From: an uncultured Chloroflexia bacterium
GTDB taxonomy: Bacteria > Chloroflexota > Limnocylindria > Limnocylindrales > CSP1-4
Length of the DNA stretch: 64,000 nucleotides
Direction of reading: 5' to 3'
Assembly (NCBI GenBank): GCA_963762445.1
Contig: CAVXLA010000004.1
Location: 358,794 to 422,793 of the forward strand
The notes beneath the pieces were generated by a model. That model did not search any database. It was not told the origin of the DNA and worked only from the letters and a program-made list of their open reading frames with translations. A program made the position numbers and the translations under genes. Shown here piece after piece: positions 1 to 64,000 of this stretch (the first letter of the stretch is position 1; each line of letters begins with the position of its first letter).

Positions 1-35
1 GCGGCTGCCGGCCCCGGCGGGCCATGATCCGGTCA

Positions 36-335
36 GCCCGAAGGGGCCGTGATGAACGGACCGCGGTGCCGCCGCAAGGCGGCCGGGCTCCTCGCAAGGG
101 GAGCCGGATCCTTCGCAAGGAGGATCGGCCCTTCCGCAAGGGAGGTGGCGCGGTCCGACGGTCGCACCGGTGCCGCAAGGTGCCGGGCCCGCTCGCAAGA
201 GCGGGAGGTGCTCCGCAAGGAGCGCCGCAGCCGCCCGCAAGGGTGGCGAGTCCCCCGCAAGGGGGGCGAGGCGACCGGGTCGGCGGTCCTTTCGGGCGCT
301 TTGCTGCCCGTCACCTCCCGGTGACTGAGCGCGGC
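36..335 (+). repeat. Head-to-tail array of at least nine GNRA (GCAA) tetraloop hairpins, each ~20 nt with a 6-8 bp stem of differing sequence, followed by a GTCACC/GGTGAC hairpin at 310-325. Candidate structured non-coding RNA or leader; the window starts inside it.
   Basis: GCAA loops at 74, 94, 115, 136, 175, 195, 215, 237 and 257, about 20-21 nt apart, with one degenerate unit near 146-166. Every loop is flanked by mutually complementary arms: gccgcc/ggcggc, gctcctc/ggggagc, gatccttc/ggaggatc, ccttcc/gggagg, ccggtgcc/ggtgccgg, cccgctc/gagcggg, ggtgctcc/ggagcgcc, gccgccc/gggtggc, tccccc/gggggg. G-U wobbles occur only where the pairing tolerates them. Third-position GC of the overlapping ORF is far below that of flanking genes, so it is not coding. 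The complementary strand would give UUGC loops, so the GNRA loops form only in a + strand transcript. Confidence 0.7.
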
Positions 336-369
336 ACCCCTCCGACGCGGATGTAGACTCGACCGCGAC

Positions 370-1311
370 GTGCCACCCGGCGCGCCCGTTCCCGACGTCG
401 AGGAGCCCGTGACCGACGCGCCCCCGCCCGAGCCCGCCGCGCCCCGCCCGCCGGCAGCGACCACCGCGCCGGCGCCGGCGCCATCGGGGCCCGCGATCCG
501 CCTCGCCGGCCTGCGCTTCGCCTTCCCCGTCGACGGCCGGACGGTCCCGGTCCTCGGCGGGATCGACCTCGAGGTCGGGCGCCGGTCCGTCATCGCCCTG
601 GTCGGGCCGAACGGCTGCGGCAAGAGCACGCTCCTCCGCGTGATCGCGGGGCTGCTGCCGGCCGCCGCCGGCGCCGTCGAGGTCGAGGGGCGCCCCGTCA
701 GCGGCCCCGACGCCCGCGTCGGCCTCGTCTTCCAGGAGCCGCGTCTCCTCCCCTGGCGGTCGGCGATCGCCAACGTGGCCTTCCCGCTGGAGGTGGCCGG
801 CCACGAGCGGGCCGCCCGCGAGGGCCGGGCCCGCGACCTCCTCGGCCTCGTCGGCCTGCGCGACTGGGCCGGGGCCCGTCCGGGCGAGCTGTCCGGCGGA
901 ATGCGGCAGCGCCTCGCGATCGCCCGCGCGCTCGCGCTCGAGCCGTCCGTCCTGCTGCTCGACGAGCCCTTCAGCGCCCTCGACGCCCTCACCCGTGAGC
1001 GCTTCAACGTGGAGCTGCTCCGCCTCTGGGAGCGCATCGGCAGCACGATCGTGCTCGTGACCCACAGCATCCCGGAGGCCGTCTTCCTCGCCGACCGGGT
1101 CGTCGTGCTCTCGCCGCGACCCGCCGTGGTCGCCGCCGACGTCGCCGTGGACCTGCCGCGGCCTCGCCGCCTCGCCGACCTGGACGCCGCCGTGGTGTCG
1201 CGGACCGCGGCCGAGATCCGGGCCCAGCTCGGCGGGGCCACCGACGATGCGTTCGCGGTGGCGACGGGCGAGGTCGGGCGCCACCCCGAGACCGACGCGG
1301 TGATCGCGTGA
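370..1311 (+). CDS. ABC transporter ATP-binding protein, NitT/TauT (nitrate/sulfonate/taurine/HMP) family.
   Basis: Walker A GPNGCGKST, ABC signature LSGGMRQR, Walker B LLLDEPFSALD. High third-position GC. The Pro/Ala-rich N-terminus suggests the true start may be a downstream GTG (about 409). Confidence 0.85.
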   Translation: MPPGAPVPDVEEPVTDAPPPEPAAPRPPAATTAPAPAPSGPAIRLAGLRFAFPVDGRTVPVLGGIDLEVGRRSVIALVGPNGCGKSTLLRVIAGLLPAAAGAVEVEGRPVSGPDARVGLVFQEPRLLPWRSAIANVAFPLEVAGHERAAREGRARDLLGLVGLRDWAGARPGELSGGMRQRLAIARALALEPSVLLLDEPFSALDALTRERFNVELLRLWERIGSTIVLVTHSIPEAVFLADRVVVLSPRPAVVAADVAVDLPRPRRLADLDAAVVSRTAAEIRAQLGGATDDAFAVATGEVGRHPETDAVIA

Positions 1312-2063
1312 GCGGGTTCCGGGTGCGGATCCTCCCCCCGCTCATCGCGTTCGGCGGGTTCCTGGCCACCTGGCAGGCGATCGTCTGGATCGGCGACTAC
1401 CCGGCCTTCATCCTGCCCGGCCCGCTGCTCGTCGCCGAGCGCTTCCTCGCCGGCTGGGCCGAGGGGACGTTCTGGCCGCATCTCGTGACGACCGTGGCCG
1501 AGATCGCGGTCGGGTTCACCGCGGGGGCCGCAGCCGCACTGCCGACCGGGTACGTCCTCGCCCGGTCACGGCTGGCGGACCGGGTCATGTCGCCCTACCT
1601 CGTGGCGGCGCAGGCGGTGCCCATCCTCGCCCTGGCCCCGCTCATCGCCCTCTGGTTCGGGACCGGCCTCTTGGCCCGCTCGATCATCGTCGCCCTCGTC
1701 GTCTTCTTCCCGGTCGCGATCAGCGTCATGGTCGCGATCCGGGGCATCGACCGGCGCCTCCTCGAGATGGCCCGCAGCTACCGGGTGACGCGCCGGCAGC
1801 GGATCGTCCTCGTGGAGATCCCGGCCGCCCTGCCCGGGATCGTCGGCGGCCTCCGAATCGGGATCACCCTCGCCGTCGTGGGCGCGATCGTCTCCGAGTG
1901 GACGGGGGGCGAGCAGGGCCTCGGGGTCCTGATCAACCTGGCCCGGGGCAGCCTCTTCGACATCCCCCTCCTCTTCGCGACGCTGACCGTGATCGCGCTC
2001 CTCGGGATCGCGCTCTACGGATCCGTCCTGCTCGTGGAGCGCCACGTCGCCGCCCGCGCCTGA
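1308..2063 (+). CDS. ABC transporter permease (binding-protein-dependent inner-membrane component, NitT/TauT family).
   Basis: GTGA start/stop overlap with the ATPase. Multi-TM hydrophobic protein carrying the EAA-like loop region (MARSYRVTRRQRI...). Confidence 0.85.
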   Translation: MSGFRVRILPPLIAFGGFLATWQAIVWIGDYPAFILPGPLLVAERFLAGWAEGTFWPHLVTTVAEIAVGFTAGAAAALPTGYVLARSRLADRVMSPYLVAAQAVPILALAPLIALWFGTGLLARSIIVALVVFFPVAISVMVAIRGIDRRLLEMARSYRVTRRQRIVLVEIPAALPGIVGGLRIGITLAVVGAIVSEWTGGEQGLGVLINLARGSLFDIPLLFATLTVIALLGIALYGSVLLVERHVAARA

Positions 2064-2347
2064 CATGCCGTCCGGCGAGTCGCCTGCCCGCCGCCGGTGC
2101 TACGATCGCGGCGCCTTCGGGGCAGGGTGCAATCCCCGACCGGTGGTAGCGCCCCGGCATGGGGCGAGCCCACGAGCGATGGTCGCCGCGCGGCGGCCGC
2201 GCAGACCCGAACGCGACCGGAACCCCGGTCGCGCCAGCGGGGCCGACGGTCAGAGTCCGGATGGAAGAAGGCGACGGGCGCGTGCCGAGCCGGCGCGCTC
2301 CCGTGGCGTGTCGCCCCGGGGCCGGACCGCGAGCACGGGAGCGACAC

Positions 2348-3430
2348 GTGACCACCTCGACCGCCAGCCGTCCCATCAACCGGCGTCTCAGCGGCCGGCT
2401 GCCGCTCCTGCTCGGCGCCTTCGCCGCGATCGTCGCCGCGTGCAGCGGCGGGGCGACTGCGGAGCCCACGACGACCGCCGTGCCGACGGCGGCCTCCCCC
2501 ACCCCGGCCGCCCCGGTCAAGCTGACGATCGGCCTCGGCTACATCCCGAGCGTCCAGTTCGCCCAGTTCTACCTCGCCGACCAGGCCGGCTACTACCGCG
2601 ACGCCGGCCTCGAGGTCACCTTCGAGAACAAGATCGACCCCGAGCTGATCACGCTGGTCGGGCAGGGCGCGGTGGACGTCGGGATCGCCGACGGGACGAG
2701 CGTGATCCCCGCCGTGAGCCAGGGGATCCCCATCCGCTACGTCTTCACGGTCTACGCCCGGTTCCCGAGCATCGTCTTCGCCAAGGCATCCTCGGGGATC
2801 ACGACGGCGGCCGATCTCGCGGGCAAGAAGATCGGCATCCTTGGCAGGTTCGGGTCCTCGTGGATCCAGCTCCAGGCGCTCCTCGCGGGCGTGGGCCTCA
2901 CGCCGAACGACGTCGAGATCGTGCCCTTCCCGGACTACGGGCAGATGGCGGCGCTGCAGCAGGGCGCCGTCGACGCGGCCACGGGCTTCGTGAACAACGA
3001 GCCGGTGCAGCTGGAGCTGGCCGGGACCCCGACCGTGGTGCTGGCCCTGCCCGCCACCGCCGAGCTCCCCGGCAACGGCCTGATCGTCGGCCGGGCGGCG
3101 CTTGACGGCCCCAAGGCCAACGCGATCCGCGCCTTCATCGCCGCGACCCGCACGGCGATGGACGAGATCACGGCCGACCCGCAGAAGGGCCTCGACGCGG
3201 CGATCGCCCGGGTGCCCGAGCTGGGAACCGCCCGCGCGGCACAGCTCGCGGTGCTGGAGGCCACGATCGCCACGTGGCAGAACGACTACACGGCGGTCCA
3301 CGGGACGGGAGCGGTCGATCCCGCAGCGTGGGAGCGCTCGATCGCGTTCATGAGCGGCCTGCCTGACTCGCCCGTGGCGAAGCCGGTCGCCGTCGCCGAC
3401 TGCATCGACGCCGCCTTCGCCGCGCCGTAG
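2348..3430 (+). CDS. NMT1/THI5-like ABC substrate-binding lipoprotein (ThiY/SsuA-like).
   Basis: Signal peptide with lipobox (LLLGAFAAIVAAC-SGG). NMT1-family similarity (KLTIGLGYIPSVQFAQFYLADQAGYY...). GGGAG ribosome-binding site 6 nt before the GTG at 2348. The six-frame ORF begins earlier, at 2159. Confidence 0.8.
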   Translation: MTTSTASRPINRRLSGRLPLLLGAFAAIVAACSGGATAEPTTTAVPTAASPTPAAPVKLTIGLGYIPSVQFAQFYLADQAGYYRDAGLEVTFENKIDPELITLVGQGAVDVGIADGTSVIPAVSQGIPIRYVFTVYARFPSIVFAKASSGITTAADLAGKKIGILGRFGSSWIQLQALLAGVGLTPNDVEIVPFPDYGQMAALQQGAVDAATGFVNNEPVQLELAGTPTVVLALPATAELPGNGLIVGRAALDGPKANAIRAFIAATRTAMDEITADPQKGLDAAIARVPELGTARAAQLAVLEATIATWQNDYTAVHGTGAVDPAAWERSIAFMSGLPDSPVAKPVAVADCIDAAFAAP

Positions 3431-3494
3431 CGCCAGGCCCCGCTCGCCCCGCCGCGGCGCTGCCTGCGCCGGTGGGCACCGCCGGGAATCGGGA

Positions 3495-3535
3495 CGGCCG
3501 GCGCGGCCCGCCGCGAGGGCGGGGGGCGCCGGCCG
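3495..3535. terminator. Long GC hairpin between convergent genes; candidate bidirectional terminator.
   Basis: cggccggcgc...gcgccggccg is a perfect 10-bp inverted repeat with an inner cccgcc/ggcggg pairing. It sits between the binding-protein stop (3430) and the yceI stop (3547). Confidence 0.4.
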
Positions 3536-3546
3536 TCGAACGGGGG

Positions 3547-4110
3547 TCAGGCGGCCAGGGCCAGCGCCGGCTCGACGACCGCGACCGCGGCCACCTCGTC
3601 GGCCGCGACCTCGAGGTCGACCGCGATCTCGTCGGAAACGAGCCAGCCCCCGGCCTCGAGCCCGACGTTCCAGGTCAGGCCCCAGTCCGAGCGCCTGATC
3701 CGGGCCCGGGCCTCGAACCCGGCGTGGCGGCGGCCGTCCATCCCGGCGACGATGCCGAGCATGTCGGCGTCGAGGACGACCGGCCGCGTCACGCCGCGGA
3801 TCGTGAGCTCGCCACTGATCGCCCAGCGGTCGCCCTTCGGCGCAATCGAGGTGCTGGCGAAGGTGAGCGTCGGATGGCTCTGGGCGTCGAGGAAGTCGGC
3901 CGAGCGGAGGTGGGTGTCGCGCGCCTCCATGCCGGTCTCGATGGTCGCGGCGGGGATCGTCACCTCGACCCGGGAGCGCGCCGGGTCGGCCTCGTCGAAG
4001 GCGATCGTGCCGGTGACGCCCTTGAAGATGCCCCGCACCTTCGTGATCATCATGTGCTTGCTGGTGAAGCTCACGACCGTGTGGGCCGTGTCGAGCTGCC
4101 ATGTGCTCAT
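3547..4110 (-). CDS. YceI-family (polyisoprenoid-binding) protein.
   Basis: YceI-like sequence (MSTWQLDTAHTVVSFTSKHMMITKVRGIFKG...). Start chosen at the internal ATG; the ORF upstream of it is a low-complexity extension. Confidence 0.75.
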   Translation of the reverse strand: MSTWQLDTAHTVVSFTSKHMMITKVRGIFKGVTGTIAFDEADPARSRVEVTIPAATIETGMEARDTHLRSADFLDAQSHPTLTFASTSIAPKGDRWAISGELTIRGVTRPVVLDADMLGIVAGMDGRRHAGFEARARIRRSDWGLTWNVGLEAGGWLVSDEIAVDLEVAADEVAAVAVVEPALALAA

Positions 4111-4170
4111 CGGGTTCTCCTGCTCCTGTACCTGTGCTTGTCGTCCGGTGCTCCTGGCGCCGGCCGCATG

Positions 4171-4217
4171 TAGTTGACGGCGCAACTATATCCCATCATC
4201 GTTGCGTGTGCAACTAC
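4171..4217. promoter_or_regulatory. Two palindromes sharing GCAACTA in the divergent yceI/marR intergenic region; candidate MarR operator.
   Basis: TAGTTGacggcgCAACTA at 4171-4188 and GTTGCgtgtGCAAC at 4201-4214, between the divergent starts (4110 and 4276). Confidence 0.5.
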
Positions 4218-4275
4218 CTGGTCGCAGAAGCGCTATGATCCGTGGCGCCGGAGCCACCACCGGAACAGGAGACCC

Positions 4276-4824
4276 ATGACCGAGACCACCGCGCGTCCCC
4301 GCGGCAGCGCCGACGTCGCCGGGGCGCCCAGCCCCGACGACCCGCGCCTCCGCGCGTGGGTCGCCTTCCTGCAGGCCCACGCCGTCGTGACGCGCCGCCT
4401 CGAGGCGGAGCTCCACGCCGAGCGGGACCTGTCGCTCGCCGAGTACGACGCCCTCGTCCAGCTCGCGGTCGCCGCCGACCGGCGGCTGCGGATGAGCGAG
4501 CTCGCCGACCGGGTCGTCCTGTCGCGGAGCGGCGTCTCGCGCCTCGTCGACCGCCTCGAGGGCGACGGGCTCGTGGCCCGCCGCGCCTGCCCGACAGACG
4601 CCCGCGGGGCGTGGGCGGAGCTGACGCCGGCGGGCCTGGAACGGCTCCGCCTGGCCGCGCCGGTGCACCTCCGCGGCGTCGAGGCCCACTTCCTCGCCCC
4701 GATCGCCGCGGAAGATCGCGACGGCCTCGTCCGCGCCCTGGAGGCGGTCGTGCGCGGCCTGCAGGCTCCCGACGAGGCTGTCCTCCCCGGCTGCGACACC
4801 ATCGCCGGCGCGCTCGAGCCCTGA
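4276..4824 (+). CDS. MarR-family transcriptional regulator.
   Basis: Winged helix-turn-helix MarR similarity (LSLAEYDALVQLAVAADRRLRMSELADRVVLSRSGVSRLVDRLEGDGLV). Start at the ATG of MTETTARPRG. Confidence 0.8.
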   Translation: MTETTARPRGSADVAGAPSPDDPRLRAWVAFLQAHAVVTRRLEAELHAERDLSLAEYDALVQLAVAADRRLRMSELADRVVLSRSGVSRLVDRLEGDGLVARRACPTDARGAWAELTPAGLERLRLAAPVHLRGVEAHFLAPIAAEDRDGLVRALEAVVRGLQAPDEAVLPGCDTIAGALEP

Positions 4825-4829
4825 GCGGC

Positions 4830-5582
4830 GTGACCGGCGTCCTGCGGACCGGGACGAGCGGGTTCGCCTACCCGGCCTGGGCCCCCGCCTTCTACCCCGT
4901 CGGAGCCCGCGGCGACGCGCTCCTGCCCGCGTACGCGGCGCGCCTCGCCGCTGTGGAGCTGAGCGGAACGTACTACCGCCACGTCACCGCCGGGCAGGCT
5001 GCCGCCTGGGCAGCCCGCGTGCCGGCGACCTTCCGCTTCACGGTGAAGCTGCTGCGCACGGGCTCGCTGCGGGCGTACGCGACGGATGCCGCGGCCACCC
5101 TGCCCTGGCTGGTGGCGCCCCTCGCCGCGTTCGGGAGCACGCTCGGTGCCGCCCTCTTCCGGATCCAGGCCGGCCAGGCCCGCGACGACGGACGCCTCGA
5201 CCGGCTGCTGGCCGCCTGGCCCGCCGGTGTCCCCCTTGCCCTCGAGGCGCAGGACCCGTCCTGGCAGGTCGACGAGACGCACGAGCGGCTGCGCGCCGCC
5301 GGGGCCGTCCTGGTCGTGACCGAGACCGACGAGGCGCCCGATCCGCCCCTGACCGTGACGGGCCCCTTCCTGTACCTCCGCCTCCGCCGCGCGCGCTACG
5401 GGACCGCCGACCTCGACGCCTGGGCGGCGCGGCTGGAGCCGTTCCTTGCGGACGGCCGAGACGCGTTCGTCTTCTTCCGGCACGATGAGCGCGGCGAGAC
5501 ACCGGGCTACGCCGCCGCCCTCGCGGCTCGGCTGTTGCGGCACGCCCCGGCAAGCAGGGCGGGAGACGGAGGCGTCGCATGA
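4830..5582 (+). CDS. DUF72 (UPF0759/YecE-like) family protein.
   Basis: GTSGFAYPAW...VELSGTYYR motifs are typical of DUF72. GTG start just after the marR stop; ATGA overlap with the next gene. Confidence 0.7.
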   Translation: MTGVLRTGTSGFAYPAWAPAFYPVGARGDALLPAYAARLAAVELSGTYYRHVTAGQAAAWAARVPATFRFTVKLLRTGSLRAYATDAAATLPWLVAPLAAFGSTLGAALFRIQAGQARDDGRLDRLLAAWPAGVPLALEAQDPSWQVDETHERLRAAGAVLVVTETDEAPDPPLTVTGPFLYLRLRRARYGTADLDAWAARLEPFLADGRDAFVFFRHDERGETPGYAAALAARLLRHAPASRAGDGGVA

Positions 5583-6598
5583 CAGAGCAGATCGGGATCG
5601 GGCTCGTCGGGGCCGGAGGGATCGCCCGGGCGCGCCACGTGCCGGGGTTCCGGGCGCTCCCCGGCGTGACGATCGTCGGCGTGGTCAGCCGCACGCCGGA
5701 ATCCACGGCCCGGACGGCGGCCGAGCTCGGCATCCCCCGGACGTACGCCGGCTGGGATGCGCTCGTCGTCGATCCCGACGTCGACGCGGTCGTCGTCGCC
5801 ACCTGGCCGTACCGCCACGCTCCCATCGCGATCGCGGCCATCGGCGCCGGCAAGCACGTCCTCGTGGAGGGCCGCATGGCGATGGACGCGCCGGAGGCGC
5901 GGGCCATGCTCGCCGCCGCAGAGGCGCACCCGGGCCAGGTCGCGATGCTCGTCCCGGCCCCCTTCGGCTTCGCCGACGCGACGATCCGGCGCCTGCTCGC
6001 CGCGGGCGCCATCGGCGAGCTGCGCACGGTGCGCGTCTCCTGGTCCGGAGGGGTCGCCCCGACCGGGCACGACCAGTGGCGTCGCGAGCGGCGTCATTCC
6101 GGCAACAACGTCATGACCCTGGGCATCCTCTACGAGAGCGTCGCTCGCTGGCTCGGCCACGCGACGGAGGTGTCGGCGACCCTCCGCAACTTCGCCCCGA
6201 CGCAGGCCGGGCCGGACGGGATCGAGATTCCAGCCGACGTGGCCGACGTGGCGGCCGTGATCGCCGGCTTCCCCGGCGGCGTCGTCGCCACCTTCGGGAT
6301 CGCGGGCTACGGGCGCCCGGACCCGGTCAACGGGGCGACGCTGATCGGGACCGGCGGCGCCCTGCGCGTGGACATGGCCGGCTCCCGCCTGGAGCTGGCG
6401 CGCGCCGGGGCGGCATTCGAGGAGCTGGCGATCCCGGACGAGGAGCGCTGGACCTGGCGGGTCGAGGCGAGCTTCGTCGGCGCCATCCGGGGCGTCGAGC
6501 CGGTGCGGCTGAACGACTTCGCGACGGGCGTCCGCTACATGGCGTTCACCGACGCCGTCCACGAAGCCGATGCGACCGGGCGGCGCGTCGCCCTGTGA
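5579..6598 (+). CDS. Gfo/Idh/MocA-family NAD(P)-dependent oxidoreductase.
   Basis: N-terminal Rossmann motif GIGLVGAGGIARARHVPGF and a MocA-like C-terminal domain. Confidence 0.8.
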   Translation: MTEQIGIGLVGAGGIARARHVPGFRALPGVTIVGVVSRTPESTARTAAELGIPRTYAGWDALVVDPDVDAVVVATWPYRHAPIAIAAIGAGKHVLVEGRMAMDAPEARAMLAAAEAHPGQVAMLVPAPFGFADATIRRLLAAGAIGELRTVRVSWSGGVAPTGHDQWRRERRHSGNNVMTLGILYESVARWLGHATEVSATLRNFAPTQAGPDGIEIPADVADVAAVIAGFPGGVVATFGIAGYGRPDPVNGATLIGTGGALRVDMAGSRLELARAGAAFEELAIPDEERWTWRVEASFVGAIRGVEPVRLNDFATGVRYMAFTDAVHEADATGRRVAL

Positions 6599-7911
6599 GC
6601 GGCCCGATCCGCCCCAGCTGCAGGGGCCGGGCCACGGGCTCGTGCCCGCGGGGGCGCATCGCGGCCGGCCTCGCGGCGCTGGCGGTCCTCGCCGCGGCCT
6701 GTGGCGGACCGCCTTCGGCCGGGCCGACACCCCCGGTGCTGACCGCGCCGCCGATCGGCGTCGCCAGCCCGAGCACGTCCCTGGGGAGCGCGCCGGCGTC
6801 GCCCCGGCCGTCGACGACGGCCCGCCCGACCGCGCCGGTCGCGGCCGTTGGCCTGGAGCTCGTGGCCGAGGGCCTCGCGAGCCCGCTCTTCGCCGGCAGC
6901 GCCGGCGACGGCAGCGGCCGGCTCTTCGTCGTCGAGCAGGGCGGGCGGGTCCGCGTCATCCGCGACGGGCGCCTTCTCGCGGAGCCGTTCCTCGACCTGA
7001 CCGACCGCGTCGCATCGGGCGGCGAGCGCGGCCTTCTCGGCCTCGCGTTCGCTCCGACCTTCGCCGTCGACGGCCGCCTTTACGTCGACTACACCGACCT
7101 CGCCGGCAACACCGTCGTCAGCGAGCTCCGCGCCGCGGACCCAGCCGCGGACCGGGTGGACGCGGGGTCCGAGCGCGTGTTGCTGCACATCGACCAGCCG
7201 TTCCCCAACCACAACGGCGGCGCCCTGGCGACCGGCCCCGACGGGCTGCTCTGGATCGCCACCGGCGACGGCGGCTCCGGGGGCGACCCGCTCGACAACG
7301 GCCAAAGCCTGGACACGCTCCTCGGCAAGCTGCTGCGGATCGACCCTCGGCCGGCGGGCGGCGCACCGTACGGGATCCCGGCGGACAACCCGTTCGCGGG
7401 GCGGCCCGGCGCCCGCGGCGAGATCTGGGCGTACGGGCTCCGCAACCCCTGGCGCTTCTCGTTCGATCGCGCCACCGGCGACCTCTGGATCGGCGACGTC
7501 GGCCAGGGCCGCTTCGAGGAGGTCGACCGCTGGCCGGCGGGGTCGCCGGCGGGGCCCGACTTCGGCTGGCGGCTCATGGAGGCGGGTGCCTGCTTCGAGC
7601 CGGCGCAGGGCTGCGACCGCGCCGGGCTCGTCGCGCCGGTCGCCGAGTACGGCCACGACCTGGGCTGCGCGATCACGGGCGGGTACGTCTACCGGGGGGC
7701 GGCCATCGCCGGCCTCGCCGGCACGTACCTCTACGCGGACTTCTGCAGCGGCACGATCTGGGGCCTGGACGCGGCCGAGGAGCACCCGGCGCCCCGGGTG
7801 CTCCTCGAGTCGGGCCTCGCCGTGGCCTCGTTCGGCGAAGACGAGGCGGGCGAGCTCTCTGTCGTCGACCTCGCCGGCGGCCGCGTCTTCCGGGTCGTCG
7901 CGGCGCCCTGA
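6595..7911 (+). CDS. PQQ-dependent sugar dehydrogenase (soluble glucose/sorbosone dehydrogenase family) lipoprotein.
   Basis: Lipoprotein signal (LAALAVLAAAC-GG). sGDH-family blocks (GLLGLAFAPTF...YVDYT, HNGG, GDGG, YGLRNPWRFSFD). GTGA overlap with the upstream stop. Confidence 0.75.
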   Translation: MSGPIRPSCRGRATGSCPRGRIAAGLAALAVLAAACGGPPSAGPTPPVLTAPPIGVASPSTSLGSAPASPRPSTTARPTAPVAAVGLELVAEGLASPLFAGSAGDGSGRLFVVEQGGRVRVIRDGRLLAEPFLDLTDRVASGGERGLLGLAFAPTFAVDGRLYVDYTDLAGNTVVSELRAADPAADRVDAGSERVLLHIDQPFPNHNGGALATGPDGLLWIATGDGGSGGDPLDNGQSLDTLLGKLLRIDPRPAGGAPYGIPADNPFAGRPGARGEIWAYGLRNPWRFSFDRATGDLWIGDVGQGRFEEVDRWPAGSPAGPDFGWRLMEAGACFEPAQGCDRAGLVAPVAEYGHDLGCAITGGYVYRGAAIAGLAGTYLYADFCSGTIWGLDAAEEHPAPRVLLESGLAVASFGEDEAGELSVVDLAGGRVFRVVAAP

Positions 7912-7934
7912 CGGCTCGCCGCGAAGGCCGGCGC

Positions 7935-8699
7935 CTACCCGATCAGGTAGACGACCGAGACCGAGACCGTGACGTCGGAGGTCCCGGGCAGGATCGGCGT
8001 GGCGGCGCCCGCGTCACGGGCTTCGGCGGCGTACGGGACCGGCCAGGGGGAGGGCGACGACTGCTCGCTGATCGAGGCGACGCCGATGATCGAGACGCCC
8101 GCGGCGCTCGCGAGGGCGTCGGCCTTTGCCCGCGCGGCCTTCATCGCCTGGGTCCGGGCCTGCGCCTCGGCGCCGGTCGGGTCGTCCACCCGGAAGGTGA
8201 TCCCATCGAGCGTCGACCCGCCCGAGGTCAGCGCGCCGTCGACGGCGTCGGACAGGCGGTCGAGGTCGCGGATCGTGGCGACCACCCCGTTCCGCAGCTC
8301 GTAGCCGATGATCTTCGGGGCGACCCCGCTCTTGCTGTAGTCGTAGACGGGCTGGAGCGAGAGCGTGGTGGTCTGGATGTCGCGCTCCGCGATGCCGGCC
8401 GCCCGCAGCGCCTTCACGACACCCGCCATGGCAACGGCCGCGTCGGCGCGGGCATCCTTGACCTTCGGCCGCTGGATGACGACGCCGACGTGGAGGTCGG
8501 CCACATCGGGAACGAGCGTCACGGTGCCCGTGCCGCCCACGCTGATCGTGCGGTCGGGCTCGGTGCCGGCCTCGCCGCGGGCGGCGCGCGGCGCGAGGGC
8601 GGGCCCAAGGACGACGGCCAGCGCGAGGCCGGCGACGACGCCGAGAGCGACCCAGGCGGGGCGCGAGCCGGCGGAGGCGAAGGTACGAGACGTGGACAT
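7935..8699 (-). CDS. SIMPL-domain (DUF541) protein, BP26/OMP28-like.
   Basis: SIMPL-family similarity (TISVGGTGTVTLVPDVADLHVGV...). N-terminal TM/signal segment. The ATG of MSTSRTF at 8697-8699 was confirmed in the sequence. Confidence 0.75.
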   Translation of the reverse strand: MSTSRTFASAGSRPAWVALGVVAGLALAVVLGPALAPRAARGEAGTEPDRTISVGGTGTVTLVPDVADLHVGVVIQRPKVKDARADAAVAMAGVVKALRAAGIAERDIQTTTLSLQPVYDYSKSGVAPKIIGYELRNGVVATIRDLDRLSDAVDGALTSGGSTLDGITFRVDDPTGAEAQARTQAMKAARAKADALASAAGVSIIGVASISEQSSPSPWPVPYAAEARDAGAATPILPGTSDVTVSVSVVYLIG

Positions 8700-8792
8700 G
8701 GCTGCAGCTCCCTGGTGGTTCCGTCTTGCGGGCGGCCGCTGGACCATCGACCGCGCGGTCGCGGCTCGGGCACGTGGCCGACCTGGCCCCGA

Positions 8793-8811
8793 GACGCCGC
8801 CGGGCGGCGTC
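8793..8811 (-). terminator. GC hairpin just downstream of aceE; candidate intrinsic terminator, with no U-tract (common at high GC).
   Basis: gacgccgcc-g-ggcggcgtc is a perfect 9-bp inverted repeat, 20 nt past the aceE stop (8831). Confidence 0.35.
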
Positions 8812-8830
8812 CGGTTCCCGCCGGGCGGGG

Positions 8831-11512
<2,682 letters not shown>

Positions 11513-11651
11513 CGGGGGGCTCCCGGGTGAGGGCGGAGGCGGTTGCCGCAGCGGGTCCGCCGCCGCGCGCGCGTCGTGGACGGCGGCCGGACGCGAGCGT
11601 AGCCGATCCGCCCGGCGGGCGCCCCGGAGGGTGCTGCGGTAGAGTCAGGCC

Positions 11652-12281
11652 ATGCACAAGGGGTACGGGCCGGCGACCGGGCTCGTTGCCGTGGACGTCC
11701 AGAACGACTTCGCCGACCCGGCCGGCAGCCTTCCGGTCGGCGACGGCGCGGCGGTCATCCCCCTGCTCAACGCCGAGATCGCGGCGGCCCGTGCGGCCGG
11801 CGCCTTCGTCGCCTACACCCAGGACTGGCATCCACGCGTCACCCCCCACTTCGCGAAGGACGGCGGCACGTGGCCGGTCCACTGCGTCGGCGGCACGTGG
11901 GGCGCGGAGATCCACCCGGGCCTCGTCGCGGACGCGGGCCCGCGCGTGCGCAAGGGCGTCGGCGGCGAGGACGGCTACTCGGGCTTCACCATGCGGGACC
12001 CCGCGACGGGGGCGACCGTCCCGACCGAGCTCGACGGCCTGCTGCACGCTCGCGGCGTCCGGCGGGTCGTCGTCGGCGGCCTCGCGACGGACTACTGTGT
12101 GAAGGCGACCGTCCTCGACGCCCTCGCCCGCGGCTACGACACGTGGGTCCTCGTCGATGCCGTCCGCCCGGTGGACCTGGCCCCCGGCGACGGGGAGCGG
12201 GCGCTGCTCGAGATGGGGCGCGCCGGGGCGGTGATGGTCCGTCGATCCGGCACGCCCGTCCCGTCGGGAGGCGGGGCCTGA
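11652..12281 (+). CDS. pncA: Nicotinamidase/pyrazinamidase (isochorismatase family).
   Basis: Isochorismatase-fold PncA-like sequence (VDVQNDF...WPVHCV...TDYCV). Confidence 0.75.
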   Translation: MHKGYGPATGLVAVDVQNDFADPAGSLPVGDGAAVIPLLNAEIAAARAAGAFVAYTQDWHPRVTPHFAKDGGTWPVHCVGGTWGAEIHPGLVADAGPRVRKGVGGEDGYSGFTMRDPATGATVPTELDGLLHARGVRRVVVGGLATDYCVKATVLDALARGYDTWVLVDAVRPVDLAPGDGERALLEMGRAGAVMVRRSGTPVPSGGGA

Positions 12282-12856
12282 TGCGCCTGCGGACGATGGC
12301 CGCGATCGCCGTTGCCGGGGTGGGCGGCGCCTTCGTCGTCGACCACTGGATCGGGGACCTCATCGCCCGGGGCGAGGGGCCCGACCCGGTGATGAAGATG
12401 GCGATCACGATCAACGCCCCGATCGACGACGTCTGGGACGTCGTCGCCGACATCGAGCGCCAGCCGGCCTGGATGGAGGAGATGAAGTCCGTCCGGCTCC
12501 GCTCGCCGGGGCCGGTTGGGGTGGGAACCCGTGGCGACGCCGACGTCCGCATCTTCCTGGTGGGAATCGTCGACACGGTCGAGGTCGACGTCTACGACCC
12601 GCCCGTCCGGTTCGGGATCCGCCACGTTGGCACGTATACCGGCGGGGGCCGGATCACGCTCGAGGCGATCGACGGGGAGCGGACCCTGGTGCGCTGGGAC
12701 GAGCGGCTTGTGCCGCCCTACTTCCCGCACCTCGGCCAGCTCCTCCAGAAGCCGGTCATGGGCGCCATCTTCCAGGCCGACCTGGAGCGGCTCCGCGAGA
12801 TCGTCGAGTCGCAGCACGCCGAGGCGATGGCGGGCGGCGGCGCAGACGCCGGCTGA
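12281..12856 (+). CDS. SRPBCC-family (polyketide cyclase/dehydrase-like) protein.
   Basis: ATGA-type overlap with the pncA stop. SRPBCC similarity (INAPIDDVWDVVADIERQPAWM...). Confidence 0.6.
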   Translation: MRLRTMAAIAVAGVGGAFVVDHWIGDLIARGEGPDPVMKMAITINAPIDDVWDVVADIERQPAWMEEMKSVRLRSPGPVGVGTRGDADVRIFLVGIVDTVEVDVYDPPVRFGIRHVGTYTGGGRITLEAIDGERTLVRWDERLVPPYFPHLGQLLQKPVMGAIFQADLERLREIVESQHAEAMAGGGADAG

Positions 12857-12871
12857 CCTCCCCTCCCGACG

Positions 12872-13831
12872 GTGCGGGTCCACCTCGTCGACGCGACCTA
12901 CGAGCTCTTCCGCGCATACCATGCGCCCCGCCCTCCCGTCCACGGTCGCGGCGGGATGCCGCTCGGGGCGGTGGTCGGGCTCGTGGGCACCCTCGTCGCG
13001 CTGCTCCGGGACGAGGGCGCCACCCACGTCGCCTGCGCCCACGACCGCGTGATCCGCTCCTTCCGCAACGACATGTGGCCCGGCTACAAGACCGAGGCCG
13101 GGGTTCCCGCCGACCTGCTCGACCAGTTCCCCGTCGCCGAGGAGGCGATCACCGCCCTCGGGATCCCGCTCTGGGCCATGGTCGAGCTCGAGGCGGACGA
13201 CGCGCTGGCGACGGCGGCGACCCGCTTCGGCGCCGAGCCCGCTGTCGCGCAGGTCCTCGTCTGCACGCCCGACAAGGACCTGGCCCAGGTGGTTCGCGGC
13301 GATCGCATCGTCCTGCGCGACCGACGCCGCGACCTCGTCTATGACGACGCCGGCGTCCGGGCGAAGTGGGGCGTGGCGCCGGCCGCGATCCCCGACTGGC
13401 TGGCCCTGGTGGGGGACGCGGCGGACGGGTTTCCCGGGCTGCCCGGCTTCGGGGCGGTGGCGGCGTCGGCGCTCCTCGCCGCCTTCTCGTCCCTCGAGGG
13501 CGTCCGCGCCGCGCCGCCGGCCGCGTGGCCGGCCCGCGTCCGCGGCGCCGAGCGGCTCGCCGCGACGCTCCGCGCACGCTGGGACGACGCCCTGCTCTTC
13601 CGCGACCTGGCGACGCTCCGGCTCGACGCTCCCCTGCCCGAGCGCACGGTCGAGGAGCTCCGCTGGGGCGGCGCCGACCGCGCCGCCTGGGAGGCCTTCT
13701 GCGACCCGCTGGGAGCTCCCGGGCCTCCTCCGCCGGCCCCACCGCTGGCGCGCCCCGTAGCTGGCGCGGGTCGTCGAACGCGGCGGCTCTACGCGGGCTC
13801 GCGGAGCAGCTCGAGAAGGCGTGGATGGTGA
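12872..13831 (+). CDS. 5'-3' exonuclease (FEN/PIN domain, Pol I N-terminal-like).
   Basis: PIN/H3TH motifs (VHLVDATYELFRAYHA; GIPLWAMVELEADDALAT; GFPGLPGFGAVAASALL). Confidence 0.75.
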   Translation: MRVHLVDATYELFRAYHAPRPPVHGRGGMPLGAVVGLVGTLVALLRDEGATHVACAHDRVIRSFRNDMWPGYKTEAGVPADLLDQFPVAEEAITALGIPLWAMVELEADDALATAATRFGAEPAVAQVLVCTPDKDLAQVVRGDRIVLRDRRRDLVYDDAGVRAKWGVAPAAIPDWLALVGDAADGFPGLPGFGAVAASALLAAFSSLEGVRAAPPAAWPARVRGAERLAATLRARWDDALLFRDLATLRLDAPLPERTVEELRWGGADRAAWEAFCDPLGAPGPPPPAPPLARPVAGAGRRTRRLYAGSRSSSRRRGW

Positions 13832-14577
13832 GCCGGGGGAGCGGCGAGAAGGCCGACCGCCTTCGCGGGCGCGGCGAGGTCGAACCACGGGCCGCCGGCC
13901 ATGTTCGTCACGGTCGCCCCGGCCCGCTCGGCGATGAGGCCGGCCGCGGCGATGTCCCACGGCGAGAGGCCCACCGTCTGGCTGTATGCATCGAAGCGGC
14001 CGTTGGCGACGTAGGCGAGGGCGAGGGCCGCCGAGCCCATCGAGCGCGGGATCCGGATCGCCCGCCGGACGCGCCGCATGCGCAGGCCCGGGGACCGCCC
14101 GCCCACGGCGAGACCCATGACGAGGTCCACGAGGCGCTCCTTGCCCGAGACGGACGTGGGGCGCCCGTCGAGGGTGGCGGGTCCGTCGGCGGTGGCCGCG
14201 AACGTCTCCTTGCGCAGCGGGTCATGCACGACGCCCGCGACCGGCTGCCCGTCGACGACGAGGGCGAGGGAGACGCAGAAGAAGGGGATCCCGTTGGCAT
14301 AGTTGACGGTCCCGTCGATCGGGTCGCAGACCCAGGTTCGATGGGCGGCGGCGGCGTCCCGCCCGGATTCCTCGCCGTAGAAGCCGTCCGCCGGGAAGCG
14401 CTCGGCGAGCGCCGCCCGGATCAGCGCCTCGGACGCGTGGTCGACCTCGGTCACGATGTCGCGGACGCCCTTGTAGGCGACCGCCCCGGCGTCGTCGAGC
14501 CGCTCCACCAGGAGCACGCCGGCGCGGGCAGCGATCTCGATCGCCGCCGCCAGCTCGGCCGCCCACGCGCTCTCCAT
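13789..14577 (-). CDS. suhB: Inositol monophosphatase-family protein.
   Basis: IMPase motifs (FYGEESG; WVCDPIDGTVNYANG; WDIAAAGLI). Confidence 0.8.
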   Translation of the reverse strand: MESAWAAELAAAIEIAARAGVLLVERLDDAGAVAYKGVRDIVTEVDHASEALIRAALAERFPADGFYGEESGRDAAAAHRTWVCDPIDGTVNYANGIPFFCVSLALVVDGQPVAGVVHDPLRKETFAATADGPATLDGRPTSVSGKERLVDLVMGLAVGGRSPGLRMRRVRRAIRIPRSMGSAALALAYVANGRFDAYSQTVGLSPWDIAAAGLIAERAGATVTNMAGGPWFDLAAPAKAVGLLAAPPAHHPRLLELLREPA

Positions 14578-15074
14578 CAGCGGGAGCAGTCGACGGTGAG
14601 CGGGCGCGCCGCGGCGCCCAGCCCCGTGACGCGCTGGTCGAAGACGAGGCTGCTCCGGGCCGGGACCTCGGGCGTGCGGATCCAGGTCTCAACGGGGGGG
14701 CTGCCCGGGTACGTCGGATCCCAGACCCGGCAGCTGGCGTGGCCGGCCCGCGCGCCGAGGTTCTCGACGGAGACGGTCAGCCGCAGGCCGTCGCCGTCCG
14801 GCGCGACGCTTCGCAGCGCCGCCCGGAACGGCCCCACGCCGCCGACCAGGACCGTCGCCGCGGCGGCGAGGGCGACCACCGCCAGCGCGATCCCGAGGAA
14901 GACGGTGCCGTGCGCCTGCGAGGCGGCCGGTTGCTTCAGCCGGGCGGGATTGCACGTCGCGCACAGGGCGTCGGCGAGCGGGATCGCGGCCCCGCAGCGG
15001 ATGCAGGCATGCGTCCGTGCGAGCGCGGCCGCGTGATCGGCGGCGGGCGGGCCGGCGGCTGGGGTCGTCGTCAC
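14577..15074 (-). CDS. Zinc-ribbon plus TM-helix small protein.
   Basis: CIRCG...CATC zinc ribbon followed by one hydrophobic helix. TGATG-type overlap with the suhB start. Start assigned to an internal GTG because the upstream ORF extension is low complexity. Confidence 0.4.
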   Translation of the reverse strand: MTTTPAAGPPAADHAAALARTHACIRCGAAIPLADALCATCNPARLKQPAASQAHGTVFLGIALAVVALAAAATVLVGGVGPFRAALRSVAPDGDGLRLTVSVENLGARAGHASCRVWDPTYPGSPPVETWIRTPEVPARSSLVFDQRVTGLGAAARPLTVDCSR

Positions 15075-15171
15075 GCTCGCGATCTTCCCACGGGCGGCGG
15101 CCGGGCGCCCGTGGCCGCGCGGGCCGGGGCGTCGGTCAGCGGCCGCGGGACGGCGACCGGGCGCCCGCGCC

Positions 15172-16005
15172 TCAGCGCCGGGCGGCGGCCCCCACAAGGA
15201 GGTCCACGTCCGCGGTCGTGTTCGCTCCGATGACGGCTCCGTCGGCGCCGGCCGACGCCCACGCGGCGGCCGCCCCGGCCGGATCCTCCACCCAGGGGCT
15301 GCCGGCGAGCGAGGCGCGCCGGGGCAGGTCGAAGGCCGCGAGGATCCGCTGCGTCGAGCGGGCCCTGCCCGCCGCCGCCAGCGCGTCGAGGTAGCGCGGG
15401 AGCCGCTCGCCGAGCCGACCGGCCGGGGTCGTCCAGCCGTCGCCGACCCGGGCCGCGAGCGCCACGCCGGCGGCGAGCTCGGCACCGACGATGATCGGCG
15501 GAGGAGGGACCGGGACGGGGAACGCGTGGGCGCCGACGAGCGGGTAGAAGGGGCTGGGGCGCAGCACGGGCCCGCCGGTCCAGAGCGCCCGCAGGACGGC
15601 GATCGCCTCCTCGAGCCGGGCCGCCCGCTCGGCGGCCACCGGGAACGGGATGCCGTACGCCGCGTGCTCAGCCGGGTGCCCCCCGATCCCGATCCCCAGG
15701 ATCACCCGGCCGCCGGTCGCCTCCTGGAGCGTCGCGGCCATCCTGGCCAGCACCGCCGGGTGGCGGTTCATCACGTTGGCGACGAAGGTCATGAGCCCGA
15801 GCCGCGTGGTGGCACCTCCGACCACGGCCAGCGTGGTCCACGCCTCGAGGACGGGATCGCTCCGCACGCCGCGGCTGACGAAATGGTCCCAGGCCGCGAC
15901 GCCGGCGTACCCCGCCGACTCGAGGCGCAGCGCCTGGTCGCGCCACCAGGCAAAGGGAACCCCGATCGGCCGCAGGCTGACGAAGACCGGGAACGGCGCC
16001 GGCAT
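15172..16005 (-). CDS. Luciferase-like monooxygenase (LLM) class F420-dependent oxidoreductase.
   Basis: LLM TIM-barrel similarity (AGYAGVAAWDHF...ILGIGIGGHPAEHAAYGIPFP). The ATG at 16003-16005 was confirmed. The six-frame ORF continues out of frame to 18276 and is an artefact. Confidence 0.75.
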   Translation of the reverse strand: MPAPFPVFVSLRPIGVPFAWWRDQALRLESAGYAGVAAWDHFVSRGVRSDPVLEAWTTLAVVGGATTRLGLMTFVANVMNRHPAVLARMAATLQEATGGRVILGIGIGGHPAEHAAYGIPFPVAAERAARLEEAIAVLRALWTGGPVLRPSPFYPLVGAHAFPVPVPPPPIIVGAELAAGVALAARVGDGWTTPAGRLGERLPRYLDALAAAGRARSTQRILAAFDLPRRASLAGSPWVEDPAGAAAAWASAGADGAVIGANTTADVDLLVGAAARR

Positions 16006-16019
16006 CCTCGGGACGGCGC

Positions 16020-16784
16020 TCAGAGCCCGGCCGTGACGGCCGGCGAGATGGCCGCCGCGAGAGCGACCTGCAGCATCGTCGCCGTCCGACGCTCCAGCTC
16101 GTCGAGCGGGAGGTACGAATCCTCCGAGCTGACCCCCTCGCCGAGCACGTCGCTGACGGTCAGGATCGTGGCTGCCCGGACGTCGGTGCCGGTGGCCCTG
16201 GCGCGGGCGGCGAGGAAGAAGAGGGCCGAGCTCTCCATCTCGAAGGCCAGGACGCCCCGCGCCGCCCAGCGGCTGAAGTAGTCGGCGTCCGAGTTGTAGA
16301 AGACGTCGACTGTGCAGATCGGCCCCACGTGGTACGGCGCCCCGGCAGCCTCGGCGGCGTCGACGAGCGCCCGGGTGACGGTGAAGTCGGCTGCGGGGGC
16401 ATAGGGCTCGCCGTGGAGGTAGACGGCCGTGGTCCCGTCGAACGGCGACGCGGCGGTGGCGATGACGATCTCCCCGGTCCGGATTCCCGTCGCGATCCCG
16501 CCGCAGGTCCCGACCCGGATCAGCCGCCGGGCGCCGAGACGCAGGAGCTCCTCGACCACGATGGCGGCGGCCGGCGCGCCGATGCCGGTCGTCTGGACGC
16601 TGATCGGTACGCCCCGGCAGGTGCCCGTGTAGCCGTAGGTCAGGCGGTGGTCGTTGACCCGCCGCGTCGCCGCGAGGCCGCCGTCGAAGAGGGCCGCGAT
16701 CGCCGTCGCGCGGTTCGGATCGCCCGGCAGGAGGACGATCGGCGCGTAGTCCCCGGGCTCGGCGCGGAGGTGGATCTGGGGCAT
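16020..16784 (-). CDS. deoD: Purine nucleoside phosphorylase, DeoD type.
   Basis: MPQIHLRAEPGDYAPIVLLPGDPNRA...ISVQTTGIGAPAAAIVVEEL is classic PNP-I. Start at the internal ATG; the coordinate may be off by one. Confidence 0.8.
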   Translation of the reverse strand: MPQIHLRAEPGDYAPIVLLPGDPNRATAIAALFDGGLAATRRVNDHRLTYGYTGTCRGVPISVQTTGIGAPAAAIVVEELLRLGARRLIRVGTCGGIATGIRTGEIVIATAASPFDGTTAVYLHGEPYAPAADFTVTRALVDAAEAAGAPYHVGPICTVDVFYNSDADYFSRWAARGVLAFEMESSALFFLAARARATGTDVRAATILTVSDVLGEGVSSEDSYLPLDELERRTATMLQVALAAAISPAVTAGL

Positions 16785-16959
16785 GGGAGGGTCCTCCGTG
16801 CAGGTGGGCGGGGCGAGTGTACGGCGGGCGGGCGGCGGGCGCCGGCGCAGCCTGGGACGAGCGTTCACCGCGCCCGGATGCGCGTAGTAGGATCGCACGA
16901 GGTGCCGCCGATCGCCACCGGGCCGCGGCGGACCGGGAGCCGGAGCAGGAGGACGGATC

Positions 16960-18315
16960 GTGGGCCAGGACTTCTTCTCGGAGGTCACCGAGCCGATCGG
17001 CTTCGGCGGGCTCGGATCGACCAGCTCTCTCGCCTTCAAGGTGTACGAGCCCGATCGCCTGGTGCTGGGCAAGCGGATGGAGGATCACCTCCGGGTCGGG
17101 GTCTGCTTCTGGCATTCGTTCGCCTGGCCCGGCACCGACATGTTCGGCTCGGGCACGCTCGACCGCCCCTGGATCACCGAGCCCATGGACCCGATGGATG
17201 CCGCCCGCATGAAGATGGCGGCGGCGTTCGAGTTCTTCACCAAGCTCGGTGTGCCCTGGTACTGCTTCCACGACCGCGACGTCGCGCCCGACGGGCGGAG
17301 CTTCGCCGAGTTCCGGGCGAACCTCGACGCCCTCGCCGATGACGCGGCCGCCTACCAGGAGCGAACCGGCGTCCGCCTCCTGTGGGGCACCGCGAACCTG
17401 TTCAGCCACCCCCGCTACGCGGCCGGCGCCGCCACCAACCCCGACCCGGCGGTCTTCGCCTATGCGGCGGCGCAGGTGAAGAACATGCTCGAGGTAACCC
17501 AGCGCCTTGGCGGCGAGAACTACGTCCTGTGGGGTGGGCGCGAGGGATACGACACGCTCCTCAACACCGACCTGCGCCGCGAGGCAGCCCAGCTCGCCCG
17601 CTTCCTCCACCTGGTGGCCGAGCACAAGCACAAGATCGGCTTCACGGGCATGCTCCTCATCGAGCCCAAGCCGATGGAGCCGACCAAGCACCAGTACGAC
17701 TTCGACTCCGCGACCGTTCACGGCTTCCTCGTGCGCAACGGGCTCGACGGCGAGTACCGCCTGAACATCGAGGCCAACCACGCCACGCTCGCGGGGCACA
17801 GCTTCCATCACGAGGTCGCGTATGCCGTCGCGAACGGCATGTTCGGCAGCATCGACGCCAACCGCGGCGACCCCCAGAACGGCTGGGACACCGACCAGTT
17901 CCCGAACTCCGTCGAGGACATGGCCCTGCCGCTCTACGAGATCCTGCGGGCCGGCGGCTTCACGACCGGCGGCTTCAACTTCGACGCCAAGCTGCGGCGC
18001 CAGAGCATGCACCGGACCGATCTCTTCCACGCCCACATCGGAGGGATCGACACCGTAGCGCGAGCGCTCCTGGTCGCCGCCGACATGCTCCAGGAGGGCA
18101 CGCTCGCCCGCATGGTCGACGAGCGGTACGCGGGCTGGTCCGGCGAGCTCGGCTCCAGGATCCTCGACGGCTCCGCAAGCCTGGCGGACCTGGCGGCGAG
18201 GGTCGAGACGGGCGAGATCGACCCGCACCCGGTCTCCGGGCGCCAGGAGCTGTTCGAGAACGTCGTCAACCGGCACACCTGGTCGGCGGACGGCGCGGCC
18301 CGCCCGGCGGGCTGA
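16960..18315 (+). CDS. xylA: Xylose isomerase.
   Basis: Full-length XylA ([18 protein letters not shown]...GGREGY...FLIEPKP). GGAGCAGGAGG ribosome-binding site before the GTG start. Confidence 0.92.
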
Positions 18316-18320
18316 CCCCC

Positions 18321-19811
18321 ATGGGCTACGTCCTGGGCATCGACGCCTCGACCACGGCGACCAAGGCCGTCCTCGTCGACGAGGCCGGGGCCGTCCGCGG
18401 CATCGGGGTCACGGAGTACAGCTTCGCCGTGCCCCGCCCATTGTGGAGCGAGCAGGACCCGGCACTCTGGAGGGACGGGGCCGTCGCCTCGATCCGCTCC
18501 GTGCTCGACTCGACCGGCGTGCGGGCCGACGACATCGTCGCCATCGGGCTCACCGGCCAGATGCACGGCGCCGTCCTTCTCGACGCGGCGGACCGCGTGC
18601 TACGCCCGGCCATCCTATGGAACGACCAGCGGACGGGCGCCGAGTGCGACGCCATCCGGGCTGCGCTGGGACCGGAGCGGCTGGTCGCGATCACGGGCAA
18701 CGATGCCCTCACCGGCTTTACGGCGCCGAAGCTCATCTGGGTCCGCGACCACGAGCCGGACGTCTGGCGGCGCGTCGCCCATGTGCTGCTGCCGAAGGAC
18801 TTCGTGCGCTTGCACCTCACCGGCGAGCACGCCATCGACAAGGCGGACGGGGCGGGCACGCTCCTGTTCGACCTCGCGGCCCGGGACTGGTCGGGGGAGG
18901 TCCTGGCGGCCCTGGGCATCGATCCGGCCTGGATGCCGCCGACCTTCGAGGGACCTGCGGTCACCGGCACGGTGACGGCGACGGCCGCCGCCGCGACCGG
19001 GCTGCGGGCCGGCACGCCCGTGGTTGCCGGCGGTGGCGACCAGGCCGCCAACGCCGTGGGGGTGGGGGTCGTCTCGGAGGGGACGATGGCCCTCTCGCTC
19101 GGGACGTCGGGGGTCATCTTCGCGGCCACGAACGGCCCGGTCATCGAGCCACGCGGCCGGGTCCATGCCTTCTGCCACGCGGTCCCGGGTCGCTGGCACC
19201 TGATGTCGGTCATGCTGTCCGCGGCCGGCAGCCTGCGCTGGTTTCGCGACACCCTCGCGCCGGGCATGGAGTTCGGGGACCTGATCGCGCCTGCGGTCGA
19301 GGTTGCTGCAGGCTGCGACGGCCTCCTGTTCCTCCCCTACCTCACCGGCGAGCGCTCGCCCTATCCCGACCCGCTGGCCCGCGGCGCCTTCGTCGGCCTG
19401 ACCCTCGCCCACGACCGGCGCCATCTCACGCGCGCCGTGCTCGAGGGCGTGGCCTTCGGGCTGCGCGACGGCCTGGACCTCATGGTCGACGCCGGCATGC
19501 CTGCACCCGCCCAGATCCGGGCGTCGGGCGGCGGGACGGTGAGCCCGCTGTGGCGCCAGATCCTGGCCGACGTCCTCGGTGCCGAGATCGCGGCCGTCAA
19601 CTCGTCCGAGGGGGCCGCCTACGGGGCGGCCGTGCTCGCGGCCGTCGGCGGGGGCTGGTTCGCGACCGTCGAGGCCGCCACGGATGCCCTCGTCACCGCC
19701 ACACCGGTCGCCGCGCCCGGTTCGGACGCCCCGGTCTACGCGGCGTCGCACGCGGTCTACCGGGAGCTGTACCCGGCGCTGGCACCGACGTTCCACCGCC
19801 TGCCGGCGTAG
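18321..19811 (+). CDS. xylB: Xylulokinase.
   Basis: FGGY-kinase motifs (MGYVLGIDASTTATKAVL...GTSGV...). Sits 5 nt after xylA. Confidence 0.9.
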   Translation: MGYVLGIDASTTATKAVLVDEAGAVRGIGVTEYSFAVPRPLWSEQDPALWRDGAVASIRSVLDSTGVRADDIVAIGLTGQMHGAVLLDAADRVLRPAILWNDQRTGAECDAIRAALGPERLVAITGNDALTGFTAPKLIWVRDHEPDVWRRVAHVLLPKDFVRLHLTGEHAIDKADGAGTLLFDLAARDWSGEVLAALGIDPAWMPPTFEGPAVTGTVTATAAAATGLRAGTPVVAGGGDQAANAVGVGVVSEGTMALSLGTSGVIFAATNGPVIEPRGRVHAFCHAVPGRWHLMSVMLSAAGSLRWFRDTLAPGMEFGDLIAPAVEVAAGCDGLLFLPYLTGERSPYPDPLARGAFVGLTLAHDRRHLTRAVLEGVAFGLRDGLDLMVDAGMPAPAQIRASGGGTVSPLWRQILADVLGAEIAAVNSSEGAAYGAAVLAAVGGGWFATVEAATDALVTATPVAAPGSDAPVYAASHAVYRELYPALAPTFHRLPA

Positions 19812-19880
19812 GTTTGCGGGGCGGGCAGCGACTCGGCGCCGTTCGATCGACCCCGCCGGAGCCGACCGGCGCGCCTCGCG

Positions 19881-20690
<810 letters not shown>

Positions 20691-20704
20691 CTCCTGCTCC
20701 TCGC

Positions 20705-22105
20705 CTACCTGGCGCGCCGCCGGACGATGGTGTCGAGGCCGACCGCGAAGACCAGGACGGCGCCGATCGCCACGTCCTGCATCGGCGAGTCGAGGCCGAC
20801 CGTGACCATGCCAGCCTTGAGCGACTGCATCAGCACGGCGCCCACGACGGCGCCCTGGATCGTGCCGGTGCCGCCGGCCAATGATGTGCCGCCGAGGACG
20901 GCCGCGGCGATCACGAGCAACTCGTAGCCGGTCCCGGTGCTGGTCACGCCGGCGTCGAGCCGGGATGCCTGGATGCACCCGGCGATGGCGCACAGCACCC
21001 CCAGCAACACGAACGTGCCAAGGATGGTGCGCTTGGTATTGATCCCGGCCAGAGTCGCGGCCTCAGGGTTACCGCCGATGGCGAACGTGTAGCGGCCGAA
21101 CTGCCGGCGGGTCGTCACGTAGCCCATGAGGAGCGCGATGCCGAGCAGGAGCAGCAGCGGGGCCGACAGGCCGACCGGGATCACCAGGCCGTCGGGGCTG
21201 ACGTTGTACCTAGCGGCGTACTGCTGCGTCAGGAGCGTCGGCAGCGGATAGTTGTTGAAGACCCACATCGCCGCCAGGGTCACCGCGCAGCCGCCGACGA
21301 TGAGAATCACCAGGGCCCACTGCGGACGGACGGGGAACCCGTATTCGCGCCGCTTGCGCCTAGCGGCGATGAGCGCATACGTGATGCCAGCGGCGATCAG
21401 GATGCCGACGATCCAGGTCGGCCAGAATCCGATCGCGCCGCCGATGAAGAAGAACGTGCTGTTGCTGGAGAGGTTTCCGCCCAGGATGGCAAAGGTCTGG
21501 TCCATTGGGGCGATCGTCTGGCCCTGCTGGATCTTGAAGATGAGGCCGCGCCAGATCAGGAGGCCGCCCAGGGTGACGATGAACGAGGGGATCCCGACGT
21601 AGGCGACGAGCCCGCCCTGGATCGCCCCGATCAGGGCACCGACGGCGACCGCGACCAGGATCGCGATGATCCAGATCTCCCACGAGCCATAGGCGAGGTG
21701 TAGCGTCTCGGTCAGCCAGACGCGCTGGGTCATGGCAGCCGTGTATGCGGTGAGGCCCATGATCGAACCGACCGACAGGTCGATGTTGCGGGACACGATG
21801 ACCAGGACCATGCCCATGGCCATGATGGCCACGGGCACGCTCTGCACAGAGACGTCGTAGAGGTTGCGCGGGGTCAGGAAGAGGCCGTTCGACGCGATCC
21901 CGAAGCCGATCCAGATGGCGATCAACGCGACGACCATGCCGGTCAGCCGCAGGTCGACCTCCATCGTTCGGGCGCCGGAGCGGAGCCCCGATGCCAGCCT
22001 TCCGATGGCTCGCCGGGTGGGCTCGATCAGCCGCGGGACGACCCCGGAGCCGCGGCCGGGTCTCCCTGCGATCTCCGACTGTGCGTCACCCGAGACCTGA
22101 GTCAT
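20705..22105 (-). CDS. Sugar ABC transporter permease (XylH-like, CUT2 family).
   Basis: About 10-12 TM helices with XylH/RbsC-like similarity. Confidence 0.85.
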
Positions 22106-22205
22106 CGTCGCGCCTCGTGCTGGTCACCTTACCTGTGACGTGGCATGCGCCCCGCGCCGCCATCAGCGGCGCAGGGCGCATGCTCCAAATCCGATTCGGT
22201 GGCGG

Positions 22206-23300
22206 CTAGCAGCCCGGGACAGAGCCGGCAGTCACATCCTTGCACAGCGTGGCCTTGTCGATCCAGCCAGCGTCGAGGACCACCTGGAGGTTGTCCTTGG
22301 TGATCGCCTGTGGCGTGATCAGGATCGAGTTGATCTTGTTACCGCCCGGGGTGTCGAAGATCTTGGCGGACCCGTATTTGTCCGTGGTGACCTTGTCGAG
22401 GGCGGTGCCCTTCGCGAGCTGAGCAGCAACCTGCCCGGTTGCGTCGCCAAGCAGGCGGGCGTCCTTCCAGACGTCCACTGTCTGGGTGCCGAGAGCGACG
22501 CGGTTCAGAGCGGCGGCATCGCCGTCCTGGCCGGAAACCGGAACCTGACCAGCGAGGCCCTGGGACTTGAGGGCCGAGATAGCGCCACCGGCCATGCCGT
22601 CGTTCTCAACGAAGGCGATGTCGATCTTGTTGTTGTTCTTGGTCAGGAACTGCGCCATCTCGTTCTGGGCGTTGGCCGGATCCCAGTTGTCGGTGTAGGT
22701 CTCGCCGACGTTGATGAGCGTGGCGCTGCTCTGGCCAACGTCCGGCAGGCCGGCCTCGACCATGCCCTTGCGGAGGAAGTCCGCGTTCGCGTCGGCCTTG
22801 TTGCCCTTGATGACGACGAAGTTGCCGGAGTTCTTGACCTTCAGGAGCGCCTCGGCCTGCAGCTTGCCGACGAGGACGTTGTCGAAGGTGAGGTAGAACG
22901 CGCCTGGATCTTCGATCAGGCGGTCGTAGGCGATGACCGGAATGCCGGCATCCAGCGCCTTCTTGACGGCCGGCTTGATGGCGGTGCCGTCCTGGGCCAG
23001 GATGATCACGACCTTGGCGCCCTGGTTGATGAGGGCGTCAACGTTGGACAGCTGCGTGTCGGACGAAGACTTGGCGTCGTTCGAGATGTACTTGCAGCCG
23101 GCGGCGTCGAGGGCCTTCTTGATAGCGGGCTCATCCCACTTGGCCCAGCGCTCCTCCTGGTAGTTGTTCCAAGAGACGCCAACCGTGCACTCGGCTCCGC
23201 CGCCGGCCGAGGCTCCCGGCGAGGCGGTGGCACCGCCGCCGCACGCTGCGAACACGACGGCTGCGGCCCCGATGAGCGCCGCCACCTTGCGATTGACCAT
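22206..23300 (-). CDS. xylF: D-xylose/sugar ABC substrate-binding lipoprotein (XylF-like).
   Basis: Lipobox (AAVVFAAC-GGG) plus periplasmic-binding-protein type-I fold similarity. The ATG at 23298-23300 was confirmed, with a GAGGAGG site upstream. Confidence 0.85.
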   Translation of the reverse strand: MVNRKVAALIGAAAVVFAACGGGATASPGASAGGGAECTVGVSWNNYQEERWAKWDEPAIKKALDAAGCKYISNDAKSSSDTQLSNVDALINQGAKVVIILAQDGTAIKPAVKKALDAGIPVIAYDRLIEDPGAFYLTFDNVLVGKLQAEALLKVKNSGNFVVIKGNKADANADFLRKGMVEAGLPDVGQSSATLINVGETYTDNWDPANAQNEMAQFLTKNNNKIDIAFVENDGMAGGAISALKSQGLAGQVPVSGQDGDAAALNRVALGTQTVDVWKDARLLGDATGQVAAQLAKGTALDKVTTDKYGSAKIFDTPGGNKINSILITPQAITKDNLQVVLDAGWIDKATLCKDVTAGSVPGC

Positions 23301-23537
23301 GGTCGCTTGTTCCTCCTCATGAACCATGCTTCCTGTGGAACTCCACTGGTCCCGCGCTAGGCTACCATCCCCGCTCAAGCGGCTTCGCGGTCTCTTGTTT
23401 CGCGACCCATCCGTCGGCTGGGGATCGGCGGCAGCGCCGGCCCACATTGTCGCTGGGCGCCTGCCAGCCCGACGAGGCCGTTGCGCGGGCCGACTCGGAC
23501 GGGTGGCTGCCGGCAGGCCGGCGGGGAGGAGGATCTC

Positions 23538-24245
23538 ATGCAGAGGCTCGACGGCAAGGTGGCGCTCGTGACCGGCGCGAGCCGCGGCATCGGCGCGGCC
23601 GTCGCCCGGGCGCTCGCGCTGGAGGGCGTCCGGCTGGGGCTGGCGTCGCGGAGCGGCGACGATCTCGGGATCGCGGGCGCCGTCGCCGCGCCCTGCGACG
23701 TGCGCGACCCGGCGGCCCTCGCCTCGCTGGTCGCGGCGACGGTCGACCGGTTCGGCGGACTCGACATCCTGGTCGTCAATGCCGGCGTCGGCGCCTATGG
23801 CCCGTTCCTCGAGCTGCCCGCCGAGGATCTCGAGGAGATGATCGACGTCAACGTGAAGGGCGCCCTCTACGCGATCCGGGCGGCCCTTCCCCACCTCCTG
23901 CGGAGCAACGCGGCCGACATCGTCACCGTCGCCAGCGAGGCGGGCCGGCGGGGCCTCCCGTTCGAGGCCGCCTACTGCGCGTCCAAGTTCGCCCAGGTCG
24001 GCCTGACCCGGGCCCTCGACCACGAGCTGCGCGAGCGCGGCGTCCGGTGCACGAACGTCTGCCCCGGCGGGGTCGCGACGGACTTCGCGATGGGCCACGG
24101 GAGGACACCGGACATGCCGGCCCTGGCGGGCATGATGAGGCCGACCGACGTCGCCGAGGCGGTCCTCTTCGTGCTCACCCGCCCCCGCAGCCACCGCATC
24201 CTCGAGGTGGCGCTCCGCCCGGTGACGGAGACCTCGTGGGGGTGA
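23538..24245 (+). CDS. SDR-family oxidoreductase.
   Basis: TGASRGIG Rossmann motif and the YxxxK catalytic pair (YCASK). Confidence 0.8.
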   Translation: MQRLDGKVALVTGASRGIGAAVARALALEGVRLGLASRSGDDLGIAGAVAAPCDVRDPAALASLVAATVDRFGGLDILVVNAGVGAYGPFLELPAEDLEEMIDVNVKGALYAIRAALPHLLRSNAADIVTVASEAGRRGLPFEAAYCASKFAQVGLTRALDHELRERGVRCTNVCPGGVATDFAMGHGRTPDMPALAGMMRPTDVAEAVLFVLTRPRSHRILEVALRPVTETSWG

Positions 24246-24294
24246 GCCGCCACGAGACTTGACGCGCCGCGCGCATCGCTGCACGGTACGTGGC

Positions 24295-25284
24295 ATGACC
24301 TCGCTCCGCTGGGGAATCCTGGGGCCCGGCCGCATCGCCCCGAGGCTGGTGCGGGCCGTTGCCGCCACCGCCCGCGCCGAGCTCGTCGCCGTCGCCAGCC
24401 GCGACGCCGGCCGCGCGGCCGCGTTCGCGTCGCGGCACGGGATCCCGCGGGCGCTGGGCTCCTACGACGCCCTGGTCGCGGCGCCCGACGTCGACGTCGT
24501 GTACGTCTCGCTGCCCAACCACCTCCACGCTCACTGGTCGATCCGAGCTCTCGAGGCGGGCAAGCACGTGCTCTGCGAGAAGCCGATCGCCCTGACCGTC
24601 GCCCAGATCGACGCCATCGCGGCCGCCGAGACGCGGGCCGGGCGCCTCGCGGTGGAGGCCTTCATGTACCTCCACCACCCCCAGATCCTGCGGGCGGTCG
24701 AGCTCGCGCAGGGTGGGGCCCTGGGCCCGCTGGAACTCGTCAGCGGGACCTTCTCGTTCCTCCTGTCGCACCCGGACGACCCCCGGCTCGAGCCGGCCAT
24801 GGGGGGCGGCTCGCTGTGGGACGTGGGGTGCTACCCGGTGAGCCTGGCACGGCGGATCGCCGGCGAGGAGCCGGACCAGGTCGCCGCCTTCGCCCGCTTC
24901 GACGAGCGTGGCATCGACCGTACCTTCATCGGACAGCTGCACTTCCCGGGCGGCCTGCTTGCCCAGTTCGACAGCGGCTTCGCAGCCCCCGATCGCCAGC
25001 GGATCGAGATCGTCGGCCGCGACGCGGCCCTGGTCCTCGAGACCCCGTTCCTGCCCGCCCCGGACGGCCCGCCGCCGTCGCTGACCCTGCGGCGGGGCGG
25101 GGCCGCGACGTCGATCGACGTCCCGTCGGTCGACCAGTACGCGGCGGAGGTCGAGGACCTCACGTCGGCCATCCTCGACGGCACGCCGCCGCGCATCGAC
25201 CTTGCCTTCAGTCGGGGTACCATCGCGACACTCGTCGAGCTCGACCGGGTCGCCCGGGCGAGCGCGGGCGACCCGCGGGGCTGA
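24295..25284 (+). CDS. Gfo/Idh/MocA-family oxidoreductase.
   Basis: WGILGPGRIAPR Rossmann motif and EKP motif. Confidence 0.8.
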   Translation: MTSLRWGILGPGRIAPRLVRAVAATARAELVAVASRDAGRAAAFASRHGIPRALGSYDALVAAPDVDVVYVSLPNHLHAHWSIRALEAGKHVLCEKPIALTVAQIDAIAAAETRAGRLAVEAFMYLHHPQILRAVELAQGGALGPLELVSGTFSFLLSHPDDPRLEPAMGGGSLWDVGCYPVSLARRIAGEEPDQVAAFARFDERGIDRTFIGQLHFPGGLLAQFDSGFAAPDRQRIEIVGRDAALVLETPFLPAPDGPPPSLTLRRGGAATSIDVPSVDQYAAEVEDLTSAILDGTPPRIDLAFSRGTIATLVELDRVARASAGDPRG

Positions 25285-25317
25285 GACCCTGGCCGACTCC
25301 AGCCGCGGAGGGCCCTC

Positions 25318-27234
25318 ATGGAGCCGATCATCGCAGGGAGCGGAGCCACGGCGCCGCCCGTTCGGTCCAGGCGGCGCATCGCGATGGCAGCCGTCGCCGC
25401 GCTGGCGGGCGCGATCCTCGTCGGGGCGGTCCTGGTCGTCGTCCGCCCCTGGCCCCAGCAGCCGTCGTGCCCGCCGATCCAGGACCACCCGGAGTGGTCG
25501 GTGGCGCGCCGCTGGGATGAGGCGCTGCTCGACGCGATCCGGCGGGCGCTCCCCAACCCGCCCCTCCACGCTCGTAACCTCTTCCACGTCTCGGCCGCGA
25601 TGTGGGACGCCTGGGCCGCCTACGATCCGACCGCCTCGGGCTACCTCGTGCACGAGAAGCACACGGCGGCGGACGTGGCGGCCGCGCGCGACGAGGCGAT
25701 CAGCTACGCGGCGTACCGCCTGCTGACGGAGCGCTACCTGAAGTCGGTCGGCGCGAGCGAGTCGCTATCCGAGTTCGACGACCTCATGGACGCGCTCTGC
25801 CATCCGCTCGACGTGACGACCACGGAGGGCGATTCGCCGGCCGCGGTCGGCAACCGGATCGCCGCGGCCGCGATCGCCTTCGGCAAGACCGACGGGTCCA
25901 ACGAGGCCGGCGGCTACGTCGACACGGCGTACACGCCGGTCAACCCGCCCCTCGTGGTGGACAAGCCGGGAGCGACGATGTCCAACCCGAACCGCTGGCA
26001 GCCGCTCCAGATCGCGCACATGATCTCGCAGAACGGCATCCCGGTGACGAACGGCGTCCAGCAGGCGGTGGGGACGCACTGGGGCCACGTCACCCCGTTC
26101 GCTCTGCCGCCGGCGGGCGCAGACGGGGTGCCGATCGACCCCGGCCCCCCTCCGCGTCTCGGCGACCCGGCGACCGACCAGGCCTTCAAGGACCAGGCGG
26201 TCGAGGTAATCCGCGACAGCAGCCTGCTGGACCCAGCCTCCGGAGCGACGATCGACATCTCGCCGGGCGCGCGCGGCGGCAACACCCTCGGAGCCAACGA
26301 CGGTCACGGCCATCCCGTCAACCCGGCGACCGGCCAGCCCTACCCGCCCGACGTCGTCAGCGAGGCGGACTTCGGGCGGGTCATGGCCGAGTTCTGGGCC
26401 GACGGCCCCAAGTCGGAGACGCCGCCGGGGCACTGGAACGTCCTCGCCAACCTGGCCTCCGACGAGCTGGCCCCGGACCTCCGGATCGGAGGCCAGGGCC
26501 CGGCGGTCGACCGGCTCGAGTGGGACGTCAAGCTCTACCTCTCGCTGAATGGGGCCGTGCACGACGCCGCGATCGCGGCGTGGGGGCTCAAGGGCTACTA
26601 CGACACCTCGCGGCCCATCTCGATGATCCGCTACATGGGTGGCCTCGGCCAGTCGAGCGACCCGTCGCTGCCGTCCTACGACCGGGAGGGCCTGCCGCTC
26701 GTCCCGGGCCTCATCGAGCTCGTCACCAAGGAGACGACCGCGGCCGGGCAGCGCCACGCCGCGCTCGCCGGCCACGAAGGCGAGATCGCGATCCGGGCCT
26801 GGGCCGGCAACCCGGCCGACCCGAAGACGCAGGCCGGGGGCGTCCGGTGGATCCTCGCGACGACCTGGGTCCCCTACCAGCTCCCGACCTTCGTGACCCC
26901 ATCCTTCCCGGCCTACGCGTCCGGGCACAGCTCGTTCAGCCGGGCCGCGGCCGAGGTGCTCACCGGGTTCACCGGCAGCGAGTACTTCCCGGGCGGGATC
27001 AGCGGCTACACGATCAAGACGGGCTCTCTCAAATTCGAGGCCGGTCCCACGGCAGACATCCGGCTGGAGTGGGCGACCTACTTCGACGCCTCCGACCAGG
27101 CCGGCCAGTCGCGCCTGTGGGGCGGGATCCACGTGGAGGCGGACGACTTCACCGGGCGGAGGCTCGGCGCGGAGTGCGGCAAGGCGGCCCTGGCGCTCGC
27201 CCGGCGCTACTACGACGGCACGGTCGGCACGTGA
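25318..27234 (+). CDS. PAP2-superfamily vanadium-dependent haloperoxidase-like protein (membrane-anchored).
   Basis: All three PAP2/V-haloperoxidase motifs: K-x6-RP (KGYYDTSRP), PSGH (YASGHSSFS), SR-x5-H-x3-D (SRLWGGIHVEADD). N-terminal TM helix. Confidence 0.7.
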   Translation: MEPIIAGSGATAPPVRSRRRIAMAAVAALAGAILVGAVLVVVRPWPQQPSCPPIQDHPEWSVARRWDEALLDAIRRALPNPPLHARNLFHVSAAMWDAWAAYDPTASGYLVHEKHTAADVAAARDEAISYAAYRLLTERYLKSVGASESLSEFDDLMDALCHPLDVTTTEGDSPAAVGNRIAAAAIAFGKTDGSNEAGGYVDTAYTPVNPPLVVDKPGATMSNPNRWQPLQIAHMISQNGIPVTNGVQQAVGTHWGHVTPFALPPAGADGVPIDPGPPPRLGDPATDQAFKDQAVEVIRDSSLLDPASGATIDISPGARGGNTLGANDGHGHPVNPATGQPYPPDVVSEADFGRVMAEFWADGPKSETPPGHWNVLANLASDELAPDLRIGGQGPAVDRLEWDVKLYLSLNGAVHDAAIAAWGLKGYYDTSRPISMIRYMGGLGQSSDPSLPSYDREGLPLVPGLIELVTKETTAAGQRHAALAGHEGEIAIRAWAGNPADPKTQAGGVRWILATTWVPYQLPTFVTPSFPAYASGHSSFSRAAAEVLTGFTGSEYFPGGISGYTIKTGSLKFEAGPTADIRLEWATYFDASDQAGQSRLWGGIHVEADDFTGRRLGAECGKAALALARRYYDGTVGT

Positions 27235-27276
27235 GCGCCGGCGCGGGCCCCCCGGCCTCGTCGCCGCGGTGACCGC

Positions 27277-28944
27277 GTGAGGCGTCGGAGCTCGGCGCTC
27301 GTCGTCGGCGCCGTGATCGTGGCGCTGGCCGGCGCGGCGATCGGCGGGTTCGCGCTGACGCGGACGGGCGACGGGACGCCGACCGTCGCGCTGGGACCAC
27401 CCCACTTCGTCGACGAGACGGCGACGGCCGGGATCGCGCACGTGTACGAGGGCGACGCCCCGTTCGAAGTCGGCGGCGGGGTCGCAGTGTTCGACTGCGA
27501 CGGCGACGGCAGGCCGGAGATCTACGTCGCCGGCGGAAGCGGGCCCGCGGCGCTCTACCGCAACGACAGCTCGATCGGGGGGGCCCTGCGATTCGCTCGA
27601 CTCCCGGATCCGACCATGGATCTGGCAGGCGTGATGGGGGCGTACCCCGTCGACCTCGATGGCGACGACCAGGTCGATCTCGTGGCCCTGCGGAACGGCG
27701 AGACCGTCCTCCTGCGGGGCCTGGGCGGGTGCCGCTTCGAGCGGGCGAACGAGCGCTGGTCCTTCGATGGCGGATCCGCGCTCACGACGGCCTTCGCCGC
27801 CACGTGGGAGGGCTCGGCAGCGTGGCCGACGCTGGCCCTCGGCCACTACCTGCGTCTCGACGCGTCCGGCTCGCCCACGCTGGACTGCGCGGAGAACGCG
27901 CTGCTCAGGCCGAGCCCGGCCGGCTCGGGCTACGGCCCGCCGATCGCCCTGACGCCCGGATTCTGCGCGCTGTCGATGCTGTTCAGCGACTGGGACCGCT
28001 CCGGCCGGCGCGACCTGCGGGTCAGCAACGATCGCAACTACTACGACCCCGCCACGGGCGAGGAGCAGCTGTGGCGCATGGCGAGCGGCGAGTCGCCGCG
28101 CCTCTACACGGACGCCGACTCCTGGGTGCGGGTCCAGATCGCGGGGATGGGCATCGCCAGCCACGACCTGACCGGGGACGGCTATCCCGAAGTGTTCCTG
28201 ACGAGCCAGGCCGACAACAAGCTCCAGACGCTGACCTCCGGTCCGAGCCGGCCGACCTACCGCGACATCGGGTTGAAGCGCGGCGTCAATGCCGCGCAGC
28301 CGTTCACCGGCGGCGACGTCCTGCCCTCCACCGCCTGGCACCCCGAGTTCCAGGACGTCAACAACGACGGGTTCGTCGACCTCTTCATCTCGAAGGGCAA
28401 CGTCAACGCGCAGGCGGACTTCGCCCAGAAGGATCCCAGCGACCTCCTGCTCGGCCAGCCCGACGGGACCTTCCGCGAGTCGGCCGACGTCGCGGGCATC
28501 CTGAGCTTCGAGCGTGGGCGGGGCGCCGCTCTTGCGGACCTCAACCTCGACGGCCTGCTCGACCTCGTCGAGGTGAACTACGGCTCGCCGCTCCGGGCCT
28601 GGCGAAACGTCGGCTCGGGCGACGCGGCTCGCTCCGCGCCGCTCGGGAAGTGGCTGGCCCTGCAGCTCTCTGAGCCGGGCCCCAACCGCGACGGCGTCGG
28701 CGCCTGGATCGAGGTGCAGCTGGGCGACCTGACGGTGCGGCGCGAGCTCACCGTCGGCGGCGGCCACCTCGGAGGCCAGCTGGGCTGGGTCCACTTCGGG
28801 CTCGGGCCGGCGACCGGAGCGCGGGTCCGGGTCCTCTGGCCGGACGGCGAGGCGGGCCCGTGGATGCAGGCGACCGCGAACCAGTTCGCCGTCATCGAGC
28901 GTGGCGCGGCCGAGGTCACGCCCTGGCGACCGGCGGGCGGCTGA
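27277..28944 (+). CDS. FG-GAP repeat / ASPIC-UnbV (CRTAC1-like) protein.
   Basis: N-terminal TM helix, repeated DxDGDG FG-GAP calcium-binding loops, and a C-terminal UnbV_ASPIC-like region. Confidence 0.65.
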   Translation: MRRRSSALVVGAVIVALAGAAIGGFALTRTGDGTPTVALGPPHFVDETATAGIAHVYEGDAPFEVGGGVAVFDCDGDGRPEIYVAGGSGPAALYRNDSSIGGALRFARLPDPTMDLAGVMGAYPVDLDGDDQVDLVALRNGETVLLRGLGGCRFERANERWSFDGGSALTTAFAATWEGSAAWPTLALGHYLRLDASGSPTLDCAENALLRPSPAGSGYGPPIALTPGFCALSMLFSDWDRSGRRDLRVSNDRNYYDPATGEEQLWRMASGESPRLYTDADSWVRVQIAGMGIASHDLTGDGYPEVFLTSQADNKLQTLTSGPSRPTYRDIGLKRGVNAAQPFTGGDVLPSTAWHPEFQDVNNDGFVDLFISKGNVNAQADFAQKDPSDLLLGQPDGTFRESADVAGILSFERGRGAALADLNLDGLLDLVEVNYGSPLRAWRNVGSGDAARSAPLGKWLALQLSEPGPNRDGVGAWIEVQLGDLTVRRELTVGGGHLGGQLGWVHFGLGPATGARVRVLWPDGEAGPWMQATANQFAVIERGAAEVTPWRPAGG

Positions 28945-28963
28945 GGCGGGAGGAGGGTCCGGG

Positions 28964-30340
28964 ATGACGAAGGCACGGCTGGCGGAGATCGACCTGCCGG
29001 ACTTCGGCGCGGACGAGGAGCGGCCGGAGGTCCCGCCGGCGCTGTACGCGGCGCGCCTGGCGCGGCTCCGGGAGCGCGCCGTGGAGCGCGGCTACGACCG
29101 GCTCGTCGTCTACGCCGACCGCGAGCACAGCGCCAACCTCGCCTACCTGACCGGGTTCGACCCTCGCTTCGAGGAGGCCGTCCTGGTCCTCGGGCCCAGC
29201 GGCGACCCGGCGATCCTGGTCGGGAACGAGTGCTACGGCCTGGCGGGCGCCGCTCCGCTGCCGATGCGGCGGGCGATGTTCCAGGACCTGAGCCTGCCCA
29301 GCCAGCCGCGCCATCGCTCGCGGTCGCTCGCGGAGATCCTCGGCGACGAGGGGATCGGGCCCGGCTGCCGGGTCGGCATGATCGGCTGGAAGACGTACGC
29401 CCGCCCGGAGATGACCGACGCGCCGGCCTACCTCGTGGACGAGCTGCGCCGCCTGGCCGGCGCGACCGGCCGGGTCGAGAACGCGACGGGCCTGCTCATC
29501 GATGCGGCCGACGGACTGAGGGTGGTCAACGAGGTCGAGCAGCTGGCCGTGTTCGAGCACGCCTCCTGCCACACCTCGGACGGCGTGCGGCGATTGCTGC
29601 GGGGCCTGCGGCCCGGTCTGCGGGAGCGCGAGGCGGTCCGCCTGCTCGAGTGGAACGGCAGCCCGCTCTCCTGCCACCTGATGCTGACGGCGGGTCCTCG
29701 GGCGACGCTCGGCCTGCCGAGCCCGGGCGACCGGCGGATCGAGCGCGGCGATCGGTTCACGACCGCATTCGGCGTGTGGGGCGCGCTCACCTGCCGGGCC
29801 GGCTTCGTCGTCGAGGATGCGGCCGAGCTCCCGGCCGGCATCGGAGACTACGTGGAGCGCCTGGTGGCGCCCTACTTCGAGGCGGTGGCCGAGTGGTACG
29901 CGGCCCTCCACGTCGGGCAGACCGGGGGCGCGCTCCACGCGATCATCGACCGCCACCTCGGCGACCCGTTCTTCGGGATCTTCCTCAACCCGGGCCACCA
30001 GATCCACCTCGACGAGTGGGTGAACTCGCCCGTCGCGCCGGATTCCAAGATCGAGCTCCGCTCGGGGATGGCCCTCCAGGTCGACATCATCCCGGCAACC
30101 GGGACCGACTACTTCACCACCAACATCGAGGACGGCGTGGCCCTCGCGGACGCCTCGCTCCGCGCCGGGTTCGCGGACCGTTACCCGGACGCGTGGAGGC
30201 GTATCCAGGCGCGCCGCGCGTTCATGGCCGAGGCGCTCGGGATCGCCCTGCACCCCGACGTCCTGCCGTTCTCCAATCTGGCGGCGCTGCTGCCGCCGTT
30301 CGTCCTTCGGCCGGACCGGGCGATGACCCTGGCGAGCTGA
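28964..30340 (+). CDS. M24-family (creatinase/prolidase-like) metallopeptidase-fold protein.
   Basis: Creatinase_N-like N-terminus (DRLVVYADREHSANLAYLTGF) and a pita-bread C-terminus with an H..H..E triad (NPGHQIHLDEW). ATG preceded by a GGGAGGAGGG site. Confidence 0.6.
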   Translation: MTKARLAEIDLPDFGADEERPEVPPALYAARLARLRERAVERGYDRLVVYADREHSANLAYLTGFDPRFEEAVLVLGPSGDPAILVGNECYGLAGAAPLPMRRAMFQDLSLPSQPRHRSRSLAEILGDEGIGPGCRVGMIGWKTYARPEMTDAPAYLVDELRRLAGATGRVENATGLLIDAADGLRVVNEVEQLAVFEHASCHTSDGVRRLLRGLRPGLREREAVRLLEWNGSPLSCHLMLTAGPRATLGLPSPGDRRIERGDRFTTAFGVWGALTCRAGFVVEDAAELPAGIGDYVERLVAPYFEAVAEWYAALHVGQTGGALHAIIDRHLGDPFFGIFLNPGHQIHLDEWVNSPVAPDSKIELRSGMALQVDIIPATGTDYFTTNIEDGVALADASLRAGFADRYPDAWRRIQARRAFMAEALGIALHPDVLPFSNLAALLPPFVLRPDRAMTLAS

Positions 30341-30379
30341 GGGGGGCCGTTCGGCGGGACGCGCTGAGCGCCGGGTTCG

Positions 30380-30913
30380 CTACTTCGCCGCCCTGTACGC
30401 CGCCAGCGCGGCCACGAGCTCGCGGCAGAAGGCGGGAATATCCTCCACGACCCGCCCCCAGACGAGGTTCGTGTCGCGGAAGGCCGGCGCGTCGACCCAC
30501 GTCGCCCCTGCGTTCACGAGGTCGTCGCGGATCCCGAGCGACCCGGTGGAGCGGCTGCCCGCGACGATGCGCGCCGAGATCGCGATGAGCCCGCCGTGGC
30601 AGATGATCCCGATGGGCTTGCCCGCCGCGTGGATGGCGGCGACGAAGTCGGTCACGGCCGGGTAGCGGCGCAGCTTGTCCGGCATGTGCCCGCCGGGGAT
30701 GACGAGGCCGTCGACCTCGTCGGGGTCCACGCTGCCGACCGCGACGTCGACGGGGACCTGGAGGCCGTTCTTGCCCCGGACGACCGCGGGCGCGAGGCCG
30801 ACCGAGGTGACACGCGCGCCGGCCTCCCGCAGCCGCATCACGGTGACCCAGTACTCGAGGTCCTCGACGCCCTCGCCGGCGAGGACCGCCACGTGCATCC
30901 CGTCGAGCTCCAT
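30380..30913 (-). CDS. DJ-1/PfpI-family protein.
   Basis: GIICHGG nucleophile-elbow motif. The ATG at 30911-30913 was confirmed, with a GGAGG site. Confidence 0.8.
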   Translation of the reverse strand: MELDGMHVAVLAGEGVEDLEYWVTVMRLREAGARVTSVGLAPAVVRGKNGLQVPVDVAVGSVDPDEVDGLVIPGGHMPDKLRRYPAVTDFVAAIHAAGKPIGIICHGGLIAISARIVAGSRSTGSLGIRDDLVNAGATWVDAPAFRDTNLVWGRVVEDIPAFCRELVAALAAYRAAK

Positions 30914-31005
30914 CGCTCCTCCGTCCGCCGCGCTCTCGGTGCCGCGGCCCTCCCGCGAGGATACGCCGACCGCCGGCCGGCAGGCCGGTGCCGTACGATC
31001 CGTCC

Positions 31006-31440
31006 ATGACATCCTCGATCCTCGACAGCCGCGTCCGCGCCTTCCTTGCCGCGCCCGACCGGTTCGCCACGCTGGCCGCCCTCGACCCCGCCGGGGCACC
31101 CCGCCAGGCCGTCGTCTGGTACCGCCTGGAGCCCGACGGGCGGATCACGGTCAACAGCGCCGACGGCCGGCGGTGGCCGGCGAACCTGCGCCGTGACGCG
31201 CGCTGCTCCCTGACGGTCATCGACGGAGCCGACGGCTACGCCTTCGTCGCCCTCGCCGGCCGCGTCGTCGAGACGATTGACGACCAGGACGTCGCCCAGG
31301 CGGACATCGCGGCGTTCGCCCGCCACTATCACGCGGACGACCCCGACCTCACCAAGCAGCTCGTGGCCCGCTTCCGGGCCCAGCACCGGGTCTCGTTCCG
31401 GATCGAGGTCGTCGCCGTCCACGACCACCTCGAAGGCTGA
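31006..31440 (+). CDS. PPOX-class (pyridoxamine 5'-phosphate oxidase-like) probable F420-dependent enzyme.
   Basis: Rv1155-like split-barrel sequence (FATLAALDPAGAPRQAVVWYRLEPDGRI...). Confidence 0.65.
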   Translation: MTSSILDSRVRAFLAAPDRFATLAALDPAGAPRQAVVWYRLEPDGRITVNSADGRRWPANLRRDARCSLTVIDGADGYAFVALAGRVVETIDDQDVAQADIAAFARHYHADDPDLTKQLVARFRAQHRVSFRIEVVAVHDHLEG

Positions 31441-31445
31441 CGAGC

Positions 31446-32378
31446 GTGCCCGCGCTGCGCTTCGGCGCCCAGCTCTGGAGCCAGGCGACCGACTGGGACG
31501 GGTTCCTCGCCGCAGCCCTCGGCGCCGAGGAGGCCGGCTGGGATGCCGTCTGGACGTGGGACCACCTCCAGGCCATCTTCGGACCCTGGGAGCAGCCGAT
31601 CCTGGAGGGCTGGCTGGCGATGACCGCCGTCGCGTCGCGCACGTCGCGGGTCCGGGTCGGCCTGATGGTGGGCGCCAACACGTTCCGCAACCCGGGCCAC
31701 ACGGCGAAGCTCGCGGCCACCCTGGACCACGTCTCCGGCGGGCGGGCCGTCCTGGGCATCGGCGGCGCCTGGTTCCCCCGCGAGCACGAGGCGTTCGGGA
31801 TCGACTTCGGGGCGAGCGTCGGCGAGCGCCTCGACCGGCTCGACGAGGCCGTCGAGGTGATCCGCCGCCTCCTCGATGGCGAGCGCTTCAGCCACGCCGG
31901 CCCGTTCTACCGGTTCGAGGACGCCCAGCTGCGGCCGCGCCCGGTGCAGGACCACCTTCCCATCCTCGTCGGCGGCGGGGGTCCGAAGAAGACGCTGCGG
32001 ACCGTCGCCTTGCGGGCCGACGCGTGGAACACCAACGGGACCGTGGCCGAGGTCGCGGCCCGGGACGCGATCCTCCGCGAGCACTGCGCCGCCGTCGGCC
32101 GCGACCCGGCGACGATCGAGCGGACGGTCAGCTTCCCGATCGTCGTCCGCGATGACCCGGCCGACGCGGCCCGCGCCTTCGACGCCCTGTGCGAAGCGAA
32201 CGGCACGCCCGACGCGGGGAAGGTGCCGACGCTCCTCGGCCCGCCCGACCTCGTCGCCGAGGCCCTGCGGCCCTACCTGGACCTCGGCTTCCGCACCGTC
32301 GTGGTGCGCCTGCCCGCCCCGTACGACGCCGAGACCATCGCCCGGATCGGCGAGGTCCGGGCCGCCCTGGCGGGCTGA
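31446..32378 (+). CDS. LLM-class F420-dependent oxidoreductase.
   Basis: LLM-family similarity (AEEAGWDAVWTWDHL...VLGIGGAWFPREHEAFGIDF). Confidence 0.75.
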   Translation: MPALRFGAQLWSQATDWDGFLAAALGAEEAGWDAVWTWDHLQAIFGPWEQPILEGWLAMTAVASRTSRVRVGLMVGANTFRNPGHTAKLAATLDHVSGGRAVLGIGGAWFPREHEAFGIDFGASVGERLDRLDEAVEVIRRLLDGERFSHAGPFYRFEDAQLRPRPVQDHLPILVGGGGPKKTLRTVALRADAWNTNGTVAEVAARDAILREHCAAVGRDPATIERTVSFPIVVRDDPADAARAFDALCEANGTPDAGKVPTLLGPPDLVAEALRPYLDLGFRTVVVRLPAPYDAETIARIGEVRAALAG

Positions 32379-32386
32379 GGGACGCC

Positions 32387-33367
32387 GTGCCGCGCGTCGT
32401 CGCGCTCGCGGGCGGGGTCGGTGGGGCGAAGCTCTCCCACGGGCTGGCGGCGGTGCTCACCCCGGGCGAGCTGACGATCATCGTCAACACGGCGGACGAC
32501 GAGGAGTTCCACGGCCTTCTCGTCTGTCCCGACCACGACACCGTCGTCTACACGCTGGCCGGGTTGGCCGACCGCGAACGGGGCTGGGGCGTCGCCGGGG
32601 AGACGTGGTCGGCGGCCGCGATGCTCGAGCGGCTGGGCGAGCCGGCCTGGTTCCGCCTCGGCGACCGCGACCTCGCGCTCCACGTCCACCGGGCGCGCCA
32701 TCTGCGCGAGGGGGCCCGCCTCACGGAGGTCAACCGGGGGATCCAGCAGTCCCTCGGGGTCTCGACGCCGGTCCTGCCGATGACCGACGAGCGGGTCCGG
32801 ACGCGGGTCCGGACGCCCGGGGGATGGCTCGCCTTCCAGGAGTACTTCGTGCGCCTCCGGCAGGAGCCCGAGGTCCTCGAGGTCGCCTTCGACGGGATCG
32901 CCGCTGCTCGTCCCACGCCGGAGGTCGCGGCGAGCCTCGCCGGAGCCGAGGCGGTCGTGCTCTGCCCCTCGAACCCCTTCGTCTCGATCGGCCCCATCCT
33001 CGCGGTGCCCGGGATGCGCGACCTCCTCGACGCGACGCGGGCGCGGGGGGCCCGCGTCGCCGCCGTCTCCCCCCTCGTCGGCGGGCGCGCGCTGCGGGGC
33101 CCCGCCGACCGGATGGCGCGCTCCCTCGGGGCCGAATCGAGCTCGGTCGGGATCGCCCGCCACTACGCCGGGCTGATCGACGCACTCCTCGTCGACGATG
33201 TCGACGCGGCCGAGGTGCCCAGGATCGCGGCACTCGGGATCGAGGCAGTCGTGGGCCCGACCGTCATGGGCGACGATGCGTCCCGGGCAGCCCTCGCCAC
33301 CGCGGCGGTCGCGGCCGCCTGGCGCGGGGCGCCGGGGCGCGCGGCGCCGGGGCGCGGCGCTTCCTGA
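32387..33367 (+). CDS. cofD: 2-phospho-L-lactate transferase (F420 biosynthesis).
   Basis: CofD/UPF0052 hallmark VVALAGGVGGAKL and full-length similarity. Confidence 0.8.
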   Translation: MPRVVALAGGVGGAKLSHGLAAVLTPGELTIIVNTADDEEFHGLLVCPDHDTVVYTLAGLADRERGWGVAGETWSAAAMLERLGEPAWFRLGDRDLALHVHRARHLREGARLTEVNRGIQQSLGVSTPVLPMTDERVRTRVRTPGGWLAFQEYFVRLRQEPEVLEVAFDGIAAARPTPEVAASLAGAEAVVLCPSNPFVSIGPILAVPGMRDLLDATRARGARVAAVSPLVGGRALRGPADRMARSLGAESSSVGIARHYAGLIDALLVDDVDAAEVPRIAALGIEAVVGPTVMGDDASRAALATAAVAAAWRGAPGRAAPGRGAS

Positions 33368-33399
33368 CCGCCGGGGGCGGCCTCGTCTACGATCGACGG

Positions 33400-34077
33400 G
33401 TGCCCGACCCCTCGCCGACCTTCGCCCGGATCGCCGCCCTCGTCCCCGTCCGGGGGCTCGAGCGCGCCAAGGCGCGCCTCGGCGAGGCGCTCGACGCGGA
33501 GGAGCGGCGGGACCTCGTGCAGCGCCTCCTCGTCGACACGGTCGCGGCCGCGGCCGCGACGCCGGCGGTCGCAGATGTCATCGTCGTCTCGTCCGACCCG
33601 GACGTCCTCGCGCTCGCGGGCAGGCTGGGCGCACGCGGCGTCGCCCAGGCGGGCGGCGGGCTGAACGAGGGGCTCGACGCGGGCCGGGCGCGGGCCGCGG
33701 CCGCCGGCGCCGACGCCATCCTGGTGGTCCCGGCCGACCTGCCGGCCGTCACCGGGGCGGAGCTGGCCCGGATCGTCGAGCGGGCCCGCGCCCACGCGGC
33801 GGCGCGGGCGGCCGCCGGGGCGCCGGTGAGCGCCCTCGTCGCGCTCGTGACGGACCGCGCCGGCTGCGGCACCAACGTCCTCATCGTGGCGCCACCGGGG
33901 GCGGTCGCCTTCCGCTTCGGCGAGGGCTCGCGAGCCGCCCACGCCGCCGCCGCCCGCGCGGCGGGCGCCGCCTACCTCGAGATCGCCAGCCCGCTGGCTC
34001 TCGACCTGGACACGCCCGACGACCTGCTCGCCGCCGAGGCCGCGGGACTCGGCGGCCTGCGGACGGAGGTGCCGTGA
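33400..34077 (+). CDS. cofC: 2-phospho-L-lactate guanylyltransferase (F420 biosynthesis).
   Basis: CofC/FbiD-like N-terminus (ALVPVRGLERAKARL). Lies between cofD and cofE; GTGA overlap with cofE. Confidence 0.65.
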   Translation: MPDPSPTFARIAALVPVRGLERAKARLGEALDAEERRDLVQRLLVDTVAAAAATPAVADVIVVSSDPDVLALAGRLGARGVAQAGGGLNEGLDAGRARAAAAGADAILVVPADLPAVTGAELARIVERARAHAAARAAAGAPVSALVALVTDRAGCGTNVLIVAPPGAVAFRFGEGSRAAHAAAARAAGAAYLEIASPLALDLDTPDDLLAAEAAGLGGLRTEVP

Positions 34078-34934
34078 GCAATCTCGGGCACGACCCCGGG
34101 CCACCGGCCGCGCCGCCGGGGACCGCCGCCGAACCGGGTCGGACGCCGGCGGAGCCGACGCGCCCCGCCGACGCGCTCGTCATCCTCCCGCTGGCGCAGC
34201 TGCCCGAGGTCCGCCGCGGCGACGATCTCGCGGCGCTGCTGGCCGATGCCGTCGCGGCGACGCCCGGCGCCCTGCCGCTGCTGCCCGACGACGTCGTCGT
34301 GGTCACCCAGAAGGTCGTCTCCAAGGCCGAGGGAGCTGTCGTGGACCTCGCGACGATCGAGCCACGGCCCGCGGCCGTCGACTTCGCGGCACGCTGGAAC
34401 CGCGACCCCCGCCAGGTCGAGGTGGTCCTGCGCGAGGCGGTCCGGGTGGTCCGGATGGCGAACGGCGTCATCATCGCCGAGACGCGCCACGGCTTCGTGC
34501 TCGCCAACGCGGGCGTGGACGCCAGCAACGTGGGGCCTGGAAGCGGCAGCGTCGTCCTCCTCCTGCCGGAAGATCCCGACGCCTCGGCGCGACAGATCCG
34601 GGCCGGGCTCGCGGCGCGGCTCGGCGTGGCGCCGGGGGTGATCGTCTCGGACAGCCTCGGGCGGCCGTGGCGGTTCGGGATCACCGACCTCGCGCTCGGC
34701 GTCGCCGGGTTCCGGCCACTCGAGGACCTCCGCGGGACGCCCGACGCTGACGGCCGGACGATGGCGGCGACCGTGCGGGCGGTGGCCGACGAGATCGCCT
34801 CGGCGGCGGAGCTGGTCCTCGGCAAGGCGGCGCGGCGTCCGGCAGCGCTCGTGCGCGGCGCCTCGCCGCCCCCCGGCGACGGCAGCGTCCGTGGAGACGT
34901 CCTCATGCCGGCCGAGCTCGACCTCTTCCGATGA
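34074..34934 (+). CDS. cofE: Coenzyme F420-0:L-glutamate ligase.
   Basis: CofE-family similarity (DDVVVVTQKVVSKAEG...GFVLANAGVDASNV). Confidence 0.75.
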   Translation: MSNLGHDPGPPAAPPGTAAEPGRTPAEPTRPADALVILPLAQLPEVRRGDDLAALLADAVAATPGALPLLPDDVVVVTQKVVSKAEGAVVDLATIEPRPAAVDFAARWNRDPRQVEVVLREAVRVVRMANGVIIAETRHGFVLANAGVDASNVGPGSGSVVLLLPEDPDASARQIRAGLAARLGVAPGVIVSDSLGRPWRFGITDLALGVAGFRPLEDLRGTPDADGRTMAATVRAVADEIASAAELVLGKAARRPAALVRGASPPPGDGSVRGDVLMPAELDLFR

Positions 34935-35825
34935 AGATCGGCCTCCAGCTGAACCGCTTCGACTACCCCGGGGGGACGCCCGCGATCGGGCCGACCCTGG
35001 CCCGGGTTGCCCGGTCGGCGGACGAGGCCGGCTTCGAATTCGATCTGGGTGATGGACCACTTCTTCCAGATCCGCGGCCTCGGGCCCGTCGACGACCCGA
35101 TGCTCGAGGGCTGGACGACTCTCGGTTTCCTGGCCGCCCACACGAGCCGGGCGCGGGTGGGGCTCATGGTCGGCGGCGTCCACTACCGGCTGCCCGGGCT
35201 GTGGGTGAAGGCTGCCACCACCCTGGACGTCCTCTCGGGCGGACGGGCCTGGCTCGGCATCGGGGCGGCGTGGAACCAGGAGGAGAGCGACGGCCTCGGC
35301 TTCCCGATGCCACCGCTCGCGACGCGCTTCGAGATGCTCGAGGAGACCCTCCAGATCGCCCACGCCATGTGGACGGGGGCTCGCGGGACGGAGGGTCGCC
35401 ACGAGGGGGCCCACTACGCGGCCGAGCGGCTCCTCAACGCCCCCCAGTCCCTGAGCCGCCCGCGCGTGCCGATCATGGTCGGCGGCGGCGGCGAGCGGAA
35501 GACGCTGCGCCTGGTCGCCCGGTACGCCGACGGCTCGAACGTGTTCGGCGGCCCCGAGGTCATCCGCCGCAAGTACGCGATCCTCCGCGCCCACTGCGAG
35601 GCGGTCGGCCGGCCATTCGACGAGATCGAGCGCTCGACGCTCCAGAGCACGCGCCTGTCCTCCGACGGGCGCCCCGGCACGGAGACGCCGGAAGCGGCCG
35701 CGGAGCGCTTCGCAGCCCTCGCCGAGGCGGGCGCGCAGCACGTGATCGTGGGAATCCAGAACGTCGAGCAACCGGGGGTCGACGTCCTGGCGGCCCGCCT
35801 CGCCGCCCTGGTCCACGCGATCTGA
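34931..35825 (+). pseudogene. LLM-class F420-dependent oxidoreductase split by a +1 frameshift (one extra A creates GAATTC at about 35037-35042). A real pseudogene or a sequencing indel.
   Basis: The N-terminal 36 aa (MKIGLQLNRFDYPGG...EAGFE) are in one frame. The rest (SIWVMDHFFQ...GIGAAWN...) continues in the +1 frame. Deleting one 'a' restores the conserved GFDSIWVMDHFFQ. Confidence 0.7.
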
Positions 35826-35958
35826 GGCGACGGCGCATCGAGTCCGGCCGGGCCGCCAGTCCGGGCGGATACTCCCGGGGGGTATGGGCGGCGTGCTACC
35901 ATGCAGGTCCGCCCCGCGCGTGTCCGCGGCCCATCCAGCAACGAGACCCCTTCTTCCG

Positions 35959-37014
35959 ATGACCGAACCCAGCTCCCCCTTCGGCGGCTTTGCCATCGAC
36001 TTCGGCGCCGCCGGCGCCGTCGCCCCGGCCGCGGCCGTTCCCGTCGCCACGGCGTCGGAGGGCCCGCACGAGACGAACGTCCTCATCCTGGGCTCGGGCC
36101 CGGCTGGCCTCACGGCCGCCATCTACGCGGCCCGGGCTGACCTCCGGCCGATCGTCCTCGCCGGCTACCAGCCGGGGGGCCAGCTCACGATCACGACCGA
36201 CGTCGAGAACTACCCCGGCTTCCCCGACGGAATCCAGGGGCCCGATCTCATGCTCCGGTTCCGCCAGCAGGCCGAGCGCTTCGGGACCCGCATCTTCGAC
36301 GTGGAGGCGGACCGCGTCGACTTCTCGAGCCGCCCGTTCCGGGCGTGGGCGAGCGGCGCGGAGTACCGCGCCCAGGCCGTCATCGTGGCGACCGGCGCCT
36401 CCGCGATCTGGCTCGGGCTCGCCTCCGAGGAGCGCCTGCGCGGCCGCGGGGTCTCGGCCTGCGCGACCTGCGACGGGTTCTTCTTCCGGGGCAAGGAGGT
36501 CGCGGTGGTCGGGGGCGGCGACACCGCCCTCGAGGAGGCCCTCTACCTGACCCGGTTTGCCTCGAAGGTCCACCTCCTCCACCGCCGCGACGAGTTCCGG
36601 GCCAGCAAGATCATGCAGGCCCGCGCCGAGAGCCACCCCGGGATCGAGATCCACCGTGGCGTGACGGTGGCTGAGGTGCTCGGCGACGAGGCGGTCACGG
36701 GCGTGCGCCTCAAGGAGGTCGCGACCTCGGCGACCCGCGACCTCCCGGTCGACGGCTTCTTCGTGGCGATCGGTCACCGGCCCAACACCGCTCCCTTCGA
36801 GGGGTGGCTGGCGAAGGACGAGAAGGGCTACCTGGTGGTCGAGCACGAGACCCACTCCCGGATCGAGGGGGTCTTCATCGCCGGCGACGTCCATGACCAC
36901 CGCTACCGTCAGGCAGTCACCGCGGCCGGCGACGGCTGCCGGGCGGCGATCGACGCCGAGCGCTGGCTCGAGGAGCACGGCGTGGTCGAGGCGGTCACCG
37001 CGACGGCGTGGTGA
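35959..37014 (+). CDS. trxB: Thioredoxin-disulfide reductase.
   Basis: GSGPAG FAD motif, CATC redox-active disulfide, GGGDTA NADPH motif. Confidence 0.9.
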
Positions 37015-37763
37015 GCGACGGCCGCGAGGCGACGCTCCGCCGTCTCGGCATCGTCCCGGGCGTCGGGGAGCGAGTCAGGGCCGCCCTCGACGACGCCCTC
37101 GAGCGGGCCGAGGCCGCCCGCCGGGACGAGGGCGCAACGCCGCCCGCCGTCGTGGCCCTCGACGCCGGCTGCGGGCGGAGCTCGGCGCTGGCCCGCTACC
37201 GGGCCCGGATCGGCCGGTTCGTCGGCGTGGACATCCACGCCCGGGCGCCGGGCGCCCTCCCCTACCTCGACGAGTACGCCGCGGTCGACCTCGGCGCGCG
37301 CCCGGACGCGTTTCCGCCGGAAACCTTCGACGTCGTCCTGAGCTCGTTCACGGTCGAGCACCTGGCCGAGCCCGGCAACGCGTTCGCCAACCTCGCCCGC
37401 TGGCTGCGGCCCGGCGGCTCGCTCATCCTCACGACCGTGAACCGCCGCCACCCGTTCGTGGCCGCCTACCTGGCCATGCCGGCATCCGTGCGGCGCCGGA
37501 TCCAGCCCGTGGTGAAGGCGAGCAGCGCCGACGTGCACCCGCTCGTCGGCGCCTGCAACGACCCGGCTGCGCTCCGGGCGGCGCTCGCCGCGGCGGGCTA
37601 CCGCGACGTCCGGGTGGAGGCCCTCGGCAACCTCGCCCGGGCCTGGGGGCGTCGGCTCCCGACCTTCGCCCTCGGGCTCGCGGGCGACCTGCTGACCCGG
37701 CGGCTCCCGTCGCGGCGCTCGACCCTGGTCGTGACCGCCCACGTCGCGGGTCGGGCCGCGTGA
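37008..37763 (+). CDS. Class I SAM-dependent methyltransferase.
   Basis: SAM-binding motif I ([11 protein letters not shown]) and Rossmann-like methyltransferase fold. Its GTG start overlaps the trxB stop. Confidence 0.65.
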
Positions 37764-39832
37764 CCGGACGCGGGGGCGCCCGCCGCCTCGCGCGGGGCCC
37801 GTTCGGCGGAGCCGAGGTGCCGCCGCCCATCCCGCCCGAGCGCCGGCGGCGAACCATCCTCAGGATCGTCGCCTTCTTCGGGCCGTACCGTTTCCGGGTC
37901 GTGGTCGTCGTCGGGGCGATCCTGATCACGAGCCTCCTCGGCGTCGTCAACCCGATCCTGCTCAAGCTCCTCACCGACGAAGTGATCATCGGGCGTGACT
38001 ACAGCAATCTCGCCCTCTTCGTCGGCCTGATGATCGTCACCCCGATCGGGTCCGGCCTCATCGGCGTGGGCCAGACGTATCTCAACAACGTCATCGGCCA
38101 GAACGTGATGCAGGACCTCCGCAACGCGCTCTACGCGCATCTCCAGCGGCTGCCGCTCCGCTTCTTCACCGAGACGCGCACCGGCGAGATCCAGAGCCGC
38201 CTCGCCAACGACGTCGGCGGCGTCCAGGCCGTGGTGACCGACACCGCGACGAGCGTCGCCGCCAACGTGGCCACGGTCGCCTCGTCGCTGGTCGCGATGG
38301 TGGTCATCGACTGGCGCCTGACGCTCCTGTCCGTGGGGATGCTCCCGTTCTTCCTCTACCTGACCCAGCGGGTGGGCAAGGTTCGCCGGGCTGTCTCGAC
38401 CGAGACCCAGAAGGCCCTGGCCGACATGACCTCGGCGACCGAAGAGACCCTGAGCGTCTCGGGCGTCCTGCTGACGAAGACCTTCGGCCAGCAGGCCACG
38501 GCGACCGACCGCTTCCGGACGTTGAGCCGCCGGCTCGCCCGCCTCCAGCTCCGCCAGGCGATGGTGGGCCGCTGGTTCTTCATGATCATCGGGACGATCT
38601 TCAGCATCATCCCGGCCTTCGTGTACTGGCTGGCCGCCGTGCTCGCCATGAACGGCGACCCGTCGGCTCCGACGGCGGGCGACATCGTCGCCTTCACGAC
38701 GCTCCAGAGCCGGCTCTTCTTCCCGCTGGGGCAGCTGCTGAACGTCCAGGTGGAGATCGCCGGGTCGCTCGCGCTCTTCGACCGGATCTTCGAGTACCTC
38801 GACCTCGACCCGGAGATCGTCGACGCGGCCGACGCCGTGACCCTCGAGCCGGCGGCAGTCCATGGCCGGGTCCGGCTGCACCGCGTCTGGTTCCGCTACC
38901 CGACAGCCACGGTGCCGTCGAAGCGCGCGCTCGAGGCGATGGCCGCCGGCGGGCACACGCACGACACGAGGTCGACGCCGGACGAGGCGGTGGCGGACGC
39001 CGTGGTGGAGCCGATCGCCGGGGAGGCGCTCGAGGCGGGCCTCGCCGAGCCGGCACAGGCCGTTCCGTCCGCGCGTGCCGACGGAAGCGACGCGGCGGCG
39101 GTCCCGCCGGCCGCGTTCGCCCTCGAGGGGATCGACTTCGAGGCCGAGCCCGGGCAGCTGCTGGCCCTCGTCGGCCCGTCCGGGTCCGGGAAGACGACCA
39201 CGACCTACCTGGTGCCGCGCCTCTACGACGTGGACAGCGGCGCCGTCGAGATCGACGGCGTCGACGTCCGCCGGATCGCCCTGGCCTCCCTCGGCCGGGC
39301 GATCGGCGTCGTGACCCAGGAGACCTACCTCTTCCACGCGTCGATCCGCGACAACCTGCGCTACGCCCGGCCGGAGGCGACCGAGGCGGAGCTCGAGGTG
39401 GCGGCGCGCGCCGCGGCGATCCACGAGCGCGTCCTGGAGCTGCCGGCGGGCTACGAGACGATCGTCGGCGAGCGCGGCTACAAGCTCTCGGGCGGCGAGA
39501 AGCAGCGGATCGCGATCGCCAGGGTCCTCCTGAAGGACCCCCGGATCCTCATCCTCGACGAGGCGACCTCGGCGCTCGACACGGTCTCCGAGCGGCTCAT
39601 CCAGGCCGCCCTGGAGCGGCTGATGGAAGGCCGCACGACCATCGCCATCGCCCACCGCCTCTCCACGATCCTGCGGGCCGACCAGATCCTCGTGTACGAG
39701 CGCGGGCGGATCGTGGAGCGGGGCCGTCACGAGGAGCTCCTCGCCGCGGGGGGGCTGTACGCGCGCCTGTACCACGAGCAGTTCGAGACCCCGGTCGGCC
39801 CCCCGGGCGGCGTTGCCGACAGCCCCGACTGA
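37760..39832 (+). CDS. ABC exporter with fused transmembrane and ATPase domains (MsbA/ABCB-like).
   Basis: Six-helix transmembrane domain followed by Walker A GPSGSGKTT, signature LSGGEKQR, Walker B ILILDEATSALD. An extra Ala/Glu-rich segment of roughly 60-70 aa lies between the TM domain and the Walker A. Confidence 0.85.
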   Translation: MTGRGGARRLARGPFGGAEVPPPIPPERRRRTILRIVAFFGPYRFRVVVVVGAILITSLLGVVNPILLKLLTDEVIIGRDYSNLALFVGLMIVTPIGSGLIGVGQTYLNNVIGQNVMQDLRNALYAHLQRLPLRFFTETRTGEIQSRLANDVGGVQAVVTDTATSVAANVATVASSLVAMVVIDWRLTLLSVGMLPFFLYLTQRVGKVRRAVSTETQKALADMTSATEETLSVSGVLLTKTFGQQATATDRFRTLSRRLARLQLRQAMVGRWFFMIIGTIFSIIPAFVYWLAAVLAMNGDPSAPTAGDIVAFTTLQSRLFFPLGQLLNVQVEIAGSLALFDRIFEYLDLDPEIVDAADAVTLEPAAVHGRVRLHRVWFRYPTATVPSKRALEAMAAGGHTHDTRSTPDEAVADAVVEPIAGEALEAGLAEPAQAVPSARADGSDAAAVPPAAFALEGIDFEAEPGQLLALVGPSGSGKTTTTYLVPRLYDVDSGAVEIDGVDVRRIALASLGRAIGVVTQETYLFHASIRDNLRYARPEATEAELEVAARAAAIHERVLELPAGYETIVGERGYKLSGGEKQRIAIARVLLKDPRILILDEATSALDTVSERLIQAALERLMEGRTTIAIAHRLSTILRADQILVYERGRIVERGRHEELLAAGGLYARLYHEQFETPVGPPGGVADSPD

Positions 39833-39869
39833 CGGCGGGCCGCATTGCCGCGGCAGGCCCTCAATCACT

Positions 39870-39905
39870 TGCGCAAACGCGCAACCGTTGGAGTAGACTG
39901 GGCCG
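39870..39905 (+). promoter_or_regulatory. Candidate promoter overlapping a TTGCGCAA palindrome/direct repeat, upstream of osmC.
   Basis: cacTTGCGCAAacGCGCAAccgttggagTAGACT: TTGCGC followed about 17-18 nt later by TAGACT. TTGCGCAA is its own reverse complement. Confidence 0.3.
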
Positions 39906-39952
39906 GCGCCCTCCGGCACCCCCCGCCGCATCCCGTCACGCCCCAGGAGCAG

Positions 39953-40447
39953 ATGCCCATGGCCACCAAGACCGCCGACCTCCGCCACGAGGGCGGCCAC
40001 CGCTTCGTCGCCCGGACCGGATCCGGCTTCGAGGTCCCGATGGACGCCGCGACCGGCGGCTCCGCTCCGCGGCCGATCGAGGTGCTGGCGGCCGCCATCG
40101 GCGGCTGCACCGCGATGGACATCGTCAGCATCCTGCAGAAGAAGCGCCAGGACCTGGCGCGCTATGCCGTCCACGTGGCCGCCGAGCAGCGCGACGCGCA
40201 CCCGCACGCCTTCCGGCGGGTCGTGATCACCCACGAGGTCGAGGGGCCGGCCCTGGACGTCGAGGCGGTTGTGCGCGCCATCGAGCTCTCCGCCACGAAG
40301 TACTGCTCCGTCACCCTGGGCCTCGCCAGCGGGATCTCGGAGATCCACCACCACTACAGGGTGACCTCGCCCGAGGGCGCCGTGCCGGTCGACGGAGAGG
40401 CCGCCGTCACCGGGCCCGGGCAGGAGCTCCCGCCCGACGAGGCGTAG
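39953..40447 (+). CDS. osmC: OsmC/Ohr-family peroxiredoxin-like protein.
   Basis: OsmC-fold similarity with two conserved Cys (GGCTAMD...KYCSV). GGAG 6 nt before the ATG. Confidence 0.75.
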   Translation: MPMATKTADLRHEGGHRFVARTGSGFEVPMDAATGGSAPRPIEVLAAAIGGCTAMDIVSILQKKRQDLARYAVHVAAEQRDAHPHAFRRVVITHEVEGPALDVEAVVRAIELSATKYCSVTLGLASGISEIHHHYRVTSPEGAVPVDGEAAVTGPGQELPPDEA

Positions 40448-40504
40448 CCCCGCTCGACGCGTGTCGGCTGGTCCGCCGGGCGCGAGCTGCGCCGGGTGCG
40501 CGCC

Positions 40505-40543
40505 TCTTGCATGACTATGCGTGCCCAATGTATAGTCATGCGT
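40505..40543 (+). promoter_or_regulatory. Two tandem ARG boxes (candidate ArgR operator) overlapping a sigma70-like promoter upstream of argC.
   Basis: cTTGCATgactATGCGtg (40505-40522) and aaTGTATagtcATGCGtg (40526-40543) are 3 bp apart. Each resembles the TnTGnAT-n4-ATnCA ARG-box pattern. CATGACTAT and ATAGTCATG are a 9-bp inverted repeat. TTGCAT-N18-TATAGT lies across them. argR is encoded in the same cluster. Confidence 0.55.
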
Positions 40544-40702
40544 GGCATGAACCCCGGCGACCCGGCCCGACTGGCCTCACCCCTTCCCGCCCGCGTGGCC
40601 GCCCGCGAGCGGCCCGGCGCGCCCCGCATCGGCGGCGGCGCCCGCGCGCCCGTGAGCGCAGGAGCGGCGGCGTCGGCCGGGGTCGCCCCGGAGCGCCGGG
40701 AC

Positions 40703-41794
40703 GTGCCCCTCCCCCGCGGTCCGCGCGGCGAAGGTGGCCGGATCCGCGTCGCGATCGTCGGGGCCACCGGCTACGTCGGCGCCGAGCTGGTCCGGCTGCT
40801 CAGCCGTCACCCGGCCGTCGAGATCGTCGGGCTCGTGGGGCGCGGCCGGAGCCGAGAGCCGATCGGGGGCACGCACATCCACCTCGACCGGACGGGGCTC
40901 CACGTCGACGCGACCGTCCCCGACGCCGACGCGGTCTTCCTGGCCCTCCCCCACGGGGCCGCTGCGGACATCGTCCCCGACCTCGCCGCGACGGGGGCCG
41001 CGATCATCGACCTCGGGCCGGACTTCCGGCTCCACGCGGCGGCCGACTACCCGCGCTGGTACGGCTTCGAGCACCCCCGCCCGGACCTGCTGCCCGCCGC
41101 CGTCTATGGCCTCCCCGAGCTCCACCGGGCCGAGCTGGCGCACCTCGGCGGCGAGAAGACCGCGATCGTCGGGGCGCCCGGCTGCTACCCGACGGCCACC
41201 CTCCTCGCCCTCGCGCCGCTCGCCCGGGGAGGGCTGATCGGGGACCTCGTCGTCGACGCCAAGTCGGGCGTCTCGGGCGCCGGGCGGGAGCCGAAGCAGG
41301 ACCTCATGTTCGGCGAGGTCAACGAGAGCGTGCGGGCGTACGGCCTCGGCGGCCACCGCCACGTCGCCGAGATGGAGCAGGAGCTGGCGGCACTCGGCGC
41401 GGCCGCCGGGCTGGCACCCGGCGCGAACCCGGGCGCCAGCCGCGTCGACTTCCTCCCCCACCTGGTCCCGATGACGCGCGGCATCCTGGCCGCATGCCAC
41501 GTCCGGCCCACCCGGCCGGTCACCCAGGCCGAGCTCGACGGTATCTACGGCGAGGCCTACGCCGGCGAGGCGTTCGTGCACGTGACGACCCAGCCGCCGG
41601 CCACGAAGCACGTCCTCGGCAGCAACGCCTGCCGGGTCCACGTTCGACTCGACGAGCGGACGGGGCGCGTCCTGGCCATCGGCGTCATCGACAACCTCGT
41701 CAAGGGGGCGGCCGGCCAGGCGATCCAGGCCTTCAACGCCGTCCACGGGCTGCCCGAGACCGCCGGCCTCGAGCAGCTCCCGCTGGCGCCCTGA
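40703..41794 (+). CDS. argC: N-acetyl-gamma-glutamyl-phosphate reductase.
   Basis: VAIVGATGYVG NAD-binding motif and the catalytic GCYPT region. Start set at an in-frame GTG about 15 aa before the Rossmann motif, because the long ORF to 40496 runs through the ARG boxes. Confidence 0.8.
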   Translation: MPLPRGPRGEGGRIRVAIVGATGYVGAELVRLLSRHPAVEIVGLVGRGRSREPIGGTHIHLDRTGLHVDATVPDADAVFLALPHGAAADIVPDLAATGAAIIDLGPDFRLHAAADYPRWYGFEHPRPDLLPAAVYGLPELHRAELAHLGGEKTAIVGAPGCYPTATLLALAPLARGGLIGDLVVDAKSGVSGAGREPKQDLMFGEVNESVRAYGLGGHRHVAEMEQELAALGAAAGLAPGANPGASRVDFLPHLVPMTRGILAACHVRPTRPVTQAELDGIYGEAYAGEAFVHVTTQPPATKHVLGSNACRVHVRLDERTGRVLAIGVIDNLVKGAAGQAIQAFNAVHGLPETAGLEQLPLAP

Positions 41795-41814
41795 CGCCGC
41801 CAGGCCGACGCCCG

Positions 41815-43224
41815 ATGACGACCGAGCCCACGATCGCTGCGCCGCTCGATGACCTGCGGGCGCCGCTCCCCTCGTCGCTGCCCGAGGTGCGGCGGGAGGC
41901 CGTCATGCCGGCGGGCTTCGCCGCCGGCGCGACGACCTGCGGCATCAAGGCCAGCGGCCGCCCGGACGTGGCCCTGATCCGGGCCACGGCGACCCCGGCG
42001 GCGGCCGCGGCCGTCTTCACCACGAACCAGGTCGCGGCGGCCCCCGTCCAGGCCTCCCGGGCGAACCTGGCCGCCACCCGGCCGGAGGGCCTCGGCGGCT
42101 CCGCCGACCACTTCGGCCGGGCCGCGGCCATCGTCGCCACGAGCGGCTCCGCCAACGCCGCCACCGGCCCCGCCGGCCTGGCCGACCAGGCGGCCATCGC
42201 CGGGGTGGTCGCGCTCCACCTCGGGGTGGATCCGGTGACGGTCCTCAGCCTCTCGACGGGGGTGATCGGGACCCGCCTCCCCGTGGAGAAGGTGGCCGCC
42301 GGCATCGCGAGCCTCGCCGCCGGCGGCCTCGCGGCAACCGACGACGGCCTCCTGGCGGCCGCCGAGGCGCTCCGGACCACCGACTCGGTGACGAAGACGG
42401 CCGCGACACGCGTCGAGCTTCCCGGCCCCGACGGGACGGCGACGACGGTCACCGTCGCGGGGATCGCCAAGGGGGTCGGGATGATCCACCCGCGGATGGC
42501 GACGATGCTCGCGGTGGTCCTGACGGACGCGGCGGTGGATCCCGCGACGCTCCACGGGCTCCTCCGCGGCGCGACCGTGCGGACGTGGAACCAGCTCTCC
42601 GTGGACGGCGACACGAGCACGAACGACACCGTCTTCCTGCTGGCCTCGGGCGCGTCCGCCGCGGCGCCGGTCCTCCCCGGCACCGCCGGGGCGGCAACGC
42701 TCGGCGCCGCGATCGAGGCCGTGGCCCGCTCGCTTGCCCGCCAGCAGGCGGCGGACGGCGAGGGCGCCACGACCCTCCTCACCTGCCAGGTCTCGGGCGC
42801 CCGCGATGACGTGGACGCGCGCGCCGTTGCCCGCGCGGTCATCTCGAGCAGCCTCGTGAAGGCCGCCGCCCACGGCCGCGATCCGAACTGGGGCCGCCTC
42901 GCCGGCGCGGCCGGGAACGCCCGCCTCGGCGAGGCGCGCCTGCTGGAGATGGCAGGGCTCGCCCCCGCCGACGCGCGCGCCCGGGCCGGCGCGGCCGCGC
43001 TCGTGGACCCCGGCCGGCTGCGGATCGCGATCGCCGGCCAGCTCGTCTACGACGGGCCTGCCGGCGGACCGGCCCTCTTCGACCGGGCGGCGACCAGGGC
43101 GGCGATGGCCGGCCCGGAGATCCTGGTCCGCCTCGACCTCGGCCTGGGCGGGGGAACCGGCGAGGCCTTCGGCTGCGACCTCACCGAGGCGTACGTGATC
43201 GAGAACGCGGAGTACACGACGTGA
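41815..43224 (+). CDS. argJ: Bifunctional glutamate N-acetyltransferase / amino-acid acetyltransferase.
   Basis: ArgJ-family similarity including the autoproteolytic ATML site (PRMATMLAVVLTD). Confidence 0.88.
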   Translation: MTTEPTIAAPLDDLRAPLPSSLPEVRREAVMPAGFAAGATTCGIKASGRPDVALIRATATPAAAAAVFTTNQVAAAPVQASRANLAATRPEGLGGSADHFGRAAAIVATSGSANAATGPAGLADQAAIAGVVALHLGVDPVTVLSLSTGVIGTRLPVEKVAAGIASLAAGGLAATDDGLLAAAEALRTTDSVTKTAATRVELPGPDGTATTVTVAGIAKGVGMIHPRMATMLAVVLTDAAVDPATLHGLLRGATVRTWNQLSVDGDTSTNDTVFLLASGASAAAPVLPGTAGAATLGAAIEAVARSLARQQAADGEGATTLLTCQVSGARDDVDARAVARAVISSSLVKAAAHGRDPNWGRLAGAAGNARLGEARLLEMAGLAPADARARAGAAALVDPGRLRIAIAGQLVYDGPAGGPALFDRAATRAAMAGPEILVRLDLGLGGGTGEAFGCDLTEAYVIENAEYTT

Positions 43225-44009
43225 GCGAGATCCTCGTCCTCAAGCTGGGCGGGACGACCCTCGCCGACCAGCAGCAGGTGCTGGCCGAGGTGGCCGTTGT
43301 CGCCCGACGACGGCCGGTGGTCGTCGTCCACGGCGGCGGCCGGCGGATGACGGAGTGGCTCGACCGGCTGGGCGTCCCGACGCGCTTCGAGGGCGGCCTG
43401 CGCGTCACCGACGCCCAGGCCCTCGAGGTCGCGGCCGCGGTCCTGCGGGGCGTCGTCAACTCCGAGCTGGTCGCCGCGCTCCGCGACCTGCGGGTCGACG
43501 CGGTGGGCCTCTCGGGCGTCGATGGCGGGCTGCTCATCGGGGAGCGGGTGCCGGGCATGGGCCTCGTCGCGCACGTGGTCGGCATCAAGCGCGACCTGCT
43601 CGACGCCGTGCTCGTCGGTGGGCAGGTGCCGGTGGTGGCGCCCCTCGCCCGCGACGAAGGCGGCGTCGTCTGCAACGTCAACGCCGACGACGCGGCGGCG
43701 GGTCTCGCCGCCGGCCTGGGCGCCCGCCAGCTGGTGCTGATGACCGACGTCGATGGCATCCGGGGGGCCGACGGGGCGAAGATCGCGTCACTGACCGCCG
43801 CCGAGGCCGAGACGCTGATCGGGCTGGGCACCATCTCGGGCGGCATGGTCCCCAAGATCCGGGCGGCGCTTGCGGGGATCACCGGGCCCGGGGCCGAGGC
43901 CGTCATCTGCGACGCCGCCTCGCTGGACGCGCTGGCGCGGGCCCTCGACGACCCGGCCTTCGGGACGCGGATCACGGCGGCCGACGGCGGTGGCGGGACG
44001 CGCCCGTGA
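43221..44009 (+). CDS. argB: Acetylglutamate kinase.
   Basis: Amino-acid-kinase motifs (LVLKLGGT...VVVHGGG...NVNADDAA). GTGA overlap with argJ. Confidence 0.88.
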   Translation: MSEILVLKLGGTTLADQQQVLAEVAVVARRRPVVVVHGGGRRMTEWLDRLGVPTRFEGGLRVTDAQALEVAAAVLRGVVNSELVAALRDLRVDAVGLSGVDGGLLIGERVPGMGLVAHVVGIKRDLLDAVLVGGQVPVVAPLARDEGGVVCNVNADDAAAGLAAGLGARQLVLMTDVDGIRGADGAKIASLTAAEAETLIGLGTISGGMVPKIRAALAGITGPGAEAVICDAASLDALARALDDPAFGTRITAADGGGGTRP

Positions 44010-44554
44010 GCCCCGCCGTCGCCGCCCGCCGGCAGGCGATCCTCGACCTCGTCGCCAGCCGGGCGATCGGGAGCCAGGAGGAGCTCGCCGGGCTCCTCCG
44101 CGAGCGGGGCTTCCCGGTCACCCAGGCTACCGTCAGCCGCGACGTCGCCGACCTCGGCCTCGTGAAGGCGCCCCGCGGCGATCACCACGCCTACGTCACG
44201 CCGGCCGCGCTGGCCTCGGGGGCGGCGCCAGCGCCCGACCGGGGTACGCCCGACCGGGGTGCGCCGGACGAGGCGCGCCTGCAGCGCATCCTCGCCGACT
44301 ACCCGGTCACGATCGGCCGCAGCGGGCTGACCCTCGTCATCGTGAGCCGACCCGGTGCCGCGTCCGCCATCGCCCAGGCGATTGACGAGTCGGGCCTCGA
44401 GGACCAGGTCGGGACGCTGGCCGGCGACAACACGCTCCTGGTCCTCTTCGCCGACGAGCCCGCCCTCGAGCGCTGGCGGGCCCGCTTCGCGTCACTCGCA
44501 GCCCAGGCGGCCGCCGGCCAGCCCGGGACCGACCTCACCAACACGTACCCCTGA
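44006..44554 (+). CDS. argR: Arginine repressor.
   Basis: Winged-helix N-terminus (SQEELAGLLRERGFPVTQATVSRDVADLGLVK) and a C-terminal oligomerisation/arginine-binding domain. GTGA overlap with argB. Confidence 0.85.
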   Translation: MSPAVAARRQAILDLVASRAIGSQEELAGLLRERGFPVTQATVSRDVADLGLVKAPRGDHHAYVTPAALASGAAPAPDRGTPDRGAPDEARLQRILADYPVTIGRSGLTLVIVSRPGAASAIAQAIDESGLEDQVGTLAGDNTLLVLFADEPALERWRARFASLAAQAAAGQPGTDLTNTYP

Positions 44555-44578
44555 GCCCGGAACGGAGGCATCGCAGCC

Positions 44579-45868
44579 ATGAAGAAGGTCGTCCTCGCCT
44601 ACTCCGGCGGTCTCGACACCTCGGTCGCCGTCGCCTGGCTGCGCGAGCAGCACGACGCGGAGGTCGTGACCCTCACCGTCGACGTCGGCGGCACCTCCCT
44701 GCGCGAGGGCGTCGAGCGCCGGGCGATGTCGGCCGGGGCCAGCCGCGCCTACGTCGTCGACGCGAAGGAGACCTTCGTCCGCGACTTCTGCTGGCCGGCC
44801 CTCCAGGCGAACGCCATGTACCAGGGAGCCTACCCCCTGGCCACGGCGCTGGCCCGGCCCCTCATCGCCCAGCTGCTCGTCGAGGTGGCCCAGCGGGAGG
44901 GCGCCGACGCCGTGGCCCACGGCTGCACCGGCAAGGGCAACGACCAGGTCCGCTTCGACGTCGCCGTCCACGCCCTCGACCCGGGCCTGAAGGTCATCGC
45001 CCCGATGCGCGCCGGGATGGGCCTGACCCGCGATCAGTCGATCGACTACGCGAACGCCCGGGGCATCGAGATCCCGATCACCAAGGCGTCGCCCTACTCC
45101 ATCGACGTCAACATGTGGGGCCGCTCGTGCGAGACGGGCGTCCTGGAGGACCCCTGGGTCGCCCCGCCGGCCGACGCCTTCGCCTGGACGGTCGACCCCG
45201 CCGCGGCGCCGCCCGCGGTCGAGATCGTCATCGGGTTCGAGGGCGGGATCCCGGTCTCCCTCGACGGCGAGCGCCTTGGCCCGGTCGTCCTCGTCGAGCG
45301 CCTCAACGCCCTCGGCGGCGCCCACGGCGTCGGGCGGATCGACCACGTCGAAGACCGCCTGGTCGGCATCAAGAGCCGCGAGATCTACGAGGCCCCGGCC
45401 GCGGCCATCCTTCACGCGGCGCACGGCGCGCTCGAGGGGCTCGTCCTCTCCAAGGACACGCTGCGCTTCAACCGCCTGGTCGCGAGCGAGATCGCCCAGC
45501 TCACCTACGACGGCCTCTGGTTCAGCGCCCTCCACCGCGACCTGCGGGGCTACGTCGCGAGCTCCGACCGGACGGTCTCCGGCGAGGTCCGGGTCCGCCT
45601 CGACCACGGCTCGGCGACGGCAAACGGGCGGCGCTCGCCGCTCTCGCTGTACGACAAGAACCTCGCGACCTACGACGAGGGCGACGCATTCGACCACGCC
45701 AGCGCGGTGGGCTTCATCGAGATCTTCGGCCTGCCCCTGCGGGTCGAGGCCGCCCGCCACGGCGCCGTCGGCGCGCACCACGGGGCCGCCTGGACGTGGA
45801 CGCTGCCGCTCCTGCCCGACCTCCCCTCGACGGTCACCGACCGCGAGACCGCCGGGTCCGCCTCCTGA
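44579..45868 (+). CDS. argG: Argininosuccinate synthase.
   Basis: AYSGGLDTS PP-loop and full-length ArgG similarity. Confidence 0.92.
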   Translation: MKKVVLAYSGGLDTSVAVAWLREQHDAEVVTLTVDVGGTSLREGVERRAMSAGASRAYVVDAKETFVRDFCWPALQANAMYQGAYPLATALARPLIAQLLVEVAQREGADAVAHGCTGKGNDQVRFDVAVHALDPGLKVIAPMRAGMGLTRDQSIDYANARGIEIPITKASPYSIDVNMWGRSCETGVLEDPWVAPPADAFAWTVDPAAAPPAVEIVIGFEGGIPVSLDGERLGPVVLVERLNALGGAHGVGRIDHVEDRLVGIKSREIYEAPAAAILHAAHGALEGLVLSKDTLRFNRLVASEIAQLTYDGLWFSALHRDLRGYVASSDRTVSGEVRVRLDHGSATANGRRSPLSLYDKNLATYDEGDAFDHASAVGFIEIFGLPLRVEAARHGAVGAHHGAAWTWTLPLLPDLPSTVTDRETAGSAS

Positions 45869-45969
45869 GCACGCCAGGAGGGCCCGCCGGCGGCGGCGGA
45901 CCCCCGCCGGGCCGCGAGCCCTCGATCGATCGTGAACGTCCGCCGGGCGTTCGCGCGACAATCTCCCCG

Positions 45970-47325
45970 ATGGCCGAGCCGCGCCGCATCCCGCCTCCCC
46001 GCACAGCCCGCGTCCGGCGGCCGGTCGCGCCGCTGACCGCCGAGGACCGCGTCGAGCGGCTGGCGGCCGAGGCCGCCTACCTCACGCCCGAGACGGACAC
46101 GCTGCGCACGCTCCGCGAGCTCTCCTTCCTGCACGAGCTCGCCCAGCTCGCCACCCAGGCCCGCGACTGGGACGAGCTGATGCAGACCATCGTGGACCGG
46201 ACGAGGGAGGCGCTCCACGTCGAGGTCTGCTCGTTCTACCTCCTGGACCACGCCACCGACCGGCTGACCCTGGCGGCCACGAACGGCCTCGACCAGGAGC
46301 ACATCGGCAGGGTGAGCCTCGCCCTCGGCGAGGGCATCACCGGTGCGGCCGCCGCCGCCCGCCGGCCGATCGAGGTCCCCGACGTGCGGCTCGACCCGCG
46401 CTTCAAGTACCTGCGCGGCTTCGACCTGGCCGGGCTCACCACGATGCTCTCGGTGCCGCTGACCTGGAACGACCTCGTCGTCGGCGTCCTCAACGTCCAG
46501 ACCGTGGAGACGCGCCGGTTCACGCCGCGGGAGATCACCCTCCTCGTGACGATCGCGGCCCTGCTGGCCGGGATCATCGAGAAGGGCCACCTCCAGCGCG
46601 AGCAGGAGCGCCAGCTCGAGACGCTCCAGCAGCTCGACGAGGCCCGGGCCGAGCTGCTCTCCCTGGTGACCCACGAGCTGCGGACGCCGCTGTCGGTGGT
46701 CCGGGCCTACATCGACCTCCTCGCGGATGCGGCCGACGGGGGCAGCGAGGCGCCGGCACGGGCCAGCACGGACGACTGGCGCAACGCGGCGATCGACCAG
46801 ATCACGCGGCTCGACCGCCTCGTCGACTCGATCCTGGTCTCGGTGCGCGGCGAAGGGCTGGTCGCCCTCGCCCGGTCGCCCTTCGACGTGGGCGTGGCCA
46901 CCGGCGAGACCATCGACCTGCTGCGGCCGCTCCTGCGGAATCACCGGCTCCGCTGGGACCACCCCGACGAGCCGCTGGTCGGCGTGGGCGACGAGGCGCG
47001 CTTCCGCCAGGTCATGGAGCTGCTCCTCGAGAACGAGGCGAAGTACGCCCCCCGCGGCCTCGGCGTCTCGGTGGGCGCCTGGGGCCAGGCGGGCGAGGTC
47101 CGCGTCTACGTGACCGACGACGGGCCGGGCCTCCCGCCGGAGGAGTGGGAGACGGTCTTCGAGGCGTTCGTCCGCAAGGCCCGCCGGCGCGGCCGCGGCT
47201 CGGGGATCGGCCTCTACGCGGCCCGGCGCCTGCTCGACGCGATGGGCGGCCGGGTCTGGATCGAGGGCAACGGGTACGGCGGGAGCCGGTTCGTCGTCGC
47301 CCTCCCGGCGGCCGACGGGCGCTGA
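45970..47325 (+). CDS. Cytoplasmic GAF-domain sensor histidine kinase.
   Basis: GAF domain, the HisKA H-box (LVTHELRTPL), and HATPase N/G boxes (ENEAKYAP; DDGPGLP; GSGIGLY). No TM segment. Confidence 0.85.
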   Translation: MAEPRRIPPPRTARVRRPVAPLTAEDRVERLAAEAAYLTPETDTLRTLRELSFLHELAQLATQARDWDELMQTIVDRTREALHVEVCSFYLLDHATDRLTLAATNGLDQEHIGRVSLALGEGITGAAAAARRPIEVPDVRLDPRFKYLRGFDLAGLTTMLSVPLTWNDLVVGVLNVQTVETRRFTPREITLLVTIAALLAGIIEKGHLQREQERQLETLQQLDEARAELLSLVTHELRTPLSVVRAYIDLLADAADGGSEAPARASTDDWRNAAIDQITRLDRLVDSILVSVRGEGLVALARSPFDVGVATGETIDLLRPLLRNHRLRWDHPDEPLVGVGDEARFRQVMELLLENEAKYAPRGLGVSVGAWGQAGEVRVYVTDDGPGLPPEEWETVFEAFVRKARRRGRGSGIGLYAARRLLDAMGGRVWIEGNGYGGSRFVVALPAADGR

Positions 47326-47350
47326 CATTCGGGTTGGAGGTGCGAGCGCG

Positions 47351-48052
47351 ATGACCCTGCCCAAGGCGTCAGACGGCCTGCGAATCCTCGTCGTCGACGA
47401 CGAGCCGGCCATGGTCGGCGCGGTCACGGCCCTGGTGGGCACCGCCGGCCACCAGGTGATCACGGCCTACGACGGCGACACCGCGCTGCGCCGGTTCGAG
47501 GAGGAGGCGCCCGACCTCGTCCTCCTCGACCTCGCGATGCCCGGCCGCGACGGCGTCGACGTCTGCCGCGAGATCCGGAAGACGAGCCGGACGCCGATCA
47601 TCGTGCTGACCGGGGAAGCCGACGAGCTGGCCAAGGTCGAGGCGCTCGACGCGGGCGCCGACGACTACGTGACGAAGCCGTTCGGCAGGCAGGAGCTCCT
47701 GGCCCGGATCCGCGCGGTCATGCGCCGCCTCGAGGGCGAGGCGCCCGCCGGCGGCCTCCGCGTGGGCGCGCTCACCCTCGACACCGGGCGCTACGAGGCG
47801 TCGGTGGGCGGCGTGATGCTGGCCCTGACGCGCACGGAGTTCGCGCTCCTCGCCTCCCTGGCAGCAGCCCGCGGGCGGGTCGTCCCCCACGATCGGCTCC
47901 TCGCGGCCGGCTGGCCGAGCGACCCCGATCCCGACCCGCAGTGGCTCAAGCCGCACCTGGCCCGGCTCCGGGCCAAGCTCGAGGAGGCGGGGGCCCCGCT
48001 GCCGACCTCCGTGCGGGGCGTCGGCTACCGGCTGGAGGCGTCGGGAGAGTAG
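47351..48052 (+). CDS. OmpR-family response regulator.
   Basis: Receiver domain (ILVVDDEP...LLDLAMPGRDG...KP) and a winged-helix C-terminus (RTEFALLASLAAARGRVV...GVGYRL). Confidence 0.88.
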   Translation: MTLPKASDGLRILVVDDEPAMVGAVTALVGTAGHQVITAYDGDTALRRFEEEAPDLVLLDLAMPGRDGVDVCREIRKTSRTPIIVLTGEADELAKVEALDAGADDYVTKPFGRQELLARIRAVMRRLEGEAPAGGLRVGALTLDTGRYEASVGGVMLALTRTEFALLASLAAARGRVVPHDRLLAAGWPSDPDPDPQWLKPHLARLRAKLEEAGAPLPTSVRGVGYRLEASGE

Positions 48053-48092
48053 CGGGCGCCGGGAGCTGCGTCGCCCCCGGGAGTGCCGCGGA

Positions 48093-48986
48093 TCAGGGCC
48101 CCGCGAGCTCGGCCGCGATGGCGGCGACGTGGGCGGCCGTCGTGCCGCAGCAGCCGCCGACGATCACTGCCCCCAGCTCAACGGCGCGCCGGGCGTAGGC
48201 CGCGGCATCCGCCGGGGTCGCGGGGTAGGCCACCGACCCGTCCGAGCCGACGAGCGGCAGGCCCGCGTTCGCCTTGGCGACGAGCGGCATGGTCGGCGCC
48301 CCCGCGGCGAGCCCGGGCAGCACCGCGAGGACGGCGTCGAACCCGGCGCCGCAGTTGGCGCCGATCGCCGCGACCCCGAGGTCGGCGAGCGCCGCCGCGG
48401 CGTCCTCGGGGCGATCGCCGAAGAGGGTCCGGCCGCGCTCGAAGGTGAGCGTGGCGACGACGGGCAGGCCGGGTGCCGCATCCCGGGCGCCCTCGACGGC
48501 GGCCCGCGCCTCGGCGAGGTCGGCCATCGTCTCCACCCACAGGACGTCGACGCCCGCGGCGGCGAGGGCAGCGGCCTGCTCGGCGAACGCCGCCCGGGCG
48601 GCCGCCGGCTCGAGGTCGCCATACGGGGCGAGCAAGGCGCCGGTGGGCCCGAGGTCGCCGGCCACCAGCACGTCCGGCGGCACGGCGGCGCGGGCGATGG
48701 CGACCGCCGCGCGACAGACGTCGGCCGTCCGGCCGGCGGCCAGGCCGTCGGCCAGGCGCACGGGGCTCGCCCCGAAGGTCGCGGTGAGGACGATCCGGGC
48801 GCCCGCGGCGGCATGGCCGGCGTGGACGGCGGCCGCGGCAGCCGCGCCGTCCGGGGTGAGCAGCCACGCCTCGGGCGCCATCCCGGCCGGCAGGCCACGC
48901 CCGATGAGCGCGCTGCCCATGGCGCCGTCGGCCGTCAGCGGGCGACCGGCGGCGAGCGCGTCCACGAAGCGAGAGGGCCTGGACAT
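48093..48986 (-). CDS. Homocysteine S-methyltransferase-domain protein (MmuM / MetH N-terminal-like).
   Basis: Pfam S-methyl_trans-like sequence with the C-terminal zinc-site motif GGCCGTT. The ATG at 48984-48986 was confirmed. The ORF upstream of it is low complexity. Confidence 0.7.
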   Translation of the reverse strand: MSRPSRFVDALAAGRPLTADGAMGSALIGRGLPAGMAPEAWLLTPDGAAAAAAVHAGHAAAGARIVLTATFGASPVRLADGLAAGRTADVCRAAVAIARAAVPPDVLVAGDLGPTGALLAPYGDLEPAAARAAFAEQAAALAAAGVDVLWVETMADLAEARAAVEGARDAAPGLPVVATLTFERGRTLFGDRPEDAAAALADLGVAAIGANCGAGFDAVLAVLPGLAAGAPTMPLVAKANAGLPLVGSDGSVAYPATPADAAAYARRAVELGAVIVGGCCGTTAAHVAAIAAELAGP

Positions 48987-49017
48987 GGGGGGAGTATCGC
49001 CGGTCGCGTCGGTCGCG

Positions 49018-52000
49018 TCAGGCGCGCGCCTCGGCCGGCCGGACACCGATCGGCTCCACCAGCCAGAAGGCGGCGATCTCCGTCTCCCACCGGGCCAGGA
49101 GCGTCGCCGCGAGACCACTTCCCTCGGCGGCGTGGGCGGCGACCAGGGCCCGCACCTCGGCCTCGCGCTCGGCTGCATCGTCACGGGGCCCGTCGCCGGC
49201 GCCGGGGCGGCGCTCGCCGGCGGGGCACGGCTCGGCGGGCCGCGGCCCGCCGCCGATCCCGTGGGCCCGCAGCGCCCTGGCCCGTACGCTTGCCGCGTTG
49301 ATCCGGTGGGCGACGCGCCCGTCCGGGTCGTAGAGGTACGCCCGGCCACCGGTCATGCCGGCCCCGAAGTTGCGCCCGGTCGGGCCGAGGACCACCACGA
49401 CCCCACCCGTCATGTACTCGCAGCCGTGGGCCCCGATCCCCTCGACGACCGCCGTCGCGCCGGAGTTGCGGACCGCGAAGCGCATCCCCGCCCGCCCGAC
49501 GAGGTGGAGACGCCCACCTGTCGCCCCGTACAGGCACGTGTTCCCGGCGATCGCCTCGCGCTCGGCCAGGAAACCGGCGGTCGCTGGCGGTCGAACGACG
49601 ACGATGCCGCCCGAGAGCCCCTTCGCCACGTAGTCGTTGGCGAGGCCATCCAGGCAGATCCGGACGCCGTCCGTGGCGAAGGCCCCCAGGCTCTGGCCGG
49701 CGACGCCCGTGGCCCGCAGGTCGACGACGATCGGGGCGACCCCGTCGCCCGCATCGCGTGCCGGGCGACCCGTCCGATCCCGGGCCCGCTCGAGGTCGCC
49801 GGAGATCCGGGCGCCGACCGCCCGCTCCCCGGTCGTGAGGGCTGCCGACAGGACGACCCGGGGCGGCCGGTCGGGCCCGGCGAGCACCGCCATCGTCGGG
49901 GCCAAGGCCCCCGCGAGACGGGCGTCGACGGGACTCGCGACCGGCGCCTCGGCGATGCGTCCGCGCGCCTTCGGGCTCTGCGGCGCCCGCGCGGACGGCA
50001 GGCGCCAGGCCGGCGCCCCGACCACGGCGTCGAGGTCGAGCGCCGCGGCCCCCACGGCGGCCAGGCGGTCGGTCCGCCCCACCGCCTCCGCCAGGCCCCG
50101 GAAGCCGATGGCCGCCAGCTCCCGCCGGACATCTTCGGCGAGGGCCATGAAGAAGGCGACGACCTGCTCGGGCGTCCCCGCGAACTTCGCCCGGAGGTCC
50201 GCGCGCTGGGTCGCGATGCCCGTCGGGCAGGTGTCGAGGTGGCACTGGCGGGCCATGTCGCAGCCGATCGCGACGAGGGCGGCCGTCCCGAAGCCGTACT
50301 CCTCGGCCCCGAGCAGCGCGGCGACGACGACGTCGCGCCCCGTCTGCAGCCCGCCGTCCGTGCGCAGGACGATCCGGTCGCGCAGCCCCTGCCGGACGAG
50401 CACCTGGTGGGCCTCCGCAAGGCCCAGCTCCCACGGCGCGCCGACGGACTTGATCGACGAGAGCGGGCTGGCTCCGGTGCCCCCGGCGTGGCCGGAGATG
50501 AGCACGTAGTCCGCGTGGGCCTTGGCCACGCCGGCGGCGATCGTCCCGACGCCGGCCGAGGCGACCAGCTTCACCCCGATGCGGGCCGCGGGGTTCACGG
50601 CCCGCAGGTCGGCGATGAGCTGGGCGAGGTCCTCGATCGAGTAGATGTCGTGGTGCGGCGGCGGGCTGATGTAGGTCATCCCGACCTGGCCGCGGCGCAG
50701 CGCGGCGATGAGGGGCGTCGCCTTCTTCGCCGGGAGCTGGCCGCCCTCGCCGGGTTTGCTGCCCTGGGCCATCTTGATCTCGAGCTGCTCGGCCCGGGCG
50801 AGGTAGCGGGCCGTCACGCCGAACCGCGCCGAGGCGACCTGCTTGATCGCCGACTCCGCCCGCTCGCCGTCTTCGTCGGGCTCGTACGCGGCCGGGTCCT
50901 CGCCGCCCTCGCCGGAGTTCGAGGCCGCGCCCAGGCGGCGCATCCCGATCGCGATCGTGCGGTGCGCTTCCGGCGAGAGCGCACCGAGGCTCATCGCCGA
51001 GGAGACGAAGCGGCGGACGATCTCGGGAGCCGGCTCGACGGCGGCCAGCGGCACCGGCCGGGCGCGGCGCAGGGCAAGGAGGTCGCGGACCATCGCCGGC
51101 TCGTCGCGCGCCACCGCTGCGCGGTAGGCCGCCAGCTGGTCGTCGAGCGCATCCTCCTCGACCGCCGGAGCCAGCGCGGCACCCGGGCCGACGCCGGTCG
51201 GGTGGCCGGCGGCGAGGGCCTGCGTCGCCTTCACGACCGCCGGGGCGAAGGCGTGCAGCTCGCCGTCAGCGCGGAAGCGGGCGAAGCCGGGATCGACCAG
51301 CGCCGGAGCGGCCGCGGGAGTGGGCGCCTCCAGGTACGCGGCCGCGTGGCGGGCGAGGGCCTCCGCGCCGAGCCGATCGAAGGTCGCGGCGCCGGCCGTC
51401 CGCGGCGCGGCCGGGAAGCAGCGGTCGACGACGGCCTCCGCGAGGCCGATGACGTCGAAGAGCTGGCCACCGCGGTACGAGGCCAGCGTGCTGATCCCCA
51501 TCCGGGCGAGCACCTTGCGCAGGCCGTGCTCGAGCGCGTCGAGCAGGTTCGCCTCGGCCTGTTCGGGATCGAGCTCCTCGTTCCCCCGCGAGCCGGCGAG
51601 GCCGCGCGCAACGGCGATCGCGTGCCATGGGTTGACGGCGTCGGCGCCGGCGGCGAGGAGCATCGCCACGGCGTGGACATCGAAGGCGTCGCCCGCGTCC
51701 GCGAGAAGGTCGCAGGCATCGCGCAGGCCGGCGTCCACGAACGCCGCGTTGACCGCGCCCACGGCGATGAGGCTCGGGATCGGCGCTCGACCCGGGCCTG
51801 CGTCGCGGTCGCTCACGACGAGGAGGTCCGCCCCGCGACAGGCGGCGCCGGTCGCCTCGCCCACGAGCCGGTCGAGGGCAGCCGCCAGCCCCGCCGGGCC
51901 CGCCGCGCCGTCGGCGGTCGGCCACGTCGCGTCGAGGACGACGATCCGCCAGGGCCGCGTGTCGGCAGGCCCCGCCCGGCCAAGAGCCAGGAGGGCCTCC

Positions 52001-53757
52001 CGTCCGGCGGTCCCGAGCACGGGACCCGCGAGCCGCACGCAGCGGAGCACGCCGCGGGCGGCCGGGTCGAGAAGCCGCGGGCGGGGCCCGACCGGGACCT
52101 CCAGGCTCATGACCGCGCGCTCCCGCTCGGGGTCGATCGGCGGGTTGGTCACCTGGGCGAAGGCCTGCCGGAGGTAGCCGGCCACGCTGCGCGGGCGACG
52201 CGCCATCACGGCGAGGGGCGTGTCGTCGCCCATGCTCCAGGTGGGCTCGCGGCCGCCCGTCGCCATCGTCCTCACGATCAGGCGCAGCTGCTCGGCGTCG
52301 AGCCCGAAGAGGATCTGTCGCCGGCGCGCGGCGTCGGCATCGAGCGCGACGTCGGGCGGGCGCGCGCCGTCCGGCGCCGGGTGCAGCAACCGCGGCGCCG
52401 GTCCGGCGGGCGCGGCGGCGATCGCAGCGCGCTTCGCCTCCCCATCCTCCCGGAGCCGGCCCGCGACGGTGTCCACCACGAGCAGCTGACCTGGGCCAAG
52501 GCGCCCGCGTCGCACGACCTGGCCTGCCTCGACCGGGAGCATCCCCGCCTCCGAGCCACAGATGACGAGCCCGTCACGGCGAACCTCGAAGGCGGCGGGC
52601 CGCAGGCCGTTCCGGTCGAGCACGCAGCCGACGCGCCGGCCGTCCGAGAAGACGAGAGCCGCCGGCCCGTCCCATGGCTCCACGCGGGCCACCGTGGCCG
52701 CCTGCCACGCCGCGAGGCCGGGCACGGCCTCGTCGCGAAGGTCGAGCGCCTCGGGGAGGAGCGCCATCACCGCCGCGTCGATCCGCCAGCCGGCGGCGAG
52801 GAGGAGCTCGAGCGCCTCGTCGAGCGACGCCGAGTCGGAGCCGGCCGGATCGAGGAGCGGCCGCCCCTCGCGAGCCAGGGCGCCCAGGCGCTTCCCGAGC
52901 ACGGCGCCGCCCAGGCGGGCCGAGCGCCCGCGCATCGCCTCGCGGTTGCCCCGCAGCGTGTTGATCTCGCCGTTGTGGGCGATCAGCCGGAAGGGCTGGG
53001 CGAGGGCCCACGACGGGTGCGTGTTCGTCGAGTAGCGCTGGTGGAAGATCGCGTACGGGCCGGCCACCGCGCCGCGCCCGAGGTCGCCGTAGAAGCGGCC
53101 CAGCTCGCCGCCGACGAAGAGACCCTTGTAGACGAGGGTCCGCCGGGAGAGCGAGGCGACGTGGAAGGCGTCGAGCCCCCCGATCCCCGCCCCGGCCGCC
53201 TCGGCCGTCCGCCGGGCGAGGACGAGGGCGCGATCGAAGCCGGCCGGGCCCATGCCGGCCGGGCGAGCCACGACGACGTGCCTGATGTCGGGCGCAGAGG
53301 CGGCCGCCTCGGGCCCGAGGACGCCGGGATCGACCGGCACGCGCCGCCAGGCAAGGACGGCGAGGCCCTCGCCCGCGAGCGCCTCGCCGAAGACGCCGCG
53401 CGCCGCCGCGCCGGCGGCCGGGTCGGCCGGCAGGAAGACGGCGCCGAGGGCCAGCCGGGCGGGATCGGGCGCAGCCACGCCGGCGTCGGCCGCGAGGAAG
53501 GCTGCGAGGGGGGCCGTGACCGGGATCGCCAGCCCCGCGCCGTCGCCCGTCCTCGCGTCGGCGGCGATCGCCCCCCGGTGGGTCAGCGACGCCAGCGCCT
53601 CGAGCGCCAGCGGCACGACGCGCCCCGAGCGGCGCCTGCCCCGGCCGGTCTCGGCGACGAACCCGACGCCGCACGCGTCGTGCTCGAAGCGGGGGTTGTA
53701 GAGGGGCGCGACGGGGATGGCCGGCGCGGCGGGGGCGAAACGTCGCGGTCGGTCCAC
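49018..53757 (-). CDS. gltB: Glutamate synthase large subunit.
   Basis: 1579 aa with an N-terminal Ntn amidotransferase domain (…CGVGF…), the FMN/Fe-S central domain, and the C-terminal GXGXG domain. No gltD is adjacent. Confidence 0.92.
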   Translation of the reverse strand: MDRPRRFAPAAPAIPVAPLYNPRFEHDACGVGFVAETGRGRRRSGRVVPLALEALASLTHRGAIAADARTGDGAGLAIPVTAPLAAFLAADAGVAAPDPARLALGAVFLPADPAAGAAARGVFGEALAGEGLAVLAWRRVPVDPGVLGPEAAASAPDIRHVVVARPAGMGPAGFDRALVLARRTAEAAGAGIGGLDAFHVASLSRRTLVYKGLFVGGELGRFYGDLGRGAVAGPYAIFHQRYSTNTHPSWALAQPFRLIAHNGEINTLRGNREAMRGRSARLGGAVLGKRLGALAREGRPLLDPAGSDSASLDEALELLLAAGWRIDAAVMALLPEALDLRDEAVPGLAAWQAATVARVEPWDGPAALVFSDGRRVGCVLDRNGLRPAAFEVRRDGLVICGSEAGMLPVEAGQVVRRGRLGPGQLLVVDTVAGRLREDGEAKRAAIAAAPAGPAPRLLHPAPDGARPPDVALDADAARRRQILFGLDAEQLRLIVRTMATGGREPTWSMGDDTPLAVMARRPRSVAGYLRQAFAQVTNPPIDPERERAVMSLEVPVGPRPRLLDPAARGVLRCVRLAGPVLGTAGREALLALGRAGPADTRPWRIVVLDATWPTADGAAGPAGLAAALDRLVGEATGAACRGADLLVVSDRDAGPGRAPIPSLIAVGAVNAAFVDAGLRDACDLLADAGDAFDVHAVAMLLAAGADAVNPWHAIAVARGLAGSRGNEELDPEQAEANLLDALEHGLRKVLARMGISTLASYRGGQLFDVIGLAEAVVDRCFPAAPRTAGAATFDRLGAEALARHAAAYLEAPTPAAAPALVDPGFARFRADGELHAFAPAVVKATQALAAGHPTGVGPGAALAPAVEEDALDDQLAAYRAAVARDEPAMVRDLLALRRARPVPLAAVEPAPEIVRRFVSSAMSLGALSPEAHRTIAIGMRRLGAASNSGEGGEDPAAYEPDEDGERAESAIKQVASARFGVTARYLARAEQLEIKMAQGSKPGEGGQLPAKKATPLIAALRRGQVGMTYISPPPHHDIYSIEDLAQLIADLRAVNPAARIGVKLVASAGVGTIAAGVAKAHADYVLISGHAGGTGASPLSSIKSVGAPWELGLAEAHQVLVRQGLRDRIVLRTDGGLQTGRDVVVAALLGAEEYGFGTAALVAIGCDMARQCHLDTCPTGIATQRADLRAKFAGTPEQVVAFFMALAEDVRRELAAIGFRGLAEAVGRTDRLAAVGAAALDLDAVVGAPAWRLPSARAPQSPKARGRIAEAPVASPVDARLAGALAPTMAVLAGPDRPPRVVLSAALTTGERAVGARISGDLERARDRTGRPARDAGDGVAPIVVDLRATGVAGQSLGAFATDGVRICLDGLANDYVAKGLSGGIVVVRPPATAGFLAEREAIAGNTCLYGATGGRLHLVGRAGMRFAVRNSGATAVVEGIGAHGCEYMTGGVVVVLGPTGRNFGAGMTGGRAYLYDPDGRVAHRINAASVRARALRAHGIGGGPRPAEPCPAGERRPGAGDGPRDDAAEREAEVRALVAAHAAEGSGLAATLLARWETEIAAFWLVEPIGVRPAEARA

Positions 53758-54036
53758 CGGGGCGGCCTCCGTGCGGTCGCTGGGCCTCTCCGCATGGCGG
53801 GAGACCGACCGTACGCCCGCCGATCACGGCAGTCAGTGCCGCCCCGGCACGGACCGGTGGGGATCCGGTGACGCCCGGGTTGCCGTTGCGAACGGACCGC
53901 CCCCGGGGGGCACGCCGCGAACCGGGCCCGCCCCTGCGGTAGGCGGGCAACCGCGCGCCGGCCCACGACGGGCGACCGGCTCGGTGCCGCGAGGGTTGCG
54001 AATGGGAACCTGGCCGGCCTGCTGCACAATGGCCGC

Positions 54037-55041
54037 ATGAGCGAGCTGCCCCGCGTCCCGTCCCAGGGCGCCCCCGAACCCGGCGCCGCGCCCCATCCCA
54101 CGCGCGTCGCCGTCGTCGGCACGGGCGCCGTGGGCTCGACCTTCGCCTTCAGCCTCCTTCTCGGCGGCCTGGCAGCCGAGATCGTCCTCGTCGACGCCAA
54201 CGCCCGGAAGGCCGAGGGCGAGGCGATGGACCTCATGCACACGGTCCCGTTCGCGCGCACGACACGGATCTGGGCCGGCACCGTCGCCGACTGCGCTGGC
54301 GCCGCCATCACGGTCATCTCGGCCGGCGCCGCCCAGAGGCCGGGCGAGAGCCGGCTCGACCTCGTCCGGAAGAACGCGGCGATCTTCCGGGAGATCGTGC
54401 CCGCCGTGGCGCGGGCCAACCCGGACGGGATCATCCTGGTGGCCACGAACCCCGTCGACGTGCTGGCCTACCTTGCCTACCGCATCTCGGGCCTCCCCGC
54501 CGCCCGGGTCCTCGGCTCCGGGACGATCCTCGACACGGCGCGTTTCCGGGCCCTCCTCGCCGAGCACTACGGCGTGGACCCGCGGTCCGTCCACGCCTAC
54601 ATCGCCGGCGAGCACGGTGACACGGAGGTGCCCGTCTGGTCGTCGGCGAACATCGCGGGGATGCCGCTGGCCGACTTCGCAACCGCCAACGGAGTGGGCC
54701 ACGACCAGGCCCGGCTGCAGGCGATCTTCGAGGCGACGCGGGACGCCGCCTACCAGATCATCGAGCGCAAGGGCGCCACGTACTACGCCGTCGCCGCCGG
54801 CCTGATGCGGATCGTCGAGGCGATCCTGCGCGACCAGTCGACGGTGCTCTCGGTGAGCTCGCTGATCTGCGACTACTACGGCATCGACGACGTCTACCTG
54901 TCGGTGCCGACGGTGATCGGCCGCGGCGGCGTCGAGCGGACGCTCCGCCTCGGCCTCTCCGCCGAGGAGGCGTCGGGGCTCCGTCGCTCGGCGGAGCTCC
55001 TGCGATCGACGATCGCGACGCTGGAGCTCGACCGGGCGTAG
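54037..55041 (+). CDS. ldh: L-lactate dehydrogenase (LDH/MDH superfamily).
   Basis: VAVVGTGAVGSTFAF Rossmann motif, the substrate loop (GAAQRPGESRLDLV), and the catalytic IAGEHGDT. Confidence 0.85.
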   Translation: MSELPRVPSQGAPEPGAAPHPTRVAVVGTGAVGSTFAFSLLLGGLAAEIVLVDANARKAEGEAMDLMHTVPFARTTRIWAGTVADCAGAAITVISAGAAQRPGESRLDLVRKNAAIFREIVPAVARANPDGIILVATNPVDVLAYLAYRISGLPAARVLGSGTILDTARFRALLAEHYGVDPRSVHAYIAGEHGDTEVPVWSSANIAGMPLADFATANGVGHDQARLQAIFEATRDAAYQIIERKGATYYAVAAGLMRIVEAILRDQSTVLSVSSLICDYYGIDDVYLSVPTVIGRGGVERTLRLGLSAEEASGLRRSAELLRSTIATLELDRA

Positions 55042-55074
55042 CGGCCGTGCCGGGCGTAGCGGCCGGGCCGGGCG

Positions 55075-55287
55075 TCAGGCCCGGTCGGACCCGGATCGCG
55101 AGGCGACCGCCTTCAACACGACCGCCAGCCCCAGCCCGATCAGCGCGATGGGCCAGATCTGGTCCCAGTCGAGCTCGGGCAGGGTGATCCCGAACGTGTT
55201 GACGAGGAGGTAGTACCCCCCGACGAGGAGGAGGATCGCGCCGAAGATCAGGGCGCCGACATCCACCTTGCGACCGGCGACGTGCAT
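55075..55287 (-). CDS. Small two-helix membrane protein (DUF5668 / LiaF-N-like).
   Basis: 70 aa with two hydrophobic helices. Third-position GC is high, which argues for a real gene. Confidence 0.45.
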   Translation of the reverse strand: MHVAGRKVDVGALIFGAILLLVGGYYLLVNTFGITLPELDWDQIWPIALIGLGLAVVLKAVASRSGSDRA

Positions 55288-55416
55288 CTGGCTCTCCCGG
55301 GTCCGCCCCAGCCGCGATCGACACGCCGGCGGGCGGTCCGCGTGCCGGCGCCGAGCGTCCGCAGGCGGCGCCCGTCAGGCAAGTGCCGTTTGTCCCCCCG
55401 CGGGCGCGGCCGCGGC

Positions 55417-56844
55417 TCAGGGTGCTGGCGCCTCCCCCAGCCGGGCCCGGGCCGCCGCCAGCGCGGCCGCCACCCGGCCAGGAGCGGTGCCCCCGATCAC
55501 GTCGCACGACGCGAGCGCCGCCTCGACCGTCGCGGCCGCGCGCAGCTCGCCCGGAAGCGCGGCGTCGCCGACCAGGACGGTCGCCGACGGCTCGCCGACC
55601 TCGGCGAGGGCTGCGGTGATGGCGGCGTCCTCGAGGTCGGCGAGGCCGGCCCCCCGCCGCTCGGCCGCGGCGACGAGCCGCCCCACCACGTGGTGCGCAG
55701 CCCGGAACGGGACGCCGCGCCGGACGAGGGCGTCCGCCACCGCCGTGGCCGTGATGTACCCCTCGTCCGCCGCCCGGCGCATGGCGGCCCGGTCGACGGC
55801 AAGCGTCTCGACCATCCCCGCCATGACGCCGAGCGACGCCTCGAGCGTGGCACAGGCCTCGAAGAGCGGCGGCTTGTCCTCCTGGAGGTCGCGCTGGTAC
55901 GCGAGGGGGAGACCCTTGAGCAGGGCCAGGAAGCCGGCCAGGGCACCGATCAGGCGACCGGCGCGGGCGCGGACCAGCTCGGCGGCGTCGGGGTTCTTCT
56001 TGTTGGGCATCATCGAGGAGCCCGTCGAGAAGGCGTCGGCCGCCCGCACGAAGCCGAAGCGCGGGTTCGACCACCAGGTGATCTCCTCCGCCAGGCGCGA
56101 GAGGTGGACCATGGCCAGGGCGCAGGTGAACAGGAGCTCCGCCGCGAAGTCGCGGTCGGAGACGGCGTCGAGGGAGTTCGCGGTGACGCCGTCGAAGCCG
56201 AGCTCGCGCGCCGTTGCCTCGCGGTCCAGCGGGTAGCCGGCGCCGGCCAGCGCGCCCGACCCGAGCGGGCTCAGGTTCGCCCGGCGGCGGCCGTCGGCGA
56301 GGCGGCCCCGGTCGCGCTCGAGCATCTCCACGTAGGCGAGCAGGTGATGGGCCAGCAGGACCGGCTGGGCGGGCTGGACGTGGGTGGTCCCGGGCAGGAT
56401 CGCGTCGCCCTCCCGGTCGGCCAGCCCCACGAGGGCCCGCTCCAGGGCCACCATCGCCGCGTCGAGCGCGTCGCTCGTCCGGCGGGCCCAGAGGCGGAGG
56501 TCGGTGGCCACCTGGTCGTTGCGCGAGCGGCCCGTGTGGAGCTTCCCGGCGACCGCCCCGATCCGCAGGGCGAGCGCCTCCTCCAGGTTCATGTGGACGT
56601 CCTCGAGGGCCGGGTCCCAGGCCAGCGTCCCAGCCTCCACGTCGCGCCGCAGCCCGTCGAGGCCCGCCAGGAGCTGCTCCACCTCGGCGGGGGCAAGCAG
56701 CCCGGCCCGTCCGAGGCCCCGGACGTGGGCGCCCGACCCGGCGAGATCGTCGAGGGCGAGGGCGCGGTCGACCTCGATCGAGCGGGTGAAGTCGGCCATC
56801 CGCTGGTCGGTGACTCCCGCGAAGCGCCCGCCCCAGAGCCGCAT
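55417..56844 (-). CDS. argH: Argininosuccinate lyase.
   Basis: Fumarate-lyase signature GSSMMPNKKNPD and full-length ArgH similarity. Confidence 0.92.
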   Translation of the reverse strand: MRLWGGRFAGVTDQRMADFTRSIEVDRALALDDLAGSGAHVRGLGRAGLLAPAEVEQLLAGLDGLRRDVEAGTLAWDPALEDVHMNLEEALALRIGAVAGKLHTGRSRNDQVATDLRLWARRTSDALDAAMVALERALVGLADREGDAILPGTTHVQPAQPVLLAHHLLAYVEMLERDRGRLADGRRRANLSPLGSGALAGAGYPLDREATARELGFDGVTANSLDAVSDRDFAAELLFTCALAMVHLSRLAEEITWWSNPRFGFVRAADAFSTGSSMMPNKKNPDAAELVRARAGRLIGALAGFLALLKGLPLAYQRDLQEDKPPLFEACATLEASLGVMAGMVETLAVDRAAMRRAADEGYITATAVADALVRRGVPFRAAHHVVGRLVAAAERRGAGLADLEDAAITAALAEVGEPSATVLVGDAALPGELRAAATVEAALASCDVIGGTAPGRVAAALAAARARLGEAPAP

Positions 56845-56866
56845 CGGTCCCTCCTTGCGCCGCCGA

Positions 56867-58072
56867 TCAGCCCGGCGTCGCGGGGAATGGTAGCGGCACG
56901 GCTTCGTCCTGCTCCGTGACGACGTGCTCGCCGCGCCGCGGGAAGACGAGGAGGGCCAGCAGCCCGGCCGCGACGGCGAAGACGGCCGCGACGGCGAAGA
57001 CCGCGGCCGACCCCAGCGCGCCGTACAGCACGCCGCCGCCGACGTTCGCCACGATCGCCGCGACGCCGAACCCGGTGACCTGGTAGAGCCCCTGGCCGGT
57101 CGCCTGGAGGCGCGGCGGGAGGAGGACGGCCATCGTCAGCACGCTCCCCACCCAGAGCCCCGCGAAGGCGACCCCGGTCGCCAGGCGGGTGGCCACGATG
57201 AGGAGCGGGCTGTCCAGCACGGTCCACGAGACGAAGCACGCGGCGTAGATGAGGACGCTCCCGCCGACCAGGCCGCGGATCCCGATGCGGGCCGCGATCG
57301 CCCCCGTGAGGAGCATGGCCGGGATCTCGGCGAAGGCGGAGACGGCCACGTTGAGGGCCACGTCGGACGGCCCGCCACCGAGCTCCACGAGGCGGAGCGG
57401 CAGGTAGGTGAAGCCCGCGACGATTCCGACGTGGACCAGGAAGAGGGCGAGGAGCACCCGGCGCAGGCGCGGCTGGATCCGCAGCGCGACCATGAACGAG
57501 CCGCCCCGGGTGCGGCCGCGGGCGACCGCCGCAAGGTCGGCGCGGGCAAGGTCGGGCGCCCGGATCGCGGCCAGCGCGAGGGCGATCGACAGCACGGCGC
57601 AGAGCACGAAGGCCGGGCCGTAGCCGGTCCGGTCGTAGGCGAACCCGGCGCTGGCCGAGACGACGCCGAAGCCAAGCGAGGAGAGGAGGCGGATGCGACC
57701 GTACTCGCGGCCGTGGTCGACGATCGCGTTGACCGCCAGGGCGTCGCCCAGCGGGCCCCAGGCGCTCTCGAAGAAGCTGAAGCCGACGAACCCGAGGCTG
57801 ACTACCACGAGGGCAACGGGGGCACCGGCAAGGAGCACGAAGACGGCCGCTCCCACCGCCGAGAGGGCCAGGGCGCGGCGGCGGCCGAGGATCACGTCGG
57901 CGACGTGGCCCCAGGCGGGGACCGCCACCGAGAAGGCAGCCGAGGAGGCGGCCGTGACGATGCCGATCCCCTCCGGCGGCACGCCGCGGCCGGCGAGGAT
58001 CACCGAGATGAAGGGATAGAAGACACCGAGGGCTGCCCCGTTGAGCAGGAAGACGGCGCGCAGGGCTCGCAT
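56867..58072 (-). CDS. MFS transporter.
   Basis: About 12 TM helices with a major-facilitator-like N/C-half repeat. The ATG at 58070-58072 was confirmed. Confidence 0.75.
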   Translation of the reverse strand: MRALRAVFLLNGAALGVFYPFISVILAGRGVPPEGIGIVTAASSAAFSVAVPAWGHVADVILGRRRALALSAVGAAVFVLLAGAPVALVVVSLGFVGFSFFESAWGPLGDALAVNAIVDHGREYGRIRLLSSLGFGVVSASAGFAYDRTGYGPAFVLCAVLSIALALAAIRAPDLARADLAAVARGRTRGGSFMVALRIQPRLRRVLLALFLVHVGIVAGFTYLPLRLVELGGGPSDVALNVAVSAFAEIPAMLLTGAIAARIGIRGLVGGSVLIYAACFVSWTVLDSPLLIVATRLATGVAFAGLWVGSVLTMAVLLPPRLQATGQGLYQVTGFGVAAIVANVGGGVLYGALGSAAVFAVAAVFAVAAGLLALLVFPRRGEHVVTEQDEAVPLPFPATPG

Positions 58073-58145
58073 GTGCCGCCATGGTACGTGGATGGGACCG
58101 GCCCGCCCGCCCCGCGCAGCCATCGCCGCCGTGGCAGACTCCGCC

Positions 58146-59083
58146 GGTGACCCCCGACCCCGCGCGACCGGCTCCCGACGCGCCGGTCGTTCCTCCCCGC
58201 CCGGCCGCCGGCTACGCCGTTCTGCTGGGCACGCTGGGCCTCATGTGGGGCAGCAGCTACCTCTTCATCAAGATCGGGGTCGAGACGCTGCCGCCGCTCA
58301 GCCTCGTGCTCCTGCGCGTCCTCGTCGGCCTCGGGATCCTCCTCGTGGTCGTCGCCGCCCGGCGCACCCCGCTCCCTCGCGACCCCCGGACGATCGCCCA
58401 CCTCGTCGTCCTGGGCGCCGTCAACATCGCGATCCCGTTCTGGCTGATCTCCTGGGCCGAGCAGCACATCGCCTCGGGCCTGGCCGGGATCCTGCAGGCG
58501 ACCTCGCCGTTCTTCACCCTCGTCGTCGCCGCGAGCTTCGTCCACGACGAGCACATCACGCGGGGACGGCTCGGGGGGATCGCCCTCGGCTTCGCCGGCA
58601 TCGTCCTCCTCTCGGCCGAGGACATCGCCGGCCTGGGCAGCGCGGGCGGCCTCGAGCGCGTCCTGGCCGAGCTGGCGGTCGTCGGCGCGTCGCTCGCCTA
58701 CGCGATCGGCAACACGTACGCCCGGCGCTACCTGCGGACCGCCCGCCCGCTCGTGCTGGCGACCGGCCAGGTGGGCGGCGCCGCCGTCATCGTCGGCGCG
58801 CTCGCGCTGCTCGTGGATGGGGGCGTCACCCTGCCGGCCGTGCCGGAGGCCGCCTTCGCCGTCGCCTGGCTGGGGGCGATCGGCACCGGGTTCGCCTACA
58901 TCGTCTTCTTCCGGCTGCTCACCGGGTGGGGCCCGACGCGGGCCAGCCTGGTCGCCTACCTCCTGCCGGTCGTGGCGGTGATCCTGGGCGTCGTCGTTCC
59001 TCGGCGAGACGGTCGACGCGCTCTTCGTGGCCGGGGCGGCGCTCATCGTGGCCGGCGTCTGGGTCGTCAACCGGCGCGGCTGA
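58146..59083 (+). pseudogene. EamA/DMT-family transporter with a +1 frameshift near 58996 (one extra G in gtcgtcGttcctc). A real pseudogene or a sequencing indel.
   Basis: The N-terminal 9-10 TM helices read in one frame up to ...VAVILGVV. The conserved C-terminus FLGETVDALFVAGAALIVAGVWVVNRRG* continues in another frame and ends at the TGA at 59081-59083. Confidence 0.65.
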
Positions 59084-59095
59084 CCGTGACGGGCA

Positions 59096-59760
59096 TCAGG
59101 CGCGGCCGGCCCGGACCTCCTCGCCCGCCGCGCAGCCGACCACGTGGTCGTTCACCAGGCCGGTCGCCTGCATGAACGCGTAGCAGACGGTCGGGCCGAC
59201 GAACCGGAAGCCGCGCCGCTTCAGCTCCCGGCTCATCGCCCGCGACTTCGTCCGTCTCGGCCGGCAGCTCGCCGAGGTTCGGCGGCCCGCCGGTCGCGGG
59301 GCACGCCGCCGACGAAGCCCCACAGGAGGCCGGGCAGCGTCTCGCCGTCGTCGGCCAGGGCGAGGACCGCCCGGGCGTTCGCGATCGCGCTGTCCACCTT
59401 GAGGCGGTTGCGGACGATCCCCGGGTCGGCGAGGAGGCGGGCCACGTCGCCGTCCCCGAAGCCGGCGACGACCGCCGCGTCGAAGCCGGCGAACGCGCGC
59501 CGGTAGCCCTCCCGCTTGCGCAGGATCGTCGACCACGAGAGGCCCGCCTGGGCGCCCTCGAGGACGAGCATCTCGAAGAGGTGCCGCTCGTCGCGGGACG
59601 GGCGGCCCCACTCCTCGTCGTGGTAGGCCCGGTAGAGCGGGTCGCCCTCGACGCCCCAGGCGCAGCGGGCGACCCCGTCCGGGCCGACGGTGACCGTCCG
59701 CGCCGCCCACGGGTTGGCGGGCGGCGAGGCGGGCGCGGACGGCGCGGCTTCCTCCCCCAT
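59096..59760 (-). pseudogene. tag: DNA-3-methyladenine glycosylase I (tag) split by at least one frameshift, possibly two about 27 nt apart, near 59245-59280.
   Basis: The N-terminal two-thirds (ARCAWGVEGDPLYRAYHDEEWGRP...LFEMLVLEGAQAGLSWSTIL...LLWGFVGG) is in one frame. The C-terminus (SRAMSRELKRRGFRFVGPTVCYAFMQATGLVNDHVVGC) is in another. A third-frame stretch (LGELPAETDEVA) resembles the Tag linker in between. Confidence 0.65.
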
Positions 59761-61451
59761 CAGTCGACGTCGCGCCGCGCGCATCCCCCATGCGCCCGAG
59801 CAGGATGCCCGCCGACGGCGATGACCAGGGAGGCCACGACGCCGACCATGTCCCACTCGCCCACCATCGGCTTGCCGAAGTGGGCGGTCAGGGCGAGCTG
59901 GTGGAGCCAGTCGGGCAGGTTCAGCGGCGGCGCCACGAGGTCGAGCAGGTACGTGGCCACGACGACGAGGGCGGCGATCTCGGCCGCGATCGACGTCCGC
60001 CACACGCCGCCGACGGCCACGCCGATCCCGACGATCGCGGCCGCGTACAGGCCGAGCGAGGCACAGCCGAGCATCGCGTCGCCGGCGGCGAGGCCACCCA
60101 CGGCCGAGCCGAGCCCGACCCCGGCCGCGAACAGGACGGTCGTCACGACGACCGCGAGGAGCGCGGCCGCGCCACCGGCGAGGACCCAGCGGGCCCGGGC
60201 CATCGGCGTGCCCAGGACCATCTCCAGCCGGCCGTCCCCCTCGTCCGACGCCCACTTGGACACGAACGTGGCCGCCGCGAAGCCGGCGGCGATGTAGAGC
60301 AGCTCCACGTAGAACTGCATCCACCCGCCGGTCGACGAGAAGTCGGCATCGGGGAAGATCATGGCGAAGCTGTTCAGGAGGCCGGAGGAGCTCGAGATCT
60401 GGTCCGCCAGGGCCCCGGCGAGCGACGCGTAGAGGATCCCGATCAGGCCGAGGCCGATCCCCCACGAGAGCGCCCGGGGAAGCTGGTCGCCGAACGCCCG
60501 GGCCGTCGGCCCGTGGACGCCGAGGACCGCCGCCGGCAGCTGGGGGAGCGAGAGGCCGGCCGTGACGCCCAGGTCGCGGCGGGCGAAGAGCTCGACGCCG
60601 ATCGCCACGAGGACGACGCCGAGGATCCCCACGAGCGCAAGCGACGGCCAGTCGTAGATGCCGACGAGCGGGACGTGGTCGAACGTCCAGTTGAACGGGC
60701 TCAGGATGAGCAGCGGACCGCCGACGTTCAGGCCGTTCGTGATCCACAGGGCACCCATCCCGAGGCCGGCGATCCCGGCCGAGCCGGCGCGGCCGAGGAG
60801 CGGCGCGAGGGCGAACGCGAGACCGCCGAAGAACATCGCGATGAAGCCGACCCAGAGGGCGAAGCCGGCGGAGGACAGCAGCGGGATCTGGTCGCCGAGG
60901 GCGGCGTCCCCGAAGACGTTCGAGCTGAAGGTCGTCATGAGGGCGAGGACCACCATCGCCAGCCAGAGCAGGGTCAGGTGGGCGGCCAGCTTCTCGAGGG
61001 CGATGCGCCGCTTGCCGAACGGAGCCGCCGCGACGAAGTCGAGGCTCCCGCGACGCGCCTCGCCGGCCAGGGTCCCGGACAGGGCCATGATCGACCAGAT
61101 GGCCGTGCCGAGGGCGAAGATCGCGCTGTACTTGAAGGTGACGTAGCCGCCCAGCGTGCCGACCTTCGAGCCGATGGCCTCGACGTTGCCGAACAGGTTC
61201 ATCATCGACGCGGGGATGCTCCCGAAGAGCGCGTCCACCTCGAGCCTGGCGGCCGGCGTCGGGAAGATGTTCGACACGGCGACGCCCATGACGAGCGCCA
61301 TCCCGCCGAGCAGGCCGGCGGCGATGATGAAGGCGAGGCGGGAGTCGCGGATCGTCTTGCCGTAGATGGAGCCGAAGCCGTAGAGCTTGCGGCGCAGCGG
61401 GATCGGGGGGAAGGCCGTCGCCCGCTCGGGGCTGCCTGCCTGGACCGCCAT
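59760..61451 (-). CDS. ABC-2 family exporter permease (about 12 TM helices, duplicated ABC-2 membrane domain).
   Basis: Long hydrophobic protein with ABC-2-type topology. The ATPase is immediately upstream; TGATG overlap with tag. Confidence 0.7.
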   Translation of the reverse strand: MAVQAGSPERATAFPPIPLRRKLYGFGSIYGKTIRDSRLAFIIAAGLLGGMALVMGVAVSNIFPTPAARLEVDALFGSIPASMMNLFGNVEAIGSKVGTLGGYVTFKYSAIFALGTAIWSIMALSGTLAGEARRGSLDFVAAAPFGKRRIALEKLAAHLTLLWLAMVVLALMTTFSSNVFGDAALGDQIPLLSSAGFALWVGFIAMFFGGLAFALAPLLGRAGSAGIAGLGMGALWITNGLNVGGPLLILSPFNWTFDHVPLVGIYDWPSLALVGILGVVLVAIGVELFARRDLGVTAGLSLPQLPAAVLGVHGPTARAFGDQLPRALSWGIGLGLIGILYASLAGALADQISSSSGLLNSFAMIFPDADFSSTGGWMQFYVELLYIAAGFAAATFVSKWASDEGDGRLEMVLGTPMARARWVLAGGAAALLAVVVTTVLFAAGVGLGSAVGGLAAGDAMLGCASLGLYAAAIVGIGVAVGGVWRTSIAAEIAALVVVATYLLDLVAPPLNLPDWLHQLALTAHFGKPMVGEWDMVGVVASLVIAVGGHPARAHGGCARRDVD

Positions 61452-61452
61452 G

Positions 61453-62352
61453 TCAGCCCACCTCCACGGCCTCGCGGCCGTACTGGGCGAGGAATGTCTC
61501 CTCGAGGCTGGGCTCCCGCGAGACGAAGTCCAGCAGCTCGTACCGCGCCGCGGCCTGCACGACCGGGGTGATCGCCCCGGCGACGCGCAGGCGGAGCACG
61601 TGGTCCTCGACCACCACCTCGCTGACGCCGGGGAGGGCCTCGAAGGCGGCCGCCGGGACCTCGCCCGCGAAGCGCAGCTCGACCTGGTGGTGGGCCAGGT
61701 CGCGGAGGTCGTCGACGGTGCCGACCTTCACCAGGCGTCCCTCGCGGATGATCCCGACGCGGTCGGCGGTCTTCTCCACCTCGGACAGGATGTGGGAGGA
61801 GAGGAAGACCGTCGCCCCGCCGGCCACCGCCTCGCGGAGGATGTTGAAGAAGGTCTGCTGGACGAGCGGGTCGAGGCCCGACGTCGGCTCGTCGAGCAGC
61901 AGCAGCTCGGGGCGGTGCTGGAGGGCGATGACGAGCGCGACCTTCTGCTTGTTGCCCTTGCTGTACTCCTTGAACTTCCGTGACGGGTCGAGGTCGAGGC
62001 GCTCGACGAGGCTGGCCTGGTAGGCGGGGTCGACGCCGCCGCGCAGGTTGGCGAAGTACTGGAGGTGCTGGGCGCCCGTCAGGCGGTCGTAGAGGGCGAA
62101 CTCGCCGGGCAGGTACCCGATCCGGCGATGGATCGCCACCGGGTCGGCCGACGATTCGATGCCGAAGACGCGCGCGACGCCCGAGGTCGGCCGGATCAGG
62201 TCGAGCAGGGTCCGGATCGTCGTCGTCTTGCCGGCGCCGTTCGGACCCAGGAAGCCGAAGACCTCGCCCTCCTGCACCGCCAGGTCGACCTCGACGATCC
62301 CCCGGTGGCTCCCGTAGCTCTTGGTCAGGCGCTCGGTCTCGATGACGTTCAT
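61453..62352 (-). CDS. ABC transporter ATP-binding protein (ABC-2/DrrA-like).
   Basis: Walker A GPNGAGKTT, signature SKGNKQK, Walker B LLLLDEPTSGLD. The ATG near 62350-62352 was confirmed. Confidence 0.85.
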   Translation of the reverse strand: MNVIETERLTKSYGSHRGIVEVDLAVQEGEVFGFLGPNGAGKTTTIRTLLDLIRPTSGVARVFGIESSADPVAIHRRIGYLPGEFALYDRLTGAQHLQYFANLRGGVDPAYQASLVERLDLDPSRKFKEYSKGNKQKVALVIALQHRPELLLLDEPTSGLDPLVQQTFFNILREAVAGGATVFLSSHILSEVEKTADRVGIIREGRLVKVGTVDDLRDLAHHQVELRFAGEVPAAAFEALPGVSEVVVEDHVLRLRVAGAITPVVQAAARYELLDFVSREPSLEETFLAQYGREAVEVG

Positions 62353-62480
62353 GCGGACAGACACCCTTTCCGCGCCGCGCGGCGGCGCCGGCGCTCCGTC
62401 GGGAGCGACCACTCCAGCTCGAGGAGCCGGCCGGGATCCGGCCACCGCTCGAGCGCCTCCTCGCGACCTGTGCGCACGCC

Positions 62481-62948
62481 TCAGCCCGCCTCCGCGGCCC
62501 GCTTGAGCGCCGACAGCTCGGCCTCGAGACGCGGGCCGATCGTCCGGCGCTCGAGGCGCAGCAGCGCCCGGCCGAGCGGCGAGCGGCCCTCGAGGTGGAC
62601 GGCGCACGCCACCCGCGTGCCCCCGGCCGCCGGGGCCAGCTCCCAGCGCCGCTCGCCGACGATGGTGCCGCCGCCGATCGCCATCCGGAAGCGACGCTCC
62701 GGGCGCGCCTCGAGGCTCTCCAGCTCGGCCCCGAGGGCGACGGGACCCAGGCGGAACCGCGCCCGTCGGCGCGCGCCGACGGCCGGCCAGTCGGGACCGG
62801 CCGGCCCCGGGGCCAGGATGGCATCCGTGGCCGAGGCCCGGGCAGGATCGTGGAGGGCCAGCCAGACGACCGCCGGCGGCGCGTCGACGAACAGGCGGCG
62901 CTCCACCGCGTCGCGCGGGAGCCGCGGGGTGGCGGGCCCGGCTGCCAT
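62481..62948 (-). CDS. SRPBCC-family protein.
   Basis: SRPBCC/polyketide-cyclase-like fold similarity (LFVDAPPAVVWLALHDPARAS...). Start assigned to the internal ATG. Confidence 0.5.
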   Translation of the reverse strand: MAAGPATPRLPRDAVERRLFVDAPPAVVWLALHDPARASATDAILAPGPAGPDWPAVGARRRARFRLGPVALGAELESLEARPERRFRMAIGGGTIVGERRWELAPAAGGTRVACAVHLEGRSPLGRALLRLERRTIGPRLEAELSALKRAAEAG

Positions 62949-63011
62949 GGCCCAATTATCGCACCCGGACGGTGCCACCCCCGCGCCCCGCGGGCCTGCG
63001 GAGCCGGGGGG

Positions 63012-64000
63012 TCAGATGCCGGCGCGCCGGGCCGGGAGCGGCGGCAGCCGCTTTCTCCCCTTGACCAGGAAGTGGTCGAACCAGCCGCGCACCTGGACGA
63101 GGTTCTCGACGCGCCGGAAGGGCGTGCCGGAGCGGGTCAGCTCGTGCGTCTCGTTCGGGACCCGCATCAGGCGGACGGGCCGCCGCAGGGTGCGGAGCAC
63201 GGCGAAGAGGGCCTCGGCCTGGCCCATCGGGCAGCGCAGGTCGTTCTCGGCGTGCTGGATGAGGAGCGGCGTCCGGATCCGGTCGGCGTAGGTGATCGGC
63301 GAGAGCTCGCGGTAGAGGTCGGGCGCCTCCCAGGGCTGGGCCCCGAACTCCAGGATCCCGAAGATGCCGCCCGCCAGGTCGCCGGTCAGCATGAGGCTCG
63401 TCAGGTCGGTCACGCTCCGGCAGGTCATCGCCGCCGCGAAGCGCTCCGTGTGGCCAACGATCCAGTTCGTCAGGTAGCCGCCGTACGAGCCTCCCGTCAC
63501 CCCGAGCCGGGTCGGGTCGGCGACGCCGGCCTCCACGAGGGCGTCCACGTGGGCCATGACGTCGCGCATCGGGCCGGCGCCCCAGTCGGGGAGGTTCGCG
63601 GCGTTGAAATCCTCGCCGTAGCCCTCGGAGCCCCGCGGGTTCGTGGAGAGCACGCTGACCCCGGCCCCCGCCAGGACCTGGAACTCCCAGTAGGGCGCCC
63701 ACCCGTAGAGGGTGTGGGGCCCGCCGTGGATCTCGAGCACGAGGGGGGCCGGCTCTCCCCGCTCCGCTGCGGCGGCACGGATGAGCCAGCCCTGGATCTC
63801 GCGGCCGTCGACCGTCAGGGAGCGCTCCTCGGGAGCCCGGACGTCCAGCTCGGCGAGGACCGCCTCGTTGAAGGCCGTCAGTCGGCGGGGACCGGCCCCG
63901 GCCGCTGGCCGCCCGTCGGGCGCCAGGTCCACGACGTGGACGTCCGCAAGCTCGGTTGCGGTCGAGCGGATCGCCGCGATCCGGGCGCCGCCGCCGGCGA
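63012..64000 (-). CDS. S9-family serine peptidase (prolyl oligopeptidase / acylaminoacyl-peptidase-like). Only the C-terminal catalytic domain is in the window, so the gene is 5'-partial.
   Basis: GGSYGG nucleophile motif plus Asp/His catalytic residues (ENDLRCP; ETHEL). The ORF runs to the window edge. Confidence 0.75.
   Translation of the reverse strand, partial: AGGGARIAAIRSTATELADVHVVDLAPDGRPAAGAGPRRLTAFNEAVLAELDVRAPEERSLTVDGREIQGWLIRAAAAERGEPAPLVLEIHGGPHTLYGWAPYWEFQVLAGAGVSVLSTNPRGSEGYGEDFNAANLPDWGAGPMRDVMAHVDALVEAGVADPTRLGVTGGSYGGYLTNWIVGHTERFAAAMTCRSVTDLTSLMLTGDLAGGIFGILEFGAQPWEAPDLYRELSPITYADRIRTPLLIQHAENDLRCPMGQAEALFAVLRTLRRPVRLMRVPNETHELTRSGTPFRRVENLVQVRGWFDHFLVKGRKRLPPLPARRAGI

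Follow-up and report, generated by a model that had tools for sequence, protein, structure and literature searches.

A segment of about 265 nt directly 5' of an ABC importer operon almost certainly specifies a structured RNA on the + strand and, judging from comparative sequence, this RNA is most likely a previously undescribed, lineage-restricted cis-regulatory leader of an NMT1/THI5-type importer operon. In the 64-kb stretch of DNA analysed here (the window), a long helix, P1, closes two multi-helix junctions: a first rosette, in which P2 encloses hairpins H1-H4, and a second, in which P3 encloses H5-H9 (Table 1). At the level of aligned homologues, this fold of P1, P2, P3 and hairpins is shown by covariation. 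The junction linkers are 0-3 nt long and hold few conserved unpaired bases; sequence is conserved in P1 and in the J1/2 and J3/1 segments.

Table 1. Features of the leader RNA, its surroundings and the importer operon (window positions).
Feature	Position	Strand	Remarks
Promoter-like block, 3' part	24-35	+	-10-like ATGAT at 24-28; predicted start A35
P1, 5' strand	36-49	+	GCCCGAAGGGGCCG; pairs with 284-297
P1, short extension	51-53	+	Pairs with 279-281
P2, 5' strand	57-64	+	Closing helix of rosette 1; pairs with 150-157
H1, H2, H3, H4	68-83, 86-105, 107-126, 130-145	+	Each C(GCAA)G-capped
P2, 3' strand	150-157	+	Partner 57-64
P3, 5' strand	159-165	+	Closing helix of rosette 2; pairs with 271-277
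H5, H6, H7	167-186, 188-205, 207-226	+	Each C(GCAA)G-capped
H8, H9	230-247, 250-267	+	Each C(GCAA)G-capped
P3, 3' strand; junction; P1, 3' strand	271-277; 279-281 and 284-297	+	Part of the fold
Post-P1 segment	299-310	+	CTTYRYTGCCCG; conserved in nearly all copies
Variable spacer	311-349	+	Includes GTCACC-tccc-GGTGAC hairpin, 310-325
Anti-Shine-Dalgarno strand	350-363	+	Invariant GAUGUAGACUC followed by GAC; CUCGAC at 358-363
GUCGAG	397-402	+	Overlaps Shine-Dalgarno GAGGAG, 400-405; GUG start codon, 409-411
ABC ATPase	409-1311	+	Pfam/NCBIfam matches
Permease	1308-2063	+	Pfam/NCBIfam matches
NMT1/THI5-like substrate-binding protein	2159-3430 (ORF)	+	Pfam/NCBIfam matches; annotated homologue 360 aa

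Exactly nine C(GCAA)G hairpins lie between positions 68 and 267 of the + strand, with GCAA loops starting at 74, 94, 115, 136, 175, 195, 215, 237 and 257, precisely as listed in an earlier note on this DNA made from its letters alone; that note had counted at least nine units, and the nine are there, with none further. Each hairpin has a C-G closing pair and 6-8 complementary flanking bases, and together they form 65 pairs, 8 of which are G-U. Units are 16-20 nt long at 20-22-nt spacing. The note had also reported that the arms differ between units yet pair within each, and the controls agree: arm positions 3-6 have an average identity of 0.33, dinucleotide-shuffled versions of the region yielded 0.005 such hairpins, and shuffles of the arms alone, with loops fixed, yielded 0.14. 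All nine + strand GCAA hairpins with stems of at least 6 bp in the whole window belong to the array, the - strand carries two 6-bp GCAA hairpins, both outside it, and no second cluster was found in the 64 kb. The note's preference for a + strand transcript is strengthened by fold z-scores of -6.2 for the + strand versus -1.9 for the - strand, by an invariant G-U pair in P1 and by G-U intermediates, and its reading of the region as non-coding by a third-position GC of 0.72 in the overlapping ORF (24-356), against 0.97-0.98 in the ABC genes and 0.93-0.98 over the operon genes. Tandem Repeats Finder recovers no more than 2.3 weak copies from the array, whose units lie 0-3 nt apart and have dissimilar sequences, unlike the identical 24-48-nt repeats and unique spacers of CRISPR arrays. 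Over the window, GC skew is slightly negative.

The fold revises other parts of that first description. What had been read as a flat head-to-tail array is a pair of closed rosettes; positions 36-47, described as a loose unit, belong to the 5' strand of the 14-bp P1, and a supposedly degenerate unit at 146-166 is made up of the P2 3' strand and the P3 5' strand. The array had also been thought to continue upstream of the window, where homologous loci instead show a promoter-like block, the RNA probably beginning at about position 35.

We recovered at least 69 homologous copies, 58 of them unique and apparently all from Limnocylindria-type Chloroflexota, in which the element is 271-280 nt long; one copy, L241, has two additional GCAA hairpins. 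Across copies, 97.6-99.4% of predicted pairs are retained, versus 35-55% in slid controls. For the 63 pairs common to the 58 unique sequences, 99.4% are paired, versus 39-55% when partners are slid, and double-sided changes affect 14 pairs (199 cells) versus at most 5 (19 cells), a level reached in none of 500 shuffles, although much of this covariation rests on the split into two subfamilies. The full model comprises 97 pairs for subfamily A, with 99.2% pairing, and 95 for subfamily B, with 97.6% pairing and 16 compensatory pairs versus 0-4. Stem covariation, looked for among relatives, is thus present in 58 unique sequences with many compensatory changes, and such pairing-preserving substitutions uphold the earlier view that structure is under selection here and that the array is not a DNA minisatellite.

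The individual helices differ in how they vary. The 14 pairs of P1 are 99.8-100% paired in the 58 sequences, and their changes consist of C/U opposite G and nothing else. P2 shows a C-G/U-A swap at alignment columns 31/165 (26 versus 31 sequences), with more compensatory changes inside subfamily B, and P3, where compensatory changes turn C-G into U-A, is 100% paired in either subfamily. H1-H4 are 99-100% paired across the 58 sequences, H2 and H3 having 3-4 double-sided pairs each, and compensatory changes are also found in H5, H6, H7 and H9. The loops, by comparison, hardly change: 469 of 522 scored are GCAA (22 of the 522 stem from alternative minimum-energy folds), and the rest are mostly GUAA, GAAA, GUGA or GUCA, so that the majority of the variants keep the GNRA pattern. 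The closing C-G pair and the 3' G that follows it are almost invariant, the 5' partner of that G being C or U.

Immediately upstream, about 60 homologous loci share direct boxes, TTGCG and (G)ATCAT/ATGAT, whose distances to AGCCCGAAGG are constant and which are separated by spacers of varying sequence. The -35-like TTGCG and four direct GTGGAC/GTGGATAA boxes, located from these homologous loci, fall just upstream of the window edge, and transcription would most likely start at about A35. A scan for promoter and terminator consensus sequences found nothing. The upstream spacers were also considered as RNA hairpins and rejected, as they fold no better than shuffles. The GTGGATAA/GTGGACAA boxes fit, at 8 of 9 positions, the reverse complement of the DnaA-box consensus, TT(A/G)TCCACA.

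Downstream of P1, GCCCG (306-310) can pair with CGGGC (293-297) and so compete with outer P1; this alternative hairpin is not established, because wobble changes are present and double-sided changes are absent. The marker-based distance from P1 to GTAGACTC is 26-73 nt; the variable part then measures about 10-65 nt, its sequence is unconserved between subgroups, and GC-rich hairpins occur in it after P1. The hairpin at 310-325 that had been singled out earlier does sit at that place, but it lies in this spacer, which varies in both length and sequence. Between the array and the anti-Shine-Dalgarno strand, the spacer showed no recognisable promoter-like element that is conserved. Throughout the family, TGTAGACTC does not vary; it was considered as a general promoter motif, which is unsupported, since it is unique in the window.

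At the end of the leader, the invariant GUAGACUC marks the start of a helix that covaries and in which the Shine-Dalgarno sequence of the operon's first gene is sequestered. Pairing of 358-363 with 397-402 is predicted in most relatives, and the helix covaries both between and within subfamilies: level 4 is GC in 22 and CG in 18, level 5 AU in 17 and GC in 25, and level 6 CG in 19 and GC in 16, with 199 paired cells, whereas the best of 2000 shuffles had 190. Subfamily B copies pair the start codon too, through GCUGU or GCGGU with AUCGU. The window's own 5' UTR carries a deletion, and in its minimum-energy fold the Shine-Dalgarno sequence pairs with CCCCUCC at about 335-341 instead of CUCGAC. 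In at least 17 subfamily A sequences, GGUGGCGAGUCC at H8/H9 is the best alternative partner of the anti-Shine-Dalgarno strand, and H9 of most subfamily B copies has GGAGUC or a wobble-compatible variant; a coupling of the sequestering helix to the array is no more than suggested.

The importer genes fix the context of the element. For the ATPase, GTG 409, preceded by the conserved GAGGAG, is the most likely start and is preferred to the position 370 assumed previously. All loci with sufficient flanking sequence have the same importer genes after the RNA, with the binding protein down to 64% identity, and the element is found a single time in the window, presumably likewise in the genome, always in the same operon context. 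Such synteny is weak evidence, because all copies come from one clade. Two other reading frames, 2065-3105 as the binding protein and 3472-4173 as a gene, were rejected as wrong frames on third-position GC and Pfam; as these ORFs were the tblastn queries, the tblastn synteny reflects DNA conservation only.

The RNA probably forms part of the importer operon's leader, a reading with which both the promoter-like block upstream and the covarying Shine-Dalgarno-sequestering helix downstream are consistent. We see roughly even chances that it acts in cis with the rosette as a sensing or binding domain, and we rate somewhat below even the view that the rosette is a protein-binding platform and not another kind of sensor, although the earlier note's idea of identical GNRA loops offered to an RNA-binding protein, by TRAP-, CsrA- or boxB-like logic, is still plausible. 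In the mechanism that we propose, transcription would begin near A35 from the promoter flanked by the four GTGGAC/GTGGATAA boxes, and the first ~265 nt would fold into the invariant 14-bp P1, P2 with four hairpins and P3 with five, nearly all hairpins ending in C(GCAA)G and then G. GUAGACUC and the bases after it would pair with the Shine-Dalgarno region, as covariation indicates, and in subfamily B with the start codon too; because this strand pairs with the Shine-Dalgarno region, the default state of the long transcript would be translationally closed. The rosette would serve as the sensor, its identical GNRA loops offering multivalent sites to a partner that acts in trans and is most likely a protein, whose occupancy would decide whether the sequestering helix forms, as in TRAP or CsrA systems. 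This might work through pairing of the anti-Shine-Dalgarno strand with GAGUC at H8/H9 when those hairpins open. A bolder and rather doubtful extension holds that multivalent GNRA display assembles a defined RNP or RNA-only particle, for example with up to nine small arginine-rich/zinc-ribbon proteins or another tetraloop reader, and that its occupancy gates importer translation. If true, this would be a cellular counterpart of phage boxB-N that uses the counting logic of TRAP/CsrA with folded tetraloops as the repeat unit. Loop conservation might also reflect stability and an origin by duplication, because C-G-closed GCAA loops are very stable.

A gene just upstream of the array encodes a small, 69-aa Arg-rich zinc-ribbon protein, which is a weak candidate for the RNA partner. 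It has no match in Pfam or NCBIfam and no significant one by PDB sequence or PDB fold, and its AlphaFold2 model has a pLDDT of 67.5. The protein belongs to a much wider family, and its link to the array is weakened by four distant members, looked up individually, that have no array nearby.

Known regulatory systems share some of these properties. Like the array, the Bacillus trp leader is a 5' leader with 9-11 repeats and a Shine-Dalgarno-sequestering hairpin downstream, and binding of the multimeric TRAP protein redirects downstream folding; TRAP sites, however, are single-stranded (G/U)AG triplets 2-3 nt apart, whereas the array presents GNRA-capped hairpins. According to one study, the lambda/P22 nut boxB has a GNRA-fold loop in a leader RNA that is read by the arginine-rich helix of N (PMC9074901). 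The small Arg-rich protein encoded beside our array offers a parallel to boxB-N. Yet boxB is a single pentaloop accompanied by boxA that serves processive antitermination in phage, whereas the array has nine GNRA tetraloops, and its neighbouring protein has no similarity to N and has distant relatives without arrays.

The earlier note had been unable to place the element in any known RNA family, and the searches agree. Rfam 15 at gathering thresholds gave no match in the window or in the copies L202, L231 and L241; at E <= 10, positions 1-600 of the window gave chance matches only (CRISPR-DR9 at 15.8 bits, threshold 45, and hya at 15.2, threshold 56.8), with no match to RF00050, RF00059 or other Rfam models. 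In a literature search, we found no paper describing such an RNA and none on Limnocylindria non-coding RNAs.

To our knowledge, cellular gene control offers hardly any protein that recognises GNRA tetraloops or RNA that displays many of them, and a conserved RNA with nine GNRA loops in a fixed two-rosette frame provides a ready, testable case. It adds a well-supported structured RNA to the Limnocylindria, which, as far as we know, are abundant in soil and freshwater with almost no cultured members. The defined output, a sequestering helix before an NMT1/THI5-type importer, makes the question of what is sensed approachable, and a rosette of hairpins this compact could also be of interest to structural biologists of RNA and to RNA nanotechnology.

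Several other explanations compete with the proposed leader. First, the RNA could be a metabolite riboswitch in which the P1/P2/P3 junction or one rosette forms the ligand pocket and the GNRA hairpins are merely scaffold. We judge this unlikely, and likewise the attendant route, in which ligand would stabilise P1 and the conserved post-P1 segment would set the state of the sequestering helix. NMT1-type importers elsewhere in bacteria are often controlled by TPP or FMN riboswitches, and these FMN/RFN and TPP elements resemble the array in having a P1-closed multi-helix junction with hairpins, a position directly 5' of an importer and a Shine-Dalgarno-sequestering platform; the sequence conservation of P1, J1/2 and J3/1 fits as well, as does a post-P1 hairpin that could compete with outer P1. 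However, the array lacks the conserved junction core of those riboswitches, its junctions being tiny, and its hairpin loops are all alike, with conservation concentrated in nine identical loops, unlike known aptamers. Further, the spacer from the would-be aptamer to the platform varies with no conserved overlap, no Rfam model matches even at E = 10, and the number of hairpins can change, as in L241.

Second, we regard as improbable a stand-alone or processed stable sRNA acting in trans, such as a CsrB-like sponge for a GCAA-hairpin-binding protein, and we say the same of its detailed form, in which the RNA has its own promoter, is ended or cut at P1 and leaves the operon to a promoter at TAGACT. 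This hexamer, within the invariant GTAGACTC, fits a TANNNT -10 box, and short-spacer copies have TTCATG 17 nt upstream of it; given that fit, the operon could have a promoter of its own and the RNA could stand alone. Like many stable RNAs, this one has both of its ends held together by an invariant 14-bp helix; the spacer contains GC-rich hairpins after P1, and differing stems topped by identical loops are also the pattern of the CsrB/RsmZ family. Against this, a U-tract terminator is absent, and the bases right after TAGACT covary with the Shine-Dalgarno region and so must be transcribed, whereas a start 6-8 nt downstream would exclude them; moreover, the element, at presumably one copy per genome, is always joined to the same operon. 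CsrB/RsmZ do share with the array many short hairpins with covarying, unlike stems and one multivalent, repeated loop motif, but theirs is GGA bound by CsrA/RsmE and the array's is YC-GCAA-GG, with GGA following the loop in 2 of the 9 window hairpins (H3 and H7). Unlike the array, Csr RNAs are free-standing, have no terminal helix or rosettes and are not fused to a Shine-Dalgarno-sequestering leader.

Third, it is distinctly unlikely that the role is passive, with stable 5' hairpins shielding the mRNA from RNases or a GC-rich leader from Rho and no partner involved. C(GNRA)G hairpins are among the most stable known, the leader is long (~375 nt) and the identity of the loops could stem from duplication, as of the extra hairpins in L241. 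Passive shielding, however, needs neither an invariant P1, nor a fixed number and order of hairpins, nor the two-rosette topology kept in 58 unique copies. It also leaves the conserved 3' G after the closing pair unexplained, and equally stable UUCG-type loops never appear among the 522 loops scored.

Fourth, an RNA-only architecture, in which the nine GNRA loops dock into helical receptors of the same or other molecules to give a compact or multimeric particle, is very unlikely. Particles of this kind have recently been found for other ornate bacterial RNAs, and nine GNRA loops, many tandem C-G pairs as possible receptors and short stems of similar length radiating from junctions would suit one; no 11-nt-type receptor motif was noticed on reading the sequence, and loop-receptor covariation could not be detected, because the loops hardly vary. 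OLE, GOLLD, ROOL and raiA are, like the array, ornate, conserved and lineage-restricted orphan RNAs, but the array is much smaller, sits on an mRNA leader and has no similarity to them in Rfam searches.

Finally, a DNA-level element (iterons, a minisatellite or part of a replication origin beside DnaA-box-like repeats) is scarcely credible: a unit spacing of ~20-21 bp and the direct, DnaA-box-like GTGGATAA/GTGGACAA boxes upstream recall one, but the units share the loop and not the arms (identity 0.33), no AT-rich unwinding element was noticed in the relatives' upstream sequences, the GC skew is slightly negative, and the invariant G-U and ~100 G-U-mediated substitutions work only on + strand RNA, such G-U-mediated changes being meaningless in the duplex of the iteron-like repeats that the earlier note had entertained. 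True 20-nt DNA repeats caught by the same pattern all have identical units; among the 119 matches listed in the genome scan, 96 were 10- or 20-nt DNA repeats with identical units, and further lineages may carry arrays beyond those listed. Among metagenome matches, 26 of 79 were alphaproteobacterial dnaN coding sequence and were left out, and in viral contigs a loosely defined three-loop pattern picked up nothing but true tandem repeats and collagen-like GPQ repeats. REP/BIME elements, too, are GC-rich hairpins clustered intergenically, but they are dispersed in many copies that share sequence, whereas the array has one fixed context, differing covarying stems and long-range helices.

The nine CGCAAG motifs described in the earlier note at window positions 36-335 are present as reported, spanning 73-261 of the + strand, and the rest of the 64 kb holds just 25 more on its two strands. 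Each provides the loop, with its closing pair, of a hairpin of 6-8 bp, and the nine hairpins total 65 pairs, eight of which are G-U; no second cluster comparable to them was found within the 64-kb window. Dinucleotide shuffles of the region give a chance expectation of 0.005 such hairpins, and shuffling the arms alone, with loops fixed, yielded a mean of 0.14 and a maximum of two. As had been claimed, the arms differ between units (at positions 3-6, counted from the loop, their identity is 0.33), and Tandem Repeats Finder returned a weak signal of 2.3 copies. The preference for the + strand (fold z = -6.2, versus -1.9 on the - strand, against shuffles) and the non-coding character of the overlapping ORF at 24-356 (third-position GC 0.72, versus 0.97-0.98 in the ABC genes) were likewise borne out.

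What did not survive is the idea of an open-ended array. Minimum-energy folds close the hairpins within three helices, forming a structured RNA of about 265 nt (window ~35-297, hereafter the rosette RNA) in which the closing helix P1 encloses two rosettes, P2 with hairpins H1-H4 and P3 with H5-H9 (Table). The 'looser unit' at 36-47 is the 5' strand of P1, and in the 'degenerate unit' at 146-166 the 3' strand of P2 meets the 5' strand of P3. Sequences resembling a strong Shine-Dalgarno element, formed by loop and 3' arm, lie buried in the stems of H3 (GCAAGGAGG), H4 (GCAAGGGAGG) and H7 (GCAAGGAGC).

Table. Predicted elements of the rosette RNA, its upstream region and the neighbouring genes. 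Negative positions are counted from the RNA start and are those of relatives.
Feature	Position	Strand	Basis
Direct boxes cGTGGAC or cGTGGATAA (three or four)	about -108, -95, -84, -53		fixed spacing in relatives
TTGCG	about -38		fixed spacing in relatives
(G)ATCAT	about -14		fixed spacing in relatives
P1 (14 bp)	36-49 with 284-297	+	minimum-energy fold
P2	57-64 with 150-157	+	minimum-energy fold
H1-H4, within P2	68-83, 86-105, 107-126, 130-145	+	minimum-energy fold
P3	159-165 with 271-277	+	minimum-energy fold
H5-H9, within P3	167-186, 188-205, 207-226, 230-247, 250-267	+	minimum-energy fold
ABC ATPase, NitT/TauT type	409-1311	+	third-position GC, Pfam
Permease	1308-2063	+	third-position GC, Pfam
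NMT1/THI5-like binding protein	2159-3430	+	third-position GC, Pfam (PF09084, E = 4e-41)
YceI	3547-4185	-	third-position GC, Pfam
MarR	4174-4824	+	third-position GC, Pfam
DUF72 gene	3' part of ORF 4242-5582		third-position GC, Pfam

Relatives were sought in two scans. In the first, where a single genome represented each GTDB species, a degenerate three-loop pattern yielded at least 23 loci, each with 6-9 distinct GCAA hairpins, and one partial copy. Among the matches listed, every hairpin locus lies in a MAG whose GC content is 72-75% and whose label is Chloroflexia, Chloroflexota or Candidatus Limnocylindrales, the last an order of the class Limnocylindria (Chloroflexota) in the NCBI taxonomy. 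A pattern anchored on the invariant P1 sequence added about 53 copies from metagenomes. The 69 full-length copies (58 unique) measure 271-280 nt and divide into two subfamilies, A and B, with a common topology. As far as sampled, the rosette RNA is confined to Limnocylindria. In a 320-nt metagenomic copy (L241, 1693-2012, - strand) the first rosette is enlarged by two further GCAA hairpins, inserted after H1; their close resemblance to H2 indicates that hairpin units can arise by duplication. In two other copies (L286 and L312) H3 resembles H2. Ordinary 10- or 20-nt DNA repeats with identical units account for 96 of the 119 scan-1 matches listed. Dispersed ~20-nt tandem repeats containing CGCAAG also occur at many loci per genome in Gracilibacillus oryzae (L157, L158, L165, L172, L193, L206, L211, L221) and a Poribacteria MAG (L129, L133, L138, L164, L197); they are unrelated to the rosette RNA and, because their units are identical in sequence, are minisatellite-like rather than hairpin arrays.

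The earlier note's claim of covarying stems was pursued in these relatives, where compensatory changes preserve pairing well above controls. Across the 58 sequences of both subfamilies, 63 pairs are 99.4% paired (39-55% in slid controls) and 14 show double-sided changes (1-5 when slid). Subfamily A alone (26 sequences, 97 pairs) gives 99.2% (40-52%) and 6 double-sided pairs (1-3), and subfamily B (31 sequences, 95 pairs) 97.6% (35-50%) and 16 (0-4). None of 500 shuffles of the 58-sequence alignment attained any pairing or covariation measure. Double-sided changes fill 199 cells of that alignment, against at most 19 in slid controls, a count that exceeds the number of independent events, since all sequences come from one clade and many such changes separate subfamilies A and B. 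Anchoring on each hairpin, we found GCAA in 469 of 522 loops, with GUAA in 11, GUCA in 10, GAAA in 7 and GUGA in 3; alternative minimum-energy folds produced the other 22, which are artefacts. Across hairpins, the loop-closing C-G hardly varies, nor does the G that follows it on the 3' side, whose 5' partner alternates between C and U. GUCA, the sole recurrent non-GNRA loop, replaces GCAA in H3 (~window 115-118) in ten relatives (alignment A2).

Sequence comparison thus establishes the fold, the strand and the conservation of the loops, and strongly supports a real structured RNA whose function is open to direct test. Rfam 15 at gathering thresholds gave no match in the window or three relatives, and chance matches only at E <= 10, in keeping with the earlier note, which could place the array in no known RNA family. 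Our literature search found no description of a similar RNA, and we could not place the architecture in any known family that we could find.

In the sequences compared, the rosette RNA is constantly associated with the NMT1/THI5-type importer operon: array and flanks are retained at orthologous operons whose binding proteins are just 64-67% identical. Among solved structures, those closest to the binding protein are THI5/THI13, FAMP-binding ThiY and TauA, all of them distant. Long + strand ORFs at 2065-3105, 3472-4173 and 4242-5582 were dismissed, from third-position GC and Pfam, as wholly or partly frame artefacts of 75% GC DNA.

Directly 3' of P1 lies a conserved CTTYRYTGCCCG segment, followed by a stretch variable in sequence and length (about 10-65 nt) and then an invariant (T)GTAGACTC. 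When the sequence running from GTAGACTC as far as the start codon was folded in 49 unique relatives, bases starting at CUC paired over a long range with the Shine-Dalgarno region: CUCGAC with GUCGAG in subfamily A, CUCGGC with GCCGAG in L171, and CUCCGGGA with UCCCGGAG in subfamily B, which adds GCUGU or GCGGU over the GUG start codon. Three positions swap fully complementary pairs (GC 22/CG 18, AU 17/GC 25, CG 19/GC 16), and the anchored table holds 199 paired cells against a maximum of 190 in 2000 partner shuffles. This covariation supports a Shine-Dalgarno-sequestering helix and indicates that GTAGACTC forms part of the transcript, serving there as an anti-Shine-Dalgarno element. As no conserved promoter-like element was recognised in the variable stretch preceding it, one transcript is the simplest model, in which promoter, rosette RNA, spacer, sequestering helix and ATPase gene would follow in order; we infer co-transcription on this basis, with reservations. 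TAGACT also fits a -10 box, with TTCATG 17 nt upstream in short-spacer copies, and the window's own 5' UTR has a deletion; in its minimum-energy fold the Shine-Dalgarno sequence pairs instead with CCCCUCC at about 335-341.

In the leader model, the rosette would be the sensor and its partner a protein binding several identical loops. Coupling might occur if the anti-Shine-Dalgarno strand paired instead with GGUGGCGAGUCC at H8/H9, the top-ranked alternative in at least 17 sequences of subfamily A; in subfamily B, H9 of most copies holds GGAGUC or a wobble-compatible variant. We treat this coupling as only a lead. Among other readings, a trans-acting stable RNA, stand-alone or processed, and a metabolite riboswitch are both improbable, to an equal degree, and a passive stabiliser slightly more so. 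An RNA-only assembly seems very unlikely. A DNA-level element is the sole rival clearly excluded: most single-sided changes exchange C and U across from G, or A and G across from U, and one G-U in P1 is invariant, a pattern that fits only a + strand RNA.

The window starts about 34 nt before the RNA, and the upstream region was read in relatives instead. In about 60 unique sequences the upstream elements keep fixed distances from AGCCCGAAGG, while the intervening sequence varies and folds no better than shuffles; the block resembles, in its geometry, a DNA promoter with transcription-factor sites. Transcription would start at the A of cAGCCCG, window 35. A consensus promoter scan gave no signal in this GC-rich DNA. 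The three or four direct boxes precede TTGCG...ATCAT, for example in L202 (1031-1092, - strand), and the third (GTGGATAA or GTGGACAA) agrees at 8 of 9 positions with the DnaA-box consensus TT(A/G)TCCACA read in reverse complement. CCCCTTGCG, conserved at the -35-like position (about -44 to -36 in relatives), exactly reverse-complements CGCAAGGGG, which forms the loop plus 3' arm in hairpins including H2 and H9; this may be coincidence. One metagenome contig (L285) starts exactly at AGCCCGAAGG (positions 1-10), the predicted +1, and continues into the ABC genes. Six contigs (L173, L243, L268, L288, L289, L316) end inside the array, suggesting that assembly or sequencing through the hairpins is difficult; the L285 start, too, may therefore be coincidental.

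Every locus with enough flank (about 60) carries a conserved ~69-aa ORF on the same strand, about 145-270 nt upstream of the RNA (for example L202 1150-1358, - strand). Its product combines an arginine-rich stretch with a zinc ribbon (RRPxxP...ARRRRRR...YCGTNGC...CPICG; ribbon CxxxxC...CPxCG), and AlphaFold2 predicts a helix over the former and a C-terminal ribbon (mean pLDDT 67.5). No significant match was found in Pfam, NCBIfam, PDB sequences or PDB folds. Because arginine-rich helices read GNRA-fold loops, as lambda N does with boxB (cited in PMC9074901), the protein is an attractive candidate partner. Its family, which carries no annotation, extends well beyond the RNA: one search gave 86 representatives and another 763 clusters, most of them from Limnocylindria, and neither array nor this operon lies near the four distant members examined; co-location may be plain synteny, and we regard the assignment as weak. 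At loci with and without the array, a conserved CGCAGGTYYGAGCRC, 10-20 nt and CGCTCCCGCG lie 150-250 nt upstream of this gene (L319-L322; L202 about 1440-1530, - strand) and could be another regulatory element.
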